A DNA stretch of 64,000 nt from Verrucomicrobiia bacterium (GTDB lineage: Bacteria > Verrucomicrobiota > Verrucomicrobiia > Palsa-1439), in NCBI GenBank assembly GCA_041495285.1, contig JBGQCJ010000001.1, positions 73,182 through 137,181 on the forward strand, given 5' to 3'. The notes beneath the pieces were generated by a model. The model was not told where the DNA came from, ran no database searches, and worked only from the letters and a program-made list of their open reading frames with translations. The position numbers and the translations under genes are program-made. How positions within the stretch are numbered: position 1 is the first letter of the stretch; each line of letters starts with the position of its first letter. Of this stretch, positions 1-64,000 are shown one piece after another.

Positions 1-13
1 CGGCACGCCCATC

Positions 14-595
14 GTGGCGGTGCCGGTACGGTGTAGCTACGCGCCCGAACAAGTGCGCCGGTCGCACTTCCGTCCCATCGCTGACTTCGTACGGATCACG
101 ACGATGAACATCGGGCTGGTGTTGCAATCGTGGCTCGTGCCGGCGGAGTTACGACGGACGTGGTCGCTGGGTGGACACAAGACACTCCGGGAAGCTATCC
201 GTGAGTTCTTCACCGAACACGCCCACGAACCGGCGCGACTGGCCGGTGCAGTCGGCTTGGGATTGTTTTGTGGCATCGCGCCGATCTGGGGTTTCCAAAT
301 GCTCGCGACCGCGACGCTGGCGCATTTGTGGCGGTTGAACAAGGCTATTGCGTTGCTCGCCAGTAATGTTTCCATGCCGGCGCTCACGCCGTTCATCGTG
401 TACGGCGGGTTGGTGCTCGGGCATTGGTTGCTAACGGGACAACGGCTGGAGTTAGGGCCGCATGACATCACGTGGGCGCACACGTTTGAGTATTTCTGGA
501 GCTGGTTTTTCGGGAGCGTAGTGTTGGCGGTAATCGTGGCGGCGCTGGGGACGATCGTGACGTATGGCGTGGCGCGGTTGGTGAAGCGAAAATGA
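14..595 (+). CDS. DUF2062-like small membrane protein; start uncertain (GTG at 14 or ATG near 104); frame is open to window edge
   Basis: The 193-aa ORF has hydrophobic helices and a '...LNKAIALLASNVSMPALTPFIVYGG...' segment typical of DUF2062. DUF2062 proteins are common members of aryl-polyene clusters. Its stop overlaps the next start (ATGA). Confidence 0.55.
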   Translation: MAVPVRCSYAPEQVRRSHFRPIADFVRITTMNIGLVLQSWLVPAELRRTWSLGGHKTLREAIREFFTEHAHEPARLAGAVGLGLFCGIAPIWGFQMLATATLAHLWRLNKAIALLASNVSMPALTPFIVYGGLVLGHWLLTGQRLELGPHDITWAHTFEYFWSWFFGSVVLAVIVAALGTIVTYGVARLVKRK

Positions 596-3500
596 AACCC
601 GATCTCTACACACGATTTTATCTGTGGCTCGTGGCGCATCGGCGCTGGGTGCTGGGCCTCACGCTGTTGATCGCGGCGGTGAGTGTCGTCATTTCGCTGC
701 GCATTGATATGGACGAGGATCTTCTCGCCATGCTGCCGGAACGCGATCCGCTCGTGGACGAGTATCGCTACGTGCTGCGCAAATTCCGCCAGATTGACCG
801 GGTCTATCTCGACGTGGGCATCACGACCGGAGATGCCGACACGCTGGCGGCAGCCGCCGGCGCGGTTTTCTCCGCGCTATCAACGAATACCGCCTACGTG
901 CGGATCATGTATCGCTTCGAGGTCAGCGGACAGCAGAAGGTGATTCAGTACCTGACCGGCGCGTTGCCGAATCTGTTCACTGACGAGGATGCCCGGTCGC
1001 TCGCGCCGAAACTCGAGCCCGCCGCTGTGCGCGATTATCTCACCGCGATGCGCCGCAAACTGGCCGGGCCGGAAGGCATGGTGCTCAAGGATGTCGTCGC
1101 CGCCGATCCGGTCGGCATGAGCGGATTGGTCGTGGCCAAAGTGTTGCCGCTGCAAACTGGGTTCGGCGACACGCAAATCGTGGACGGTCGCATCACGAGT
1201 GGCGATGGCCGGCACGTTCTGCTCATGGCCGAGCCGAAATTCCGCTCATCAAATTCCCGCGACAGCGAAGCGCTCGTGAAAGACTTATTGCGGACGGCGC
1301 GCGAAGTGGAAGGTCATTTCCCCGGCGTTCACGTCGCCATCACCGGTGGGCATCGGATGACGGTGGACAACGCGACGATCATCAAGGCCGACGCGACGCG
1401 CTGCATTTCCCTCGGGATGGGAGCAATGTTGATTCTGTGTCTGACAGCATTTCGGCGGCGCTGGCTGGCCGTCCTGGCATTTTTGCCATCGTTATTCGGC
1501 ACGCTCATCGCGGGCGTGGTGCTCGCGCTCTACTGGCCGCACCTCTCCGCCATCGCGACCGGCTTCGCCAGCATCGCCATCGGCATCACGGTGGATTACG
1601 CGATCTATATTATTTATCACCTCGACAACGCCGCGAGTTTTGACCGCGAGTCCGTGGGCCGGCATCTGGGGCGGCTGGTGTTGCCAATCAGCATCGGTGC
1701 GCTGACGACTATCGCAGCGTTCGTGGTCATGGCGACTTCGCCGATGCACGGCTACCAGCAACTGGGCGTGTTTGGCGCGGTTGGCGTCGTGTTTTCGGCG
1801 GCGTTCGCACTTGTGATCCTGCCGTTGCTCGTACCGATGGAGAAAACTACCGGGCAACCGCCGCTGTGGCTGACACAGTTGATGGAGAAATTTCAAACCT
1901 GGCAATCGAACTGGCGATCCTGCGTGCTGATCGCCATGCTCGTGATGACTGTCGTGACCGCGTTCGGTGTACGACGGCTGCGGTTTGAGGGCGACGTCGC
2001 CAAGCTGAACGGCATCACCGAATCCACGCGGAGCGATGAGGCGTTGATCAACCAAACTTGGGGCAGTGCGCTCGGAATGACATTGGTCGTGGCGCGCGGA
2101 GCAACACCGGAGGACGCCTTGGCGCTAAATGATCGCGCCGCGCAAGCGCTCGCCCACGATCCGAATGTGGCTGCGGTGTATTCGCTCGCAGCGGTTTGTC
2201 CATCGAAGGCGACGCAGGTGGCGAACATCCGGCGCTGGCGCGAATTTTGGACGCCGGCACGACGTATGACATTGCGCGAGACGTTGCAGCAGGTCGGCGG
2301 CGAACTTGGTTTTCGCGCCGAAGCATTCGCGAAGTTTTGGCAAAGCGTCGAGGGCGACCCGGCAATGCTGACGCTGGAGGCTTTTCGCGGCACGCCATTG
2401 GATCAGGCATTGAGTGAGCGCGTCGCGCTGGGCGCGGACGACAACGCGGTGAGTACGTTGGTCAAATTGAAGGATCGCGCGAACGTCGGCAAACTGCGGC
2501 AGGCGTTGCCCGGCCTGATTGTGCTCGACCACAAGGCATTCGCCGATCATATCGCCGGGCTGGCGAAAAGCGGACTAAGCCAGTTCGCGTTGTGGACGGC
2601 CATCGTCGTGGCCGCGATCTTGTATCTGACGCTCGCGTCCATTGAACTGGCCGCGGTGACGCTGCTGCCGCTGGCGTTCGGTTTGTTGTGGACGTTCGGG
2701 GCGATGGGCTGGTTGGGATTGAAGATTGACCTGATGAACAGCGTGTTCGTCATCTTCATCATCGGCGTCGGCGAGGATTACAGCGTGTTCCTCGTTACAA
2801 ACAAATTGGACGAATGGCGCGGACGACCGCAACGGACCGCGGCCACCACTGCGTCGGTATTGATCTCCGCCTCGACGACGATCTTTGGCTTCGGCGTGCT
2901 GGTGCTGGCCAATCACCCGGTGTTTTTCTCGATGGGCACGACGGTGTTGCTCGGCATGAGTTTCGCATTCCTCGCCACCCTGATTTTGACACCGCTGTGC
3001 ATGGACTTATTGCTGTTCGCCGACCCGCCGCGCGGCGCACCCCGGTGGTGGCATTTACTCGGCACGCTGTGGGGCGGAACACACCTCTTCCTCGGTCAAC
3101 TGGGTCTGTGGGTGTCTCGTCCGTTTGTCTCGCGCGATCGTTCCCGGCAGATGACGCAAGGGGCAACGCGCTTATTGGTGAATTGGTTTCCGTTCGGCAA
3201 ACTGGATTGGATCGATACCGGTGCCGAAACATTTCAGAAGCCAGCCATCCTCATCAGCAATCATCAATCCGCCGTGGACGTGCTCATCATCAAAGCACTG
3301 TCCGGCAACATCCGCATGACGATCAAGAAACGCGTCTGGGACACGCCGATCCTCGGCCTGACCGCGAAGATGAACGGTGACTTGTTAGTCGACAACGAAT
3401 CCGACGCCACCTTGGCCCGCTGCCGGCAAGCCGTGACGGAGGGCGCGAGTGTCCACTTCTTCGTCGAAGGTACGCGCTCGCGCACCGGCGACCTGCAACG

Positions 3501-4419
3501 TTTTCGCCTTGGCGCGTTTCAACTGGCCAGCGAATCCCGGCAAGACGTGTTACCGGTCTTGCTCTGCGACACCAATACCGCCATGCCGCGCGACGCGTAC
3601 TGGTTCGAGTTGTACCGGGCTGTGGTGCGCGCGTTGCCGCGCGTGACGCCACAGACTTTCGACTACAACCTCGGCGCGCGCGCCTTGATGAAACATTGCG
3701 AGGCGCTGATGCACGACGCATTGCAGACCGAATTGGATCGCGTGAACTCGTCGCCGGTATTGCGCCGCAAAGTAGCACGGCTCTACCGGTATCAAGGCAA
3801 GTGGGTCGAGCAATTCGTTTACTGGAAGATGCGCACCGACCCGTTCTTTGCGGTGCTCGACAAGACCGTGCCGCGTCAGGGTTTCATCCTCGATCTCGGT
3901 TGCGGCTATGGCCTGGCGAGTCACTGGCTAGTCCATAGCAATCTCGACCGGCAACTGCTTGGCGTGGATTACGACGCCGATAAAATTCGCACCGCCCAAC
4001 GCACCGCCCCGCGCCACGACCGGCTCCGCTTCGAGCAAGCCGACCTGCTCACGTGGGATTATCTTGCCTGCGACGCCATTCTCTTATTCGACGTGCTCCA
4101 CTACTGGACGCCCGATAAACAAGAACTCATCCTCACCAAAGCCCGGCAAGCGTTGCGCCCGGGCGGACGCTTGATTCTCCGCGATGCCGCACGCGCCGAA
4201 ACGAAGGCGCACGGGAACGTCGCGTTCTGGGAGAAACTCGCGACCGGCATCGGCCACAACAAGACCGTCGAGGGACTGCATTTCCAGAGCGAGCCGGAAC
4301 TGCGCGCCGCGTTGCAGCGTGCCGGCTTCGAGGACATCCAACTCGTGCCGTCCGCCGGCAACGATTCCAACATCCTGCTCACCGCGTCGGTCGCTGCGCC
4401 GCAATGCTCTGGCGGATAA
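592..4419 (+). CDS. Three-domain fusion: MMPL/RND-type exporter (about 12 TM) + lysophospholipid acyltransferase domain (HX4D 'NHQSAVD', 'FVEGTRS') + class I SAM methyltransferase domain ('ILDLGCGYG')
   Basis: Single 1275-aa ORF. The N-terminal ~830 aa carry two hydrophobic bundles separated by a periplasmic loop (MMPL/RND architecture). Residues ~880-1050 carry PlsC-type acyltransferase motifs. The C-terminal ~220 aa have the SAM-binding motif I. Confidence 0.75.
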   Translation: MKPDLYTRFYLWLVAHRRWVLGLTLLIAAVSVVISLRIDMDEDLLAMLPERDPLVDEYRYVLRKFRQIDRVYLDVGITTGDADTLAAAAGAVFSALSTNTAYVRIMYRFEVSGQQKVIQYLTGALPNLFTDEDARSLAPKLEPAAVRDYLTAMRRKLAGPEGMVLKDVVAADPVGMSGLVVAKVLPLQTGFGDTQIVDGRITSGDGRHVLLMAEPKFRSSNSRDSEALVKDLLRTAREVEGHFPGVHVAITGGHRMTVDNATIIKADATRCISLGMGAMLILCLTAFRRRWLAVLAFLPSLFGTLIAGVVLALYWPHLSAIATGFASIAIGITVDYAIYIIYHLDNAASFDRESVGRHLGRLVLPISIGALTTIAAFVVMATSPMHGYQQLGVFGAVGVVFSAAFALVILPLLVPMEKTTGQPPLWLTQLMEKFQTWQSNWRSCVLIAMLVMTVVTAFGVRRLRFEGDVAKLNGITESTRSDEALINQTWGSALGMTLVVARGATPEDALALNDRAAQALAHDPNVAAVYSLAAVCPSKATQVANIRRWREFWTPARRMTLRETLQQVGGELGFRAEAFAKFWQSVEGDPAMLTLEAFRGTPLDQALSERVALGADDNAVSTLVKLKDRANVGKLRQALPGLIVLDHKAFADHIAGLAKSGLSQFALWTAIVVAAILYLTLASIELAAVTLLPLAFGLLWTFGAMGWLGLKIDLMNSVFVIFIIGVGEDYSVFLVTNKLDEWRGRPQRTAATTASVLISASTTIFGFGVLVLANHPVFFSMGTTVLLGMSFAFLATLILTPLCMDLLLFADPPRGAPRWWHLLGTLWGGTHLFLGQLGLWVSRPFVSRDRSRQMTQGATRLLVNWFPFGKLDWIDTGAETFQKPAILISNHQSAVDVLIIKALSGNIRMTIKKRVWDTPILGLTAKMNGDLLVDNESDATLARCRQAVTEGASVHFFVEGTRSRTGDLQRFRLGAFQLASESRQDVLPVLLCDTNTAMPRDAYWFELYRAVVRALPRVTPQTFDYNLGARALMKHCEALMHDALQTELDRVNSSPVLRRKVARLYRYQGKWVEQFVYWKMRTDPFFAVLDKTVPRQGFILDLGCGYGLASHWLVHSNLDRQLLGVDYDADKIRTAQRTAPRHDRLRFEQADLLTWDYLACDAILLFDVLHYWTPDKQELILTKARQALRPGGRLILRDAARAETKAHGNVAFWEKLATGIGHNKTVEGLHFQSEPELRAALQRAGFEDIQLVPSAGNDSNILLTASVAAPQCSGG

Positions 4420-5044
4420 GTTCGAGGAACTCTTCGCGAGGCAGGGGCAGATAGGTGTCCGTCGCAATCGGTTCGCCGACGTGTACCTCGACCTTGCGCA
4501 GCCCCGTGATGAGGTGAAACCGTCCGGTCTTGGTAGAGACAAGCTGCATGTTCTCGATGAACACCGGCACAATTGGCACGCGCGCTCGCTGCGCAATGTA
4601 GTACAGGCCGGGCTGGCACGGGGCAACATGCACGCCGTCGCCGCGCGTGCCCTCGGGAAAAACCACCAACTGGAACCGGTCACTGAGACGGCCAAACGCC
4701 TCCAACTCACGGATGCGATCGGGATTGATTTTTCCTCGTTCCAGCAAGAAGCCGATCCGGCTGCTCAACGCTCGTCTGATCCAGGAAACCTGCCAAACGG
4801 CTTTGTCCCCCAGCACCAGAATCGGATAGCACCCGCACCGCCAAAACAACGCGCCCAACAGGATCGTGTCCAGCAGACTGACGTGATTGGCCACAAACAG
4901 ATGACGCTGCTCACGACGCAACCGTTCGAGGCCATGCGTCCGTCGCAGGTACGCCAGCGCAAACGTGTAATAGCTGCTCGCACCCAGCAGCGCTTGAATC
5001 AACACCAAAGCCCGCGATATCTGGCTTGAATTTGTTGGCTCCAT
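4379..5044 (-). CDS. 1-acyl-sn-glycerol-3-phosphate (lysophospholipid) acyltransferase family protein
   Basis: 221 aa with HX4D motif 'NHVSLLD' and 'FPEGTRG' motif of PlsC-like acyltransferases. Its 3' end is convergent with and overlaps the 592..4419 gene by about 40 nt. Confidence 0.75.
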   Translation of the reverse strand: MEPTNSSQISRALVLIQALLGASSYYTFALAYLRRTHGLERLRREQRHLFVANHVSLLDTILLGALFWRCGCYPILVLGDKAVWQVSWIRRALSSRIGFLLERGKINPDRIRELEAFGRLSDRFQLVVFPEGTRGDGVHVAPCQPGLYYIAQRARVPIVPVFIENMQLVSTKTGRFHLITGLRKVEVHVGEPIATDTYLPLPREEFLELIRQSIAAQRPTR

Positions 5045-5048
5045 CGAA

Positions 5049-6707
5049 TCAGTTCGAGTGGCCGGCTTGTTCTAACCACTTTTCCAGTTCGCGCTTCTCT
5101 TTCAGAAACGCTGGGTGCGCGGCCAGCGCCGCCGCAAACGCGCGCGCCGCCTCCTGACGCTGACCGAGCGCCAACAGAGCACGACCTCGCAACGCCGCAT
5201 TCTGGTAGAAACCGGGGTTCAACGCTTCCGCCTTGTCCGCAAGCGTCAGCGCGGACGGCGCATCGTTGCTCTTCAAAGCGCGATGGCCATCGTCCAGACA
5301 TTGCTTGGCCTGCTTCGCCCGCTCGAATTCACCCGATGCCAGTGTCGCGTCGGGCGACACGGTTCGGGCGGGCAATTCGTGATCGAAATCCTGCACATCG
5401 AACGCGACGAACTTGCCAATCTGGTGCGGCGGCGAAGCCGCCCAAAAAATGCCGTCAGTCAAATCCATCACCGTGGCGTGTGTGGCGATGAACGCGTTCA
5501 GCGAGGCGCGGTGGCCGTTGCCGGCAAACGCGCCGCCGGACAGGTTGCGGTCGCGGAGCAATTCAGCAGCGTGCGGAGCGTCGATTGTGCCGCGCGCACC
5601 CTGAAGCAGTTCTGTCATGCGCGTGAAGCGTGAAACCGACGTGGCTTCGTCAATGTAAACCTTGTTCCGCTCGGCATCCTTCAAGCCGGAAGTTTGGAAA
5701 TGATTCGCGCAAACGATGGTGTCGCCTTCTGGTTCGCGCACCTGCGTTACGTCGGGTGTTTTTTCCACGACCACAAGTTTTCCGTCCGCCCGGCTGCCCA
5801 CCAGCCAGAGTGTTGAGACAAACACCTTGGCGCGGCGGATGATTTCCAGCGCCTCGGTGAGGTTGTGCGCCTTTTGCAAAACATCGCGCGCCACCATCGC
5901 CACGGGGGTGGCGATTTCGCCTGGCAAACTGGACGGCGCGCCGTTGATCGTGACGGAGACGCCCGCGCGGTTCATTCCCGAAACCACTCCCGCCATGCTG
6001 GCCCACGATAGTGAAATGAACGGAATGCCGTCATCCGGTTCGCACATGATGACGACACGGTCGCGGCTGAAAACCTCGGCGGCTTCCCAATCGAAGTTGC
6101 GCCCGGTGATCAGATGTCCGACGGCCGTCGCGCCGCCCCACGCGCCGAACGCGGTGCAGCCCGCGCGCGCGACGAGCGGGTTGTCAATCATCATATAGGA
6201 AACGTCGTGCGCGGCGTGGTAGTTGAGCATCCGGTTATAGAAACTGCCGAGTTCCGGGTGAACGTCCGGGCAGCCGAGAATCACGCCATAAATCTGCTGG
6301 CGATCTTCCAGCGACACGAAATCGCCCAGATGCCGGTTGCGATAGATCACATACGCCCTGAGCACGTTCAGTTTCCACTGTTGCGACACGTAGCCGTGGA
6401 TCATTTCTAGGAATTCATTCTCCAGCGTGTGCATCTGCTCCTGCAACAACACGCCCGACGCGTAACCCATCTCGAACGGGCTGCCTTTGAGCCGCACGAC
6501 CAGCAATCCCTCGCGTCGGCTCGCCCACGATTTGCCGAGCCACGTTTTCCCATCGTGCGATTCCGGCTTGAGTTGCATGATCGCCACGTCGCGCGGCAGC
6601 GGCGGCGGCTTGGCCGTCCAATGCCGCAACAAGCACACCGCCGCGATCCAGGCGATCAGCCCAAGCAAAATCGCCCCAAACAGAATTCTCTTGAGCCATT
6701 TCTTCAC
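5049..6707 (-). CDS. Peptidase C45 / acyl-CoA:6-aminopenicillanic-acid acyltransferase family protein with C-terminal TPR repeats; N-terminal signal/TM
   Basis: 552 aa. The central region has the 'GCTAF' self-processing Cys context of the C45/IAT-like family. The C-terminal 'ALNPGFYQNAALRGRALLALGQRQEAARAFAAALAAHP' is TPR-like. It has a hydrophobic N-terminus. Confidence 0.55.
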   Translation of the reverse strand: MKKWLKRILFGAILLGLIAWIAAVCLLRHWTAKPPPLPRDVAIMQLKPESHDGKTWLGKSWASRREGLLVVRLKGSPFEMGYASGVLLQEQMHTLENEFLEMIHGYVSQQWKLNVLRAYVIYRNRHLGDFVSLEDRQQIYGVILGCPDVHPELGSFYNRMLNYHAAHDVSYMMIDNPLVARAGCTAFGAWGGATAVGHLITGRNFDWEAAEVFSRDRVVIMCEPDDGIPFISLSWASMAGVVSGMNRAGVSVTINGAPSSLPGEIATPVAMVARDVLQKAHNLTEALEIIRRAKVFVSTLWLVGSRADGKLVVVEKTPDVTQVREPEGDTIVCANHFQTSGLKDAERNKVYIDEATSVSRFTRMTELLQGARGTIDAPHAAELLRDRNLSGGAFAGNGHRASLNAFIATHATVMDLTDGIFWAASPPHQIGKFVAFDVQDFDHELPARTVSPDATLASGEFERAKQAKQCLDDGHRALKSNDAPSALTLADKAEALNPGFYQNAALRGRALLALGQRQEAARAFAAALAAHPAFLKEKRELEKWLEQAGHSN

Positions 6708-7078
6708 GGATTTCGTTCCAAAAGTAAAAGCGTCTCCCCCGCCGGCTGTCCGCCGACGGAAAAACTGGCCCGCGCCTCAATCGTGCCGTTCTTTTCCGAC
6801 AATTTCAAATCCACTCGCACGATCTCGGCCGGTAGGATCGGCCGCCGAAACTTCGCCTTGCAAACCTCGCGGATTGACAACGAACAATCGAGCGCCCATT
6901 CCGCCGCCGCGCGCGTCATCTCCAGTTGAAACACGCCGGGCAGCAACGGCCGCGTCGGGAAATGACCCGCAAACGTCGGATCGTCCGCGCCGAACCGGAA
7001 CTCAATCACCACCGTGCCGTCCGCCTCACGTCGCGGGCCACTGATTTGCGCGGCGGCAATCGAATCGCGCATCGTCAT
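6704..7078 (-). CDS. FabA/FabZ-like hotdog 3-hydroxyacyl-ACP dehydratase (APE dehydratase-like)
   Basis: 124 aa with 'FAGHFPTRPLLPGV' (HxxxGxxxxP dehydratase motif). Its stop overlaps the upstream gene start. Confidence 0.65.
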   Translation of the reverse strand: MTMRDSIAAAQISGPRREADGTVVIEFRFGADDPTFAGHFPTRPLLPGVFQLEMTRAAAEWALDCSLSIREVCKAKFRRPILPAEIVRVDLKLSEKNGTIEARASFSVGGQPAGETLLLLERNP

Positions 7079-7539
7079 GGTGTCGCCTTGCGCGTCTCGT
7101 CAAACAACTCCGGCGGCTGCGGACCGGGCTTGGTCTCCACCGTTCGCACTTCCAGCGTGTAGCCGCGCCGGACGAGCATCACCGGCGACGCCTCGGCCAA
7201 AACGCGCTCCATGTCAGCCGCAACGTTGCGTCGAATCCAAGCCGGCCGAAACGCCCGACCTGATCGCATCACGTGGACTGCGCCGTCGCGTTTCACCAGA
7301 ACGTCCGCCAGCACTGCGCCGAAATTCTCCGTGACGATGAGCCTCTTGCCCCACGCTGCGCTCAGCGCGAGATAGCCGTTCAAGGTGAATTGCTGCCCGT
7401 GCACCGTCAACACGGCGCGTTGTGTTACCAAGGCATCGGCGGGAAACAAAGACGGCAAGGCTTGGGGTGGCGGAAGCGTTGTCGCGCAGCCGACCACCAG
7501 CAACAGCCACGGGAAAAAATACAAATTACGGCGCATTGC
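7075..7539 (-). CDS. Putative lipoprotein (DUF3261-like), signal peptide with lipobox 'VVGCAT'
   Basis: Small ORF with a lipoprotein signal, in the position where DUF3261 lipoproteins occur in APE clusters. The start could be the upstream ATG at 7587. Confidence 0.4.
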   Translation of the reverse strand, partial: AMRRNLYFFPWLLLVVGCATTLPPPQALPSLFPADALVTQRAVLTVHGQQFTLNGYLALSAAWGKRLIVTENFGAVLADVLVKRDGAVHVMRSGRAFRPAWIRRNVAADMERVLAEASPVMLVRRGYTLEVRTVETKPGPQPPELFDETRKATP

Positions 7540-8209
7540 CCACGGCCGCCTTGATCGCGGTGATATCCAGCGGTTTGGCTTGATCAAACGTGCCGGGCGG
7601 AAACTTCACCTCGCGCCGTTCCCGCCGAAATATGATCCGCGTCAGGTCGCCGTTGGGTTCGTTCATTACCACTTCGCGCGTCGCGGAAAAATCCGGCTCC
7701 ATCTTGATTTCCAGCGACGCCAGCATCTCGCGCACGTTGGCGTCCTTCGGCATCAACGTCACGACCGCCACGCTGCCGGTAGCCACGGAGATTGTGTAAT
7801 CGCTGGTCAACGCATCGAGTTTGCCCTGGTGCATCAAAGTCATTTGCTCCATCACACGCCTGAGCATTTGCGGAAACCCCAGCTTCAATTTCTTCCAGTC
7901 GCCGTCCGTGCGCTCGAATTGCGCGACGGATTTGTGGTTGCCGAGCAAAATGGATTGATACGGCGCGGTCGTCTCCCAGCGAATCTGGTCGGGACGTTCG
8001 ATCAACATCACCCCTTCGCTCTTTAACGGCTCGGCGAACAATTTCAACTGTCGTTCCTGCGTGAACTCCAGATACACCGAGCCAAGCGACGACATCTTGC
8101 GCTGCAAGTCTTGCAATACCGGGCGCGGGTCGGCTACCGGCTGCAACGGCGGTTCGGCAACCGCCGCCATCGCGATCATCAACCACGCCATGCCAGCTAA
8201 TCTTTTCAT
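7526..8209 (-). CDS. LolA-like outer-membrane lipoprotein carrier family protein
   Basis: 227 aa with a signal peptide, similar in size and pattern to LolA/LppX-fold carriers. It sits in an APE-type cluster context (ApeL-like position). Confidence 0.55.
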   Translation of the reverse strand: MKRLAGMAWLMIAMAAVAEPPLQPVADPRPVLQDLQRKMSSLGSVYLEFTQERQLKLFAEPLKSEGVMLIERPDQIRWETTAPYQSILLGNHKSVAQFERTDGDWKKLKLGFPQMLRRVMEQMTLMHQGKLDALTSDYTISVATGSVAVVTLMPKDANVREMLASLEIKMEPDFSATREVVMNEPNGDLTRIIFRRERREVKFPPGTFDQAKPLDITAIKAAVGNAP

Positions 8210-8973
8210 GTCAGCATCCGATCCAACCGCACCACTTCATACCCCAGCGCCCGCACTGTTTCCAAGAGTGTTTTCACTGTCGCCACCAACCGCTCGGCGG
8301 AGATGTTGCCGTCGTGCAACAAGATGATCGCGCCCGGCTCAAGCCGCCGGGTGATCCGCGCCACGATCCGTTCCGGCTCGGTCAGCTTCGTGTCCAACCC
8401 GCGCGCGCTCCAGCCCACCACCGTCAACCCCAGCGCCCGCGCCGCGCGAAACACCCGGGGATTCGACAAGCCCATCGGTGGCCGAAACCATCGCGGGGTC
8501 ACTCCCGTGGCCTGCTCAATGACCGCCTGTGTTTTCGCCAATTCCGCTTTCAGGCGGGCAACCGTAAAGAAATTCGTCGCGTTGTTGTGCGCGTACGAAT
8601 GATTCTCCAGCAAATGTCCCTCGCGCACGATCCGCGCCGCCAATTCCGGATGCGCGGCCACTTGTTCGCCAACACAAAAGAACGCCGCCTCGACGCCCGC
8701 CTCCCGCAGCAGTTCCAACAACGCCGGTGTCGAGCGCGCATCCGGCCCGTCGTCGAACGTCAACGCCACGCACCGCCGCGAGCCGGCCCCGCGACACACA
8801 AACGGACCGAACAACCGCAGTTGTGGAATCGCCACGCCGAGTCCGGTCACCGTCAGATGCGCCACGACCACCGCGCCGAGCAGCGCCGCGTTGCCCGACG
8901 CCAGCGCCAGCGCACCGAGCAACACCGCGCCCGTCGTCACCACATGAAACCGGCTCAGGGTTGAACGCAACAT
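8206..8973 (-). CDS. Polysaccharide deacetylase (NodB homology domain) with N-terminal TM
   Basis: 'ALTFDDGPDARSTPALLELLREAGVEAAFFCVGEQ...HLLENHSYAHN' are NodB motifs. The longer ORF (to 9183) overlaps the KS-CLF 3' end, so the internal Met at 8973 is preferred. Confidence 0.7.
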   Translation of the reverse strand: MLRSTLSRFHVVTTGAVLLGALALASGNAALLGAVVVAHLTVTGLGVAIPQLRLFGPFVCRGAGSRRCVALTFDDGPDARSTPALLELLREAGVEAAFFCVGEQVAAHPELAARIVREGHLLENHSYAHNNATNFFTVARLKAELAKTQAVIEQATGVTPRWFRPPMGLSNPRVFRAARALGLTVVGWSARGLDTKLTEPERIVARITRRLEPGAIILLHDGNISAERLVATVKTLLETVRALGYEVVRLDRMLT

Positions 8974-11147
8974 ATCGCTTTCGCGCCGCGCGCCGCCAAC
9001 GTGTACAACAACACCCCGCGCCGGCCGCGACGCACCAAGTCCACCGCGACGGAAAAACCGAACGCTGAGGCCGCGTGAAATTCCCCGCACAGTTGCTTGT
9101 AGGTTTGATGTTCCAGCGTCCGACCGGCGCGAGCCGACAACGCGGCGGCGACTGACGCGTACATCAGATCCAGCGCCGGCCAACCTTTTGCACCACTCAG
9201 CACCACGTCAACCGTCGCCAGATCAACTGCTGCCGCGATCCAATCAGCTTCCTGCTCCGCATCAAACGGTCGGCGATACCGGCCAAGGCGCAGCGCCGTG
9301 ACGCGGGCCAACGGCGCCGCGACAGTTTCCGCACGCACGAGACTGGCCACAGTTGCTCCTTCGCCGGGGCGTGTCTGCTCCGTCCACAACCCCCATCGTT
9401 TGCCGATGCTTAACGGGTACTTGTTCAGCTCATCCACGGCGCCGACCAGCGCAACATCGGCTTCTCCAGTTGCCAGTTGACTCATTCCCTGCCACAGGGC
9501 GCTCTCGAAGGAAATCTCACCGGTCGTTGGCGCCGAGTTCATGCCCCGCGCTCCCAGGTCAATGGCGATCTGCGCGGCGGCGGCGTTGTGGACCGAGTTG
9601 GGAAAGCGTGCCGGCATTGGCTCGCGTTCGTCCTTGGAAATCAAATTCTCCAAGAACGCCGCGGCGTCCTCCAGGAAACCGAGGCCGGTGCCGACCGCCA
9701 CGGCCAGTCGCTGCGACGGGTCGGGCGTGTGGCTGCGCCGGGCGGCCACCAGCGCCATTTGCACGAGCCGGCTTAACCGGCGACGCTGGTTGGAAGTGAG
9801 CAGCGCGGCATCCGCCAGCGCGCCACAACTGTGAACCGTCACTGTTCCCGCGGGCAGAGGCGGCTCGATTTCCCGGACGCCAACCGAGCCGGGTCCGATC
9901 ACGCCCACGCCGGTGACAGCCGCCGGTCCCGGTCGCGGCGCGCGCGTGAATGCCGGTGTTTCAGGCCGGGAAAAAATCAGTACCGCGTTGTTGCCGCCAA
10001 ACCCAAATGAGTTGCTCATCACGTGCATCAACGACGCGCCCCGCAGCGCGGTGACCGGCTCCAGACCGATGGCAGGATCGAGCGTGGTGAAGCCGGGGTT
10101 GGGTGGAATTTCCTGACGCCGCAACGCTTCGACGCACACCACGGCTTCGATTGCGCCGCTTGCGGCCAGAGCATGCCCGAAAAATCCTTTTGTGCTGGAG
10201 ACCGCCGGCACGCGGTTGCCGAACACTGTTTTCAACGCTTTCGATTCCGCCAGGTCGTTGTCGCGCGTGCCCGTGCCGTGCGCGTTCACGTAATGGATGG
10301 CTGTCGGCTCCAACCCCGCGCGACGCAACGCGGCCTGCATCGCGGCCACGGCACCGGCGCCCTCGGGATGCGGCGCGGTTGAATGATATGCGTCGCAGCT
10401 TGCGCCCCAACCGCTCAAGCGCGCCAGAACTTTCGCCCCGCGTCGTTGCGCTGTCTCTTCGGCTTCGAGCACCAGCAGCGCCGCGCCCTCACCGAGGCTC
10501 ATCCCGGCGCGGTTCGCATCAAACGGCCGGCAACCCGCGTCGTCCACCAGCAGCAACGAGTGAAACCCACCCCAGGTCATGCGCGATAACGAATCAGCGC
10601 CGCCCGCCAACATCACGTCCGCTTCTCCAGACTGAATCAGTTCCGCCGCCGTCGCGATGGCCAGCGCGCTCGACGAGCACGCCGTCGCCACCGTCAGGCT
10701 CGGCCCCAACAACCCAAAATCGTCGGCGATCCAATCGACAGTGGAAGTGCATTCGTGGAACCGCGTTGGTCGCGCCAGCATCCGGCCGTGTTTGATCAGG
10801 TTCGTAAGAAATCGCTCACTGTCAAACGAGCCACCGACCGAACTGCCCAGCACGATGCCGGACCGCTCGGCGCAGCGTTGCGTATTGATGCCCGCAGAAA
10901 CGATGGCTTGACGGACGGCCAACCACCCGAGCCGATCACTGCGCGAGCCATGCGACGGCGCGCCCAGCGCGGTCAGGTTGCGTTGGACTTCGCCAGCGAG
11001 GACCTGGCCGTAACGCGGCGATTGAAACAGGCTCAACGGCTTTAGCCCGCTGGTACCGGCGGCGATGGCGTTCCAGACCTCGTCCACACCGCAGCCCGGC
11101 GCGGCCACGATGCCTAGACCGGTGATGACTGGGAAACGCGCCGCCAC
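8955..11147 (-). CDS. Beta-ketoacyl synthase fused to a chain-length-factor-like (Cys-less) KS domain
   Basis: 730 aa. The N-terminal half has the active-site 'ATACSSSALAI' and the His-His region ('VNAHGTGT'). The C-terminal half is KS-fold but has 'NSAPTTGEIS' in place of the active Cys. Its start overlaps the ACP stop. Confidence 0.8.
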   Translation of the reverse strand: MAARFPVITGLGIVAAPGCGVDEVWNAIAAGTSGLKPLSLFQSPRYGQVLAGEVQRNLTALGAPSHGSRSDRLGWLAVRQAIVSAGINTQRCAERSGIVLGSSVGGSFDSERFLTNLIKHGRMLARPTRFHECTSTVDWIADDFGLLGPSLTVATACSSSALAIATAAELIQSGEADVMLAGGADSLSRMTWGGFHSLLLVDDAGCRPFDANRAGMSLGEGAALLVLEAEETAQRRGAKVLARLSGWGASCDAYHSTAPHPEGAGAVAAMQAALRRAGLEPTAIHYVNAHGTGTRDNDLAESKALKTVFGNRVPAVSSTKGFFGHALAASGAIEAVVCVEALRRQEIPPNPGFTTLDPAIGLEPVTALRGASLMHVMSNSFGFGGNNAVLIFSRPETPAFTRAPRPGPAAVTGVGVIGPGSVGVREIEPPLPAGTVTVHSCGALADAALLTSNQRRRLSRLVQMALVAARRSHTPDPSQRLAVAVGTGLGFLEDAAAFLENLISKDEREPMPARFPNSVHNAAAAQIAIDLGARGMNSAPTTGEISFESALWQGMSQLATGEADVALVGAVDELNKYPLSIGKRWGLWTEQTRPGEGATVASLVRAETVAAPLARVTALRLGRYRRPFDAEQEADWIAAAVDLATVDVVLSGAKGWPALDLMYASVAAALSARAGRTLEHQTYKQLCGEFHAASAFGFSVAVDLVRRGRRGVLLYTLAARGAKAICCVQP

Positions 11148-11404
11148 TAGGAAGATCGCTTGGCTTGAATGAAGGCCGCCAGCGCGCGCACCGAGCTGAA
11201 CGCGGGACGCCCCTCTTCGATGTCTTTGATCACGATGCCGTAATGTTTCTCCAGCATCACGACCAACTCCAGCGCATCGATCGAATCCAAACCCAGTCCC
11301 GCGCCGAACAACGGCGCATCGTCGTCAATCTGACCCGGGGTGATGTCCTGCAGTTTCAATGACTCAATGATTCTCGTCTTCAATTCGTTGGCTAACACGT
11401 CCAT
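11147..11404 (-). CDS. Acyl carrier protein
   Basis: 85 aa with 'GLGLDSIDALELV', a phosphopantetheine attachment Ser in a DSL-like motif. Confidence 0.8.
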   Translation of the reverse strand: MDVLANELKTRIIESLKLQDITPGQIDDDAPLFGAGLGLDSIDALELVVMLEKHYGIVIKDIEEGRPAFSSVRALAAFIQAKRSS

Positions 11405-11410
11405 GGCTAT

Positions 11411-11998
11411 TCAACTCGCAGATTTTCGGGCGCAGATTACCGCACACAGCGACTCCATGTCACGGTCATTTTCCCGCAACACATGCCGCCCGTCGCTGCC
11501 GCGCTTGAGCAATAACGCGCAGGCCCGTGCGGCGGCCGGTGTCTGGATTATCTCCGCGGCTGCGGCGCTAACAACGTCGCAGGAAACGCACAAGCACGCC
11601 TCCGCTTCGCCCCGGCGAATCCAATCGCCGGCTTCGGCCAGCACGGCGTCGCCCCTGCCCACGAAACATAGGTTCGGTCCGGTCAGCTGGTAGCGGATCG
11701 CGATCTCGCCGATGGCCGCGCTGGGCAACGTGTAAGCAAACAACGTCGGACTCGGCCCGCCGACAGCGTCCCGTCCGTTCCAATACTCGACATCTGTGGA
11801 CAGCGATCCCACGCGCGCCGCGAGGCAGATACCGATGCGCTCGCGTGGCAGCGTGTCGAAGTCGAGGCCCAGAGATTCGACGGCCAGCAGCGCCAACTGA
11901 CTCGCCAAATCGAGTCGCCCAAAGCGCTGCCCCAACCGCGCCGCGCTCACGTCGGCATCGGTGACCATGCTGGCGGCTGTGACAAAAATATTATCCAT
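11411..11998 (-). CDS. Small KS N-terminal-like protein (stand-alone chain-length-factor/ApeC-like)
   Basis: 195 aa. 'LFAYTLPSAAIGEIAIRYQLTGPN' resembles the KS N-terminal region ('AAGHVSI..GL.GPN'). There is no catalytic Cys. The size is similar to APE CLF partners. Confidence 0.45.
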   Translation of the reverse strand: MDNIFVTAASMVTDADVSAARLGQRFGRLDLASQLALLAVESLGLDFDTLPRERIGICLAARVGSLSTDVEYWNGRDAVGGPSPTLFAYTLPSAAIGEIAIRYQLTGPNLCFVGRGDAVLAEAGDWIRRGEAEACLCVSCDVVSAAAAEIIQTPAAARACALLLKRGSDGRHVLRENDRDMESLCAVICARKSAS

Positions 11999-13127
11999 GA
12001 CCGAGAATGAGTGCGCCGTTGATGCCGCCGAATCCGGTATTGAGTTTCAAAATGTGATCGAGCCGGGCGACGGGACGTGGTTCATGCACGAGGCTGGCCG
12101 GTGCGCCATCCGCTGCCACGCTCAGTCGCGGCGTGCCGGGCAACAACCGGTCTTGCATCGCCAACACGCACAAGATCGTTTCGATGACGCCGGCTGCGCC
12201 GAGCGTGTGGCCGAGCATCCCTTTTGAAGCGCTGACAGGCGGACCGGCGTCGCCGAAAACCGTGTGCAGCGCGAGCGATTCCATCGCGTCGTTGTACGGT
12301 GTGCCGGTGCCGTGGGCGTTGACGTAGTCAATGTCCTGCGGCTCCAGTTGCGCAGCGGCAAGCGCGCGCTGAATCGCCAACGCCAGACCAGAACCATCGC
12401 GCGACGGGCCGGTAGGATGGTTGGCGTCGTTGCTGCCGCCCCAGCCTCGAATAATCGTTGCTCCTACGCCGCGCGCCAACACCAGCGCCGCGCCGGCTTC
12501 GCCGGGACTCAATCCGCAGCGGTCGCGGTCGAAGGGACGACAGCCGGTCGGATCGAGCGCCTTCAACGCGCTAAAACCGGCTACGACAAACGCGGATAGA
12601 TGATCCACCCCAACCACGAGCACGGCGTCCGCCGCGCCGCGCTGGATCAATTTTGCTCCCTGCTGGATCGCGATCAGCCCGGACACGCAGGCGACGGAAA
12701 CGCATTGGACCGGGCCAGCCGCGCCGTGCGCCGCCGCCAAATCCACGGCGAGTAGATCCGCCTGCAAATGCCGGCGGGCCGCGTCAGAACACGGGCGATG
12801 TTCGGTCAGACGTTCCAGCGCTTCGATGTTAGCCTTGGTGGTCGAGAGCACCAACCCAATCCGCGCCGCCGGTATCGCGGGAAGAGCTTTGCCGGCTTGG
12901 CGGCGCGCTTCCTGTAACGCTTCCGCCGCGAGCCGGTAGGCGGGATCGTCGTGGTCGCCGTTCAACGGCGCGACGCCGAAGAGGCTGGGCTGGTAATGCG
13001 GACGATCAAACCGGGCACAGGGACGCAAGCCGCTGGAGTTTTCACGCAACGCCGTCCGCAACGCGACCACGCCCTGCCCCACGGCGGTGATCGCGCCGCA
13101 ACCAGCAATCGAAACCACATCACGCAT
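11991..13127 (-). CDS. Beta-ketoacyl-ACP synthase (FabF/FabB-like KS)
   Basis: 378 aa with active Cys 'SVACVSGLIAI', 'VNAHGTGTPYND' and 'KGMLGHTLGAAG' (Cys-His-His triad regions). Confidence 0.85.
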   Translation of the reverse strand: MRDVVSIAGCGAITAVGQGVVALRTALRENSSGLRPCARFDRPHYQPSLFGVAPLNGDHDDPAYRLAAEALQEARRQAGKALPAIPAARIGLVLSTTKANIEALERLTEHRPCSDAARRHLQADLLAVDLAAAHGAAGPVQCVSVACVSGLIAIQQGAKLIQRGAADAVLVVGVDHLSAFVVAGFSALKALDPTGCRPFDRDRCGLSPGEAGAALVLARGVGATIIRGWGGSNDANHPTGPSRDGSGLALAIQRALAAAQLEPQDIDYVNAHGTGTPYNDAMESLALHTVFGDAGPPVSASKGMLGHTLGAAGVIETILCVLAMQDRLLPGTPRLSVAADGAPASLVHEPRPVARLDHILKLNTGFGGINGALILGHG

Positions 13128-13530
13128 ACAACGTCAACTCCCCGGTCGCAATCACTTGGCCGTCGCACGCGACGCTGCCGGTCACCAACAGCATCGGGCC
13201 GAGCCGGCGGAGTTCGCGAACTTCGATCGTCAATTGTTTCCCGGCCGGCGGGCGTGACCGGATTTGAAAATCGGAGACCACGGTGAGCATGCCGAGTCCG
13301 GGTTTGCTGGACTCGCCCCGCGTTCGCGCCCGGTATCCCATGGCAGCGGCCACGGTCTGCGCCACGCATTCGACGAGTGCCGGCTCGAGCACCATGCCGT
13401 CGACCACGGCAAAATGGTCGGCGTTGAAACAGACGGTCGCTGTGGCGGTCGTATCGGTGCAATCGGTCAGCGCGTCGATCCAGCGCATCGGGTCGCGATG
13501 AGGGATGAGGTTTTCTATGGCGAGGGACAT
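13120..13530 (-). CDS. Hotdog-fold 3-hydroxyacyl-ACP dehydratase (ApeI-like)
   Basis: 'IPHRDPMRWID...NADHFAVVDG' resembles the FabZ-like N-terminal motif. The internal Met at 13530 is preferred; the ORF is open to 13599. Confidence 0.55.
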   Translation of the reverse strand: MSLAIENLIPHRDPMRWIDALTDCTDTTATATVCFNADHFAVVDGMVLEPALVECVAQTVAAAMGYRARTRGESSKPGLGMLTVVSDFQIRSRPPAGKQLTIEVRELRRLGPMLLVTGSVACDGQVIATGELTLYA

Positions 13531-14477
13531 AACGCAGGGGTTGGTTGTGCCGGCTCGCGCGAGGCGGGCTGATCCCAGAACGGATAGAAATTGTACCACT
13601 GCAACGGATCGCGTTTGAGAATTGTTTCGAGGTCACGGGCGAAACGTGCGGCACATTCCCGCAGGAAGGCGTCGCGCTGGTTGTGGGGCGGCATCTCGGG
13701 GTGCTGGGGCGGCGATCCAAAGTAGCGATAATGGCCGCCCGGCTCGCGTAGGTTGAAGACGTGCACGACCGGCGCACCGGCAATCGCGGCCACCACGTAC
13801 GGCCCGACGGGAAACGACGCCGTGCTGCCCAGAAACGGGACGCGCGCCGACGGGCCGCCGTACAAGCGGTCGCCGAGAATGGCCACCACTTCGCCACGAC
13901 GCAGTGCGGCCACCAGCGGAATCACATCGGTCGGCGAGCCGGTCAGCGGGATGAGGCGGAACTTCGCTCGGGAGGCCTGATTGAGCAGGAAACGAATTTC
14001 GACGGATTCGTTGTCGAGACCGGTGACGTTGATTGGCACGTCCAAGCGCGCCAGCAATTGGCCGGCGGCTTCCCAGTTGCCGAGGTGCGCGGTCAGCAAC
14101 AGCACGCCGTGCCCTTCGGCCAGTGCGCGGTGCACGTGGTGTTCGCCATCGAAGGAGAACGAGAACTGCCGGGTTTGCCCCGCGAGGATGGCCGTGCGGT
14201 CAATGATTGCCTTGCCAAACGACAGGAAATGCCGGAACACCAACCAGCGCCGTTTCCACCACGGCACGTTGCCGAAGACGCGGCGGTGGTAATCCATCGT
14301 GGCTGGCACGTCGGGCGACGCGAAGGCAAAGTACGCCGCCGGCGGCGGGAGCAGAGCGTAGGTGATCCGTAATCCCAACACGCGCAGCGCCGTGATGAAG
14401 AACCAGATACCCCAGCGCCCGCCGCGCAGTTGACCGGTGCCGGACCAATGAACGGATTGGGAATTGTGAGCTGCCAT
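13515..14477 (-). CDS. LpxL/HtrB-family lipid A-type (lysophospholipid) acyltransferase
   Basis: 320 aa with an N-terminal TM and 'LTAHLGNWE', the H(X)4(D/E)-type motif of the LpxL family. 'ILGDRLYGG...FLG' is characteristic. Confidence 0.65.
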   Translation of the reverse strand: MAAHNSQSVHWSGTGQLRGGRWGIWFFITALRVLGLRITYALLPPPAAYFAFASPDVPATMDYHRRVFGNVPWWKRRWLVFRHFLSFGKAIIDRTAILAGQTRQFSFSFDGEHHVHRALAEGHGVLLLTAHLGNWEAAGQLLARLDVPINVTGLDNESVEIRFLLNQASRAKFRLIPLTGSPTDVIPLVAALRRGEVVAILGDRLYGGPSARVPFLGSTASFPVGPYVVAAIAGAPVVHVFNLREPGGHYRYFGSPPQHPEMPPHNQRDAFLRECAARFARDLETILKRDPLQWYNFYPFWDQPASREPAQPTPALCPSP

Positions 14478-14478
14478 A

Positions 14479-15204
14479 TCAGGTGTAGACGCCGCCGTTG
14501 ATGTTGAGCACGGCGCCGGTAATGTACGCGGCAGACTCGGAACACAGGAAGACCGCGGCCGCCGCCACCTCTTCGGGTTTACCGAAACGGCCGGCAGGGA
14601 TGATGGAGAGGATTTGTTCGCGCGGAAGATCGCCGGTCATGTCGGTCTCGATGAAGCCGGGAGCGAGCACGTTGACGGTGACGCCGCGTTTGGCCACTTC
14701 GTGAGCGAGCGACTTCGACGCGCCGATGAGGCCGGCTTTGGCGGCGGAGTAATTGACCTGACCGGCCACACCGGTCTGACCGGCGGTGGAGGCGATGGTC
14801 ACGATGCGCCCCCAACGATTCATGACCATCTGCTTCACGACGGGCCGGGTCAGGTTGTAGAAGCTGGTCAGATTTGTGGCGATGACGTCCGCCCATTGTT
14901 CAGGACTCATGAATACCAACAACGCGTCGTGACGGATGCCGGCGTTGTTGACCAACACGTCGATGCGTTCGTGCGCTTCAATGGCCCGCTCGCAGGCGAC
15001 CGGGTCGGTCACGTCGAACGGGCACAACTCGCCGGTGCCGCCGTCGCGTTCGATCTGCGCAAGCGTTTGCTGCGCCTCGTCTTGACGGTTGCGGTAGTTC
15101 ACCAGTACATGATGGCCCGCGGCCGCGAGCGCCAGAGCGATAGCGCGCCCGATTCCGCGACTGGCTCCGGTAACCAATGCCACTTTTTGTGTGTTCGACT
15201 GCAT
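14479..15204 (-). CDS. fabG: 3-oxoacyl-ACP reductase (SDR, FabG)
   Basis: 'KVALVTGASRGIGRAIA' Rossmann motif, 'NNAG', and Tyr-x3-Lys ('YSAAKAG'). Confidence 0.85.
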   Translation of the reverse strand: MQSNTQKVALVTGASRGIGRAIALALAAAGHHVLVNYRNRQDEAQQTLAQIERDGGTGELCPFDVTDPVACERAIEAHERIDVLVNNAGIRHDALLVFMSPEQWADVIATNLTSFYNLTRPVVKQMVMNRWGRIVTIASTAGQTGVAGQVNYSAAKAGLIGASKSLAHEVAKRGVTVNVLAPGFIETDMTGDLPREQILSIIPAGRFGKPEEVAAAAVFLCSESAAYITGAVLNINGGVYT

Positions 15205-15277
15205 CCTTGACTGAAGTGCCGGCGATGTTAACCTTCGTGTCAAGGCAGGTCAATGCGCCTGTCACCCCGTTTGCGAG

Positions 15278-15889
15278 ATGAGGCGTCAGATGAAACGATT
15301 CATTCCTGTCGTACTGCTAATGGTGGTACTTTTCGGAACAGGTTGCGCGAGTAACTATACGATTGGGCGCCGGTCGGGCTTGGGCTTGGAGATGCCGGCC
15401 ACCGGGAAGTCGAAGGTTGTTTTCGTGCGGCCCAGCCAGTTCATGGGTGACGGCATGGACTTCGCTGTTCACGATGGCGACAAACTGATCGGCGTAGTAT
15501 CGGGGTCTTCGTATTTTGTTTACGACTGTGAACCCGGTCAGCATTTGTTCTCGTCAAGCATGGAAGACGTGGCGATGTTGGAAGCCAATCTGTTACCGGA
15601 GCGGATCTACTACGCCAAGGTCTCAAGCCAGTTGGGCGTCTGGATTTCACGGGTGAACATGTACTCCCTGCATCCCGGTTGCGCGGGCGATCTTTGGACG
15701 GAACTGCCGAAGATTCTCTCGAAGACTCGGGAAACGATCGTCAAGCAAGCCGCTGTCACCGACGATCAACGCGGAGCGGCCCGGTACATGGAACGCGTGA
15801 ACCAGTACCTGGCCGAGTACCGGTCGAACCCAAATCGCGAGCAGATTCTACCGGAACACGGCCAGACTCAACCGATTGACGGACCTTAA
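15278..15889 (+). CDS. Hypothetical lipoprotein
   Basis: 203 aa with signal peptide and lipobox 'LFGTGCAS'. No recognisable catalytic motif. Confidence 0.4.
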   Translation: MRRQMKRFIPVVLLMVVLFGTGCASNYTIGRRSGLGLEMPATGKSKVVFVRPSQFMGDGMDFAVHDGDKLIGVVSGSSYFVYDCEPGQHLFSSSMEDVAMLEANLLPERIYYAKVSSQLGVWISRVNMYSLHPGCAGDLWTELPKILSKTRETIVKQAAVTDDQRGAARYMERVNQYLAEYRSNPNREQILPEHGQTQPIDGP

Positions 15890-16362
15890 CGACGATCCGC
15901 CCAGCGGATGGCCACGATCACGCCATCAAAGTTCGTTAGCAAGCGGCTCGACTTGACGCCGGGGCCTTCGTGTGCGCCTAGGGCACGGAGAATCGATGGA
16001 TCGTCGGTCACCAGAACGGCGTCAGCGCCATGCGCTTTGGCTTGATTGCAGGCATTAGCCAAGCGCGTTTCATCGGTCCACAACCACGACGGTAAACCCT
16101 TGCCGCTGATCTCCGGTTCGTCGTTCACGATCAGACCGATCACCCGATACGCCCTTGGTGGCAGCCCTAGATAGGCGGGCACGGCGAAGTCCGCTTCCGT
16201 CAGAGTACTGGCGGCCTGTGGCCAACTGGACTGTTTGCCCTCATACGCCAGAAACGCCGTGTAGCCGGTCGAAGTGGTGGTGTGCGGGGTGGCGCAGCCG
16301 AGCAAACCAACAGCCAACATGACCAACCCGCACGTGCGATACAGAGTTTTCATCTTGATCAT
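15886..16362 (-). CDS. Hypothetical lipoprotein
   Basis: Internal start 'MIKMKTLYRTCGLVMLAVGLLGCATP' (lipobox). The longer ORF to 16590 would overlap its neighbour. Confidence 0.35.
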   Translation of the reverse strand: MIKMKTLYRTCGLVMLAVGLLGCATPHTTTSTGYTAFLAYEGKQSSWPQAASTLTEADFAVPAYLGLPPRAYRVIGLIVNDEPEISGKGLPSWLWTDETRLANACNQAKAHGADAVLVTDDPSILRALGAHEGPGVKSSRLLTNFDGVIVAIRWADRR

Positions 16363-16378
16363 TCCTGATCCTTTCTGG

Positions 16379-17023
16379 TTAATTCTTGGACAACGATTTT
16401 GCTTTCGTGTAGATGGCGGGGAGTTTCTCGACCGTTTTCTTGATCGGCTTGAACCAATAGTTGCGGAAACCAGCGCCTCCTGCCTCCTCACACAGTCGCT
16501 CTGACAACAGCACCTTGCGCGAGGCGAGGTCAAAGAAGACCACGTACAGGCAGCCGGTCTCCTGACTCTTGACCAGCCGATCCATGACAAATACGAGTCC
16601 CATGCCGTGATTGTCCTTCAGATCGTAGGAACGCACCATTTGAGCGATGACCTTTTCGGTAATATCGCTGGGCGTGACCATTTCGGCGCGGGTGCCGTCC
16701 TCGCGAATGATCTGGCTGGCGCGGGCCTTCCCATTATGGGCCTGCACCGATTTGAGGTCGGTCTTGAGACCCGGGGCCATCTTCTCCAGCTTGGGCAACA
16801 ACTCTTTCATGAACAGACTGTTCCACTCGATCAAGTAGCCCGGAAAGATTTTTTCGGGCTGGCGGAAATCGGCGGTACCGATCATCTTGACCTTGGAGTA
16901 ATCCAATCCAACCCAGAGCAGGGTGTCGGACGAGGTTTCTGCCGCGCGGATTTGCCACGCGCTGGCGACGCTCAACAAACAAACCACGATCGGAATTCGT
17001 TGCATCAACCTGCTCTCCTTCAT
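16379..17023 (-). CDS. Hypothetical secreted protein
   Basis: 214 aa with N-terminal signal peptide 'IPIVVCLLSVASAWQIRA'. Confidence 0.4.
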   Translation of the reverse strand: MKESRLMQRIPIVVCLLSVASAWQIRAAETSSDTLLWVGLDYSKVKMIGTADFRQPEKIFPGYLIEWNSLFMKELLPKLEKMAPGLKTDLKSVQAHNGKARASQIIREDGTRAEMVTPSDITEKVIAQMVRSYDLKDNHGMGLVFVMDRLVKSQETGCLYVVFFDLASRKVLLSERLCEEAGGAGFRNYWFKPIKKTVEKLPAIYTKAKSLSKN

Positions 17024-17227
17024 TTCCGTTATCGAGAGCGATTTCTACTGCGCTGTGCCTGCTTGTTCAAGCAGTTTATTGGACGGAAACCACCGCCGAT
17101 CAAATCCTTTGCGGGCCGTGAAACTCATTTGACAAAACAACTGATTCTTCCTAGTTTTTTGCCAACGAAGCTGAGGCAGGCTCGATGGCACACGCCTGAC
17201 GATCCCGCCGGGACAGCTCGCACATTC

Positions 17228-17234
17228 AATAAGG
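17228..17234 (+). promoter_or_regulatory. Shine-Dalgarno 'AAGGAGG' 8 nt upstream of ATG 17243
   Basis: The sequence 'aataaggaggtagttATG' is seen directly. Confidence 0.6.
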
Positions 17235-17242
17235 AGGTAGTT

Positions 17243-17821
17243 ATGAGGATCAATCGGAATCGGAACGCGAGTCTCGCCGGGATGTTGCTACTGGCGTTCT
17301 TGGCCACAGCTTCGCCCCTGTTGGCGGCAAAAGCCAAGACGGAAGATGAACTCATCGCAGACTTGGGAGCTGCGAAGCCCAAGACTGTCACGGATGCGCT
17401 CCTGCACTTGGAGAAGGAGTATCCGACCAGCTCGAAGGCGTTGCCCATTATCAAGGGGCTTTTGAAGGATTCGCGCTCGGAAGTCCGCTGCAAAGCGGCG
17501 CGCGTACTCGGCGCCCTCCATACCGACGTAGATCAAGCCGACCTCAAGAACATCTACGCGCTTTTGAAGGCGTCCGACCCGAAGGAAGTCATGGAGGGTT
17601 TAAAGGCGCTTCGAGGACTGAGGGCGCCCGATGCTGTGCCGGAGATATTGCCTCTTCTGAAGCACTCCACCGCGAATGTCGTTCGTGACGCCTGTCGAAC
17701 CTTGGCGGTTCTCGGCAACAAAGACACGATTCCGGCCATTGAACCCCTGTTGAAGGACTCGGACGCGAAGATACAGAAGGACGCTCAGGACGCGATCTTT
17801 GCCTTGCGCTCAAAATCCTGA
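17243..17821 (+). CDS. Secreted HEAT-repeat (PBS-lyase-type) protein
   Basis: Signal peptide followed by repeated 'D/S..VR..A..AL..LG....AIP.L..LLKD' units. The strong RBS supports this start over the longer antisense-overlapping ORF starting at 16607. Confidence 0.55.
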   Translation: MRINRNRNASLAGMLLLAFLATASPLLAAKAKTEDELIADLGAAKPKTVTDALLHLEKEYPTSSKALPIIKGLLKDSRSEVRCKAARVLGALHTDVDQADLKNIYALLKASDPKEVMEGLKALRGLRAPDAVPEILPLLKHSTANVVRDACRTLAVLGNKDTIPAIEPLLKDSDAKIQKDAQDAIFALRSKS

Positions 17822-17892
17822 AGGTCGCGCCCCTGACAGAGGTTTGCTGCAGACCTTCGTGAACGCTCACTGCTCACAATGGTCGTGAGGCG

Positions 17893-19395
17893 CTACGGTA
17901 GACTCGTCGCGAAGCGTTTCCCGTCGCGGCGACACAAGATCTGAATCACGTGCCGCCCGGAGTAGAGGCAGGGCGGCACGCCGCCGCCAGGCACGACCCA
18001 TTGCCCGGCCATGTAAAAATTGTCCAGCCCCGGCAGCGTCTTCCGAAAAATCGCGCGGAGCGCCTTGGGCGTGGGCGCCCAGCCCATGAACGCGCCTTCG
18101 TGGTTCAACGTGTAGCGCCACGTCGTGTGCGGTGTCGCCATGTCGGTGAGTTCGACTTGCGAGGTGATGCCCGGATAATGCGGTTCAAGTCGCGCGAGCG
18201 CCTCGGTGCACATCCGTTTTTTTTCGGCTTCGTAACGCGCCCGGTCCGGGAGCAGATCGTTCCAGTATTTCCAGTCGGTGATGAACAAGACTTGAAAGAC
18301 CGTCCGGCCCGGCGGCGAAAATTTGTCGCTGTAGTTGAAGACGCGGATGGGAAATCCGTCAATGGTCACGTTGCCGACCTTCATCGGTTCTTTGAGCAGG
18401 AGAAATCGCAAAGGCGGTTCGCCGGCAAATTCACGGCGCAAGCCGAAGCTCAAAGTGACGAGCGGACGAAGCTGTTTCCAGTTTTGATAGCGATCCTTGA
18501 TCGTCTTGCCCACATACTTTCCGCCGAGCAGATTGAAAATCGTGCTCGTGCCGTCGCCCGCCGAAACCACGACATCCGCGCGTTGTTCCGTGCCATTTTC
18601 CAGACGCACGCCGACGGCACGGTCGTTTTCGACGATGATTTCCTTCACCGTGGAATCGAACGCGATTTCGCCGCCAAGATTCTGGTAGCGTTCCATCAGG
18701 CTGTCCACAAAATCGTGGCAACTGCCCGCCAGCAATCCCAACTGCCGGTTCGCCAGCAGCGACAGCATGAGCAGGTTGAACCACATCGGCACTTCCGGCA
18801 AAAACAGGTGCGTCAGCATCCGGCGCAACGCGGCATTCTGGAAGCGTTCCGAGAATTCCTTGTTCGGCAGATTGTAAGCCCCGCCGAAATAGCGCAGCGT
18901 GTGGCGCAGATGCCACAACTGTTTCAACGGCCCGAAAATCCCCGCCAGTTCCACCGGCGTTTCCATCAGGCTAAACATGTCGGTGCGCTGGAACGACCGC
19001 ACGCCCGCGATGAAATCGTCAATCGCCCGCGCGTCTTCCGGCGCGAGCGATTTCAAATCGCGCGCCAGTTTGTCCATGTCGCCGGTGAACGCGACGTGCT
19101 GGCCGCTGATCTCATCCGTGAAATCACAATAGTTCGTGAGGTCGGGATAAGTGCGGTTGTGAAAGATTCCCAGCTCCCGGTAAATCTCATGGCACGCCAC
19201 GCCGGGACGATGTCCCATCAAATAATGGATGCCGCCGTCAATGAGGTAATCCCCGTGCTTCCACGCCTTCGCCACGCCGCCCGGCTCGCTATGGTGTTCG
19301 AAGATATGGCTCCGATAGCCGTTCATCCGCGCATAGCAGCCGGTGGACAGCCCGGCCAGTCCGGCTCCGATGATGATGATGGATTTCTCGGCCAT
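17893..19395 (-). CDS. FAD-dependent oxidoreductase, phytoene-desaturase (CrtI)/amine-oxidase family
   Basis: 'KSIIIIGAGLAGLSTG' dinucleotide-binding motif. Length and C-terminal pattern match the CrtI-like family. It is divergent from the ammonia-lyase gene. Confidence 0.7.
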   Translation of the reverse strand: MAEKSIIIIGAGLAGLSTGCYARMNGYRSHIFEHHSEPGGVAKAWKHGDYLIDGGIHYLMGHRPGVACHEIYRELGIFHNRTYPDLTNYCDFTDEISGQHVAFTGDMDKLARDLKSLAPEDARAIDDFIAGVRSFQRTDMFSLMETPVELAGIFGPLKQLWHLRHTLRYFGGAYNLPNKEFSERFQNAALRRMLTHLFLPEVPMWFNLLMLSLLANRQLGLLAGSCHDFVDSLMERYQNLGGEIAFDSTVKEIIVENDRAVGVRLENGTEQRADVVVSAGDGTSTIFNLLGGKYVGKTIKDRYQNWKQLRPLVTLSFGLRREFAGEPPLRFLLLKEPMKVGNVTIDGFPIRVFNYSDKFSPPGRTVFQVLFITDWKYWNDLLPDRARYEAEKKRMCTEALARLEPHYPGITSQVELTDMATPHTTWRYTLNHEGAFMGWAPTPKALRAIFRKTLPGLDNFYMAGQWVVPGGGVPPCLYSGRHVIQILCRRDGKRFATSLP

Positions 19396-19476
19396 GAATG
19401 AAGCGCAAGTCTTATTGCCGGGCACTTGCTTGTTCAAGTCGTTTGTTGTAGAACCGGCATTCGATTAGCAAGCTAC

Positions 19477-21045
19477 ATGATCGCCTTCAACGGACATAAT
19501 CTCACGATTGACGATGTCTGGCGGGTTGCCGGTCTGCAGTCTCCGTGTGCGCTCGCCGACAGCGCTCGCCCGCAAATCCGCAAGAGTCGCGCCTTTGTTG
19601 AAACCGTCGCCGCGCAACCGCGCGCCATTTACGGAATCAATACCGGCTTCGGCCCGTTGAGCGGGTTTCGCGTTCCCCCGGAAGAACTGGCGCAACACCA
19701 AGTCAATCTCCTCAGCCATCTCTGCGTCGGCCAGGGCGCGTTGTTTTCTCCGGCCGAAACGCGCGCGATCATGCTGGCCCGCGCCAACACGCTGGCACGC
19801 GGCTATTCCGGCATCCGGGAAGAGACGATCGAACTGCTCCTCGCGGCGCTCCGGCACGATGTGTTACCGGAGATTCCGAGTGAAGGTTCGGTCGGCGCGA
19901 GCGGCGATCTCGTGCCGTTGGCGCACATGGCCGGGTTGTTGGTCGGAAACGGCTTTGCGCGCGTGAACGGTCAACGCTTGCCCGCCATCGAGGCGTTGCG
20001 CTCTGTCGGGCTGAAGCCAATCGAATTGCAGAGCAAGGAAGGTCTGGCGCTCGTCAACGGCACATCGGTGATGACCGGGCTGGCGGCGTTGGCGGCCCAC
20101 GAAGCGTCTGCGCTGCTCGGTTGGATGGAATTGTTGACGGCGTGCTTGTTTCAAGTCTTGCAGGGCGAGCCGGAGGCGTTGTGCGAGCAGGCGCAAAAAG
20201 CGCGCGGGTTTCGCGGTCAATTTGTCTCCGCGGAACGCATCGCCAACCATTTGCGGACTCATCCGGATTTTGCCCGGCGCATTGACGAGCATCAATGGGG
20301 TTCGCTGGCCAAGCCGGTGGATCCCGGCGCCGAAATCCAAGACCCGTACTCGCTGCGGTGCGCGCCGCAGATTCTCGGGGCGTTCCAGGAAGCGCACTGG
20401 CACGTCGAGGCGGTCATCACGCGCGAACTGAATGCGAGCACCGACAATCCGTTGATCTTCGCCGAGACGGAAACGGTGATTCACTGCGGCAATTTCTACG
20501 GCCAACAAATCGCGATGGTCAGCGACTACGAACGGATGGGCTTGATCAAACTCGCGCTGTTAGCCGACCGGCAAATCGAGCGGCTGCTCAACTGGCGTTA
20601 CAGTCGCGGCCTGCCGCCGTTACTGGCCGGGGGCGAACCCGGTTTGAATTCCGGCTTTGCCGGCGCGCAACTGCTGGCCACGTCACTCGCCGCCGAAGCG
20701 CGCTTGCTCGGCACGCCGGCCTCCATCCAGACGATCCCCACCAACGCGAACAATCAGGATGTCGTCAGCATGGGTTGCATCGCGGCGAAGATGACGCGCA
20801 CGACGTTGCCATTGCTCTGGAAGCTGACGGCCATCGAAGCGCTCGCGTTGGCGCAGGCCGCCGACTTGCGTAACCGTCCGGACGTGATGGGCGGCGATTA
20901 CCGGAAACTTTACGACCTCGTACGCGACGTGTCGCCAACACTGACGACCGACCGGCCACTCGCCGAAGACATCGAACGCGTGACCGCGCTGCTTCAATCC
21001 GAGTCGGCCCAACAACAATGCTTACCGGCCCGCGATGCAGACTGA
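19477..21045 (+). CDS. Aromatic amino-acid ammonia-lyase (HAL/TAL/PAL family, MIO cofactor)
   Basis: 'GSVGASGDLVPLAHM' contains the Ala-Ser-Gly triad that forms the MIO prosthetic group. The whole length matches the HAL/TAL fold. It is adjacent to polyene genes, as for flexirubin TAL (FlxA). Confidence 0.85.
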   Translation: MIAFNGHNLTIDDVWRVAGLQSPCALADSARPQIRKSRAFVETVAAQPRAIYGINTGFGPLSGFRVPPEELAQHQVNLLSHLCVGQGALFSPAETRAIMLARANTLARGYSGIREETIELLLAALRHDVLPEIPSEGSVGASGDLVPLAHMAGLLVGNGFARVNGQRLPAIEALRSVGLKPIELQSKEGLALVNGTSVMTGLAALAAHEASALLGWMELLTACLFQVLQGEPEALCEQAQKARGFRGQFVSAERIANHLRTHPDFARRIDEHQWGSLAKPVDPGAEIQDPYSLRCAPQILGAFQEAHWHVEAVITRELNASTDNPLIFAETETVIHCGNFYGQQIAMVSDYERMGLIKLALLADRQIERLLNWRYSRGLPPLLAGGEPGLNSGFAGAQLLATSLAAEARLLGTPASIQTIPTNANNQDVVSMGCIAAKMTRTTLPLLWKLTAIEALALAQAADLRNRPDVMGGDYRKLYDLVRDVSPTLTTDRPLAEDIERVTALLQSESAQQQCLPARDAD

Positions 21046-22249
21046 CGTTGATGTTTTGATCATTGGAGCCGGCCCCGCCGGCTCAACCGCGGCGGCGCTT
21101 CTCCACCGCGAAGGCTTCCGGCTCCTCGTCGTCGAGAAGCAACACTTTCCCCGGTTTGTCATCGGTGAAAGTCTCCTACCCCACAGCATGGACTTGTTGA
21201 AGGAGGCCGGGCTGTTGGAAAATGTCGAGCAGCAACATTTCATGCACAAGGGCGGCGCGGTTTTTTTGCGCGGCCTGGAGACGTGCAACTTTGATTTCTC
21301 CAGCCAGTTCACCGCCGGCTGGACGTATACGTATCAAGTGCCTCGCGCGGACTTTGACAAGACGCTCGCCGACGCCGTGGCCGCCAATGGCGTGGAAATC
21401 TTGTACGGACAAAGCGTGACCGCCATCAACTTCGCGCCAACGCACGCCACCGTGACTGTCGAAGGGCGACCGGTGACGGCGCATTTCGTTCTCGATTGCA
21501 GTGGCTACGGGCGCGTTTTGCCGCGCTTGCTCGAATTAGAAAAGCCCTCACACTTTCCGGTGCGCGAAGCCTTGTTCACTCACGTGACCGGCGACCATCG
21601 CCTGGCGGGCCGCGAAGAAGGCAAGATTTGGATTTGCATGCATCCCGGCGGCGCATGGATTTGGATCATCCCCTTCTCGGACGGTCGCACAAGCGTCGGC
21701 GCCGTGGCCGAGCCGGAGTTTTTCAACCGGTATCCCAGCTTGCGAGACATCCTTGCATCCGACCCCAATGCCGCGCCGCGATTGGCGGAGACGAAGTTCT
21801 TGTTCGAGCCGCAACGGATTACCGGCTACGCGTGCTCGGTCAAACAACTCTACGGCCCGCAATTCGCGCTCGTCGGCAATGCGACGGAATTCCTCGATCC
21901 GATTTTTAGTTCAGGCGTCACCCTCGCGCTGGCGTCGGCGAACCGCGCGGCCCGGTTGCTGACCCGGCATCTGCGTGGCGAAACGGTGAATTGGCAGACG
22001 GAGTACGCCGACCATCTGATGCAAGGCATCAACACGTTTCGCGCCTACGTGACCGCGTGGTACGACGGCAACTTGCCGGAGATTTTCTTCGCGGCTCAAA
22101 AGAACCCGGTCATCATGAAACAAATCTGCTCGGTGCTGGCCGGTTACGTGTGGGACACATCCAATCCATACGTCTCCCAACCGGAGCGGGCGTTGCCGCT
22201 GCTGTCAAAAATCATCCGGGGCCAAGCCCGGCACGGCGCGACTCGATGA
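21035..22249 (+). CDS. Flavin-dependent halogenase (tryptophan-halogenase-like fold)
   Basis: 'VLIIGAGPAGSTAA' FAD motif plus the 'GGAWIWIIPF' WxWxIP signature of flavin-dependent halogenases. Overlaps the ammonia-lyase stop by 11 nt and the next gene start by 4 nt (ATGA). Confidence 0.75.
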   Translation: MQTDVDVLIIGAGPAGSTAAALLHREGFRLLVVEKQHFPRFVIGESLLPHSMDLLKEAGLLENVEQQHFMHKGGAVFLRGLETCNFDFSSQFTAGWTYTYQVPRADFDKTLADAVAANGVEILYGQSVTAINFAPTHATVTVEGRPVTAHFVLDCSGYGRVLPRLLELEKPSHFPVREALFTHVTGDHRLAGREEGKIWICMHPGGAWIWIIPFSDGRTSVGAVAEPEFFNRYPSLRDILASDPNAAPRLAETKFLFEPQRITGYACSVKQLYGPQFALVGNATEFLDPIFSSGVTLALASANRAARLLTRHLRGETVNWQTEYADHLMQGINTFRAYVTAWYDGNLPEIFFAAQKNPVIMKQICSVLAGYVWDTSNPYVSQPERALPLLSKIIRGQARHGATR

Positions 22250-23313
22250 AGTATTTTCGCAACGATTCGAAGACGGCTTACGAAGCGAAATCCGAGGCGC
22301 AAAGAATCGCCTTCGCTCCCATGGTGTTTCAGGCCTGCCGCTTCCTGCGCGACTCGGGAATACTGGAACTGGTCCAACAAAGCGGCGACGCAGGAATGAC
22401 CTTGCCGGAAGTGGTTGCCAAGGTCGGACTGCCGCGCTACGGAGTCAAAGTCCTCCTGGAATCGGGTCTGGGCAGCGGGTTGTTTTGCCTCAATGACGAT
22501 CGTTTTACTCTGACCAAGTTGGGCCACTTTATCCTTCGCGATCCCATGACGCGCGTGAATATGGATGTCGTGCATGACGTGTGTTATCGCGGTCTGTTCG
22601 ATCTTGATAAGGCCGTCAAAGAGGGCAAACCGGCAGGCCTAAAAACTTTGGGCGATTGGAAAACTTTTTACGAGGGGTTTTCCTCGTTACCGGCGCATGT
22701 GCGGGAAAGCTGGTTGGCCTTCGATCATTATTATTCTGACATTGCCTTTCCCGCCGCGTTGCCCTTGGTGTTTGCCGATCATCCCCAGCGGTTGCTGGAT
22801 GTCGGCGGCAATACCGGCAAATGGGCGCTTCAGTGCGCGAAGTTCGATCCCGACGTGCAGATCACGATTGCCGATTTGCCGCAACAACTGGAGTTTGCCC
22901 GGGAAGCAATCCGGAAGAATGACCTGGAGAACCGGGTCGATTTTCTTGCGGTCGATCTTCTGGATGAATCAAAACCGTTTCCCGGCGGTTATGATGCGAT
23001 CTGGATGAGCCAGTTCCTCGATTGTTTTTCGGAGAAGGAGATCGTCTCGATTCTGCAGCGCGCCGCCCGGGCCATGAAGGCCGGCAGCACGTTGTATATT
23101 CTCGAACTCTATTGGGACCGCCAGCCAAACGAAACTGCGGCCTTCTGTCTGCAACAGACTTCTCTTTATTTCGCCTGCATCGCCAATGGCAACAGCCAGA
23201 TGTACCACTCCGCCGACATGCTGCGGTGTCTGGATGAAAGTGGCCTCAAAGTGATTGAGGAACGCGACGAGGTGGGTCTGTATCACACCTTGTTCAAGTG
23301 CCGGAAAGCGTGA
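22246..23313 (+). CDS. Class I SAM-dependent O-methyltransferase (with N-terminal dimerisation domain)
   Basis: 'LLDVGGNTGKWA' motif I, with the motif II/III pattern of plant/Streptomyces-type O-MTs. The start is set at ATG 22246 (ATGA overlap with halogenase stop). The upstream 85 aa of the 440-aa track ORF is out-of-frame overlap. Confidence 0.75.
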   Translation: MKYFRNDSKTAYEAKSEAQRIAFAPMVFQACRFLRDSGILELVQQSGDAGMTLPEVVAKVGLPRYGVKVLLESGLGSGLFCLNDDRFTLTKLGHFILRDPMTRVNMDVVHDVCYRGLFDLDKAVKEGKPAGLKTLGDWKTFYEGFSSLPAHVRESWLAFDHYYSDIAFPAALPLVFADHPQRLLDVGGNTGKWALQCAKFDPDVQITIADLPQQLEFAREAIRKNDLENRVDFLAVDLLDESKPFPGGYDAIWMSQFLDCFSEKEIVSILQRAARAMKAGSTLYILELYWDRQPNETAAFCLQQTSLYFACIANGNSQMYHSADMLRCLDESGLKVIEERDEVGLYHTLFKCRKA

Positions 23314-23472
23314 GTCGCAAAGAAGCAAACTCTTTTTTTGGTCGGCTTTGCCTAAAAACTCTTGCGAAGCGATTCAGCAACTCAGAGAGGCGTTGCTGAA
23401 GTTTAATTAGATTCTATTGCCTACTCACAGCCTCAACCATAAGCTATCAAAAGACCTCAGACATCAAATGCC

Positions 23473-24435
23473 ATGGCAATAAAACGACCACTGAAAATAT
23501 CAGTGCCTGGACAAGGCTGGGCGCAGTTTCTTACTGCGAGGCAAGAAATGCTTGATGCTTATGACGCTGCCTACGAGAAGGCAAAGAAAGCTAAAGTCAA
23601 AGTGGCTCACGGAAAAGTCGCAGAAGCCAAGTTCAGAGAATGGCTCAGCAACTTTCTTCCAAGGCGCTTTGCGGTTACATCGGGCTATATAATTTCTCAG
23701 GGCCTGAGCAGCACCGAAAAGCTGCCTCACTACGACGTGATAATCTATGATCAAATGGAGTCTCCGATTCTGTGGATCGAGGGCAGTCCAGATACATCTG
23801 ATCGGGGGCGTTCGTTGGCGATTCCCGCAGAGTTTGTGAGGGGAGTGGTAGAAGTAAAATCTGCGTTTTCAAGTTCAACCGTAAAAAAAACTATTGAGCA
23901 TTTGGGTGATCTACAAGTTCTGTTCGATGGAAAAGATAAGCCCGACGATAAATACAAACTGTATCTACCTCCTCAATTCTTTTGTGCGGCGGTCTTTTTT
24001 GACTTGCGGTCGTCTGATTCCAGAAGCAAGGCGGCTCTAAGGCGCTTTGCTGAAGACGAGATGACCACCCGGAGAGAATTCATAGGCGGGCTGATTCTTC
24101 GTGGTGAAGGCCACAAATGGCCATCTACTGCCAGAATTCGCGTATTCGGCTTTGATAAGCCAGAGAAATTCTACAACAGAGACGGACATACCTTACTCAG
24201 TGAGGACGGGTCGGACACGTTCTCTGAACTTGTAAAAGGACGCGATAATCTTTCTTTCGCGGCCAAACTATCGTGGCACGAAATATATTTTCCAGAGTTT
24301 GCCTTTGAATTAGTCAAGCGCCTCCAAGGCACGTTCGATGGATCGATTCCTAGCTTCTACTGCTGGGGATCGGAACGTTGGGAAGAATTGAGAATCAAGG
24401 AGCTTAAACAATTTGATGAACAAGAAGATGAATAG
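23473..24435 (+). CDS. Hypothetical protein in low-GC island; candidate restriction endonuclease partner of the adjacent methyltransferase
   Basis: 320 aa, convergent with and 6 nt from the DNA MTase. AT-rich codon usage unlike its neighbours. Possible PD-(D/E)xK elements 'HYDVIIYD ... VVEVKSAF'. No confident family assignment. Confidence 0.35.
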   Translation: MAIKRPLKISVPGQGWAQFLTARQEMLDAYDAAYEKAKKAKVKVAHGKVAEAKFREWLSNFLPRRFAVTSGYIISQGLSSTEKLPHYDVIIYDQMESPILWIEGSPDTSDRGRSLAIPAEFVRGVVEVKSAFSSSTVKKTIEHLGDLQVLFDGKDKPDDKYKLYLPPQFFCAAVFFDLRSSDSRSKAALRRFAEDEMTTRREFIGGLILRGEGHKWPSTARIRVFGFDKPEKFYNRDGHTLLSEDGSDTFSELVKGRDNLSFAAKLSWHEIYFPEFAFELVKRLQGTFDGSIPSFYCWGSERWEELRIKELKQFDEQEDE

Positions 24436-24441
24436 CCAATC

Positions 24442-26064
24442 CTACAACATCTCCTCCTGCTTTCCCTTCTCCGCTTTCGGCGCGGCTTTCAAACCTGTGA
24501 CGGCTTGTTTTGGGAACTCAAAATTCTTTCCCGCGAACAACTGCTCTACTGTGCGGATTTGAATGCGCGGGAACTTGCCCCAACTCTCCGATTCAAACAC
24601 GCCGCCGTGCGCCGCTTCTTCCAGCATGTCCTTTGTCGGTTTGGCGTTGCAGATGTAGAAACCCATCGCCGCTTTTTCCCGCTGCACGACGCCGATTAAA
24701 TCCCGAATCTCACTCACGCCGATATTTGCGCCGCTTTTCACTTGAATGATGGCGCGCTGGACTGAATTTTTTGGGCCGTCGAGGAATGGAATGTAGCCAT
24801 CCATCCCTTGGTCGCTGCCTTTCTTATTTTCGCCGCCCATGGGAAAGCCGCCAATTTTTGAGACCGCCCAATATTGAAACTGATACTTGTCCTTGAGCTT
24901 CTTCGACTCCGCCAACGACGACGCGCTTGCCGCGTCCTTCGGCTCGCCAATCACTTCGTAATCTTTGTCCTCCTCCGCGCCGAGTCCTTTGAGGCGGAAC
25001 TTGATCAAGCCGATGGCCAGATGCGTAATATCAATGCCAATCCATTTTCGTTTCAATCCGTGCGCCACCGCCACCGCCGTGCCACATCCGCAGAATGGAT
25101 CGAGCACTACGTCACCTTCGTTGCTGCTAGCTTTGATAATGCGCTCCAATAGCGGTTCGGGCTTTTGCGTCGCGTAGCCCATGCGCTCCTCTGCCTGCGA
25201 GTTAATCGGGAGAATGTCAGTCCAAACATTGCCTGTCAGCGTGCCTTGCATCTCATCCAGATAGCGCTTTAACTGCGGACGTTTTGATTTACTGTCTGGA
25301 TACCAGATACGCCCTTCTGCTTCCAATTTCGCCATCGTCTCTTTTGAATAACGCCAACCTGCAGGAGGTGAAGCGTGTCCCTTCCATTCATACATCATGT
25401 TAGGGCGCGGGTTCGGACTGGTCATGTTATCCAATCTGTATACCCGTCCATCTGGATCGGCGTGACGATATTTGGATTTGAGATATTCGTCGGAATGCGG
25501 AGTGTAAATCGCATTCCACGCAAATCTGTCGGACTCGGTGTAAAAGAAAATTGTGTCGCTAACCTTGCTCCACGTTTTGCTGTCGCTGTGAACGTTTGTG
25601 CGCTGCCAAATAATTTCATTGCGAAAATTCTTCGCCCCAAAAATCGCATCCAAAATCATCTTCAAGTAATGCGACACGGTCGGGTCGCAATGGAGGTAGA
25701 GCGAGCCGGTTGGTTTAAGGACGCGGCGCAGTTCGATGAGGCGCGGCGTCATCATCACGAGGTAAGCGGTCACGTCGTTGTGTTTGCCGAGGACTTTCTG
25801 GAATTGCTCGATGAGGACAGCGATGTCGGAATACGCGGAAGTCTTTAGCGCGTTGAACGTCAACTCTGCATCTTCCGTCCAGTGCCACGAATCCTCGAAG
25901 GCGGTGATCTGCGAAGCGGCAAGCGCGCCCGTGCGTTCCTTGAAGATGACGTTGTAGTCGCGCTTGGAATTAAACGGCGGGTCGAGATAAACGAGGTCAA
26001 CGGATTCGTCGGCGATATGCTTTTGCAGGACTTCCAGATTGTCGCCGAAGAAGAGTTGGTTCAT
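24442..26064 (-). CDS. Beta-class N6-adenine/N4-cytosine DNA methyltransferase with C-terminal Mrr/PD-(D/E)xK-like domain
   Basis: Motif IV 'DLVYLDPPFNS' precedes motif I 'VLDPFCGCGTAVAVA' (beta-class order). A ~150-aa C-terminal extension carries 'GMDGYIPF...AIIQVKSG' (D...QVK). Confidence 0.8.
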   Translation of the reverse strand: MNQLFFGDNLEVLQKHIADESVDLVYLDPPFNSKRDYNVIFKERTGALAASQITAFEDSWHWTEDAELTFNALKTSAYSDIAVLIEQFQKVLGKHNDVTAYLVMMTPRLIELRRVLKPTGSLYLHCDPTVSHYLKMILDAIFGAKNFRNEIIWQRTNVHSDSKTWSKVSDTIFFYTESDRFAWNAIYTPHSDEYLKSKYRHADPDGRVYRLDNMTSPNPRPNMMYEWKGHASPPAGWRYSKETMAKLEAEGRIWYPDSKSKRPQLKRYLDEMQGTLTGNVWTDILPINSQAEERMGYATQKPEPLLERIIKASSNEGDVVLDPFCGCGTAVAVAHGLKRKWIGIDITHLAIGLIKFRLKGLGAEEDKDYEVIGEPKDAASASSLAESKKLKDKYQFQYWAVSKIGGFPMGGENKKGSDQGMDGYIPFLDGPKNSVQRAIIQVKSGANIGVSEIRDLIGVVQREKAAMGFYICNAKPTKDMLEEAAHGGVFESESWGKFPRIQIRTVEQLFAGKNFEFPKQAVTGLKAAPKAEKGKQEEML

Positions 26065-26146
26065 CGCGACAAGGTGTAGCGAAATGCCTCAAAAAACACA
26101 AGTGCAAGGGAACGGCAAGCGGAGGCACTTATTTGGCAAAGCTGGG

Positions 26147-27667
26147 TCAGAGAAAAAAACCGACGCCGGCAACGATAGTATTTCCTCTCGCCAATTGACT
26201 TTCCAGACCGTAACTCTCGGCGCGGATGAAGACCTTGCCCGCGGGCCGGCGCACTCCCAGCTCTCCGAGCCAGTCCGGCGTTTCGTTGCCAATCGAACCG
26301 ATGCCGCGCGTGTAGATAACGTAGCCTTGAATCGTCGCCACGTCCCAGTTCAACCCGAGTTGCGCGGCGAGATTGCCTCGCCCCCGAGAATGATGAAAGT
26401 CGCAACCGATCGTGACGCGCCAATCGAAATCGTTCAGCCACTCGGTTTTCGTCTGGTACATGCTGGGATCGCGGTAGGGGATGTCCCAGCCCAGCGTCTG
26501 CAGTCGCAGACGCATGAGATTGATGCTGTCGTGCTCCAACACCGTTGGAGGCGGAACGCGGGACGCGTCCGGCGCCAGCGCATGGGCGCTGCGGTGCAAA
26601 TATTCCGTGCCGAGCACCAACGGTTGGCCTTGCGACAACAGCGACGCCAGACCGATCTGCGTCTGGCCGCCGAAGCTGACCGAGTAGGAAACGTTGTCGA
26701 AATCTCCAGGCCGGTATTCCTGCCGGGATTCATACCAGAGCACCGCGGTGATCACATGGTCGGCGAGTTTCAGATCGTGCACCTCCGCATTCAATTCGGT
26801 CCGTTGAATGGTGCGGTCGCCGCCGTAACCAACATCGTACTGGCCCCAGACTAGCGGCAGCCAGCCGATCGGTCGGTGGTCGCGGGCGTCAAACACGGTA
26901 TCCTTGTCGAGCGACGCATTGACCTCGACGCCCAACAGCAAACCGGCATCCCGGGTCTCCAAGAACGGATTGCCATCGTTGGCGAACCAGCGGGCATGGA
27001 AGCGCACGCGGTTACCGTTGCCGGACATCACATCCAGCACCGGCCCCACCTTGTACAGCGCATGGAACCGCCCTCCGTCGTTGGATGACTCGACGTCCAC
27101 CGCCAGCTTGAGCGACGGTCGAAACGCCGTTTCCAGCATCTGGCCTTCGGGAAATTCATACACGCGCCATGCCAGATGCAGGTCTGCCCACCAATCGGAA
27201 TTGAGGCTCTCGCGTGATAGATACCCGCCGGCCACCACCGACCACTCCAGCCACGGCAGTTCCCGGCCCACTGGCGAACCGACGCCGGCACCAATCGTAT
27301 ACGCGTGAAGCGAACCGGCGCGGTCTTCAAAGGAACTGTTGCGGTAGCCGCCAATGGCGATCAGGCGCACGTGTTCACCCAACGTGACATCCGCCTCGAT
27401 CTCATGGCGCGAGTACAACAACTGCGTCTGTGACCCTTTCTTCAACACGGGTGTGAACTCGTACGAGCGATACAACAGGGAGAACGGTTCGACGCGATAG
27501 ATGGGCAATTGCACTCGAGTCTCAGCCACGTAGCTATGATCGGAACTGAACAGCCATCCGCCGATCATCGACTCAATTGTTGGCTGCAGCTGGTCCTCGG
27601 CGCACGCCGGCAGGACAAAGCACAAACACGCCAGACCCAGCAGGTTGTTTGTCAATCGCCGTTTCAT
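26147..27667 (-). CDS. Putative outer-membrane beta-barrel protein
   Basis: Signal peptide 'LLGLACLCFVLPACA'. Alternating amphipathic beta-strand pattern throughout. C-terminal '...VGFFL' aromatic terminus typical of OMPs. Confidence 0.4.
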   Translation of the reverse strand: MKRRLTNNLLGLACLCFVLPACAEDQLQPTIESMIGGWLFSSDHSYVAETRVQLPIYRVEPFSLLYRSYEFTPVLKKGSQTQLLYSRHEIEADVTLGEHVRLIAIGGYRNSSFEDRAGSLHAYTIGAGVGSPVGRELPWLEWSVVAGGYLSRESLNSDWWADLHLAWRVYEFPEGQMLETAFRPSLKLAVDVESSNDGGRFHALYKVGPVLDVMSGNGNRVRFHARWFANDGNPFLETRDAGLLLGVEVNASLDKDTVFDARDHRPIGWLPLVWGQYDVGYGGDRTIQRTELNAEVHDLKLADHVITAVLWYESRQEYRPGDFDNVSYSVSFGGQTQIGLASLLSQGQPLVLGTEYLHRSAHALAPDASRVPPPTVLEHDSINLMRLRLQTLGWDIPYRDPSMYQTKTEWLNDFDWRVTIGCDFHHSRGRGNLAAQLGLNWDVATIQGYVIYTRGIGSIGNETPDWLGELGVRRPAGKVFIRAESYGLESQLARGNTIVAGVGFFL

Positions 27668-27711
27668 GCGCAGTTTGTCACGAAATTGATGTTTCAAATT
27701 TTCTCCGTATC

Positions 27712-28971
27712 TCAGCGGATCATCATTTCCCGCGGATCTTCGTCGCGCAACCCGTGGTTCACAAGCAATCGCAACAGCTTTATGCTGTAAGGCGAGGTGG
27801 AGGCCGACCCGAGGAAGATGCGGCCCATGTGTTTGTTGATGTGCGGAAAAGCCAGCCGCATCAGCAGCCGGTCTCGCAACTTTTCCCCGACATTAAATGA
27901 GGTGAACAAGCGCCCATCGTAGAAGTAACTGACAATCTCATGCCAGATTTTGAGATGATGCGTCACTTCCTGTTCGTAGTTTTTGAATGCTTCCGTCGAA
28001 CCTTTCCTGATGGCATCAGCTAGTGCGAATGCGCTGTGCATCCCGATGAACAGTCCACTGGAAAATACCGGGTCAATGAATCCCGCCGTGTCGCCCACCA
28101 ACGCCCAGCCGTCTCCGGTCATCCGGTCGGAGACGAGCTGATAGTTCGTATATTCCATCACCGGCGTCAGACGTTTCGCGTCGCCTGCCACCTTGCGCAA
28201 CATTGAATCCTGCCGCAACAGATTGTCGTAACGCTCCTCCTTCGTCGTCCCAAACTTGGGCAGGAACTCCGAGCCGATGACCACGCCCACCGACACCCGG
28301 CCCGGCAACGGAATCCGCCAGCTCCAACCGTGATCGAGTCGCGTCGAATGAACATACCCCTCGTGGTACAATTGCGTCTTGTCCACATGGGCGAACAGCG
28401 CGGTGTCCTTCCGTCCGCCTTCGTGACCGGGAATATCCAGCAGTTTAGGCAACAGCCTGGCACGTCCCGTCGCATCCACAATCAAGTCCGGTGATTGCGG
28501 GAAAAGACCGCCTATGGCGTCCAGCGTTTCGCGGTTCAAGCGGACTTGGTCGGTGCCGGTTACCCGTTCAGCGCCGGCGGCGGCATCGATCACTGTTGCG
28601 CCCGCCTTTCGCGCCGCCGCCAGCAAGGTCTCTTCAAACTGGATGCGCGGCACGTTATAGGCGTAAGGCGGAAACGATCCGCAAAAATCCTTGAACGCAA
28701 ACGGAAAATCCGCCTGCTCGCCGATGTTGAAACACGCGCCGGGCTTATACCGGCTATAAGCGGCCACCTTCTCTTCCACACCCAGTTTGCGCAGCATCAG
28801 GACGATTGCCGGCACAAGCGATTCGCCCACCAGCAACGGCGCGGTGCGCGGACGGCGCAGCATCGCCACCTTCACCCCCGCGCGGGCGAGCAGGGTGGCC
28901 AGCGAGCTAGCCGCCGGTCCGGCACCGAGGATAACCACGGTGTTAATTCTGCCGTTACGATGCGCGTTCAT
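27712..28971 (-). CDS. Second flavin-dependent halogenase-like FAD monooxygenase
   Basis: 'TVVILGAGPAASS' FAD motif plus a 'GWSWRIPL' WxWxIP signature. The start is set at the internal Met to avoid overlap with the antiporter. Confidence 0.6.
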   Translation of the reverse strand: MNAHRNGRINTVVILGAGPAASSLATLLARAGVKVAMLRRPRTAPLLVGESLVPAIVLMLRKLGVEEKVAAYSRYKPGACFNIGEQADFPFAFKDFCGSFPPYAYNVPRIQFEETLLAAARKAGATVIDAAAGAERVTGTDQVRLNRETLDAIGGLFPQSPDLIVDATGRARLLPKLLDIPGHEGGRKDTALFAHVDKTQLYHEGYVHSTRLDHGWSWRIPLPGRVSVGVVIGSEFLPKFGTTKEERYDNLLRQDSMLRKVAGDAKRLTPVMEYTNYQLVSDRMTGDGWALVGDTAGFIDPVFSSGLFIGMHSAFALADAIRKGSTEAFKNYEQEVTHHLKIWHEIVSYFYDGRLFTSFNVGEKLRDRLLMRLAFPHINKHMGRIFLGSASTSPYSIKLLRLLVNHGLRDEDPREMMIR

Positions 28972-29032
28972 TCTTGAAAAATGCCGGGACGGAGAATAGC
29001 GCACGGCCACAGAAAGGCAATCATGCGGTAGC

Positions 29033-30277
29033 TCATGACCTCCCGCGTGCATGCCGGCCGTAAACCCACTCAAACACTGGAGACGCCATCAGGGTTGTGA
29101 CAATGGCCATCAGTACCATGATGGAGAATAGCGCGGGTTGAATGATGCCCTTTTGCAGGCCGATGTTGAGCATGATTAACTCCATCAGACCGCGTGCATT
29201 CATCAGCGTGCCCACGGCCAGTGCCGTGCGATTGTTTTCGCCGCTGAGTCGCGCTGCAGCCCAACACGCGCCACCTTTGCCTATCATGGCGGCCAGCAAG
29301 ACCAGCAGTGCTATGAGAAGCATGGAGCCGCTGTTCACCAGATCCAGACGCGTGTTGAGTCCGGAAAAGATGAAGAACATCGGCAACAGAAATGCGACCA
29401 CGAAAGGTTCGAGTTTCGCCGTCAATTCTTTCGTGAACGCCCCGCGCGGCATGGCGACCCCCAGCAAGAATCCACCGAACACAGTGTGCATGCCGATGGC
29501 GTCCGTAGTCCACGCAGCCAGGCAGAACAACATCAATGTGATGGCCAACTGCGTTGAGGTGATTCTGCCTTCGCGTTCGGCGGCAGCGCCCAGCCGTCCA
29601 AGTAGTTTGCGTCCAATGGTGAGTATCAACACACCGTAAGCGATGCCGCCACCGATGGCCTTTACGGCAACCATCGCGCCGCCACCGAAATTCGCGATGA
29701 CGATGGCGAGAACGCACCAAGCCGCCGTGTCGTCAATCGCGCCAGCCGACAACGCGAGCGTTCCCAAAGTTGTGCCGGTAAAGCCGCGCTCATGAATGAT
29801 CCGCGCCATCACCGGAAAGGCCGTAACGGACATGGCTGCGCCGAGGAAAAGGACGGCATCGAAGCCCGTCGTCTCTTCTGCAAAGAAGAGACCGGTCTGT
29901 TTGTGCAGCCAAAGGGCGAACAGCGCTCCAAGCGCGAACGGTGCGAGCATTCCAGAAACGCTCACCGCGACAGCGCTGCGCATTCGGCTTCGAAACAACG
30001 CCATCTCAAATTTCACCCCAACAAGAAACATATAGAGACCGATACCGAGTTGTGCGCCGACGAAAAGCACCTTGAGCGAGTCGGGTGGAAAAATCAGTTT
30101 TTGCGCGTCCGGCCAGAACAACCCGAAAAGGGACGGCCCCATGAGCACCCCGGCGATCATTTCGCCGACTACCTGTGGTTGGCCGATACGCCGGGCCAGC
30201 GCGCCAACGACGCGGCAAACGGCAAGAATCAAAAACATTTGCAGGAAAAATGCGACGGAAAGTTGCGGGCCGGTCAT
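29033..30277 (-). CDS. Monovalent cation:proton antiporter (CPA2, KefB/NapA-like)
   Basis: About 12 TM helices. The N-terminal 'QPQVVGEMIAGVLMGPSLFG' is characteristic of the Na_H_Exchanger family. Confidence 0.75.
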   Translation of the reverse strand: MTGPQLSVAFFLQMFLILAVCRVVGALARRIGQPQVVGEMIAGVLMGPSLFGLFWPDAQKLIFPPDSLKVLFVGAQLGIGLYMFLVGVKFEMALFRSRMRSAVAVSVSGMLAPFALGALFALWLHKQTGLFFAEETTGFDAVLFLGAAMSVTAFPVMARIIHERGFTGTTLGTLALSAGAIDDTAAWCVLAIVIANFGGGAMVAVKAIGGGIAYGVLILTIGRKLLGRLGAAAEREGRITSTQLAITLMLFCLAAWTTDAIGMHTVFGGFLLGVAMPRGAFTKELTAKLEPFVVAFLLPMFFIFSGLNTRLDLVNSGSMLLIALLVLLAAMIGKGGACWAAARLSGENNRTALAVGTLMNARGLMELIMLNIGLQKGIIQPALFSIMVLMAIVTTLMASPVFEWVYGRHARGRS

Positions 30278-30380
30278 GCGCGGATATCCCCAAATGTTAT
30301 GCCGTGTCGAGGCCAGTGTGCCAGCCACCAGTCCACCACCGAAGATGACTTCGGAATGGATCTTGAGGTGCGTCGGTCGT

Positions 30381-31196
30381 CTATTTCCTTCCCTCCAGGA
30401 CCATGCGGAAAAACCAATGATGCCGGTTGATTTGAAAGCGACGCAACCCCGCTTGCCGCGCCAGCGCCCGTAGTTCGCGAACGGTAAACGCCGCGCGACA
30501 GGACTGTGGCGCGTCATGGCAAACAATCGGGCTTCTGATCACGGTGTGCGTCAACAGTTCCGTTGACCAGATGGCCAGCCAGTTGCGGCGCAGATCATTT
30601 ACCACGTAGCCCAGACGCGACATCTCCTGCATGCGCTGCAGAATCGTCACGGCGTCCGCCGAGGCAAAATGATGAAGCGCCAGCGAACACAACACGAGAT
30701 CGAAACTGTCTGCCGCATAAGGCAGGGCTAGGAGGTCGTGACGCTTCAGCCGGATTTCAGGCCAGTCCCGACACGATTCCTGAGCGATTTGGAGGACATC
30801 GGGATTGCCATCCACCGCTGTGATGGCGACGGGCAGTTGGTGTTGCCTGGCCCAGGCCACGATGGCGCGGGGAATGTCTGCGACGCCCGTCCCCAAATCG
30901 AGGATGCTCAACGATGACCGCCGGGTCGGACTGAGAAGTCGCTGCACGTACTGAAGCATCAATTGATGCCCCCCAGAACGCCGATTCATGGATTCCAGTA
31001 TCTGCAATTCCTCCCGCAGCAACACGCGATCGATGCCGGGCCGGTCCATCAGTTCCGGGTAATTCGGGTCGAAGCATCGCGGCGGCGCGAACAGGTTCAT
31101 CCCGTTGGAACCAAAAGCGACTTGCGAGACGGACTGTCGGGTTGACTGCAACGAGCGTTGGTGCCCCACGGCCTGTCCCTCCTTCAGTAAGTCCAT
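30381..31196 (-). CDS. Class I SAM-dependent methyltransferase
   Basis: 'ILDLGTGVADIP' motif I and 'DLVLCSLALHH' motif II/III. Confidence 0.65.
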   Translation of the reverse strand: MDLLKEGQAVGHQRSLQSTRQSVSQVAFGSNGMNLFAPPRCFDPNYPELMDRPGIDRVLLREELQILESMNRRSGGHQLMLQYVQRLLSPTRRSSLSILDLGTGVADIPRAIVAWARQHQLPVAITAVDGNPDVLQIAQESCRDWPEIRLKRHDLLALPYAADSFDLVLCSLALHHFASADAVTILQRMQEMSRLGYVVNDLRRNWLAIWSTELLTHTVIRSPIVCHDAPQSCRAAFTVRELRALARQAGLRRFQINRHHWFFRMVLEGRK

Positions 31197-31391
31197 GCCC
31201 GATGAGACTAACGCGTCTCACGGACAAAGGCAATCCCGGCAGTCGACCGACAATTCCGGAGACTGGTCGTAGGGTAAACAAACACGTTCGTCGTGATCAC
31301 CAAGGGCCAATTAGGACACTACCGAACGATTGGCAGAGGTGTAGCCGGCGGGGGTTATTCGTGTTAAATTCGCCCGTTTCGTATCGCAGCC

Positions 31392-31520
31392 ATGGTCGAG
31401 TACTTACGCCTGATTGGTAAAGATTTGTTCACCGGCAACTGGCACAGCCCGGAGACGCTGGTCGTGGTGGTCATTATTGCCGGGCTCATCGTCATCGGCT
31501 ATCTCATCGCGAGGAAGTGA
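31392..31520 (+). CDS. Possible 42-aa single-TM small protein (not in the ORF track, below its size cut-off)
   Basis: ATG at 31392, then 'MVEYLRLIGKDLFTGNWHSPETLVVVVIIAGLIVIGYLIARK*', in an otherwise gene-free 300-nt gap. Speculative. Confidence 0.2.
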   Translation: MVEYLRLIGKDLFTGNWHSPETLVVVVIIAGLIVIGYLIARK

Positions 31521-32073
31521 AGTCGTCATCCAAGTAGTCCCGTTGGACAATTCCTTGAATCGTTAGTTGCGACGGGTCGGTCTTGATTCGTTGGATCGGG
31601 TCGCCGGCGCCGACTTCGCCTTCTTCGAGCACGCGCAGGTAAAAGCCGGTACGACCACTGGCCAGAAACGGTTTGGCCAACCGGAAGTTGTTCATCTTCG
31701 TCATCAGCTTGAAGCACGGCACGCGGGGCCGGGTCACTTGCACGAGCGCACCGCCGACGCGAAACACGTCGCCGACGCGCACTTCGGCCTCCAACAAACC
31801 CTCGGTCGTAAAGTTTTCTCCAAACTGACCGAAACTGAAATCGTTCCGGCTCAATTCGCGTGACCAATACGCATAATGTTCGTGCGCATAAATGTACACA
31901 GCTTGGTCCGGCCCGCCGTGGACTTTGAGGTCGGCCTGCTGATCGCCGTCAACATTCAGCGTGCGCACCATCACGCGTCCAGACACCGGCATCTTGTAAA
32001 TCCCGGTCATGACCTTCTGGCCGCGGTAGGCCATTTCCTGCGGAAGCGATACATTGACGGAAAGCAGCTTCAT
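31504..32073 (-). CDS. MOSC-domain protein (YcbX/YiiM-like)
   Basis: 'DGDQQADLKVHGGPDQAVYIY' and 'QVTRPRVPCFKL' (the conserved Cys of the MOSC domain). Confidence 0.7.
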   Translation of the reverse strand: MKLLSVNVSLPQEMAYRGQKVMTGIYKMPVSGRVMVRTLNVDGDQQADLKVHGGPDQAVYIYAHEHYAYWSRELSRNDFSFGQFGENFTTEGLLEAEVRVGDVFRVGGALVQVTRPRVPCFKLMTKMNNFRLAKPFLASGRTGFYLRVLEEGEVGAGDPIQRIKTDPSQLTIQGIVQRDYLDDDFTSSR

Positions 32074-34355
32074 CAGTGTTTGGCCATCTCCCGCATCCGC
32101 ACGGGCGATGCCGGCAACTTGTCCAAGATGATTTCATTACCGCGACCGTACCGGCCGAAGGACAGCACGCCGGTTGGACACTCCTGCACGCAAGCCGAGC
32201 ACCGAACGCACTCGGGGTCTTCCATTGGCATTCCCTTGTTCGCGAAATTCATGATGTCAATGCCCTGATGGCAGACCGAGGTGCACACGTTGCACGAGAT
32301 GCACTTCGATTTCTCCGAAAAAATGCGGAAGCGCGCGAACCGCGCGTAGATGTGCATCAGCGCCGCCAACGGACACGCGAACCGGCACCAAACGCGTCCG
32401 CTAAACCAGAAATACATGCCGACACCGACGATGCCCGCCAAGAAAATGTCGACGACGTGGTAGTAGTTCAGCTCGACGCCGAAAACTGACCAACTCGACA
32501 ACAGACCTTGATAGACACGCCCTGCCAGACCGCCCGGCCACGTCCAACTCACAATCCGCAGCGCAAACAACAGAAACGCGATCACCAGAATCACCTGCCC
32601 GGTCATGTTCAGGCGATTCCACAGCGGACCGTGAGGCATTTTCTGACGGTGCCGATCTCCGAGCGTCTCGGCCAGCGCGCCGCACGAACAAATCCAACCG
32701 CAGTACGCGCCCTTGCCCCAACGCCGGATGATGAGCGGGATGATGACGAAGGTCTGGACCGCGCCAATCCAGAGCCACCACCACATCGGGTACGGCGTGA
32801 AAAAGTTCCAGATGAACAGCGGCCAGGCGAGGATCAGCCCGAACGCGCGCCAATACTCCCGCCCCTGACCGTAATTCACGGCCGGAAACAGATTGTCCGC
32901 GATGGTTTTTCCAACGCCCGCATCGAACCATCCCCAGCGCCCCATGTACGGCAGCACAATGTACGGCAACAAAAACAGTGGGATGCACTGAATCGCCATC
33001 AGGGCCAGCGTCTGCACCTTCACATACGGCGTCATGCGACGCTTCATGCGCCCGATTCCGAACAGCACGACGCACGTGCAATACGCCAGCGTGTAGTAGA
33101 ACCCCGGCTCGCGCAGCGACACGCCCAGCGGACCGAGCGCCTCGATGCTTAGATTGTAAGGAAACCAGTTGTGACGTTGAAATGCCCGATTCAGCGTCCC
33201 GCCTGACTTCCAGTTGTAGAGAAACACGCAGAACGCGAGAAACAATAGGAAAACGATCCACGTCTTCGCCGTCCACTCCCCGCGAATCGCAATTCCGGAA
33301 CGACGGAAGAAATCCAACGGTGCTTCCCGGCCGATCATTACGAAGACGACATCGTTCTTGATGGTTTCGCCATTCACGACGACCGAGTCCGGCCGGATTT
33401 CTTTCACATTGGTCGCCATCATCAACCGCAACGAGCCGGCCGCGTGCGGTCCGGCCCTGTCGGAATCCATCGCCGTCGTCACGCGCTCGGAAGTCGGATG
33501 CTCGACTGCTGCCGGCGCCATCGGATTTTTCTCCAGCCTCCGAATCTTCTCGATGTTCTCCGGTTTCGGTCGCGAAAACTCCTTGTTCCGGTAACTCAAC
33601 ACCACGAGCGCGCCGCAAATCGCCAGCGCGATGGCTGTCTCCAGCGCCGAGTCGCCGCCGCCAACCACGAGCGCGTTCTTACCGGCATACTCCTGCGGGT
33701 CGTAGAGGCGATTGTAAACTTTATCGAGGTTCTCGCCCGGTACGCCGAGCTTCCGGTAATTGCCGCTGCGACCGATGGCGACGATCACGCGCTTGGCCCG
33801 GATTTTTCCATTCAACAACAACTCACCGGCCTTGCGTTCGATTTTCTCGATGCGCGCCGGTGTGACTTCGATGCCGGCAGCTTTGCGTTGCGCCTCCAAC
33901 TCGTCGAGCAACGTTTCCTTTACGTCGGCGGTCAGCTTCATCTGACCCGCCGGCACCATGTCGGTCGGATACGTGTAAATCGGTTTGGCTTTTGGGAAGT
34001 TAACGATCGTGGAAAACGTCTGTGTCGCCTCGAACACTTTGAACTTCAGGCCGGCCTTCTTCGCTTCGAGCGCCGCGGAGATGCCGGACACGCCCGCGCC
34101 GACAATCGCCAGATCAAGCACCTCACCGGCACCGCTGCCGCGCTTGAAGTCCGGTTCGCGCAGAATCGCCTGCACAGCGCGCGCGCCGGTGTCAGCGGAA
34201 AATTTCAAGAGCGGAATGCCGGTGAGATCGCCGGTGATGCGTACTCCCGGCACCGTGGTCGCGCCGTCCGGGCCGACCTCCGGCAGTTTCTCGACCGTGC
34301 CCGCCGGCCAGCGTGTGTGCAGCCAATGGACGTAATGCGAAATGGGATTCGTCAC
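32073..34355 (-). CDS. FAD/NAD(P)-binding oxidoreductase fused to polytopic membrane 4Fe-4S polyferredoxin (NapH/MauN-like)
   Basis: N-terminal 'LAIVGAGVSGISAALEA' and second Rossmann motif 'ALVVGGGDSALE'. C-terminal ~6 TM with 'CGWICSCGA' and 'CISCNVCTSVCH...CVRCSACVQECP' ferredoxin clusters. Confidence 0.6.
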   Translation of the reverse strand: MTNPISHYVHWLHTRWPAGTVEKLPEVGPDGATTVPGVRITGDLTGIPLLKFSADTGARAVQAILREPDFKRGSGAGEVLDLAIVGAGVSGISAALEAKKAGLKFKVFEATQTFSTIVNFPKAKPIYTYPTDMVPAGQMKLTADVKETLLDELEAQRKAAGIEVTPARIEKIERKAGELLLNGKIRAKRVIVAIGRSGNYRKLGVPGENLDKVYNRLYDPQEYAGKNALVVGGGDSALETAIALAICGALVVLSYRNKEFSRPKPENIEKIRRLEKNPMAPAAVEHPTSERVTTAMDSDRAGPHAAGSLRLMMATNVKEIRPDSVVVNGETIKNDVVFVMIGREAPLDFFRRSGIAIRGEWTAKTWIVFLLFLAFCVFLYNWKSGGTLNRAFQRHNWFPYNLSIEALGPLGVSLREPGFYYTLAYCTCVVLFGIGRMKRRMTPYVKVQTLALMAIQCIPLFLLPYIVLPYMGRWGWFDAGVGKTIADNLFPAVNYGQGREYWRAFGLILAWPLFIWNFFTPYPMWWWLWIGAVQTFVIIPLIIRRWGKGAYCGWICSCGALAETLGDRHRQKMPHGPLWNRLNMTGQVILVIAFLLFALRIVSWTWPGGLAGRVYQGLLSSWSVFGVELNYYHVVDIFLAGIVGVGMYFWFSGRVWCRFACPLAALMHIYARFARFRIFSEKSKCISCNVCTSVCHQGIDIMNFANKGMPMEDPECVRCSACVQECPTGVLSFGRYGRGNEIILDKLPASPVRMREMAKH

Positions 34356-35689
34356 ACCACGCCTTGATCGAGCATCGCCTCGGCGACCTTGTGGAAGCCG
34401 GCAATGTTCGCGCCGTCCACGTAGTTAATGAAGCCGCCGGGCTGCGTGCCGTAGCGGACGCATTGGTTGTGGATGGCTTTCATGATTTCCAGCAACCGTT
34501 TGTCCACTTCATCGCTGCTCCACTGCAGGCGCAGACTGTTTTGCGACATCTCCAAACCGCTCACTGACACGCCGCCGGCGTTGGCGGCCTTGCCGGGGCC
34601 GAAGAGGATCTTCGCGGCAAGAAACACGTCCACCGCCTCGAGGGTGCTCGGCATGTTGGCGCCCTCGGCGACGCAGATGCAGCCGTTGTGCACCAACTCC
34701 TTCGCTTCGGCGCCGCTGATTTCGTTTTGCGTGGCGCACGGCAACGCGATGTCGCACTTCACGCCCCATGGGTGTTTACCTTCGACGTACTGACACTTGA
34801 ATTGCTTGGCGTATTCGCTGATGCGGCCGCGCCGGACATTCTTGAGGTCCTTCAAGAACGCGAGCTTCTCGCCATTGATGCCCTCGGGATCGTGGATGAA
34901 GCCATTGGAATCGGAAAACGTGACGACCTTCGCGCCCATCAGCAGCGCCTTCTCGGCGGCGTACTGCGCAACGTTGCCGGAACCCGAGATGACGACAATC
35001 TTATCCATCAACGACTCGCCGCGGGTGCGCAACATTTCCTCAACGAAATAGAGCAGGCCGTAGCCGGTCGCCTCTTCGCGGATGCGGCTGCCGCTCCAGT
35101 TGATGCCCTTACCTGTCAACACGCCGGTAAACTCGTTGCGTAACTTCTTGTATTGCCCGAAGAGATAGCCGATCTCGCGTCCACCCACGCCAATGTCACC
35201 CGCCGGCACGTCGGTATTCGGGCCAATATGCCGGGAGAGCTCGGTCATAAAATTCTGGCAGAACCACATCACTTCCTCGTCGGATTTGCCTTTCGGATCG
35301 AAATCCGAACCGCCCTTGCCACCGCCCATCGGCAGCGTCGTCAGCGCGTTCTTAAAGACCTGCTCGAACGCCAGAAACTTCAGCGTCCCCAGCGTGACCG
35401 ATGGATGAAACCGCAGCCCGCCCTTGTACGGGCCGATGGCGCTGTTCATCTGCACCCGGTAACCGCGATTGACCTGCACCTCGCCGTGACTGTCCACCCA
35501 TTCCACGCGAAACATGACCACGCGCTCCGGCTCGACGATGCGCTCCATGATTTTGGCTTTTCGATATTTCGGGTTCTTCTCGACGAACGGCCAGACCGAC
35601 TTGGCCACTTCCGTGACCGCTTGATGAAATTCCGTCTCGGCCGGATACCGCGCGACCAACTTCGCCAGAAAATCAGCCATCTCGTTTGA
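34352..35689 (-). CDS. gdhA: NADP-specific glutamate dehydrogenase
   Basis: 'LPMGGGKGGSDFDPKGKSD', the Glu/Leu/Phe/Val dehydrogenase active-site Lys region. Full-length match to GdhA architecture. Confidence 0.9.
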   Translation of the reverse strand, partial: SNEMADFLAKLVARYPAETEFHQAVTEVAKSVWPFVEKNPKYRKAKIMERIVEPERVVMFRVEWVDSHGEVQVNRGYRVQMNSAIGPYKGGLRFHPSVTLGTLKFLAFEQVFKNALTTLPMGGGKGGSDFDPKGKSDEEVMWFCQNFMTELSRHIGPNTDVPAGDIGVGGREIGYLFGQYKKLRNEFTGVLTGKGINWSGSRIREEATGYGLLYFVEEMLRTRGESLMDKIVVISGSGNVAQYAAEKALLMGAKVVTFSDSNGFIHDPEGINGEKLAFLKDLKNVRRGRISEYAKQFKCQYVEGKHPWGVKCDIALPCATQNEISGAEAKELVHNGCICVAEGANMPSTLEAVDVFLAAKILFGPGKAANAGGVSVSGLEMSQNSLRLQWSSDEVDKRLLEIMKAIHNQCVRYGTQPGGFINYVDGANIAGFHKVAEAMLDQGVV

Positions 35690-35946
35690 CATATGCATAG
35701 TCTCCCCGGGGTGAACAACAACCCCATTTCACGCCTTGCGCGGCGTTCCGTCAACACTCTTTCGTGACAGTGCATCACGCCGCCCTTGCCCAGAACCAAT
35801 GGAGTGGTTGTTGCCGAGAGAAGTTCTGAGACTCTCGCGCCAGCCCGGATCTGCGTGCGTCTGGCTCAAAGCTCGATCCGCAAAGCTATGAACGGCGACG
35901 GCTGTTTGCAGCCGCGTTGGAAGGCCCGTAGATCAGTCCTGCATAA

Positions 35947-36375
35947 CTAAGGCAGACTCCAATCAAAGAGGCGTTTCACTTGCCCGATGTTGGCAATCGC
36001 GTGATCCTTGTCATCTGCCGTCGTAGTCGTCCAAGGATAAGCGTTCGTGTAGCCGGTTTCGATGAGGCGGTCATAGAAAACCTTGGCTAGATTCTTCAAC
36101 TGACCGACATTGACCGCCCGGTAATTGTTGGTGGGAGAGAAACTATTGATCATCGCTGTCACGTTTGAACCAGCGCCACCCAGCAGCTTCGTTTCCATTT
36201 CCAAGTACGCATGATACGAGACATTCTTCACTTGGCCTTGGTTGACAGCAGCAAAGTCATTCGTGGTAACGCCGGACTTAAGAACGTCATTTGTCCACCA
36301 AGCGGGCCCCGCCGCGTGTACGACGGACGATGTCAACATGCAACCAACGAGGGCGAATTTGAGTCTTCGTCTCAT
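35947..36375 (-). CDS. Hypothetical secreted protein
   Basis: 142 aa with a signal peptide. No motif recognised. Confidence 0.35.
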   Translation of the reverse strand: MRRRLKFALVGCMLTSSVVHAAGPAWWTNDVLKSGVTTNDFAAVNQGQVKNVSYHAYLEMETKLLGGAGSNVTAMINSFSPTNNYRAVNVGQLKNLAKVFYDRLIETGYTNAYPWTTTTADDKDHAIANIGQVKRLFDWSLP

Positions 36376-36377
36376 GG

Positions 36378-37382
36378 CTATGGCCCGTTGGTATAGCTTC
36401 CCATGGATAGATCGCCTTGCGGCGGTGTGTTCAAGACCACCGGCACATAAAAGTAGGCGGCGTCCTTGGTTAGCGCGACATAGTTAGTGCCCAAGTGGCC
36501 GAACACATGAGAGTAATCGGCGACGTTGTTGGTCGCGCCGTAGCCGTACACGAACCGGTATCGAGAATTGTTAGCCACCGTGCTTGAACCACCAAAGATA
36601 CCGCAATTCGGTGCGTTCACTGCGTTTTGACCGGCTTTAGCTCCGACCGCCACGGTATTGGTGCAGTTTACAGCGGAGGCATGCGCACTGCTGCCGATGG
36701 CCACCGAAGACGGACACGATGACGCGGAGGATTCGGCACTGGCTCCCACTGCCACAGCAGAACCACAGGAGGTTGCGCCGGATTGAGCCGACTGGCCTAC
36801 GGCAACGGACGTCGTGCAATTTGAAGCGCCGGTTTGGCTATTCTGCCCGATGGCTACCGACCACAGGCCGCCAGCAGCTCCTTTCTGCGCCTGATAGCCA
36901 ATAGCAACGGAGATTGCACAGGCGGACGCCTGAGCCTGCGCCGCGTATCCAACCGCAACGGAAGAGCTGCAGTTCGTTGCCTGCCACTGAGCGAGCCCTC
37001 CAAGCGCTTCGGCACTAAAGCAGCCGGCAGCGTCCAGTTGCGACCACGGCCCGGCAGCAAGAGATGCACTGCAATTGTTGGCCTGGTATTGTGAGTACAT
37101 GCCGAGGGCGGTGGACTGCCAGCAATTCGAAGCCAAAGAATGCGCGTACAATCCCGCCGCAAGGCTGGAGTCGGATGCTGATGCGCCCACCGCAGCTTGA
37201 TCGCCGTAGCCGGTAGCGTTGACAAACCCGCTGACGACCTCATTGCTGGATACACCCAAGTTGCCCTGCACATTCAGGTCGCCTGCCCATGCACAACACC
37301 CTGCCAGCCCCATAGCGAGTGCGACTACCGCTGGGAATCCTAAACTGTCTCTTCTTGTTTTCATAGCTGCTCTCCTTTTCAT
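36378..37382 (-). CDS. Secreted Cys-punctuated repeat protein with YadA-head-like 'SVA(I/V)G' repeats
   Basis: Signal peptide followed by at least 10 tandem ~17-20-aa units, each with 'N/S-C-[ST]..SVA[VI]G..AQ/AS'. Confidence 0.5.
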   Translation of the reverse strand: MKRRAAMKTRRDSLGFPAVVALAMGLAGCCAWAGDLNVQGNLGVSSNEVVSGFVNATGYGDQAAVGASASDSSLAAGLYAHSLASNCWQSTALGMYSQYQANNCSASLAAGPWSQLDAAGCFSAEALGGLAQWQATNCSSSVAVGYAAQAQASACAISVAIGYQAQKGAAGGLWSVAIGQNSQTGASNCTTSVAVGQSAQSGATSCGSAVAVGASAESSASSCPSSVAIGSSAHASAVNCTNTVAVGAKAGQNAVNAPNCGIFGGSSTVANNSRYRFVYGYGATNNVADYSHVFGHLGTNYVALTKDAAYFYVPVVLNTPPQGDLSMGSYTNGP

Positions 37383-38629
37383 GGAATTGTGACTGTACCT
37401 ACAGGTTTGAGGGTGACCGTCTTGGCTTGTGGATCAAAGGTCGTCTCACTGTATTGTCCCGACGCGATTTCCACGCTGTCGCCACTGAATGAGGCGGAGA
37501 TTGCCGCTTGAATATTGTGTTTCGGGCCGTGGTTGCCGGTGACTATCGGAGTCAAACCATCGTAACCGTTATCGCCGGTGCTGCTGTTGGCATACAGCGT
37601 CACATTCTTGCTCAGCGGATCGGTCGGATCGGTGCCGCGTCTATATTCATCGAGGTTGCTGATTCCGTCACCATCGAGGTCAGAATCGGCGTCATCGGGG
37701 TTTCCGGGGTCAAGCCCGTACTGATTCTCCCACCAGTCGGGCATGAAGTCCTCATCAGTATCAAGGCTACCCGAAGGGCCTGAACAGAAAAGCGTCTGAG
37801 CCAATGGCCGCTGCTCGACGCCCCAGCGACCGACGAAACCGCGCACGGTGTAACAGTCCGCCGGTAAGTCGTAAATCTGGTACACGCCATCAGAGCCGGT
37901 CTTCATGCCGACGAACACGCCGGTATCCTTGCCGAGGAATCGAACCCGCGCGTCGGCGAGAAGATTACCCAGCGCATCGCGCAGCACGCCTGAAGTCGTG
38001 AGACTGTTCTTTGGTTTGTGCCATGAAATCGAAACGTTGTTCGTCACACCGGCAGTCAGCGCCGGCAACGGCACCACCCGCTCGTCGAAGTAAAAACCGT
38101 CTTGATAGATCAATCGCATCGTCTGCTGATACTTCGGCAATTCGGGAATGAGGAACGTCCCATTCGTCGCCACGTCCACTTCCGTCGCGTTGACCTCGAC
38201 TCTGAACTTGGTCAGATCGGTTGTGCCGTTGGTAATCGTGATCGTCCCCGACAACGCTGCCGCCGGCCCGGCGCGAAAGATCACTTCGTTGGTCGGAGTC
38301 AGTGTGCTCAAGCGCACAATTCCTTTCATTGGCACGACGCCATTCACAGGCAATTCCAGTATTTGCAACTCGCCGGAAAGCTCTCCTCCGAGGTCACCAA
38401 AATCGAATTCTCCATTTGCATCTGAATTCGTGCTGACCAAGGTAGGCAAGGCGTCAACGGGCAAGGACAGTGTCGCGTATAGAAAGTCGATGGTAACACC
38501 GGCCACCGTTTGGGTGCTGGTGCCATCAAAGACTTTGCCATGGACTCGGAAGCTGCTGGCATCGACGCTCACATCCAACAGGAATAGCGAAATGCCAACG
38601 ATAAACGCATGCGAGAGTTTCTTGTTCAT
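37379..38629 (-). CDS. Secreted protein with carboxypeptidase-regulatory-like beta-sandwich domains, thrombospondin type-3 Ca-binding repeats and a truncated beta-helix start
   Basis: 'DTDEDFMPDWWENQYGLDPGNPDDADSDLDGDGISNLDEY' are TSP3 repeats. Two 'R..G.V.D...G.....TNSDANGEF' CarbopepD_reg-like units. Confidence 0.45.
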   Translation of the reverse strand: MNKKLSHAFIVGISLFLLDVSVDASSFRVHGKVFDGTSTQTVAGVTIDFLYATLSLPVDALPTLVSTNSDANGEFDFGDLGGELSGELQILELPVNGVVPMKGIVRLSTLTPTNEVIFRAGPAAALSGTITITNGTTDLTKFRVEVNATEVDVATNGTFLIPELPKYQQTMRLIYQDGFYFDERVVPLPALTAGVTNNVSISWHKPKNSLTTSGVLRDALGNLLADARVRFLGKDTGVFVGMKTGSDGVYQIYDLPADCYTVRGFVGRWGVEQRPLAQTLFCSGPSGSLDTDEDFMPDWWENQYGLDPGNPDDADSDLDGDGISNLDEYRRGTDPTDPLSKNVTLYANSSTGDNGYDGLTPIVTGNHGPKHNIQAAISASFSGDSVEIASGQYSETTFDPQAKTVTLKPVGTVTIP

Positions 38630-39066
38630 AGTAATGACTCCGCTTCGTTGTATTTCCGCTCGTTCTGAATACCGATGACCTTATCGCCGACGTGAACCGA
38701 TCCACTCTTTCGTTCAAAAATTGCCCTTCTCTTGTTGTCTCCATCGTAGGCCCCCATTGTTCTAACCCTTCCTACGATTCTACTTTCGCGGATTACTAGC
38801 AGCACTACGCCATCGTGTTGCGGCGGGGGCATCGTCCCGAAATCGATTCCAACGGTGTCTTGATCCACCCACTTAACAACTCCGGTTCCGTAGTAGGATT
38901 CACGGGAACGGTCCGGTCCCGCTTTGCCATACGTGCGCATCGCAAACTCGTGCACCGAACAGCCCATCTCCAAGACACAAGCCAGAACCGTAACAAGGCG
39001 AAGCCGCCATGCATATCGGCTGATACTGTCGCCGATGGCCTCAAGGTTGAATGAACAAACTTTCAT
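38626..39066 (-). CDS. Hypothetical protein
   Basis: 146-aa ORF in tight 4-nt overlaps with both neighbours. No motifs. Confidence 0.3.
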   Translation of the reverse strand: MKVCSFNLEAIGDSISRYAWRLRLVTVLACVLEMGCSVHEFAMRTYGKAGPDRSRESYYGTGVVKWVDQDTVGIDFGTMPPPQHDGVVLLVIRESRIVGRVRTMGAYDGDNKRRAIFERKSGSVHVGDKVIGIQNERKYNEAESLL

Positions 39067-41770
39067 CGCTCCCTAAGAGTTGTTCGAACAGTTCTCCCGT
39101 CCGTGGATTCGGCCCGGGAAGTTCAAAATGGACGACGCCATTGATAACGCGATTGGTATTGGACGCGTTCAAATTGCGGGCACTCGCGGAGGGCACAATT
39201 GCATCGCTGTTCGAGGCGCGAAGATCACTCGGCGCCGGGGCGGTCAAAGTAAAGCCCGCAATGATTCTAAACATCCCCGTCTCAAAACTGTTCCATAGAG
39301 AACCCCCTGCTGCGATTCCTTCGATGGGAGCATACGCCACCGGTATCGGCGCAAGCGCATTAAGCGCCACGGATTTCGATGGCGCCGGGCTTCCGCTCAA
39401 CGGGTGCGGCCCATACGCTGCAAGATCGATCAGCGACATGCCTTGTGGGCCGGCGTCTCCCGGGTCTGTCAGCGCAATCGCGTGAAATCCCAATATCTGT
39501 TCCACTCCACTCCAGACGCGGCGCTGAATATCGCCCGGCTCGCTTCGACGATTGATGCCGTTGTTGACCATTCGAATCGCCGCGCGACTCCAATCCGTTC
39601 CAGTGTGTGGGGTACCCAGGGTGATGAACCGCCGAATGTCCCCAATACCGAAATTATCCGGTCTTATGAACTCGTGTTCTGCCGCACGCGGCTGAGATAC
39701 GATCAGGCTTGTCTTGAAGAGCGGCGCAGGATCAGCACCCACGCTCCGATCTGCCCTATTCGGCAAGTCGGTACTGCGAGTCATATACCATCGCGTCACC
39801 AGACCGCCCATGCTGTGGGCAACCACGTCGACACGGGTTGCGGCAATGCCTTGGTTCTGCCGCATATCGACGAGTGCGTTATGAATCGTTTGAGGTGCGT
39901 TCTGAAATATCACATCCAAACCATAGGCACTTTGGTCATGATAGTCGGCCTTATACTTATCCACTTGAATGTTTGCTGCTTGGAGAGCGTCAACGAAATC
40001 GTCCCATCTCTCTTGCCCTGAAATCCACCCATGCACCAGCACGAGCGGCGGTTTGCGGAGAGTGAGGGTTTTAGTGGCGACCACATCGTTGCTCGGATTG
40101 TGCAACTCGATTTGGATGTTGTGCTCCTTTGAGCCGCTGCCGAATGCCCAACTCGGCGGAGAACGGTAGAAGATGGCGGTATCGTTTGCGCCGAGTGCGA
40201 GGTTGGTGTTGCCGGGATAGGCCAGCGTAGCCGGCAGCTGTGGCAACGAGTTATCACTCCCGTGATGGAGGCTGCCGAGTTGCGCCGCGTCATTGGTGGA
40301 CGAGACCGAATCCTTAACACCCACCTTCCAGCCGGCGTACGAGCAAGGATTTGATGAAAGTTGGACGACGATCAACGACGCACCATCGGTGAGCGCTCCG
40401 ACGCGGTTAAACGAACTCTGCACTGTGTTGGTGATCGGAGTTTGCAGCGAGGGAGTGCTGCCGATCAGTTGCGGTTGGAATCCTTGTGCATCCACCAGCT
40501 TTACCGAATAGTCGTTGTACCAAACCTTCCAAGTGATGCTGACATTTTGCCAACCGATATTCCCGCAACAGTTTGTGTCATCGGTTGCAGTAATGTCCAC
40601 TTGGAGCCGCTTTCCGACAATGGTTACCTTTTCCGGTGGAATTACGGTGCCCGGCTGATGTCTATTGGCGGGCCGGCGACACGATCCGCCGATCGTTACG
40701 GGAAGTCCGGCAATTGTGCCTTCGTCATCAAAAAAGGAATCGTTAATGACCACCTGAAAATGGTCCGCAGTCGGCTGAAAAGGAAATTCATCGCTCTGCA
40801 AAATATCGGTGATTGTCTTTCCGCACCCTGGTGACCCTTTATTACCAATCCAGTCCGATCGGGTGTATGTCTTGGTCTGGCTGACGATACAGCCCGATCC
40901 TGTTTGCATCAAGCTTGTGGCTTGAGTCACTGCATTGCTTGAGCCACCAGAAGGATAACTATTCGGATCGTTCGGGTTGGTGCCGGCATCGACTTCCATG
41001 AAATCCGGAACGCCGTCCCCATCGGAATCAGCATAGTATAAGGCCAGCAGTTCGTTCGTGCTCAGCGCCGCGCCGTAGATTCGCACGTCATCCAACTGTC
41101 CGGCCAGTAACCCAATCCGTAGCGGGTCGGTGACTGTATCCACGGTGCCGCTGGCTGCCGCGCTGCCGGCGAGCGTCGCGTCTAAGTACACGTTGATAGC
41201 GGTGCCGTCATAGACTCCGGCCACTTGGTGCCAATTCGTGTCCGTCAAGCCGCTCGACCCCGTGACTGCCGTGTAGTTGCCGCCAAGCATCAATTCCAGT
41301 TTGGGAAGGCCGTTGGTCAACGACAACAGATAACTGCCGGCTACCTGATTCGTGCTCCATTTGGCCACAACCTCGCTGGTCAGATTCGTCGCCGCCTTCA
41401 CCCACGCCGCGACGGTTAACGCGTTGGTCGGAATCAGCCCGGCATCGTGCGGCACCTGCACTTCATTCTGAATTCCATCGAAGCTCAACGCGTTGGAACT
41501 CACGCCACTCGTCCATGTCGGAAGCGGATTGCCTTCGAGTGTCCCGTGCCAGGCGTTGCTCGACACGTCTACCACGTTCGTGCCCGCGCCTTCATCCAAC
41601 GGCCAGCGACCGACAAGGTTGTCCTCGGCATATCCCGGCCATTGCAGAATGACGATCAGAAGTGCAGTGAGAAAAAATTTCTGCTGGATGAAACGACTGC
41701 GAGAGAACCGAGTGGCGATTGACCGTCGTCTTTGCTTTCCCCTTGCGCCCCTTTTGTCTCTCTCGCACAT
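39041..41770 (-). CDS. Large secreted LamG(ConA-like)-TSP3-alpha/beta-hydrolase (lipase/esterase) protein
   Basis: Signal peptide, then a LamG-like region ('SNALSFDGIQNEVQVPHD...LTVAAWVKA'). 'DSDGDGVPDFMEVDAGTNPNDPNS' is TSP3. The lipase core is 'PLVLVHGW...VDVVAHSMGGLVTRWYM' (GXSXG nucleophile elbow). Confidence 0.6.
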   Translation of the reverse strand: MCERDKRGARGKQRRRSIATRFSRSRFIQQKFFLTALLIVILQWPGYAEDNLVGRWPLDEGAGTNVVDVSSNAWHGTLEGNPLPTWTSGVSSNALSFDGIQNEVQVPHDAGLIPTNALTVAAWVKAATNLTSEVVAKWSTNQVAGSYLLSLTNGLPKLELMLGGNYTAVTGSSGLTDTNWHQVAGVYDGTAINVYLDATLAGSAAASGTVDTVTDPLRIGLLAGQLDDVRIYGAALSTNELLALYYADSDGDGVPDFMEVDAGTNPNDPNSYPSGGSSNAVTQATSLMQTGSGCIVSQTKTYTRSDWIGNKGSPGCGKTITDILQSDEFPFQPTADHFQVVINDSFFDDEGTIAGLPVTIGGSCRRPANRHQPGTVIPPEKVTIVGKRLQVDITATDDTNCCGNIGWQNVSITWKVWYNDYSVKLVDAQGFQPQLIGSTPSLQTPITNTVQSSFNRVGALTDGASLIVVQLSSNPCSYAGWKVGVKDSVSSTNDAAQLGSLHHGSDNSLPQLPATLAYPGNTNLALGANDTAIFYRSPPSWAFGSGSKEHNIQIELHNPSNDVVATKTLTLRKPPLVLVHGWISGQERWDDFVDALQAANIQVDKYKADYHDQSAYGLDVIFQNAPQTIHNALVDMRQNQGIAATRVDVVAHSMGGLVTRWYMTRSTDLPNRADRSVGADPAPLFKTSLIVSQPRAAEHEFIRPDNFGIGDIRRFITLGTPHTGTDWSRAAIRMVNNGINRRSEPGDIQRRVWSGVEQILGFHAIALTDPGDAGPQGMSLIDLAAYGPHPLSGSPAPSKSVALNALAPIPVAYAPIEGIAAGGSLWNSFETGMFRIIAGFTLTAPAPSDLRASNSDAIVPSASARNLNASNTNRVINGVVHFELPGPNPRTGELFEQLLGSDESLFIQP

Positions 41771-41955
41771 GGTCGCAGCCTTGGCCACCGCGACACTCAA
41801 ACACCTGTTAGCCTTATACACCCCCCCCCTGCACAAACTGTCAACAACGAAATGAGTTTCTTTTTCCAAGAAGCAAATGCTCCCTTCAGCGCTCCCGGCA
41901 ACAATTTCCTTCCGCGTCGCATCCAAGCAATAGTAAGGTTGCTCCGTCGCGAGTC

Positions 41956-43479
41956 ATGCAACAGCCCACTCTCTCAACCAACCCGCTCCGGGAGGGAATT
42001 GACACACGTCACGCCGTCGAACCGTGCGCCGTGGTAATTTTCGGTGCGACCGGCGATCTCACTCACCGCAAACTCGTGCCGGCCTTGTACAACCTCGCAC
42101 ACGAAGGCCAGCTTCCGCATTCCTTCGCCGTCGTCGGTTTCGCGCGGCGACCGAAAACGCACGACGAATTTCGGGCCGAACTCCGGCAAGCCGTCGAACA
42201 ATTTGCCCGCTTTCAACCAATCAATCCGGCCGTCTGGGACGCGCTCGCACAGGGAATCTTTTACCACCGGTCTGAATTCGCTGACGCAAAAGGATACGCA
42301 ACGTTGGCAAAGTTTCTGGAGCAACTCGACCGTGAGCGTGGCACCGCGGGCCACCGGCTCTACTATCTCGCGACGGCACCGACAGAGTTTGAGACGATCA
42401 TTAAACAACTCGGCGCCCACCACGAGACCGACCATGCGCGCATCGTGATCGAGAAGCCATTTGGTCGCAGCCTCGCGACGGCGCAAGAACTCAACCGGGT
42501 GCTCGCCGGCGTGTTCGACGAACCGCAGATTCTCCGCATCGACCACTATCTCGGCAAGGAAACTGTTCAGAATATTCTCGCGCTCCGATTCGCCAACGAG
42601 ATTTTCGAGCCGCTGTGGAACTCGAAATATGTGGATCATGTTCAAATTACCGTGGCGGAGTCGCTCGGAGTTGAAGGCCGGGGCGGTTACTACGACCAGT
42701 CCGGCGCGCTGCGCGACATGGTGCAGAACCACATGATGCAGTTGCTCGCGCTCACGGCCATGGAGCCCCCGATCTCACTGGAGTCGGAGGTCATCCGCGA
42801 CGAGAAGGTGAAGGTGCTGCGTGCGATTCGACCGATTCCGCCCGACCAAGTCGCGCAATTCACCGTCCGCGGCCAATACGCGCGCGGTTCGCTGGCCGGC
42901 AAGCCGGTGACAGCCTACCGCGAGGAGAAGAATGTCGCACCCGATTCGCGTACCGAGACCTACCTGGCGCTGAAGCTGTTTATCGACAACTGGCGCTGGG
43001 CCGGTGTGCCGTTCTACCTGCGTCACGGCAAGCGGCTCCCGAAAGGCGTTGCCGAGATCGCCATCCAATTCAAAGCGCCGCCGGCAGTGCTCTTTGCCAC
43101 CGAAAACGTCGCGCCGCTGCAACCCAACGTACTGGTGCTACGCATCCAGCCGGACGAAGGCATTGCGATCCGCATGAACGCGAAGGTGCCGGGCACGACA
43201 TTGAACATCCAGCCGGTCAAGATGGATTTCCGGTACGGCGGCAGTTTCGGTGCGCGTTCGCCCGAAGCGTACGAGCGGCTGCTTCACGACGCGCTGGCCG
43301 GCGATGCGACGTTGTTCATTCGCCGGGACGAAACCGAGCGGTCGTGGGCGATCATGGACGCGGTGCTGGAAGGCTGGCAGAGTGCACCGCCTCCGTTCGC
43401 GTATGAGTCCGGAACATGGGGGCCGGTTGAGGCCGACGCGTTCATTGAAAAGGACGGAAGGCAATGGCAACGACCGTAG
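41956..43479 (+). CDS. zwf: Glucose-6-phosphate 1-dehydrogenase
   Basis: 'VIFGATGDLTHRKL' NADP motif and 'RIDHYLGKE' active-site motif. Confidence 0.9.
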   Translation: MQQPTLSTNPLREGIDTRHAVEPCAVVIFGATGDLTHRKLVPALYNLAHEGQLPHSFAVVGFARRPKTHDEFRAELRQAVEQFARFQPINPAVWDALAQGIFYHRSEFADAKGYATLAKFLEQLDRERGTAGHRLYYLATAPTEFETIIKQLGAHHETDHARIVIEKPFGRSLATAQELNRVLAGVFDEPQILRIDHYLGKETVQNILALRFANEIFEPLWNSKYVDHVQITVAESLGVEGRGGYYDQSGALRDMVQNHMMQLLALTAMEPPISLESEVIRDEKVKVLRAIRPIPPDQVAQFTVRGQYARGSLAGKPVTAYREEKNVAPDSRTETYLALKLFIDNWRWAGVPFYLRHGKRLPKGVAEIAIQFKAPPAVLFATENVAPLQPNVLVLRIQPDEGIAIRMNAKVPGTTLNIQPVKMDFRYGGSFGARSPEAYERLLHDALAGDATLFIRRDETERSWAIMDAVLEGWQSAPPPFAYESGTWGPVEADAFIEKDGRQWQRP

Positions 43480-44552
43480 AACCTCGACTGGAAACGTTCG
43501 CTGCCGGTGTCGAAACCGCTGTTGATGTGGCCGGCATCGAGCGGCAGCTTCGCGAGTTGTGGCAGTTGGCTGCCGAATCCGAGCAAGACCCATCGCGCCG
43601 GCAGATCACGCGTGCCAGCTTGTTCAACTTCGTCGTCTTCTGCGAGACGGATGCTGCGCGTGATCATGCGACGACGACGATCAGCGAATTGACGAGCCGC
43701 GAGCCGTGCCGGGCCATCGTGTTGCTGGCGAAACCCGACGAACCGCAAAGCGAATTGTCCGCGTCCATCACCGCGCATTGTCACTTGGCAGGCGCCGGTC
43801 AGAAACAGGTTTGCTGCGAGCAGATTTCAATTCGCGCGTCGGGTACCGCCGTCGAACACATCACGTCGGCGGTCTTGCCGCTGCTGGAGTCCGACCTGCC
43901 GATCGTCGTCTGGTGGCAGGGCAACTTTCTCTTGCAGCCGCAACTGTTCACGCGGCTTGGTGTGGTGGCCGACCGGGTCCTGTTCGACACCTCGCTGTGG
44001 GACGCGCCCGAGCAACACCTCGCGGCGCTGGCGAAAACGATTCAGACAATGCCGCACACCAACTTCGGCGACCTGAGTTGGACCCGGCTGGGGTTGTGGC
44101 GCAAACTGACCGCCGAGTTCTTCGACGAACCGCATTGCCGGGCCGAATTGGAGCGCATCCGCTCCGTCGAAGTGGTTCACGGCTGCGGACCGGGTGCACG
44201 ATTGCGCGCCAGGTTGTTTGCCAGTTGGTTTGCGGCGCAACTTGGTTGGCCACCGGTAGATGCCGCGGAGAAAGTCCGGTTGGAAGCGCGCCGCGACACC
44301 GACGCCACGTCCGTCGGTATCCTCTCCGTCACACTGACGAGTCCCGGCGCAACGTTTTGCGTCCGCAAGAATTACGGCGAACGCACCGCCAGCGCCACGG
44401 TGACGATGCCGAACGCTTGCGGCCTCCCGCGCAAGCGTGCCTTCTGGCCGACCGACGACGTTTCCCTGCTCTCGCAAGAACTCGACCATCCCGCCCGGCA
44501 CACCGTGTACGAACGCGCGCTGAAGATGGCGGCTGCCATTCCGCTTTTATGA
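43464..44552 (+). CDS. opcA: OpcA-like glucose-6-phosphate dehydrogenase assembly protein
   Basis: 362-aa ORF immediately downstream of zwf with a 16-nt overlap. This is the conserved zwf-opcA synteny, and the size is typical. Confidence 0.6.
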   Translation: MATTVEPRLETFAAGVETAVDVAGIERQLRELWQLAAESEQDPSRRQITRASLFNFVVFCETDAARDHATTTISELTSREPCRAIVLLAKPDEPQSELSASITAHCHLAGAGQKQVCCEQISIRASGTAVEHITSAVLPLLESDLPIVVWWQGNFLLQPQLFTRLGVVADRVLFDTSLWDAPEQHLAALAKTIQTMPHTNFGDLSWTRLGLWRKLTAEFFDEPHCRAELERIRSVEVVHGCGPGARLRARLFASWFAAQLGWPPVDAAEKVRLEARRDTDATSVGILSVTLTSPGATFCVRKNYGERTASATVTMPNACGLPRKRAFWPTDDVSLLSQELDHPARHTVYERALKMAAAIPLL

Positions 44553-45784
44553 AAGTCCTCGTCATCGGCGGTGGCGGGCGCGAGCATGCGCTGGCGTGGA
44601 AATTGGCGCAGAGTGGCCGGGTCACGAAACTTTTCTGTGCGCCGGGCAATGCCGGTATCGCTCAACTCGCCGAGTGTGTTGCGCCGGCTGATCTCGCGCA
44701 GTTCGCTTCGGAGAAGCAAATCGATCTGACCGTCGTTGGCCCGGAAGCGCCGCTCTGTGCCGGTATCGTGGACGTGTTTCAGGCGAAAGGACTGAGAATC
44801 TTCGGACCGACGAAACGCGCGGCGCAATTGGAAGGCAGCAAGGCATTCTGCAAACGGTTTCTTCTCCAGCACGGCATCCCGACGGCGGACGCCGGTATCT
44901 TCGACAACCCGGTCGCGGCGCGAGATTACGTTCGCCAGCGCGGCGCACCGATCGTGGTGAAAGCGGACGGACTTGCCGCCGGCAAAGGTGTCGTCGTCGC
45001 GCAGACCATCGAAGAGGCCGAGCGTGCGATTGACGACATCATGGTGCAGCGCGCGTTTGGCGAGGCCGGCAAGCTGGTGGTGATCGAAGAATGTCTGACC
45101 GGCGAGGAGACGAGTGTGATGGCGTTGGTGGACGGCAAGACGTTCAAACTATTGCCGGCCGCACAGGATCACAAGCGCGTCGGCGACGGTGATACCGGCC
45201 CGAACACCGGCGGGATGGGCGCGTATTCGCCCACGCCGCGAAAGGTGGACGCGACGGAGATTTTCGAGCGCACGGTGGCCGGCATGAAGGATTACCGGGG
45301 TGTGTTGTATGCGGGGTTGATGGTGACGGAGGCCGGGCCGAAGGTGCTGGAGTTTAATTGCCGGTTCGGCGATCCGGAGACGCAGGTGGTGGTACCGCGC
45401 ATGGATTTTGATTTGGTGGACGCGCTGGAGGCAACGGTGACCGGCCGGCTGGAAGGCGCGCGGTTGGATTGGAAGCGGGAGGCGGCAGTGTGCGTGGTGA
45501 TGGCGGCAGGCGGCTATCCCGGCGCGTACGAACGGGGCCAGGTGATTGAGGGATTGAAAGAGGCGTCGGGATTGGATAACGTGTGCGTGTTTCACGCCGG
45601 CACGAAACGCAATGCCGCCGGCCAGATCGTGACCGACGGCGGGCGCGTGCTGGGTGTGACGGCGTTGGGCGAGGACATCGAAGACGCGGTGCGCAAGGCG
45701 TACGGCGGCGTGGCGCGGATTCGTTTTGACGGGGCGCAGTATCGGCGCGATATTGCCGCCCGCGCGTGGCGTGTGCGGGTCTGA
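44549..45784 (+). CDS. purD: Phosphoribosylamine--glycine ligase
   Basis: 'MKVLVIGGGGREHALAWKL' canonical PurD N-terminus with an ATP-grasp body. The ATG overlaps the opcA stop (ATGA). The upstream 281 aa of the 692-aa track ORF is frame overlap, not coding. Confidence 0.9.
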   Translation: MKVLVIGGGGREHALAWKLAQSGRVTKLFCAPGNAGIAQLAECVAPADLAQFASEKQIDLTVVGPEAPLCAGIVDVFQAKGLRIFGPTKRAAQLEGSKAFCKRFLLQHGIPTADAGIFDNPVAARDYVRQRGAPIVVKADGLAAGKGVVVAQTIEEAERAIDDIMVQRAFGEAGKLVVIEECLTGEETSVMALVDGKTFKLLPAAQDHKRVGDGDTGPNTGGMGAYSPTPRKVDATEIFERTVAGMKDYRGVLYAGLMVTEAGPKVLEFNCRFGDPETQVVVPRMDFDLVDALEATVTGRLEGARLDWKREAAVCVVMAAGGYPGAYERGQVIEGLKEASGLDNVCVFHAGTKRNAAGQIVTDGGRVLGVTALGEDIEDAVRKAYGGVARIRFDGAQYRRDIAARAWRVRV

Positions 45785-45813
45785 AGGTGCCGTCGCGGAA
45801 GGGTCATATAATC

Positions 45814-47043
45814 ATGATGAAGAAAACTATCGTCTTGCTGAGTTTGTTGGTCTGGGGGATCGGACCGGCGTGGGCCGCATCCGAGGCTGTCGAATTGCCG
45901 GTCACGGCCGAAGTGATCAAGCTGTTGAAATCGCGCTACGTGGACAAGGACAAGCTCGACGGGAAGTTGTTGAACGACGCCACTACTGATGGCATCCTCC
46001 GCGCGCTCGGCCAGGGGGCGACGATCATCACGCCGGAACCGGCGGGCACGAATGGCGTGGAGGCGGCGACGTCTGCCGCGAATGCCGGTGGCCCGTTGGC
46101 CCGGGCGGAGGTGATTGATCCTGAGATCGGCTACATTCGCATTGCCGACGTGGTCGAGGGCACCGTCACCGCGATGGATGCCGAGTTGAAGAAATTTTCG
46201 GATGCGAAGGTCATCGGCTACGTGCTGGATCTCCGGTACGCCGACGGGACGAATTACGCCGCCGCCGCCGAATTGGCGAGTCGGTTTGTTTCAGGTGACC
46301 GGGAATTGTTCGCGTTGAAGAGCGCGGGACGCGGCGAGAATGTGTTTCGTTCCAGTGCGCATCCGTTGACGGCGGAGATCAAGGGGCTGGAGGATGCGCC
46401 GTTGATGGTTTTGGTGAACGCACAAACCAGCGGCGGGGCTGAGGTGTTGGCGGGCGCGTTGAGTACGCAGCATCGCGGCATTGTGCTGGGCGGCAAGACG
46501 GCTGGTTCGGCTGCGGCGTGGGAAGACATCAAGCTCAGCGATGGACGGTTGCTGCGGTTGGCGTCGGCCAAGATCATGTTGCCGGCACATGAGGAAAACG
46601 AAGCGATGACGGTGGACGTGTTTCCCGGCGGCATCACGCCGGACATTGCAGTGAAGATTGACGCGCAAGTGGAACTAGACGCGGTACTCAACGCGCAGAC
46701 CAACGTCACGCTCACGGCCAGCTTGCAGCCGCGCGAGGCAAAGAAGCACCTCAGCGAGGCGGAATTGGTGAAAGCGTTCCGCGGCGAAGCGGTCGACCTA
46801 AAACTTGGAGTGAACACCAACGTCACGACGGCGCCGAAAATTTTCTACCGCGAGATGCCCGGAACCGAGATGATCGTGACCAACGCACCCGCCAACCCGA
46901 CGCCCGGCGACCTCAGCGAAGCGAAGTCGTCCGCCGCCGAGGGCGAGGAGGACCGCGAGATTCAACAGGTACGCGACGTTGTGCTGCAACATGCCGTGGA
47001 TATTTTGAAGGGAATCCGCGTGATGCTGTCGTGGCGGCAGTAA
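45814..47043 (+). CDS. Secreted S41 (C-terminal processing peptidase)-like protein
   Basis: Signal peptide 'MMKKTIVLLSLLVWGIGPAWA'. 'IGYVLDLRYADGTNYAAAAELASRF' resembles the S41 'IIDLRNNPGG' region. The catalytic Ser/Lys are not clearly identified. Confidence 0.4.
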   Translation: MMKKTIVLLSLLVWGIGPAWAASEAVELPVTAEVIKLLKSRYVDKDKLDGKLLNDATTDGILRALGQGATIITPEPAGTNGVEAATSAANAGGPLARAEVIDPEIGYIRIADVVEGTVTAMDAELKKFSDAKVIGYVLDLRYADGTNYAAAAELASRFVSGDRELFALKSAGRGENVFRSSAHPLTAEIKGLEDAPLMVLVNAQTSGGAEVLAGALSTQHRGIVLGGKTAGSAAAWEDIKLSDGRLLRLASAKIMLPAHEENEAMTVDVFPGGITPDIAVKIDAQVELDAVLNAQTNVTLTASLQPREAKKHLSEAELVKAFRGEAVDLKLGVNTNVTTAPKIFYREMPGTEMIVTNAPANPTPGDLSEAKSSAAEGEEDREIQQVRDVVLQHAVDILKGIRVMLSWRQ

Positions 47044-47079
47044 CGCGGCCGGTCAGCGTCGCGCGGCACCGAAGAATTC

Positions 47080-49290
<2,211 letters not shown>

Positions 49291-49336
49291 CGGCGATCTC
49301 ACACAGAGTTCGCAGAGCCAGCAGAGTTTGTCACTG

Positions 49337-49370
49337 GAGGGCCACGCTCCGTCGTGGCCGCTCCTTTTCT
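49337..49370 (+). terminator. Rho-independent terminator downstream of the glyA fusion
   Basis: 'GGAGGGCCACG ctccgt CGTGGCCGCTCC' hairpin followed by 'TTTTCT', 47 nt after the stop. Confidence 0.55.
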
Positions 49371-49400
49371 GTCACCCTGAGCTTGTCGAAGGGTCTCGCC
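49371..49400. repeat. Short dispersed-repeat unit 'GTCACCCTGAGCTTGTCGAAGGGTCTCGCC' ('SLSKG' unit)
   Basis: Translates to '...VTLSLSKG...' in the spurious 48798..49469 ORF. Only one copy is visible in this window, so repeat status rests on prior knowledge. Confidence 0.3.
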
Positions 49401-49692
49401 GTCGCTACACTCTCGTTCAGGAGAAACTATCGAGACCGATTAACTAACTCACACAATCATTTCGCGTAGCTTCGGCTGCTGTTCTCCACGAAACGGACAA
49501 TTTCGACTTCAAGGACGGCGCTCGAAGGCACGCCCCGCAAGGGCGTGTCTGAAAGCGTTCCTTGAAGGGCATGTCCGTGCCTGTGGAGGAGCGTGAGTAG
49601 GTCACGCCCCTTCGTTTTACTGGCACAAGCATCCCTTCAAGGAAGCCATCCCCTCAGACAGGGCTGAATCGCACACGCGAGCGAGGAAGCCC

Positions 49693-51501
49693 ATGTCTTA
49701 CCTAGAACGCTCACTCAAAGACGGCCATGCCAAACTTACCGGTGAAGGCAAGCAACAGAAGATTCTCTACGTTGCCGTCAATCACACCGAACGCTACTCA
49801 GACCCTGAGGAGCAGGTTCGCGCGGAGTTTTGGGCCGAGTTGATTTACCGGTATGGGTACGAGCCGGCGCGAATTGGCGTCGAAGTCGTCGTACCGGACC
49901 GGACGCCTTCCGATCGCGCTGATCTGGTTGTGTTCCGCGACGATGAGCGCAAGAAGCCTTACGCAGTTGTGGAGTGTAAGCAAGACGGCATCACTGACGC
50001 CGAGTTCAATCAGGCAGTCGAGCAGGCTTGCGGAAACGGCACGTGGGCAAAGTTCCGCGCCACATACGTCGGCGTTGTTGCCGGCATGACACGTCGCTTC
50101 TTGGATTTCTCCGAGAAGTACGGCGTTCTGGAACGTGAAGCAAACATCGTTGCCGATCTGCCGGGCAAATACGGACGGCCAGAGGAATACCGGTTTTACA
50201 AGGGCGACCAGAACAACGACATCCAACTCGTCAGCAAAGAAGCCCTCATCGCCGCCATTAAGAAATGCCATCAAACGCTTTGGGGTGGTGGCAAACTCTC
50301 GCCGCCTTCGGCCTTCGGTGAACTCTGCAAAATCATCTTCGTCAAAATCAGCGACGAGCAGGCCAAGCGGAAGAAGGGCGAACCTTACGAATTCCAAATC
50401 AAAACCTACGAGCAAAGCCGCCGGCTGGCGGAACGCATCAAATCACTGTACGACGTCCAGAAGCTGAAAGACCCGGATGTCTTCACCGACACCATCAAGA
50501 TTGACGACGCGAGTCTCCGCACCGTCGTTTCACACTTGGAGAGCATCAACCTCAGTAAAACCGACCTCGACACCAAGGGCGTCGCCTTCGAGCAATTCAT
50601 GGATGGATTCTTCAAGGGCGACTTCGGACAATTTTTCACCCCACGCGAAATGATCGCCTTTGCCGTGGACATGCTACCGCCCGGCAATGAAGACCTTGTT
50701 CTCGATCCCGCCTGCGGTTCCGGTGGTTTCCTGCTCCACGTACTCGACGCCATCCGCCGGGAAGCGACCGAGTACCACCCGGAAGGTTCGGAAGAGCACT
50801 ACAAACATTGGCACGACTTCGCCAAAGAACGGTTGTTTGGCATCGAGATCAACGACGAAATTGCCCGCGTCGCCAAGATGAACATGATTATCCACGACGA
50901 CGGCCACAGCAACGTCATCGGCGCAGACGCGCTCGACCGCGTTGAGCGGCTCAACTCCGTGAACCGTGGATTTTCCAAGGGGCGCTTTACTCGCATCTAC
51001 ACCAATCCGCCTTTCGGCTCGCAGGTAAATCTCGCTGAGCGGCCTTATCTTGCCGATTACGTTCTCGCCTCTGCCGTGGACGCAAAGGGCAATTCCAAGC
51101 AGCGCAAGAACCAGAAAACCGAAATCCTGTTCATCGAACGTATCTGGCATTTCCTCAAACCCGGCACCGGTCACGCCGCCGTTGTGTTGCCGGATGGTAT
51201 TCTCACCAACTCATCGCTGCAACCCGTCCGCGATTTCCTGTTGGAACACTTCCAAGTCTTGGCCGTGGTCAGCGTGCCGCAGACGGCGTTTAGTCATTAC
51301 GGTGCTGGCGTCAAATCCAGCTTAGTCTTTCTTCGCAAACGTGCAGACGACGAGAAACCCAAGGATTCCGAAGCCATTTTTATGGCCGTGCCGGAACTGA
51401 TCGGCTACGACGCGACTGGCCGCAAGTGCGACAATCAACTCCCCGAAGTCGCGGAACAATATCGGCAGTTCCAGAAGGACGCTCAACCTTTTTTCGTCTA
51501 A
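49693..51501 (+). CDS. hsdM: Type I restriction-modification N6-adenine methyltransferase subunit with N-terminal HSDR_N-like PD-(D/E)xK domain
   Basis: 'LDPACGSGGFLL' motif I and 'IYTNPPFGSQ' motif IV. The N-terminal 'RADLVVFRDDERKKPYAVVECKQ' is a PD-(D/E)xK-type core. Confidence 0.85.
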   Translation: MSYLERSLKDGHAKLTGEGKQQKILYVAVNHTERYSDPEEQVRAEFWAELIYRYGYEPARIGVEVVVPDRTPSDRADLVVFRDDERKKPYAVVECKQDGITDAEFNQAVEQACGNGTWAKFRATYVGVVAGMTRRFLDFSEKYGVLEREANIVADLPGKYGRPEEYRFYKGDQNNDIQLVSKEALIAAIKKCHQTLWGGGKLSPPSAFGELCKIIFVKISDEQAKRKKGEPYEFQIKTYEQSRRLAERIKSLYDVQKLKDPDVFTDTIKIDDASLRTVVSHLESINLSKTDLDTKGVAFEQFMDGFFKGDFGQFFTPREMIAFAVDMLPPGNEDLVLDPACGSGGFLLHVLDAIRREATEYHPEGSEEHYKHWHDFAKERLFGIEINDEIARVAKMNMIIHDDGHSNVIGADALDRVERLNSVNRGFSKGRFTRIYTNPPFGSQVNLAERPYLADYVLASAVDAKGNSKQRKNQKTEILFIERIWHFLKPGTGHAAVVLPDGILTNSSLQPVRDFLLEHFQVLAVVSVPQTAFSHYGAGVKSSLVFLRKRADDEKPKDSEAIFMAVPELIGYDATGRKCDNQLPEVAEQYRQFQKDAQPFFV

Positions 51502-52883
51502 GCCCCGTCGCCGTAGGCAAGCCGGCTTGCTTTGCGGTCAGACGGGGCGAAGTCAAAGATCGGATCGATCCGAAGTTCATCCTCCTCGGTGGACATCAGA
51601 AGATCGCCGGCTTGCCAACTGCCACACTCGGTAGCCTAACTATTCGCGAACCCGATTACGGTTCGAGCGTGCGCTCCGTGCCGATGAAATCTACGGACGA
51701 CGTGAAATACATCCGTATCACCGATTTTGACGACGACGGGATTCCGCTCGGTCATGAGTTTGTTACCGCAGAAGTGATTGAGGAGGATGCCAGACTCCAG
51801 CACAACGACGTGCTATTTGCACGAAGCGGGGCGACAGCGGGGAAAACCTACATTCACAACAAGGAAATCGGACCGGCTGTGTTTGCCGGGTACTGCATTC
51901 GATTCAAGTTCGACGCGCAGCGTGTCTTACCCAAATTCGTGTACTACTACACGAAGACCACTCGATACCAAGCATGGGTGCGCTCCATTCAGAGGCCGGC
52001 AGGCCAACCCAACATTAACAAGGAGGAATTCAAGGCTTTCATAATCCCTGTGCCTGATACGGATATTCAGGCGAAGCTGGTATCTGAGCTTGAGGTGGCC
52101 CGGTCGACCACAAAGAACAAACTCGCACAGTCGGATGATTTGTTAGACGGATTCGACAACTTCATACTGGATGCACTCGGCCTGACTGCGCCGTCGCAAG
52201 AAAAGCGGATGTGTTTCGCTGTCAGACTAGGCCAAATCGACGGCGCGCTGAACGCCGAACGTTACGCCGGGCTGAGATTGGCGCAACCGATTCAAGGAAC
52301 GGTTGTCAACAAGGTTGCTGAAATCCTTGAAACAAAAATTGCTCCATCGAAGGTCGCGCCCAATGCCAACTGGGATTGGATTCGGATTGATGACTTGGAG
52401 AACCATCCTCTTACAATTGACAAGATGCGAACGGCAATTGGTTCGGAGATAGATGGAACATTTTTTGAAGTCAGCGAGAACGACATTTTGCTTGCGCGCC
52501 TTGGCCCGACGATTCAGAACGCAAAATTCGTTCTCTGTCCCCAAACGAAACGCCGCACTGTCGCTTCCGGCGAGTTCCTCGTGTTGCGGTGTCGGGGCGG
52601 CTGGAATCCGGCAGCCGTGTTGTGGGTCTTGCGGACAAAGTTATTGAGAAACTTGATGTATTCAAAAGCCCGTGGCGGCACACCAAGTCGGTACCGGCTG
52701 CACCGCGATGACCTTGCAGCAATGCCTTTTCCGGAAATGAACAGCCACAAGCAGAACGCCCTAATCGAAGAAATTAATCGCCGCATTCTTCGTGTTCAAC
52801 ACTTGCGCGCAGAGGCGGTAGCCGAGTGGACGGCCGCGAAAACCCGATTTGAGCAACAACTATTGGGGACCGGCAAGCCATGA
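51426..52883 (+). CDS. hsdS: Type I R-M specificity subunit (two target-recognition domains); true start probably near 51500
   Basis: Duplicated TRD pattern ('VLFARSGATAGKTYIH' / 'ILLARLGPTIQNAKFV') with conserved coiled-coil spacer regions. It directly follows hsdM. Confidence 0.75.
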   Translation: MRQSTPRSRGTISAVPEGRSTFFRLSPVAVGKPACFAVRRGEVKDRIDPKFILLGGHQKIAGLPTATLGSLTIREPDYGSSVRSVPMKSTDDVKYIRITDFDDDGIPLGHEFVTAEVIEEDARLQHNDVLFARSGATAGKTYIHNKEIGPAVFAGYCIRFKFDAQRVLPKFVYYYTKTTRYQAWVRSIQRPAGQPNINKEEFKAFIIPVPDTDIQAKLVSELEVARSTTKNKLAQSDDLLDGFDNFILDALGLTAPSQEKRMCFAVRLGQIDGALNAERYAGLRLAQPIQGTVVNKVAEILETKIAPSKVAPNANWDWIRIDDLENHPLTIDKMRTAIGSEIDGTFFEVSENDILLARLGPTIQNAKFVLCPQTKRRTVASGEFLVLRCRGGWNPAAVLWVLRTKLLRNLMYSKARGGTPSRYRLHRDDLAAMPFPEMNSHKQNALIEEINRRILRVQHLRAEAVAEWTAAKTRFEQQLLGTGKP

Positions 52884-53548
52884 ACCAGCTTCCCTATCTG
52901 TTGGATGAGATTTGCGCGGGCGTGGAAGTCTATTACACCGGGCGCACGGGTGGGCAGTATTTCAAAACCGCATTTATCCTCTGCGACGATTATACCGAGC
53001 TAACCGCCAAACTGTTTCTGCTGACTGACAACACACATTGGTCGGATGCGAAAGGCGGCGGCTTCAAGAATTATTCCGATATTCAAACCGACGTTGAAGC
53101 AGTTTTCACCGCTAAGCGCGCTGCTGCCTTGCCAACGGTGACTGCGCTCCATTCCAATTTGCTGTCGCGGCGCGCAAGTCGGAACGGCTTCTTTCATAAA
53201 ACGCATTTCCTCAACCTGAGCGTCACGCCACGAGGCTGCGTTGAGTCTTTTTGTGATCTGTTCAGCTATGGAGAGTTGCTATTCGGCAATGACTGGACTC
53301 AGGCCGTTGCCGCGACGCGGAACTTGGAAACGCTGGTCATCTTGCTCAAATTGGAAAAGAAGAGTTTCAGCGAGCCATTGGTGTGGCCGAAAGTTGAGGA
53401 AATCATCAAGACATGGCCGCGCAACAAAAAGAACTCAGCGCAGACCGGCGTTCACCTGACCATGCACCCCGAAGACATGCACCTGCGCTTGACCGTGACG
53501 TATGGCCACAAAGCCCTACGCGATAAACTGGCAGCGCTGTTGCTTTGA
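52880..53548 (+). CDS. Hypothetical 222-aa protein translationally coupled (ATGA) to hsdS; no recognisable domain
   Basis: Start overlaps the hsdS stop and it has the same lower-GC composition as hsdMS. It occupies the slot where hsdR would be expected. Confidence 0.4.
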   Translation: MNQLPYLLDEICAGVEVYYTGRTGGQYFKTAFILCDDYTELTAKLFLLTDNTHWSDAKGGGFKNYSDIQTDVEAVFTAKRAAALPTVTALHSNLLSRRASRNGFFHKTHFLNLSVTPRGCVESFCDLFSYGELLFGNDWTQAVAATRNLETLVILLKLEKKSFSEPLVWPKVEEIIKTWPRNKKNSAQTGVHLTMHPEDMHLRLTVTYGHKALRDKLAALLL

Positions 53549-53698
53549 GAGGGTGATGGGTGACGCCATTCCATCCGTAACCAATGGACGCGACGGAGCG
53601 CGTCCCTCCAAAATCAGGTTTGACCTCCCGGCAGGGCTTCGCTAGTGTCGGGGCTGCGAGGACGTAGCACCCCGGTTGTTTAATCAGGAGAACTCAAG

Positions 53699-54655
53699 AT
53701 GATTGTCACCACCGCGCAGTTGTTCAAGGTCGCCTACGGCAAGTACGCCTTGGGCGCCTACAACATCAACAACCTCGAACAGACCGTCGGCCTGTTCAAA
53801 GGCAACGTTGGAAGCAAGGCGCCGTTCATCATCCAACTCAGCAAAGGCGCGCGCAAGTACACGGACAAACGTTATCTCGAAGCGATGATCCGCACGTCGG
53901 AGCAAGTGTTCCCGGAGGCGATTTTCGCGGTGCACCTCGATCACGGTGACGAGGAGACTTGTTACGACTGCATCAAGTCCGGTTTTTATAGCTCGGTCAT
54001 GATCGACGCGAGTCATCACGACTTTGAGGAGAACATCGCCATCACCAAACGCGTCGTCGAGGCGGCGCACGCTCGCAACATCAGCGTCGAAGCCGAACTC
54101 GGTATGCTCGGCGGCGTCGAGGAAGACATCGTCGGCTCGGTCTGCCTCACGAAGCCGGACGAAGCCGAGGAATTCGTCAACCGCTCCGGCTGCGATTGTC
54201 TCGCGGTCGCGATTGGCACCAGCCACGGCGCGTACAAGTTCAAGGCCGAACCCGGCAAGAAGATGGGTCTCCACTTCGACGTGATCGAGGCAATCCACAA
54301 GAAACTGCCCGGCTATCCGATGGTGATGCACGGCAGCTCCAGCGTGCCGAAGGATGAAGTGGATCGCATCAACAAAGCCGGTGGCCACATGCCGGACACC
54401 AGCGGCGTGCCGGAAGAAGATTTCCTGCCGGCCGCGAAGATGGGCGTGTGCAAAGTGAACATCGACACCGATGGCCGGCTGGTCTGGACGCGCGTGCACC
54501 GGGAATTCTTCCGCGACCACCCGGACAAGTTTGACCTGCGCGATCCCGGTAAGATTTACATCGAAGAGTACGCCAAGATGATTGCCCACAAGAATCAAGT
54601 GCTGGGTTCGGCGGGCCAACTCGACGACGTGCGCGCGAAAGTCGGCAAAAAGTAA
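53699..54655 (+). CDS. fba: Class II fructose-bisphosphate aldolase
   Basis: N-terminal 'AYNINNLE' and 'VHLDHGD' Zn-binding motifs. SD 'AGGAGA' at 53685-53690. Confidence 0.9.
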   Translation: MIVTTAQLFKVAYGKYALGAYNINNLEQTVGLFKGNVGSKAPFIIQLSKGARKYTDKRYLEAMIRTSEQVFPEAIFAVHLDHGDEETCYDCIKSGFYSSVMIDASHHDFEENIAITKRVVEAAHARNISVEAELGMLGGVEEDIVGSVCLTKPDEAEEFVNRSGCDCLAVAIGTSHGAYKFKAEPGKKMGLHFDVIEAIHKKLPGYPMVMHGSSSVPKDEVDRINKAGGHMPDTSGVPEEDFLPAAKMGVCKVNIDTDGRLVWTRVHREFFRDHPDKFDLRDPGKIYIEEYAKMIAHKNQVLGSAGQLDDVRAKVGKK

Positions 54656-54660
54656 ACCCA

Positions 54661-55806
54661 CTACCGGGTCTTTGCGGCGGGAACGATGGTTGGCCCTTGC
54701 TCCGCCGATCGGATGAAGGGAAACTCCGGCACCGGCCTCGCGGAAGCGGTTTCCAACAGAGGCGGCGAGCCGACGGTGAGTGAGACTTGTTGTTCCTTGC
54801 CCTCGCGCAGGACGGTGACGGTTACCTTGTCGCCGCTGCGAAAATAAAATATCGTGTTCAGCACGTCGGCCAATTGCCGGACGTCATTGGTGTAAATCTT
54901 CACGAGAACATCGCGGTCTTGAAATCCGGCTTCCGCCGCCGGTGTGTTCGAGAACACTTGCTGCACGAACACCTGGTATTTATCCAGTCCGGTCTCGGTG
55001 GAGGTCATTTGCTTTTCGGTGATGCCCAAGCCGACCCACGCGTGTTGCGCTTGTCCGTATCGCAGAAAATCGTCGCACACCTTTTGCGCGGCATGAATCG
55101 GCAGCGCGTAGCACTGGTCGTCGCTATCCGCGGCCACGGCAATGCCGACGACCTCGCCGCGCACGTTCAACAACGGGCCGCCGCCCTGCCCGCGACTCAG
55201 CTTGCAGCCGGCGCGGATGTGGCTCGTCACAAACATGTGCGAGCCGCGCTTGATGTCAATGCCGCTGACGAAGCCGACGACCGGCGCGCTTGGCAATCCA
55301 AAGGGAAATCCGATGGCAATCACCATCGAACCAACGCGCAATTCGTCCGAATCGCCGTGTGGCAGAAACGGCAACTGGTGACCGGCCTCCACGCACTCGG
55401 CCGGGTCAACCTTCAGCAAAGCGAGATTGGTGCGCGGGTCTTGCCCCACCAACTTGGCCGGCACGCGCCGCCCGTGCCACTCAATCCAGTGAGACTCCGC
55501 ACCGTCCACCACTGTGTTGGCCGTCAGCAACAGTCCGTCACCGGTGATGAAGAAACCTGTGGCGCACCGGTGTGGGGGCACCGGCGAGAGACTGCTCATC
55601 TGAAGTTGGCGCTCGGCGTGGATCTTGACGACGGCATCCTTGGATTTGTCGTAGATGGAACTGACTTCGCTGTTGATGGTTTCCAGCAGACTCGCCGCTT
55701 GCAGATTCGCGACGCCCGCCACGACCAACAACACACCGCCCCACAGCGCGGGCCGGTTAGAAATGAACGCTCGTGGCAACTTCATAACTCGCCGGGGTGA
55801 TCGCAA
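54661..55806 (-). CDS. Trypsin-like serine protease (S1C, DegP/HtrA-like, no obvious PDZ), signal peptide
   Basis: 'GTGFFITGDGLLLTANTVV' (His region), 'DLALLKV' (Asp) and 'SRGQGGGPLL' (GDSGGP-like Ser) catalytic-triad contexts. Confidence 0.75.
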   Translation of the reverse strand: MRSPRRVMKLPRAFISNRPALWGGVLLVVAGVANLQAASLLETINSEVSSIYDKSKDAVVKIHAERQLQMSSLSPVPPHRCATGFFITGDGLLLTANTVVDGAESHWIEWHGRRVPAKLVGQDPRTNLALLKVDPAECVEAGHQLPFLPHGDSDELRVGSMVIAIGFPFGLPSAPVVGFVSGIDIKRGSHMFVTSHIRAGCKLSRGQGGGPLLNVRGEVVGIAVAADSDDQCYALPIHAAQKVCDDFLRYGQAQHAWVGLGITEKQMTSTETGLDKYQVFVQQVFSNTPAAEAGFQDRDVLVKIYTNDVRQLADVLNTIFYFRSGDKVTVTVLREGKEQQVSLTVGSPPLLETASARPVPEFPFIRSAEQGPTIVPAAKTR

Positions 55807-56398
55807 TGTGATCCAACATGTACCGGGGAGTGCTCGGTTCGGCGCGGCTGGTGGCGGGCATGATCAGCACGCTGCCGGCGGGCACGATCTCCGATGGCGC
55901 CGGCAACGTGGCGGCGATTGATTTCGGCGTGGATTGCGGGGCAGGAAGAACATCACTAGCGAACGTCAGCGGCGAACGGGCAGCGGCGCTGGGGCCGGTC
56001 ACGGCGGCGGGCTGGCCGGGCTGGCGCACGCCCATCCACACGGTGCCGATGGCCAACACGGTGGCCATGGCGCCGGCAAATCCGTACCGCCAAGTATGAC
56101 CGGGTTTGACGGTCAGAGCGTTTTCCATCCGGGCGATGATTCCTTCCCACACGCCCACGCGTTCTGTGGTTTCCGCCAGCCGGTTGTGAAACTCGTTCAG
56201 AAAATTGTGGAAATACTCCGGGGCCGGTTGCTCGTGGCGTTTCAGGGCCAGCAACCGCTGCAACCGGGCGGCGCGTTGCTCCATCACCCGGCAATCGGTG
56301 CAGTCGTCGAGGTGTTGGCGGAGTTCCCGGGAGAGTTGTTCGGGCAGACGGTCGCGGGACAGGTCGTCGAAAAGCCGTTGTGCTTTGCTGCAGTTCAT
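55757..56398 (-). CDS. Anti-sigma factor (zf-HC2 type, single TM)
   Basis: 'HLDDCTDCRVMEQ' H-x3-C-x2-C zinc motif. Mid-protein TM 'FAGAMATVLAIGTVWMGV'. Starts 12 nt after the sigma stop. Confidence 0.6.
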   Translation of the reverse strand: MNCSKAQRLFDDLSRDRLPEQLSRELRQHLDDCTDCRVMEQRAARLQRLLALKRHEQPAPEYFHNFLNEFHNRLAETTERVGVWEGIIARMENALTVKPGHTWRYGFAGAMATVLAIGTVWMGVRQPGQPAAVTGPSAAARSPLTFASDVLPAPQSTPKSIAATLPAPSEIVPAGSVLIMPATSRAEPSTPRYMLDHIAITPASYEVATSVHF

Positions 56399-56409
56399 GC
56401 GTCGTCCAT

Positions 56410-57081
56410 TCACAAGTAATCGCTCAAGAGCGCCTGGAGTTGCTGCCTGGCGTAAAACAGCCGTGAGCGGACTGTTCCTTCCGAGCATTTCATCACCTTC
56501 GCAATATCAGCATGGGTCATACCCTGAACATCGTGCATCGTTACCACCGCTCTATGGGGTTCAGACAGTTTCTGCAGTGCTTCGTTCAATCTTTGCTGCA
56601 GTTCGTTCAGCCCCACTTCCCGCCGGGGGGTCACATGCGACATGAGTTCTACAAAATCGGGATCGGTCTGGATGCCGCTGTCCGCATCGTCGAGACTGTA
56701 CTGGTTGCGATTGCGGCGGCGTTTCAGGAAATTGATCGTGCGATTCACGGCGATCCGGTAGACCCACGTGTAGAAACTGGAGCGGCCCCGGAAGCCGTTC
56801 AAACTCTTGTATGCCTTGATGAACGTTTCCTGCACGAGATCGTTGGCGTCCTCGTGATTGCTCGTCATGTGATAAACGGTCGCGTACAGCCGCTCCTTGT
56901 AGCGCTCGACCAACACATCGAACGCGGCCGCTTCGCCGCGTTGCGCGCGGGTCACGAGCGTCTCGTCGTCCTCGTGCCGGAGATCAATCGTGTGTTCTTC
57001 TGGCGGGGCCGCGTGCGCGGGCCGGCGGGCCGCCTCGCCTTGGGCGGCGAATCCGAGCTTCAGTTTCTGGGAAAGTTTCAT
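56410..57081 (-). CDS. ECF (sigma-24/RpoE-like) RNA polymerase sigma factor
   Basis: Region 2 'ERYKERLYATVYHMTSNHEDANDLVQETFIKAYKS' and region 4 'GMTHADIAKVMKCSEGTVRSRLFYAR'. Confidence 0.8.
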   Translation of the reverse strand: MKLSQKLKLGFAAQGEAARRPAHAAPPEEHTIDLRHEDDETLVTRAQRGEAAAFDVLVERYKERLYATVYHMTSNHEDANDLVQETFIKAYKSLNGFRGRSSFYTWVYRIAVNRTINFLKRRRNRNQYSLDDADSGIQTDPDFVELMSHVTPRREVGLNELQQRLNEALQKLSEPHRAVVTMHDVQGMTHADIAKVMKCSEGTVRSRLFYARQQLQALLSDYL

Positions 57082-57091
57082 GATCGCTGTC

Positions 57092-58135
57092 TCACGCGGC
57101 GGCGGATTCCTTGAGCAAGAAGCGGCTGCGATCAGCAAGATACCGGGCCAGCGCGCCCAATGTCTTTGAACAAGCACTTGCCGGCAGGGTGGCGAGGTTG
57201 GCTTCCGCGCGCGCGATGTATTTTTCGATGACCGCCAACGATTCGCTGACGACGCCGTTGCCCAGCACCAGCGCCAGCAACTGCTTGTGTTGCTGCGGCT
57301 CGTTGCGAAAAATCATGGTCCCGAGTTCCTGACGAACATCGGCGCCGATGTGCTGGAGCAGCAGCATGAGTGGTAGTGTCAGCTTCCCTTTTTTCATATC
57401 GGTTCCCAGCGATTTACCGGCTTGGAGTTCCTTGCCGAAAATGTCCACGCAATCATCGTAAATCTGATAGGCGATACCCAAATTTGCTCCAAACTCCCGT
57501 AATGATTCGACAACCGGAAGAGGCGCGCCGTTCAATTGCGCGCCCAGTTCGCAACTGACCGCGAAGAGCGCCCCGGTCTTCATATTGATGATCTCAAGGT
57601 ACTGCTCGATCGGCAGATCCAAATCGTACCGGCGTTGGGTCTGCAGGATCTCACCGGAACAGACCGTATTGGTCGCCTCGCTCACCCGCCGGCAGACCTC
57701 CGTGGTCGGATAACTGGCGGCAAGCCGCAACGCATGGGCAAAGAGACAGTCCCCGAGAAGCACGCTGATCTCATTGCCCCAACGGGAGTTAGAGGTTGGC
57801 AACTCATGCCGGAGTTCCGCCTCGTCCAACACATCGTCATGGACAAGGGTAGCCACGTGAATCAGCTCGACGATGACGCCGAGTTTGACGTGGTTCTCAT
57901 CCACCCGCCCGGTCGCTCCGCCGGCCAGCAATGCCAAGCTCGGGCGCAGCCGCTTGCCGATTCCTCCCAGAGTGTATTGAACGTACTGAGTGATTCTCGG
58001 ATCAAATCCGTTCACTTGCTGGGCCAGAACCTTTTCCACGCGAGCCAATTCAGTAGCAATCGGGTCCAGCAACTTCGCCAAACTTACGGTCGGAGCGCTC
58101 TGTGGCGCGGAAATAGTCAGTGTCGGCGACCCCAT
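57092..58135 (-). CDS. Polyprenyl diphosphate synthase (IspB-like, long-chain trans-IPPS)
   Basis: First aspartate-rich motif 'LVHDDVLDEAELRH' and second 'IYDDCVDIFG'. The internal Met at 58135 gives a 347-aa protein. Confidence 0.8.
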   Translation of the reverse strand: MGSPTLTISAPQSAPTVSLAKLLDPIATELARVEKVLAQQVNGFDPRITQYVQYTLGGIGKRLRPSLALLAGGATGRVDENHVKLGVIVELIHVATLVHDDVLDEAELRHELPTSNSRWGNEISVLLGDCLFAHALRLAASYPTTEVCRRVSEATNTVCSGEILQTQRRYDLDLPIEQYLEIINMKTGALFAVSCELGAQLNGAPLPVVESLREFGANLGIAYQIYDDCVDIFGKELQAGKSLGTDMKKGKLTLPLMLLLQHIGADVRQELGTMIFRNEPQQHKQLLALVLGNGVVSESLAVIEKYIARAEANLATLPASACSKTLGALARYLADRSRFLLKESAAA

Positions 58136-58280
58136 GATGAACTCTACATTACGGGCGACCCCAAGGGGTGTCAACCTAGAAGCCGAGTCGGTGCCGGCCA
58201 TCTTCGGTCTTGACCGGTCACCGGAGCAGAGGCGAAGATGCTTTGTTTGATCGCCTCCGCGCGAGCGATCGCTCATCTCG

Positions 58281-59201
58281 ATGACACGCTGCATTTTCAT
58301 CGCACTGCTCCTGCTGGCAGGGTGCGCGCAAAGCCCTGAACGCTCCACCGTCCGCACGGCCAACGCCCTCATGAAGGAAGGCCGGCTGCAAGAGGCCATG
58401 GATGTCGTTGAGAACTACCTGGAGCAACATCCCGGCGCCACCGAAGTGCTCCGCTTGCGAGTGTTCATTCTCCTGAAAGCCCAGCGCGTGGAGCTGGCGG
58501 CCCTGACAGTGAAACGCCTACCGGCTGGCGACCCCGTTCTCGGTCAAGCCCTTCGTTATCGGGACCCGACCGTGCGCTCCAATGCCGCCAAGCTGATCGC
58601 GGACGATCCAACTTCCGTCAGCTTCCGTGCGCTGACGGACGGGCTTGATGATTCCGACGCCTCCGTTCGCCAGTACTGCGCCCGCGCGTTGGGCAAATTG
58701 AAAAATCCGCGGGCGCTCAAACCGCTCTTTCGCCTCCTCCACGACCGCGAGTGGTTTGTTCGCGCCGAAGCGGTGACCGCTCTCGCCAAAATCGGCGATC
58801 CCCGCGCCGCCGGTTGGATCGTCTATCTGCTAAGCGACGCCGATGGTTTCGTCCAATACAGCGCGATGCACGCCCTCCAGCAACTGGCCTGCGAATCCAA
58901 CCGGGCGCTCCTGCTGCGCGCGTTGGCGAAAGCCCCCAGCAACCGGCAATTCGGCATCGCCTTCGCCCTGGCCAAACTTCACGAGCCAGCTGCGTTGGGA
59001 CCGCTCCTGCTTGGCGCCTCCGACGCGAACCCGGAAACTCGCCAACACGCCGCCGAAGCTCTTGGCGACTCTGGCCTGCCGGCCGCCACAAATGCACTGG
59101 CCAAGCTGCTCAAAGACCCCGAACCATTGGTGCGCGAAGAGGCGTCCCGGTCTCTACGCAAACTCGAAGGTAAAACCGCCGCGGCGGACTCCGCGCTCTA
59201 G
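58281..59201 (+). CDS. HEAT-repeat lipoprotein
   Basis: Lipobox 'LLLAGCAQS'. Repeated 'D..VR..A..ALGK..DPRA...L' HEAT/PBS-lyase units. Confidence 0.55.
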   Translation: MTRCIFIALLLLAGCAQSPERSTVRTANALMKEGRLQEAMDVVENYLEQHPGATEVLRLRVFILLKAQRVELAALTVKRLPAGDPVLGQALRYRDPTVRSNAAKLIADDPTSVSFRALTDGLDDSDASVRQYCARALGKLKNPRALKPLFRLLHDREWFVRAEAVTALAKIGDPRAAGWIVYLLSDADGFVQYSAMHALQQLACESNRALLLRALAKAPSNRQFGIAFALAKLHEPAALGPLLLGASDANPETRQHAAEALGDSGLPAATNALAKLLKDPEPLVREEASRSLRKLEGKTAAADSAL

Positions 59202-59283
59202 CAGGCTGCTAAAGAAGTCCGGATTTCGCCGCGTGAGGTCACGCGGCCTATAGCATTCTTGAAGAAAACCGCTGGTCGTTGTA

Positions 59284-59312
59284 GGCCGCGTCACCGACGC
59301 GGCGCATTTTTT
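59284..59312 (+). terminator. Rho-independent terminator
   Basis: 'GCCGCGTC acc GACGCGGC' stem followed by 'GCATTTTTTA'. A related hairpin lies at 59228-59247. Confidence 0.55.
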
Positions 59313-59421
59313 AGCATCCTGCTAGACGCCGGTGGGAGTCACAAGGAAAGAATGTAACTGCAGAGAGCGCGGAATGTGTCTTCCATTCCGCATTACGCTC
59401 AAGCTTTGGTTGTGTCGCCGA

Positions 59422-59679
59422 TCAGGTCTTGGGCGAGAGAGTTTTGCTGAACTTGATGACCTCGTTCAGCACATCGCGGAACTCTTCGATACCCGTCAAG
59501 GGGATAATGATGGCGTCGCGGCGACCATTGACCTCCTCGATAATTCTTAAAAACCTTCCCCGCGGGTTCTCTCTAAGGTCGAACGTGAAATGCTTGCGTT
59601 CGACGCGGACACTGAGGTTCTGCAGCGGCGTATCCGCCGTTGCCGGGCCTCCAGACCATGGCTGTGCAGCTGTTCGCAT
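59422..59679 (-). CDS. DUF3276/PUR-alpha-like nucleic-acid-binding protein
   Basis: 'RKHFTFDLRENPRGRFLRIIEEVNGRRDAIIIPLTGIEEF' matches the PUR-like repeat of the DUF3276 family. The start may be internal. Confidence 0.45.
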   Translation of the reverse strand: MRTAAQPWSGGPATADTPLQNLSVRVERKHFTFDLRENPRGRFLRIIEEVNGRRDAIIIPLTGIEEFRDVLNEVIKFSKTLSPKT

Positions 59680-59770
59680 AATTCACCGCCGACGCTGTTA
59701 TCCCCAACGCCTTCTCTGGGGCGTTACCAATTGTCTCTGTAGCACAAATACCGCGATAACGTCAACACTT

Positions 59771-61189
59771 TCAATCTTTTAGATGAAAACAGACCATCTT
59801 CAACTCGGTCATTTCCTCCACGGCATACCGTGGCCCTTCCTTCCCGAAGCCACTATTTTTCAGGCCTCCATAGGGCATGAGATCCGCGCGCCATTGCGGT
59901 CCCCAGTTGATGTGAATATTTCCAGTTTCCAGCTCTCGCGCGAACTTCATCGCGGTGTCCACGCTCTCCGTGAACACTCCCGCCGCCAGTCCAAACTCAC
60001 TGTTGTTCGCCAGCGCAATCGCTTCGTCCACGTCATCGAACGGTGTGAACGCCACCGCTGGACCGAAAAGTTCTTCACAGGAGATGCGCATCTCCGGCTT
60101 CACATCGGCGACAATCGTCGGCGCGTAAATCGCCCCTTTGCGTACGCCGCCGGTCACCACCCGCGCTCCGGCTTTCACCGCTTCATCCACCCACTGCTCG
60201 ACGCGCACCGCTTCCGCCTCGCGAATCATCGGCCCGACTTTCGTTTTCTCATCGAGCGGATTGCCAACTGTAATCGCCTCCACCTTTGATTTCGATGCCG
60301 CAAGCACGTCGTCATACACCTTGCGTTGCGCCATCACCCGTTGTGTCGAGATGCAAATTTGTCCGGCATTCGAGTAGCCGGTGGCGGCGACGGCTTCCGC
60401 CACCTTGTTCAAGTCCGCATCCGGCATCACGATGATCGGCGAGTTACTGCCCAGCTCCATCGTCACCTTCTTGATGCCGGCCATCTCGCAAATGCGCCGG
60501 CCCACCGGCACGCTGCCGGTAAACGTGATCTTGCGCACGCGCGTGTCTCGGCACAGCGCATCGCCGAGTTCCCCGCCGGGTCCGGTCAGACACGAGATCG
60601 CTTCCGGCGGCAAGCCGGATTCCAGCAGCACCTCGGTAAGTTTCAGCGCCGACAACGGCGTGTTCGTCGGCGGCTTGATGACAATGGCGTTACCGGCTGC
60701 GATGGCAGGGGCGACTTTGTGCGCGACAAGATTGAGCGGAAAGTTGAACGGCGTGATCGCCACCACGACGCCGCAGGGCACCCGCAACGTGAATCCCATC
60801 TTGCCGGCACCGCCGGGCGAGGCATCCAACGGAATCGTCTCGCCGTGAATCCGTCGTGCTTCTTCCGCCGAAAGCATCAATGTCTGCACCGCGCGGCTGA
60901 CCTCAAACCGACCTTCGGTGATGGCCTTGCCTTCCTCCAGCGTGATCGTGCGACCAAAGTCCTCTGTCCGGGCTTCCAGTTTCTCGGAGGTCTTCTTCAA
61001 AATCTGGTACCGGTCCCACGCCGTCAACTTCGCCATGACTTTCGCGCCACGCACCGCCGCCGCGAGTGCCGTGTCCACATCCGCCGCCGTGCCGTGCGGC
61101 ACCGTGTCCACAACGTGACTGTCGAACGGATGGAGAACTTCGATCTTGTCGCTCTTATCGATCCACTGGCCGCCCACGCACATTTTCAT
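59771..61189 (-). CDS. NAD(P)-dependent aldehyde dehydrogenase
   Basis: 'ELGSNSPIIV' (catalytic Glu), 'GQICISTQRV' (catalytic Cys) and 'FTGSVPVGRRI'. Confidence 0.9.
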   Translation of the reverse strand: MKMCVGGQWIDKSDKIEVLHPFDSHVVDTVPHGTAADVDTALAAAVRGAKVMAKLTAWDRYQILKKTSEKLEARTEDFGRTITLEEGKAITEGRFEVSRAVQTLMLSAEEARRIHGETIPLDASPGGAGKMGFTLRVPCGVVVAITPFNFPLNLVAHKVAPAIAAGNAIVIKPPTNTPLSALKLTEVLLESGLPPEAISCLTGPGGELGDALCRDTRVRKITFTGSVPVGRRICEMAGIKKVTMELGSNSPIIVMPDADLNKVAEAVAATGYSNAGQICISTQRVMAQRKVYDDVLAASKSKVEAITVGNPLDEKTKVGPMIREAEAVRVEQWVDEAVKAGARVVTGGVRKGAIYAPTIVADVKPEMRISCEELFGPAVAFTPFDDVDEAIALANNSEFGLAAGVFTESVDTAMKFARELETGNIHINWGPQWRADLMPYGGLKNSGFGKEGPRYAVEEMTELKMVCFHLKD

Positions 61190-62214
61190 GAATGCACCTC
61201 GATTCTCATCCCGCGTTTCCGCAGTTCCTTGAAGAACAGCTCAACCGGTACCGCGGCCTCCGCCGGCAACACACCGCGCTGCGTGATCATCCCGGTCGCC
61301 ACCATCTGAGCCACGATAGACGGCGGACAGCCGGTGTCAATGTCCCCGGCGCTCGCGTGCCACCGCTTCTTCGCCCGGGCATGGCAATCGTACACGAGCT
61401 TGTCGTCCACGATCACGCGCGCGATTTCATAGTCATCCGGCCTTCCCCGCGATGCCGGGCGATTCGGGATTTCTCCTCTGATGACTTTACGAACGAAATC
61501 CCGGTCAAACCCCACCTTGAAATCACATTGCCGGAGTTTGAAGCTGACCGGTAACGTCGCCAATTCACTATGCCGCGTGCGCACGAGCCATTGCGGTCCA
61601 ACCGGCTTCGGAAACTTGACGCGTTCCCAGCCCGTGCGCGGCCTCACTTCACGGTATTTTCCATTCTCGACGATCCACGGCGTCAACGTCAGTTCTTCGA
61701 GGATCGTCTGCGCCGAGTACGGAAAACCCGGCGAGGGATTGAAATCCTTCGAGCCGACACGGATCTTCACCGACTTCGCACCGCCGAGTTTCTCGATGGC
61801 AGCACAGGTCATCACGTTGGTGATACCGGGTGAACAACCCATCCCGAGAATCGCCGTCAACCCGGCATGCTTGAATTGCCGGTGAAGCTTGAGTTGCCGA
61901 CGTGTCCAATGGAACAACCCGCCAAGATCAAGGTAGTGCACGCCGGCCAACAGCGCGGCACGCATCACGCACAGATTGAAACCATGTTGCGTGCAGTTGA
62001 TGACGACGGCGTGACCGCGTAAGACTCTAGCTGCATCGTGCGCATCCGCAAACACGGTGCGCACGCGGGGACTGCGGATTAGTTGCACGGGCCGGTAATC
62101 GGCAACGGTGATGTGGTTTTGCCGGTGTGACTCAAACAAATCGCGCACCACGACGCGCCCGATTGCGCCGCAGCCGCCGAGGACCACGAACTTACGCTGT
62201 GAGCTGGCGCTCAA
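61186..62214 (-). CDS. Saccharopine-dehydrogenase-family NAD(P)-binding protein
   Basis: 'KFVVLGGCGAIGRVVVRDL' N-terminal Rossmann with Sacchrp_dh-type architecture. ATGA overlap with the ALDH gene. Confidence 0.7.
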   Translation of the reverse strand: MSASSQRKFVVLGGCGAIGRVVVRDLFESHRQNHITVADYRPVQLIRSPRVRTVFADAHDAARVLRGHAVVINCTQHGFNLCVMRAALLAGVHYLDLGGLFHWTRRQLKLHRQFKHAGLTAILGMGCSPGITNVMTCAAIEKLGGAKSVKIRVGSKDFNPSPGFPYSAQTILEELTLTPWIVENGKYREVRPRTGWERVKFPKPVGPQWLVRTRHSELATLPVSFKLRQCDFKVGFDRDFVRKVIRGEIPNRPASRGRPDDYEIARVIVDDKLVYDCHARAKKRWHASAGDIDTGCPPSIVAQMVATGMITQRGVLPAEAAVPVELFFKELRKRGMRIEVHS

Positions 62215-63532
62215 TGACGTCGAGTCCTTCGTTGAGCTGTTCGTCGGTAATGATCAGCGGCACGAGGAAGCGCAGACAGTTGCTGTGGGTGCCGGCGTAG
62301 ATGAGGATGACGCCGCTCTCGACGCAGCGTTTGACGAGGCCGACGGTGAACTCTTTGGCCGGCTCCTTGGTCTTGCGGTCCTTCACCAACTCCATCGCCA
62401 TCATCGCGCCCAGCCCGCGCACATCGCCCAGCAGCGGATGTTTCTTCTGCCAACCGAGCATCCGGTCGCGCAACTTCTCGCCAATCTTCACCGCGCGTGC
62501 CGGCAATTTCAGTCGTTCGATTTCTTCGATGGTCGCCAACCCGGCCACGCACGCGAGTGGATTGCCGCCGTAGGTGCCGCCGAGTCCGCCGACGTGAACG
62601 CTGTCCATGATTTCCGCGCGCCCGGTCACCGCCGATACCGGCATCCCGCCGGCCAACGACTTGGCCATCGTGACCAAGTCCGGTTCGATGTCATAATGCT
62701 CCGTCGCGAACATCTTGCCGGTACGCGCGAAGCCAGTCTGGATTTCATCGGCGACGAACAGAATGCCATTGTCCCGGCAGAATTTTGCCAAGGCCTGCAC
62801 GTACTTTTTCGGCGCGACGACGAACCCGCCTTCGCCGAGCACCAGTTCCATTACCACGCACGCCGTCTGCTTCGGGTCAACGTGCGTGTGGAAGAACTCG
62901 TGCATCTGTTCGATCATGCCGTCCTCGTCCAACTCGCTCCGGTAGGCGTACGGATACGGCAACCGGTAAACTTCTGGCGCGAACGGACCAAAGCCAAACT
63001 TGTACGGCATGACCTTGCTGGTGAGCGACATCGCCAGTAGCGTCCGCCCGGCAAAGCCGTGTTCAAAGCCGATGACGCCGGGACGTTTCGTGTAGTAGCG
63101 CGCGATCTTGACGGCGTTCTCCACCGCTTCCGCACCGCTGTTCACCAGCAACGTCTTCTTCGGAAACTTGCCGGGCGTGATGGCGTTGAGTTTCTCCGCC
63201 AGCGCGACGTACGGTTCGTACTGCGCGATGTGGAAACAGGTGTGCAGGAATTTTCGCGCTTGCGTCGTAACCGCCTCGACGACCTTCGGGTTTGTGTGCC
63301 CGGCATTCAACGAGCCGAGGCCGCCGGAGAAATCCAGGAAAACGTTGCCGTCAACGTCCGTCAACGTCGCGCCCTCACCGCGCTCGACGAAGATCGGTGC
63401 GATATTGAACGGTCCTTGCGGCACCGCTGCCTTCCGTCGCGCCAGCAACGCTTGGCTCTTGGGACCGGGAATCGAACTTTTGAGAGAGATTGCCTTCAGA
63501 GTTTCCTCTCCATGAGATGACGGAGCATACAC
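62192..63532 (-). CDS. Class III PLP aminotransferase (4-aminobutyrate/omega-amino-acid aminotransferase-like)
   Basis: 'LFVADEIQTGFARTGKMFA' PLP-Lys region and 'HGFAGRTLLAMSLT'. 446 aa. Confidence 0.85.
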   Translation of the reverse strand: MYAPSSHGEETLKAISLKSSIPGPKSQALLARRKAAVPQGPFNIAPIFVERGEGATLTDVDGNVFLDFSGGLGSLNAGHTNPKVVEAVTTQARKFLHTCFHIAQYEPYVALAEKLNAITPGKFPKKTLLVNSGAEAVENAVKIARYYTKRPGVIGFEHGFAGRTLLAMSLTSKVMPYKFGFGPFAPEVYRLPYPYAYRSELDEDGMIEQMHEFFHTHVDPKQTACVVMELVLGEGGFVVAPKKYVQALAKFCRDNGILFVADEIQTGFARTGKMFATEHYDIEPDLVTMAKSLAGGMPVSAVTGRAEIMDSVHVGGLGGTYGGNPLACVAGLATIEEIERLKLPARAVKIGEKLRDRMLGWQKKHPLLGDVRGLGAMMAMELVKDRKTKEPAKEFTVGLVKRCVESGVILIYAGTHSNCLRFLVPLIITDEQLNEGLDVIERQLTA

Positions 63533-63608
63533 TGTCAGTTTCAGTCAGTCACTCCCCAAAGTCTTCCGGCTTGTGAGGACTCCGGTCGGCTGCTAAGAGT
63601 TGGGCCGC

Positions 63609-64000
63609 CATGGGCGCCCAATGGAAACAGAAAGGCCGCGAAATCAGCGCGCTGAAGCGCGGCCAGTTGTTCGGCAAACTCGTGAAGGAAATTCAGGTTG
63701 CCGCGAAGAGCGGCGGTGCCGATCCCGACCTCAATGCCCGGCTGTTCGTCGCCGTCGAAGCGGCCAAGAAGCATTCCGTGCCCCGCGACACCATCGAGCG
63801 AGCTGTCAAGAAGGGCGCCGGCCTCACGGGTGAACAGGTCAACTACGAACTCGTCACCTACGAAGGTTTCACTCCGCACAAAGTGCCGGTCATCGTCGAG
63901 TGTCTTACCGATAATCGGAACCGTACTGCGCCCGAGATCCGGGTGCTGTTCAAAGACGGCCACCTTGGCGCGATCGGCAGCGTCACGTGGATGTTCAACC
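63609..64000 (+). CDS. yebC: YebC/PmpR-family transcriptional regulator, 5' partial (runs off window, so absent from the ORF track)
   Basis: My own translation from ATG 63609: '[40 protein letters not shown]...[17 protein letters not shown]...GSVTWMFN'. It matches the YebC family nearly motif-for-motif. Confidence 0.85.

Follow-up and report, generated by a model that had tools for sequence, protein, structure and literature searches.

Type IIB R-M enzymes such as BcgI and BsaXI carry nuclease and methyltransferase on one polypeptide and act with a separate specificity subunit (S), and BsaXI assembles as (RM)2S (PMC11997821). Type I enzymes such as EcoKI encode HsdR together with M and S, and within their M2S1 assembly the M C-terminus abuts the S N-terminus. 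An engineered fusion of EcoKI M to S ('Type IMS') is active and needs free M in vitro (PMC3510504). HEPN proteins have also been linked to R-M systems, in at least 16 clades, and have been proposed to act as latent second-line RNases, with PrrC as the model for latency of a HEPN protein within an R-M operon (PMC3710099).

We analysed a locus of three consecutive genes within a window of 64 kb, by which we mean the whole stretch of DNA examined:

49693-51501, + strand: RM gene, 602 aa, zero-frame product ending in PFFV and a stop
51489-52883, + strand: S coding region in the -1 frame, with two recognition domains, identified by S homology (Pfam, PADLOC)
52880-53548, + strand: gene for a 222-aa HEPN-fold protein, a predicted RNase, its start overlapping the S stop (ATGA)

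The initial annotation had placed these reading frames at the same positions, including the end of S at 52883. Our reading, to which we assign a probability of roughly 60%, is that the locus encodes a Type IIB-like system in which RM and a frameshift-made RM-S fusion would act together with a latent HEPN RNase. The evidence is computational: comparative sequence analysis shows the domains, the invariant residues, the order of the genes and a conserved signal in the nucleotide sequence, and from these we infer frameshifting, subunit stoichiometry, mode of cleavage and the part played by the RNase.

A nuclease-methyltransferase and S subunit resembling BcgI and BsaXI

As in BsaXI and BcgI, an N-terminal PD-(D/E)xK nuclease, a helical connector and a gamma-class N6-adenine methyltransferase lie in a single open reading frame, here with two annotated domains:

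49804-50016, + strand: nuclease core, RM residues 38-108 (HSDR_N_2; E39/E40, D77, E94, K96)
50569-51396, + strand: methyltransferase domain, RM residues 293-568 (motif I DPACGSGGF, motif IV NPPF)

The canonical methyltransferase core claimed in the initial annotation is borne out by the Pfam N6_Mtase match across residues 293-568 (E 1.7e-34), with motif I as DPACGSGGF and motif IV in the context TNPPFG. The N-terminal nuclease proposed there also has Pfam support, at residues 38-108 (E 1.6e-11), though its family is HSDR_N_2 (PF13588) rather than the suggested PF04313. E39/E40, D77, E94 and K96 are invariant across 43 homologues of 53-91% identity, among them all three residues (D77, E94 and K96) of the 'D...VVECK' stretch on which the nuclease assignment was first based. 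The predicted structure of M is poor overall (pLDDT 65); its nuclease region follows the order alpha-beta-beta-beta-alpha-beta, with D77 at the start of strand 2 and the ExK motif at the end of strand 3, at a local pLDDT of only ~50-85. Motif order and model topology suggest that these residues correspond to the BsaXI catalytic cluster E73, D90, E105 and K107.

The best sequence match of M in the PDB is RM.BsaXI (E 2.7e-36, compared with ~1e-19 for type I HsdM), and the top three Foldseek matches to the M model are BsaXI RM chains, aligned full-length over ~650 columns (E 6e-22). The BsaXI RM is longer (916 aa) and has a C-terminal knob and paddle that are missing from the 602-aa RM here. Public sources label M as 'type I restriction enzyme M protein', and its best PADLOC model is MTase_I (PDLC03030, E 3.5e-130).

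Two recognition domains in S, as had been noted initially, are supported by a Pfam Methylase_S match at residues 119-227, by matches of the PADLOC S models (Specificity_I) in two stretches, and by the alignment of the two S halves to each other as an internal repeat (E 5e-4). S resembles EcoKI HsdS. An N6-adenine M with a two-domain S is what type I enzymes also have, and the M catalytic domain is homologous to that of EcoKI; here, however, M carries its own nuclease, and no HsdR is encoded with M and S. The HsdS-like subunit and the lack of an ATPase or translocase are shared with BsaXI and BcgI. Because RM.BsaXI, a Type IIB enzyme, is the closest solved relative, a translocase-independent nuclease-methylase with S is a known kind of enzyme, and the 'orphan type I' label given to this locus is therefore a misnomer. 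Of the two alternatives offered with that label, the first, translocase-independent restriction with the nuclease on M, is favoured by the invariant residues, the proximity to RM.BsaXI and the missing helicase, but it is not new, as BcgI and BsaXI already have this architecture (PMC11997821).

Membership in MADS was considered and rejected. MAD2 is homologous to M, including its N-terminal domain, and MAD5 to S, but the scores fall far below the equivalog cut-offs (303.7 against 720 for MAD2, 43.5 against 400 for MAD5), and the flanks hold no other mad gene.

A candidate -1 frameshift signal at the M-S junction

In dnaX and in transposases of the IS3 family, an X_XXY_YYZ heptamer, a short spacer, a stem-loop downstream and a zero-frame stop soon after the site yield two products of a single mRNA in a set ratio. 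The 3′ end of the RM gene contains the same elements:

51489-51495, + strand: slippery heptamer T_TTT_TTC (X_XXY_YYZ in the M frame; codons P599-F600-F601)
51502-51548, + strand: GC-rich hairpin of 47 nt, outer stem GCCCCG/CGGGGC, whose 3′ arm encodes the S motif CFAVRRG

The heptamer lies in the zero frame just before the M stop, and the hairpin begins 6 nt downstream, inside the 5-9 nt range for a stimulatory structure. Judged by sequence, this arrangement of heptamer, 6-nt spacer and 47-nt hairpin is a textbook signal for programmed -1 frameshifting. It differs from the dnaX and IS3-family signals in its heptamer (U_UUU_UUC rather than A_AAA_AAG), in its R-M operon context and in having no conserved Shine-Dalgarno-like stimulator, such a sequence occurring upstream in 24 of 59 sequences. 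To our knowledge, the bacterial heptamers classically regarded as highly efficient do not include U_UUU_UUC. The initial annotation did not mention a signal at the end of M, which we regard as the most unusual trait of the locus.

Heptamer, spacer and hairpin are conserved nearly base for base across many phyla: among the 65 related loci that hold the 3′ end of M, 57 carry the heptamer in frame, with 6 nt between it and the end of the M stop. All 44 unique M genes whose coding sequence reaches 1.2 kb or more have NNT TTT TTC here. In the rest of these genes, 35% of Phe codons are TTT and the T-ending synonym has a share of 21%. The codon before TTT TTC varies (CCT, TCT, AGT, CGT, CTT or GAT) around an invariant wobble T, and the synonymous positions of the heptamer are fixed against codon usage.

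The downstream structure is equally regular. A hairpin is found at the fixed 6-nt spacing in 54 of 54 unique sequences, and an 81-nt segment of the window folds at -35.6 kcal/mol (z -3.56). For the 53 sequences with a recognisable 3′ arm, the hairpin averages -26.5 kcal/mol, with a mean interior z of -2.25. Its covariation score exceeds that of 500 of 500 shuffles, and the outer pair is swapped from G-C to C-G in two loci (L212 and L213). Formal covariation is modest, RNAalifold recovers the nearly invariant outer stem alone, and the 3′ arm is also under coding constraint.

We propose that a fraction of ribosomes would slip back by one base on U_UUU_UUC, stimulated by the hairpin, and continue into S, which would have no independent initiation. 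One mRNA would then yield RM (602 aa) and an RM-S fusion (1063 aa) consisting of M residues 1-601 followed by RLSPVAVGKPACFAV..., and the two would assemble as the equivalent of the BsaXI/BcgI (RM)2S1 complex. A fusion yield of this kind fits (RM)2S assembly. This complex would modify a bipartite target in the host by methylation; unmodified DNA would be cleaved close to the site, with no translocation powered by ATP. The mixture of M and M-S that the engineered EcoKI fusion requires is what a frameshift would supply (PMC3510504), except that the fusion here would arise naturally and sub-stoichiometrically, through recoding rather than mutation. A natural in-frame M-S fusion, joined at the equivalent point, is present in one related protein (P0150).

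Initiation of S

That a two-domain S follows M, as initially annotated, holds, but the start of this gene is undefined. In the window, the interval from the M stop to the conserved N-terminus of S contains no ATG, GTG or TTG; the sole candidates are GTG 51426, which lies 76 nt back within M, and TTG 51612, which falls within the first recognition module. S would apparently be made only through the -1 slip at the end of M, unlike in BsaXI and BcgI, where it has its own start. In the related loci S is always in the -1 frame relative to M, and the frame opened by the heptamer runs for 455-554 aa in nearly all of them, ending at the start of the third gene.

The strongest competitor, which we nonetheless consider improbable, involves no recoding: S would be initiated independently at GTG 51426 or TTG 51612, the heptamer would reflect a conserved C-terminal Phe-Phe, and the hairpin would tune translational coupling or mRNA stability. 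GTG 51426 would give a 485-aa S overlapping M by 76 nt, and a start codon at -76, -94 or -97 is found in 20 of 54 loci; many loci have a TTG ~90-110 nt downstream, and gene callers annotate a separate S in related loci. In three loci (L058, L212 and L213), a GTGA or ATGA stop/start overlap at the M stop occurs together with heptamer and hairpin, so classical translational coupling may be an additional function of the signal, or its function in place of frameshifting.

Several observations argue against independent initiation. In 22 of the 54 loci, ATG, GTG and TTG are all absent from the upstream in-frame stop to position +50, so that the conserved N-terminus of S has no canonical start before it, and the S frame of 15 loci is open for no more than 3-15 nt ahead of the heptamer. 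Downstream starts fall after the onset of HsdS homology. They would also delete the N-terminal motif CFAV(K/R)RG, which lies upstream of the first possible downstream start; this motif recurs at the start of the second recognition module and is therefore real protein. The heptamer's synonymous positions are held against codon usage. Finally, loci without the heptamer (L014, L094 and L108) do carry an S start of their own, which overlaps the M stop.

The frameshift reading, if true, would make this, as far as we could find, the first R-M system with a demonstrated dependence on translational recoding; our literature search returned no report of recoding between M and S genes or in an R-M operon. 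Defence systems would then be added to the few bacterial genes known for programmed -1 recoding, and setting the RM to RM-S ratio by a frameshift would be a new way for multi-subunit R-M enzymes to control their stoichiometry. Annotation pipelines would, moreover, systematically truncate the S gene across the nuclease-methyltransferase family. For that family as a whole, we lean slightly towards a widespread R-M group in which a conserved -1 frameshift would hard-wire a 2:1 ratio and gate a HEPN toxin.

A predicted HEPN RNase encoded downstream of S

The third gene begins at a 4-nt stop/start overlap with S (gccATGAacc), confirming the ATGA coupling first noted. Coupling of this gene to the S stop recurs in nearly every locus that bears it. 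Given the overlap, we propose that its product would be made only by frameshifted ribosomes. The 222-aa protein had been described as domain-less, and it indeed has no Pfam match and no other domain in Pfam, NCBIfam or PADLOC; that description nevertheless gives way to a HEPN fold, an all-alpha helical bundle with the motif R101-N-G-F-F-H106 (RNxFFH, of the Rx4-6H type). R101, N102 and H106 are invariant in 49 close and 14 distant relatives. This fold and the invariant motif make the protein a predicted RNase. The Pfam family HEPN_Cthe2314 (PF18730; gathering threshold 27.1 bits) does not match the window protein and gave weak matches in 10 of 49 homologues (best E 6.5e-4); the top score among members checked one by one was 19.3 bits.

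A HEPN-fold protein with an intact Rx4H motif inside an M/S operon recalls PrrC of EcoprrI. The protein here differs in being a single HEPN domain without the ABC-ATPase domain of PrrC and RloC, in belonging to an unannotated family with weak, sub-threshold similarity to HEPN_Cthe2314, and in having a Type IIB-like rather than a type Ic partner; BsaXI and BcgI, for their part, have no such gene coupled downstream. By analogy with PrrC, the RNase would be held latent by the RM/S complex; disabling or loss of that complex would free it to cut RNA, as a second-line defence or as an addiction toxin. The suggestion that this protein is a new effector thus survives as a predicted HEPN RNase, while the class itself has already been tied to R-M systems (PMC3710099) and the gene is optional: of six related loci anchored on M, five lack it (L111, L115, L116, L212 and L213) and one has it (L114). 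In L213, the slot after S is occupied by a different HEPN family (Hypoth_Ymh, E 7e-23).

This variability bears on a second, quite unlikely alternative, in which the locus would be a modification-only methyltransferase with S, its nuclease-like domain serving, for example, DNA binding or assembly and gene 3 being a toxin or passenger with no relation to it. In its favour, relatives can do without gene 3, and domains like HSDR_N_2 are also present on MAD2 of MADS (NCBIfam match at M residues 32-578). The strict invariance of the nuclease residues argues instead for retained catalysis, and the coupling of gene 3 to S and the second HEPN family in the L213 slot also count against this alternative. 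The two unrelated HEPN families that share the slot after S offer a clean natural test system for a long-standing and mostly untested idea, the latency of RNase toxins within R-M complexes.

Neighbourhood and proposed mobility of the cassette

No ResIII or helicase domain was found in any open reading frame of at least 450 aa across the whole 64-kb window, extending the initial observation that no hsdR-like gene is nearby, and none of nine distinct related neighbourhoods with gene and Pfam tables (among them L001, L002, L004, L111, L112 and L114-L116) has a helicase gene within 6-10 kb. An ordinary split type I system, its M and S encoded at this locus and translocation and cleavage supplied by a canonical hsdR from some other part of the genome, is very unlikely: it would suit the public name of M, the PADLOC models MTase_I and Specificity_I and the resemblance of S to EcoKI HsdS, but not an M that carries its own nuclease with invariant catalytic residues, lies much closer to RM.BsaXI than to any HsdM, moves with its cassette as a unit and has no helicase near it in the window or in the nine neighbourhoods. 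On our reading, the labels 'type I M' and truncated 'S' given in public genomes hide a probably large family of ATP-independent, BcgI-like enzymes with many specificities, which could be useful reagents.

Around the cassette lie housekeeping genes (zwf, purD, an S41 peptidase, LMWPc-rpiB-glyA and fba), and apart from a protease the flanks gave no match to defence models. Gene order is M-S-third gene in every locus anchored on the third gene that has sufficient upstream DNA, and the M-S cassette, with or without the third gene, travels as a unit through many phyla. Our proposal is that these three genes form a self-contained defence cassette that is mobile and has inserted between glyA and fba. 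An inverted repeat flanks it:

49335-49359, no strand: left arm, 25 nt, 84% complementary to 53586-53610
53586-53610, no strand: right arm, 25 nt, pairing with 49335-49359

Whether this repeat is part of the cassette is uncertain. An exact search with the right-arm sequence, allowing up to three mismatches, matched only itself, and flanking inverted repeats are not general among the related loci. The left arm also resembles a terminator after glyA.

A Type IIB-like enzyme core and a third gene

The cassette comprises three genes on the forward strand, and a check of open reading frames bore out the positions assigned to them in the initial annotation:

49693-51501 (+), M (or RM), a 602-aa nuclease-methyltransferase with Pfam matches to N6_Mtase (residues 293-568, E 1.7e-34) and HSDR_N_2 (residues 38-108, E 1.6e-11)
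51489-51495 (+), heptamer T_TTT_TTC near the 3′ end of M
51502-51548 (+), hairpin just past the M stop codon
ending at 52883 (+), S, a two-recognition-domain subunit in the -1 frame
52880-53548 (+), T, the third gene, encoding a 222-aa protein

The methyltransferase core reported for M is present, with motif I (DPACGSGGF) and motif IV (NPPF) both in the 602-aa protein. S is the two-domain HsdS homologue that had been described, matching Methylase_S in Pfam and many PADLOC Specificity_I models, several of them in two separate stretches, and one half of S can be aligned with the other (E 5e-4). The S stop and T start overlap as gccATGAacc, as expected from the ATGA coupling first noted, and the reported lack of a helicase holds across the entire 64-kb window, in which ORFs of at least 450 aa contain no ResIII or helicase domains.

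Despite the original "type I-like" label, M lies nearer to the Type IIB R-M enzyme RM.BsaXI. In a PDB sequence search, RM.BsaXI is the best solved relative of M (E 2.7e-36, residues 155-555), with type I HsdM proteins at ~1e-19. Since the AlphaFold (AF2) model of M is mediocre (pLDDT 65), we restricted its use to topology and a coarse fold search. Foldseek placed three BsaXI RM chains on top (E 6e-22, with ~650 aligned columns covering the whole protein) and type I HsdM next (~4e-14, ~430-455 columns). In this pLDDT 65 model, the nuclease region follows the α-β-β-β-α-β order of a PD-(D/E)xK core, with D77 opening strand 2 and E94-x-K96 closing strand 3, and residues E39, E40, D77, E94, C95, K96, Q107 and E110 are invariant in 43 M homologues (53-91% identity). 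BsaXI itself is an (RM)2S heterotrimer; it cannot cleave without its N-terminal PD-(D/E)xK residues E73, D90, E105 and K107, which are conserved among Type IIB enzymes (PMC11997821). A profile of the nuclease domain returned chance matches only against PDB sequences. Because BsaXI is closest by both sequence and fold, and given the invariant residues and PD-(D/E)xK topology, the proposal of a translocase-independent system with its nuclease on M appears supported; it is not new, however, and would correspond to the known Type IIB architecture mislabelled as type I. Public names for M-type proteins are "type I restriction enzyme M protein" or "N-6 DNA methylase". We rejected the methylation-associated defence system MADS as an identity for the locus because NCBIfam MAD2 and MAD5 scores fall far under their cut-offs and other mad genes are absent nearby.

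A conserved candidate frameshift signal between M and S

A translocase-free RM and S pair is thus of an already known, Type IIB-like kind, and the locus is worth attention for a different reason: a putative frameshift signal between the two genes. Among the related loci compared, the 3′ end of M is near-identical across phyla, reading NNT TTT TTC GTC TAA GCCCCG...CGGGGC. The heptamer T_TTT_TTC lies in the M frame, 6 nt ahead of the end of the stop codon, in 57 of the 65 loci that hold this end of the gene. The codon preceding its two Phe codons varies (CCT, TCT, AGT, CGT, CTT or GAT), though always with T as its last base, and the Phe codons are invariably TTT then TTC. Elsewhere in these M genes (44 unique), TTT accounts for only 35% of Phe codons, and the T-ending synonym is used only 21% of the time. 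This contrast between fixed codons and usage elsewhere in the same genes shows that the heptamer is selected at the nucleotide level.

In each of the 54 unique sequences the hairpin starts exactly 6 nt past the heptamer, with a mean free energy of -26.5 kcal/mol (53 sequences with a recognisable 3′ arm). With the conserved outer stem removed, the interior retains a mean z of -2.25 against dinucleotide shuffles (negative in 51/53); the 81-nt segment from the window folds at -35.6 kcal/mol (z -3.56). Applied to the 54 frameshift regions, RNAalifold recovered the six-pair outer stem only, because inner-stem registers differ between lineages, and we therefore used a hand-specified structure together with per-sequence folding and shuffles. 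The covariation score of the hand-specified structure, whose 3′ arm is also under coding constraint, exceeded those of 500/500 shuffles and of all slid controls. Pair 20-57 is seen as C-G, A-U, U-A and G-C, and in two viral contigs, L212 (~6800) and L213 (~6833), the outer stem has its first pair reversed, which turns GCCCCG/CGGGGC into CCCCCG/CGGGGG. A Shine-Dalgarno-like stimulator lies upstream in 24/59 sequences and is not conserved. An Rfam search of 49200-53800 returned nothing at E up to 1. We also considered an intrinsic terminator at the hairpin and discarded it, as no T-run follows on either strand.

S is always in the -1 frame, and in nearly all loci the ORF running from the heptamer is 455-554 aa long and ends at the T start. 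In the window, the stretch from the M stop to the conserved N-terminus of S contains no ATG, GTG or TTG. In 22/54 loci the region between the upstream in-frame stop and +50 holds no canonical start, and in 15 the S frame opens just 3-15 nt 5′ of the heptamer. The sequence across and just past the hairpin encodes the peptide SPxxxxxCFAV(K/R)RGExxxRxD. Because this peptide is conserved whichever recognition domain comes next, and reappears where the second recognition module begins, it is evidently translated as part of a real protein. The first downstream starts, TTG 51612 in the window and ATG 51684 (used by the public annotation), would delete it.

As read from sequence, the heptamer, spacer, stem-loop and start-less -1 ORF together show the classic layout expected where ribosomes undergo a programmed -1 frameshift. 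We put the probability that such a frameshift operates in this family at roughly 0.7-0.75, and that of the full mechanism around it somewhat lower. Two products are predicted: RM alone, at 602 aa, and a 1063-aa RM-S fusion made up of M residues 1-601 and then RLSPVAVGKPACFAV... At intermediate efficiency, frameshifting would supply a mixture of M and M-S, equivalent to (RM)2S1.

Fusions of this kind have both natural and engineered counterparts. P0150 (locus L111, 6001-8502), a 76%-identical homologue, is a natural single-ORF fusion of M with a one-domain half-S (833 aa). Its joint, ...NPEP|SEDP..., falls exactly where the frameshift would join M and S, and its locus lacks the heptamer, the hairpin and the HEPN gene alike. 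An EcoKI HsdM-HsdS fusion works in vivo and requires added free HsdM in vitro, from which Roberts et al. concluded that the active enzyme pairs one M with one M-S fusion (PMC3510504); intermediate frameshifting would supply this same mixture here.

The strongest alternative is that S has an independent start rather than arising by slippage. GTG 51426 in the window could serve as a start for an S that overlaps M by 76 nt, and a start is found at -76, -94 or -97 in 20/54 loci. This leaves the 22 loci lacking a canonical start. Overlap starts also occur at the M stop alongside the heptamer and hairpin, as GTGA in L058 and ATGA in L212 and L213; because start and signal are found together in these loci, classical coupling appears to coexist with the proposed slip, or in some lineages to replace it. 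In L212 and L213 both routes to S may be open, and these loci could be evolutionary intermediates. Natural controls favour the slip: in the heptamer-less loci L014, L094 and L108, S has its own start, overlapping the M stop. Transcriptional slippage at the T6 run is less likely than ribosomal slippage, as the run is short and a conserved structure lies downstream of it.

The reading of S as a product of ribosomal frameshifting bears on its annotation. Gene callers begin S at the first available start, 35-215 nt past the M stop (L001, L002, L004, L112 and L114-L116); in the record of the window's own genome (GCA_041488115.1; L112, 8805-10004), the called ATG at +183 cuts into the first recognition module. 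S is probably mis-annotated wherever this RM/S family is present. We found no description of recoding between M and S genes in the literature, which, given incomplete coverage, is absence of evidence only; a conserved -1 signal linking M and S is to our knowledge unreported, and is directly testable.

At several loci (L002, L006/L035, L024, L025, L052 and L068) the -1 ORF from the heptamer is just 128-251 aa, with S apparently split or interrupted and T kept. These may be half-S arrangements or decaying copies.

T is a predicted HEPN protein

The 222-aa T protein had been described as domain-less, and it does have zero matches in Pfam, PADLOC and NCBIfam. Its AlphaFold model, built from a 49-sequence alignment, is nonetheless confidently all-α (pLDDT 85.6, pTM 0.84), and the family carries an invariant R101-N102-x-F-F-H106, which is the Rx4-6H signature by which catalytic HEPN RNases are defined (PMC3710099). 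R97, R101, N102, H106, D36, E40 and K44 are invariant even in relatives at 17-26% identity. Sub-threshold matches to Pfam HEPN_Cthe2314, all weak and ending at the motif, occur in 10/49 members, and a family profile gave chance matches only against PDB sequences. The family is small, with 124 representatives in a set of 1.84 billion clustered proteins. A set of distant relatives (P0312-P0335, ~290-350 aa), for which Pfam gives no annotation, has a ~100-aa insertion past the second helix and keeps the same seven residues.

Among loci collected by their M homologue, T is optional: it is present in L114 and absent from L116, L111 (the fusion), L115, L212 and L213. In the prophage locus L115 (11215-12531), S is followed by an unrelated 113-aa protein, its start overlapping the stop of S, and then by a weak TIR-like protein. 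In L213 (8255-8986, an IMG/VR contig), the gene directly 3′ of S is Hypoth_Ymh, a different HEPN family (E 7e-23), and a weak DndB-like protein comes next. Because two unrelated HEPN families occupy the identical slot, these loci argue for a functional link between HEPN proteins and RM/S, and suggest that the position behind the RM/S core is a variable slot for effectors.

By motif and model, T is best described as a HEPN partner, a new addition to a familiar theme. At least 16 HEPN clades are tied to R-M operons, and by analogy with PrrC/EcoprrI it was proposed that the R-M complex keeps the RNase latent and that inhibition of the complex releases it (Anantharaman et al., PMC3710099). By analogy, the likeliest role for T, which we put forward tentatively, is that of an RNase held latent by the R-M complex; the main alternative is an addiction toxin. 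Given the overlap between the start of T and the stop of S, most translation of T would come from frameshifted ribosomes, tying T dose to RM-S dose.

Distribution, mobility and genomic context

T has more than 200 homologues, none annotated (54-73% identity among the matches listed), with named carriers that include Chloroflexi, Acidobacteria, Nostoc, Armatimonadetes, Schekmanbacteria and Tepidisphaeraceae. From genomes and metagenomes we collected 105 T-anchored loci. All those with enough upstream DNA carry M, S and T in that order on a single strand, at identities of 52-84% for M and 38-77% for T, with S variable, as recognition domains are. In nine distinct related neighbourhoods, gene and Pfam tables list no helicase within 6-10 kb, and the flanks are mutually unrelated. 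Judged from these comparisons, the M-S-T cassette is a conserved, mobile unit. A signal-pattern scan of IMG/VR yielded 95 DNA stretches, none encoding an M homologue; with a pattern of ~32 bits these are chance matches and were discarded. A protein-based scan of IMG/VR found two loci only. In the Tepidisphaeraceae locus L001 (9715-18669), the cassette sits on a larger mobile island: behind it come a 532-aa NucS_C-domain protein, a Mu Gam-like gene, a serine recombinase and an integrase.

All flanks of the cassette in the window are housekeeping genes: zwf, purD, an S41 peptidase and an LMWPc-RpiB-SHMT fusion on the 5′ side, and a class II aldolase on the 3′ side. Across the cassette, GC drops from ~0.61 to ~0.54. 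A 25-nt inverted repeat brackets the cassette (49335-49359 and 53586-53610, 84% complementary), each arm being palindromic itself; an exact search of the 64 kb with the right arm returned only itself. Such repeats are not general among related loci and were rejected as a mobility signature; this pair may be an insertion scar, terminators or chance.

The LMWPc-RpiB-SHMT gene (47080-49290, +) is one 736-aa ORF joining an LMWPc phosphatase, RpiB and serine hydroxymethyltransferase, an unusual three-enzyme fusion, unrelated to the cassette, on whose arrangement the public annotation agrees, at 720 aa. Elsewhere in the window, 24442-26064 (-) encodes a 540-aa protein with an N6_N4_Mtase domain (E 7e-44) and a C-terminal Mrr_cat / NA-iREase1 nuclease-like domain, in a low-GC patch (~0.50 versus ~0.60 elsewhere). 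This is a second, unrelated methyltransferase-nuclease fusion, within a probable island.
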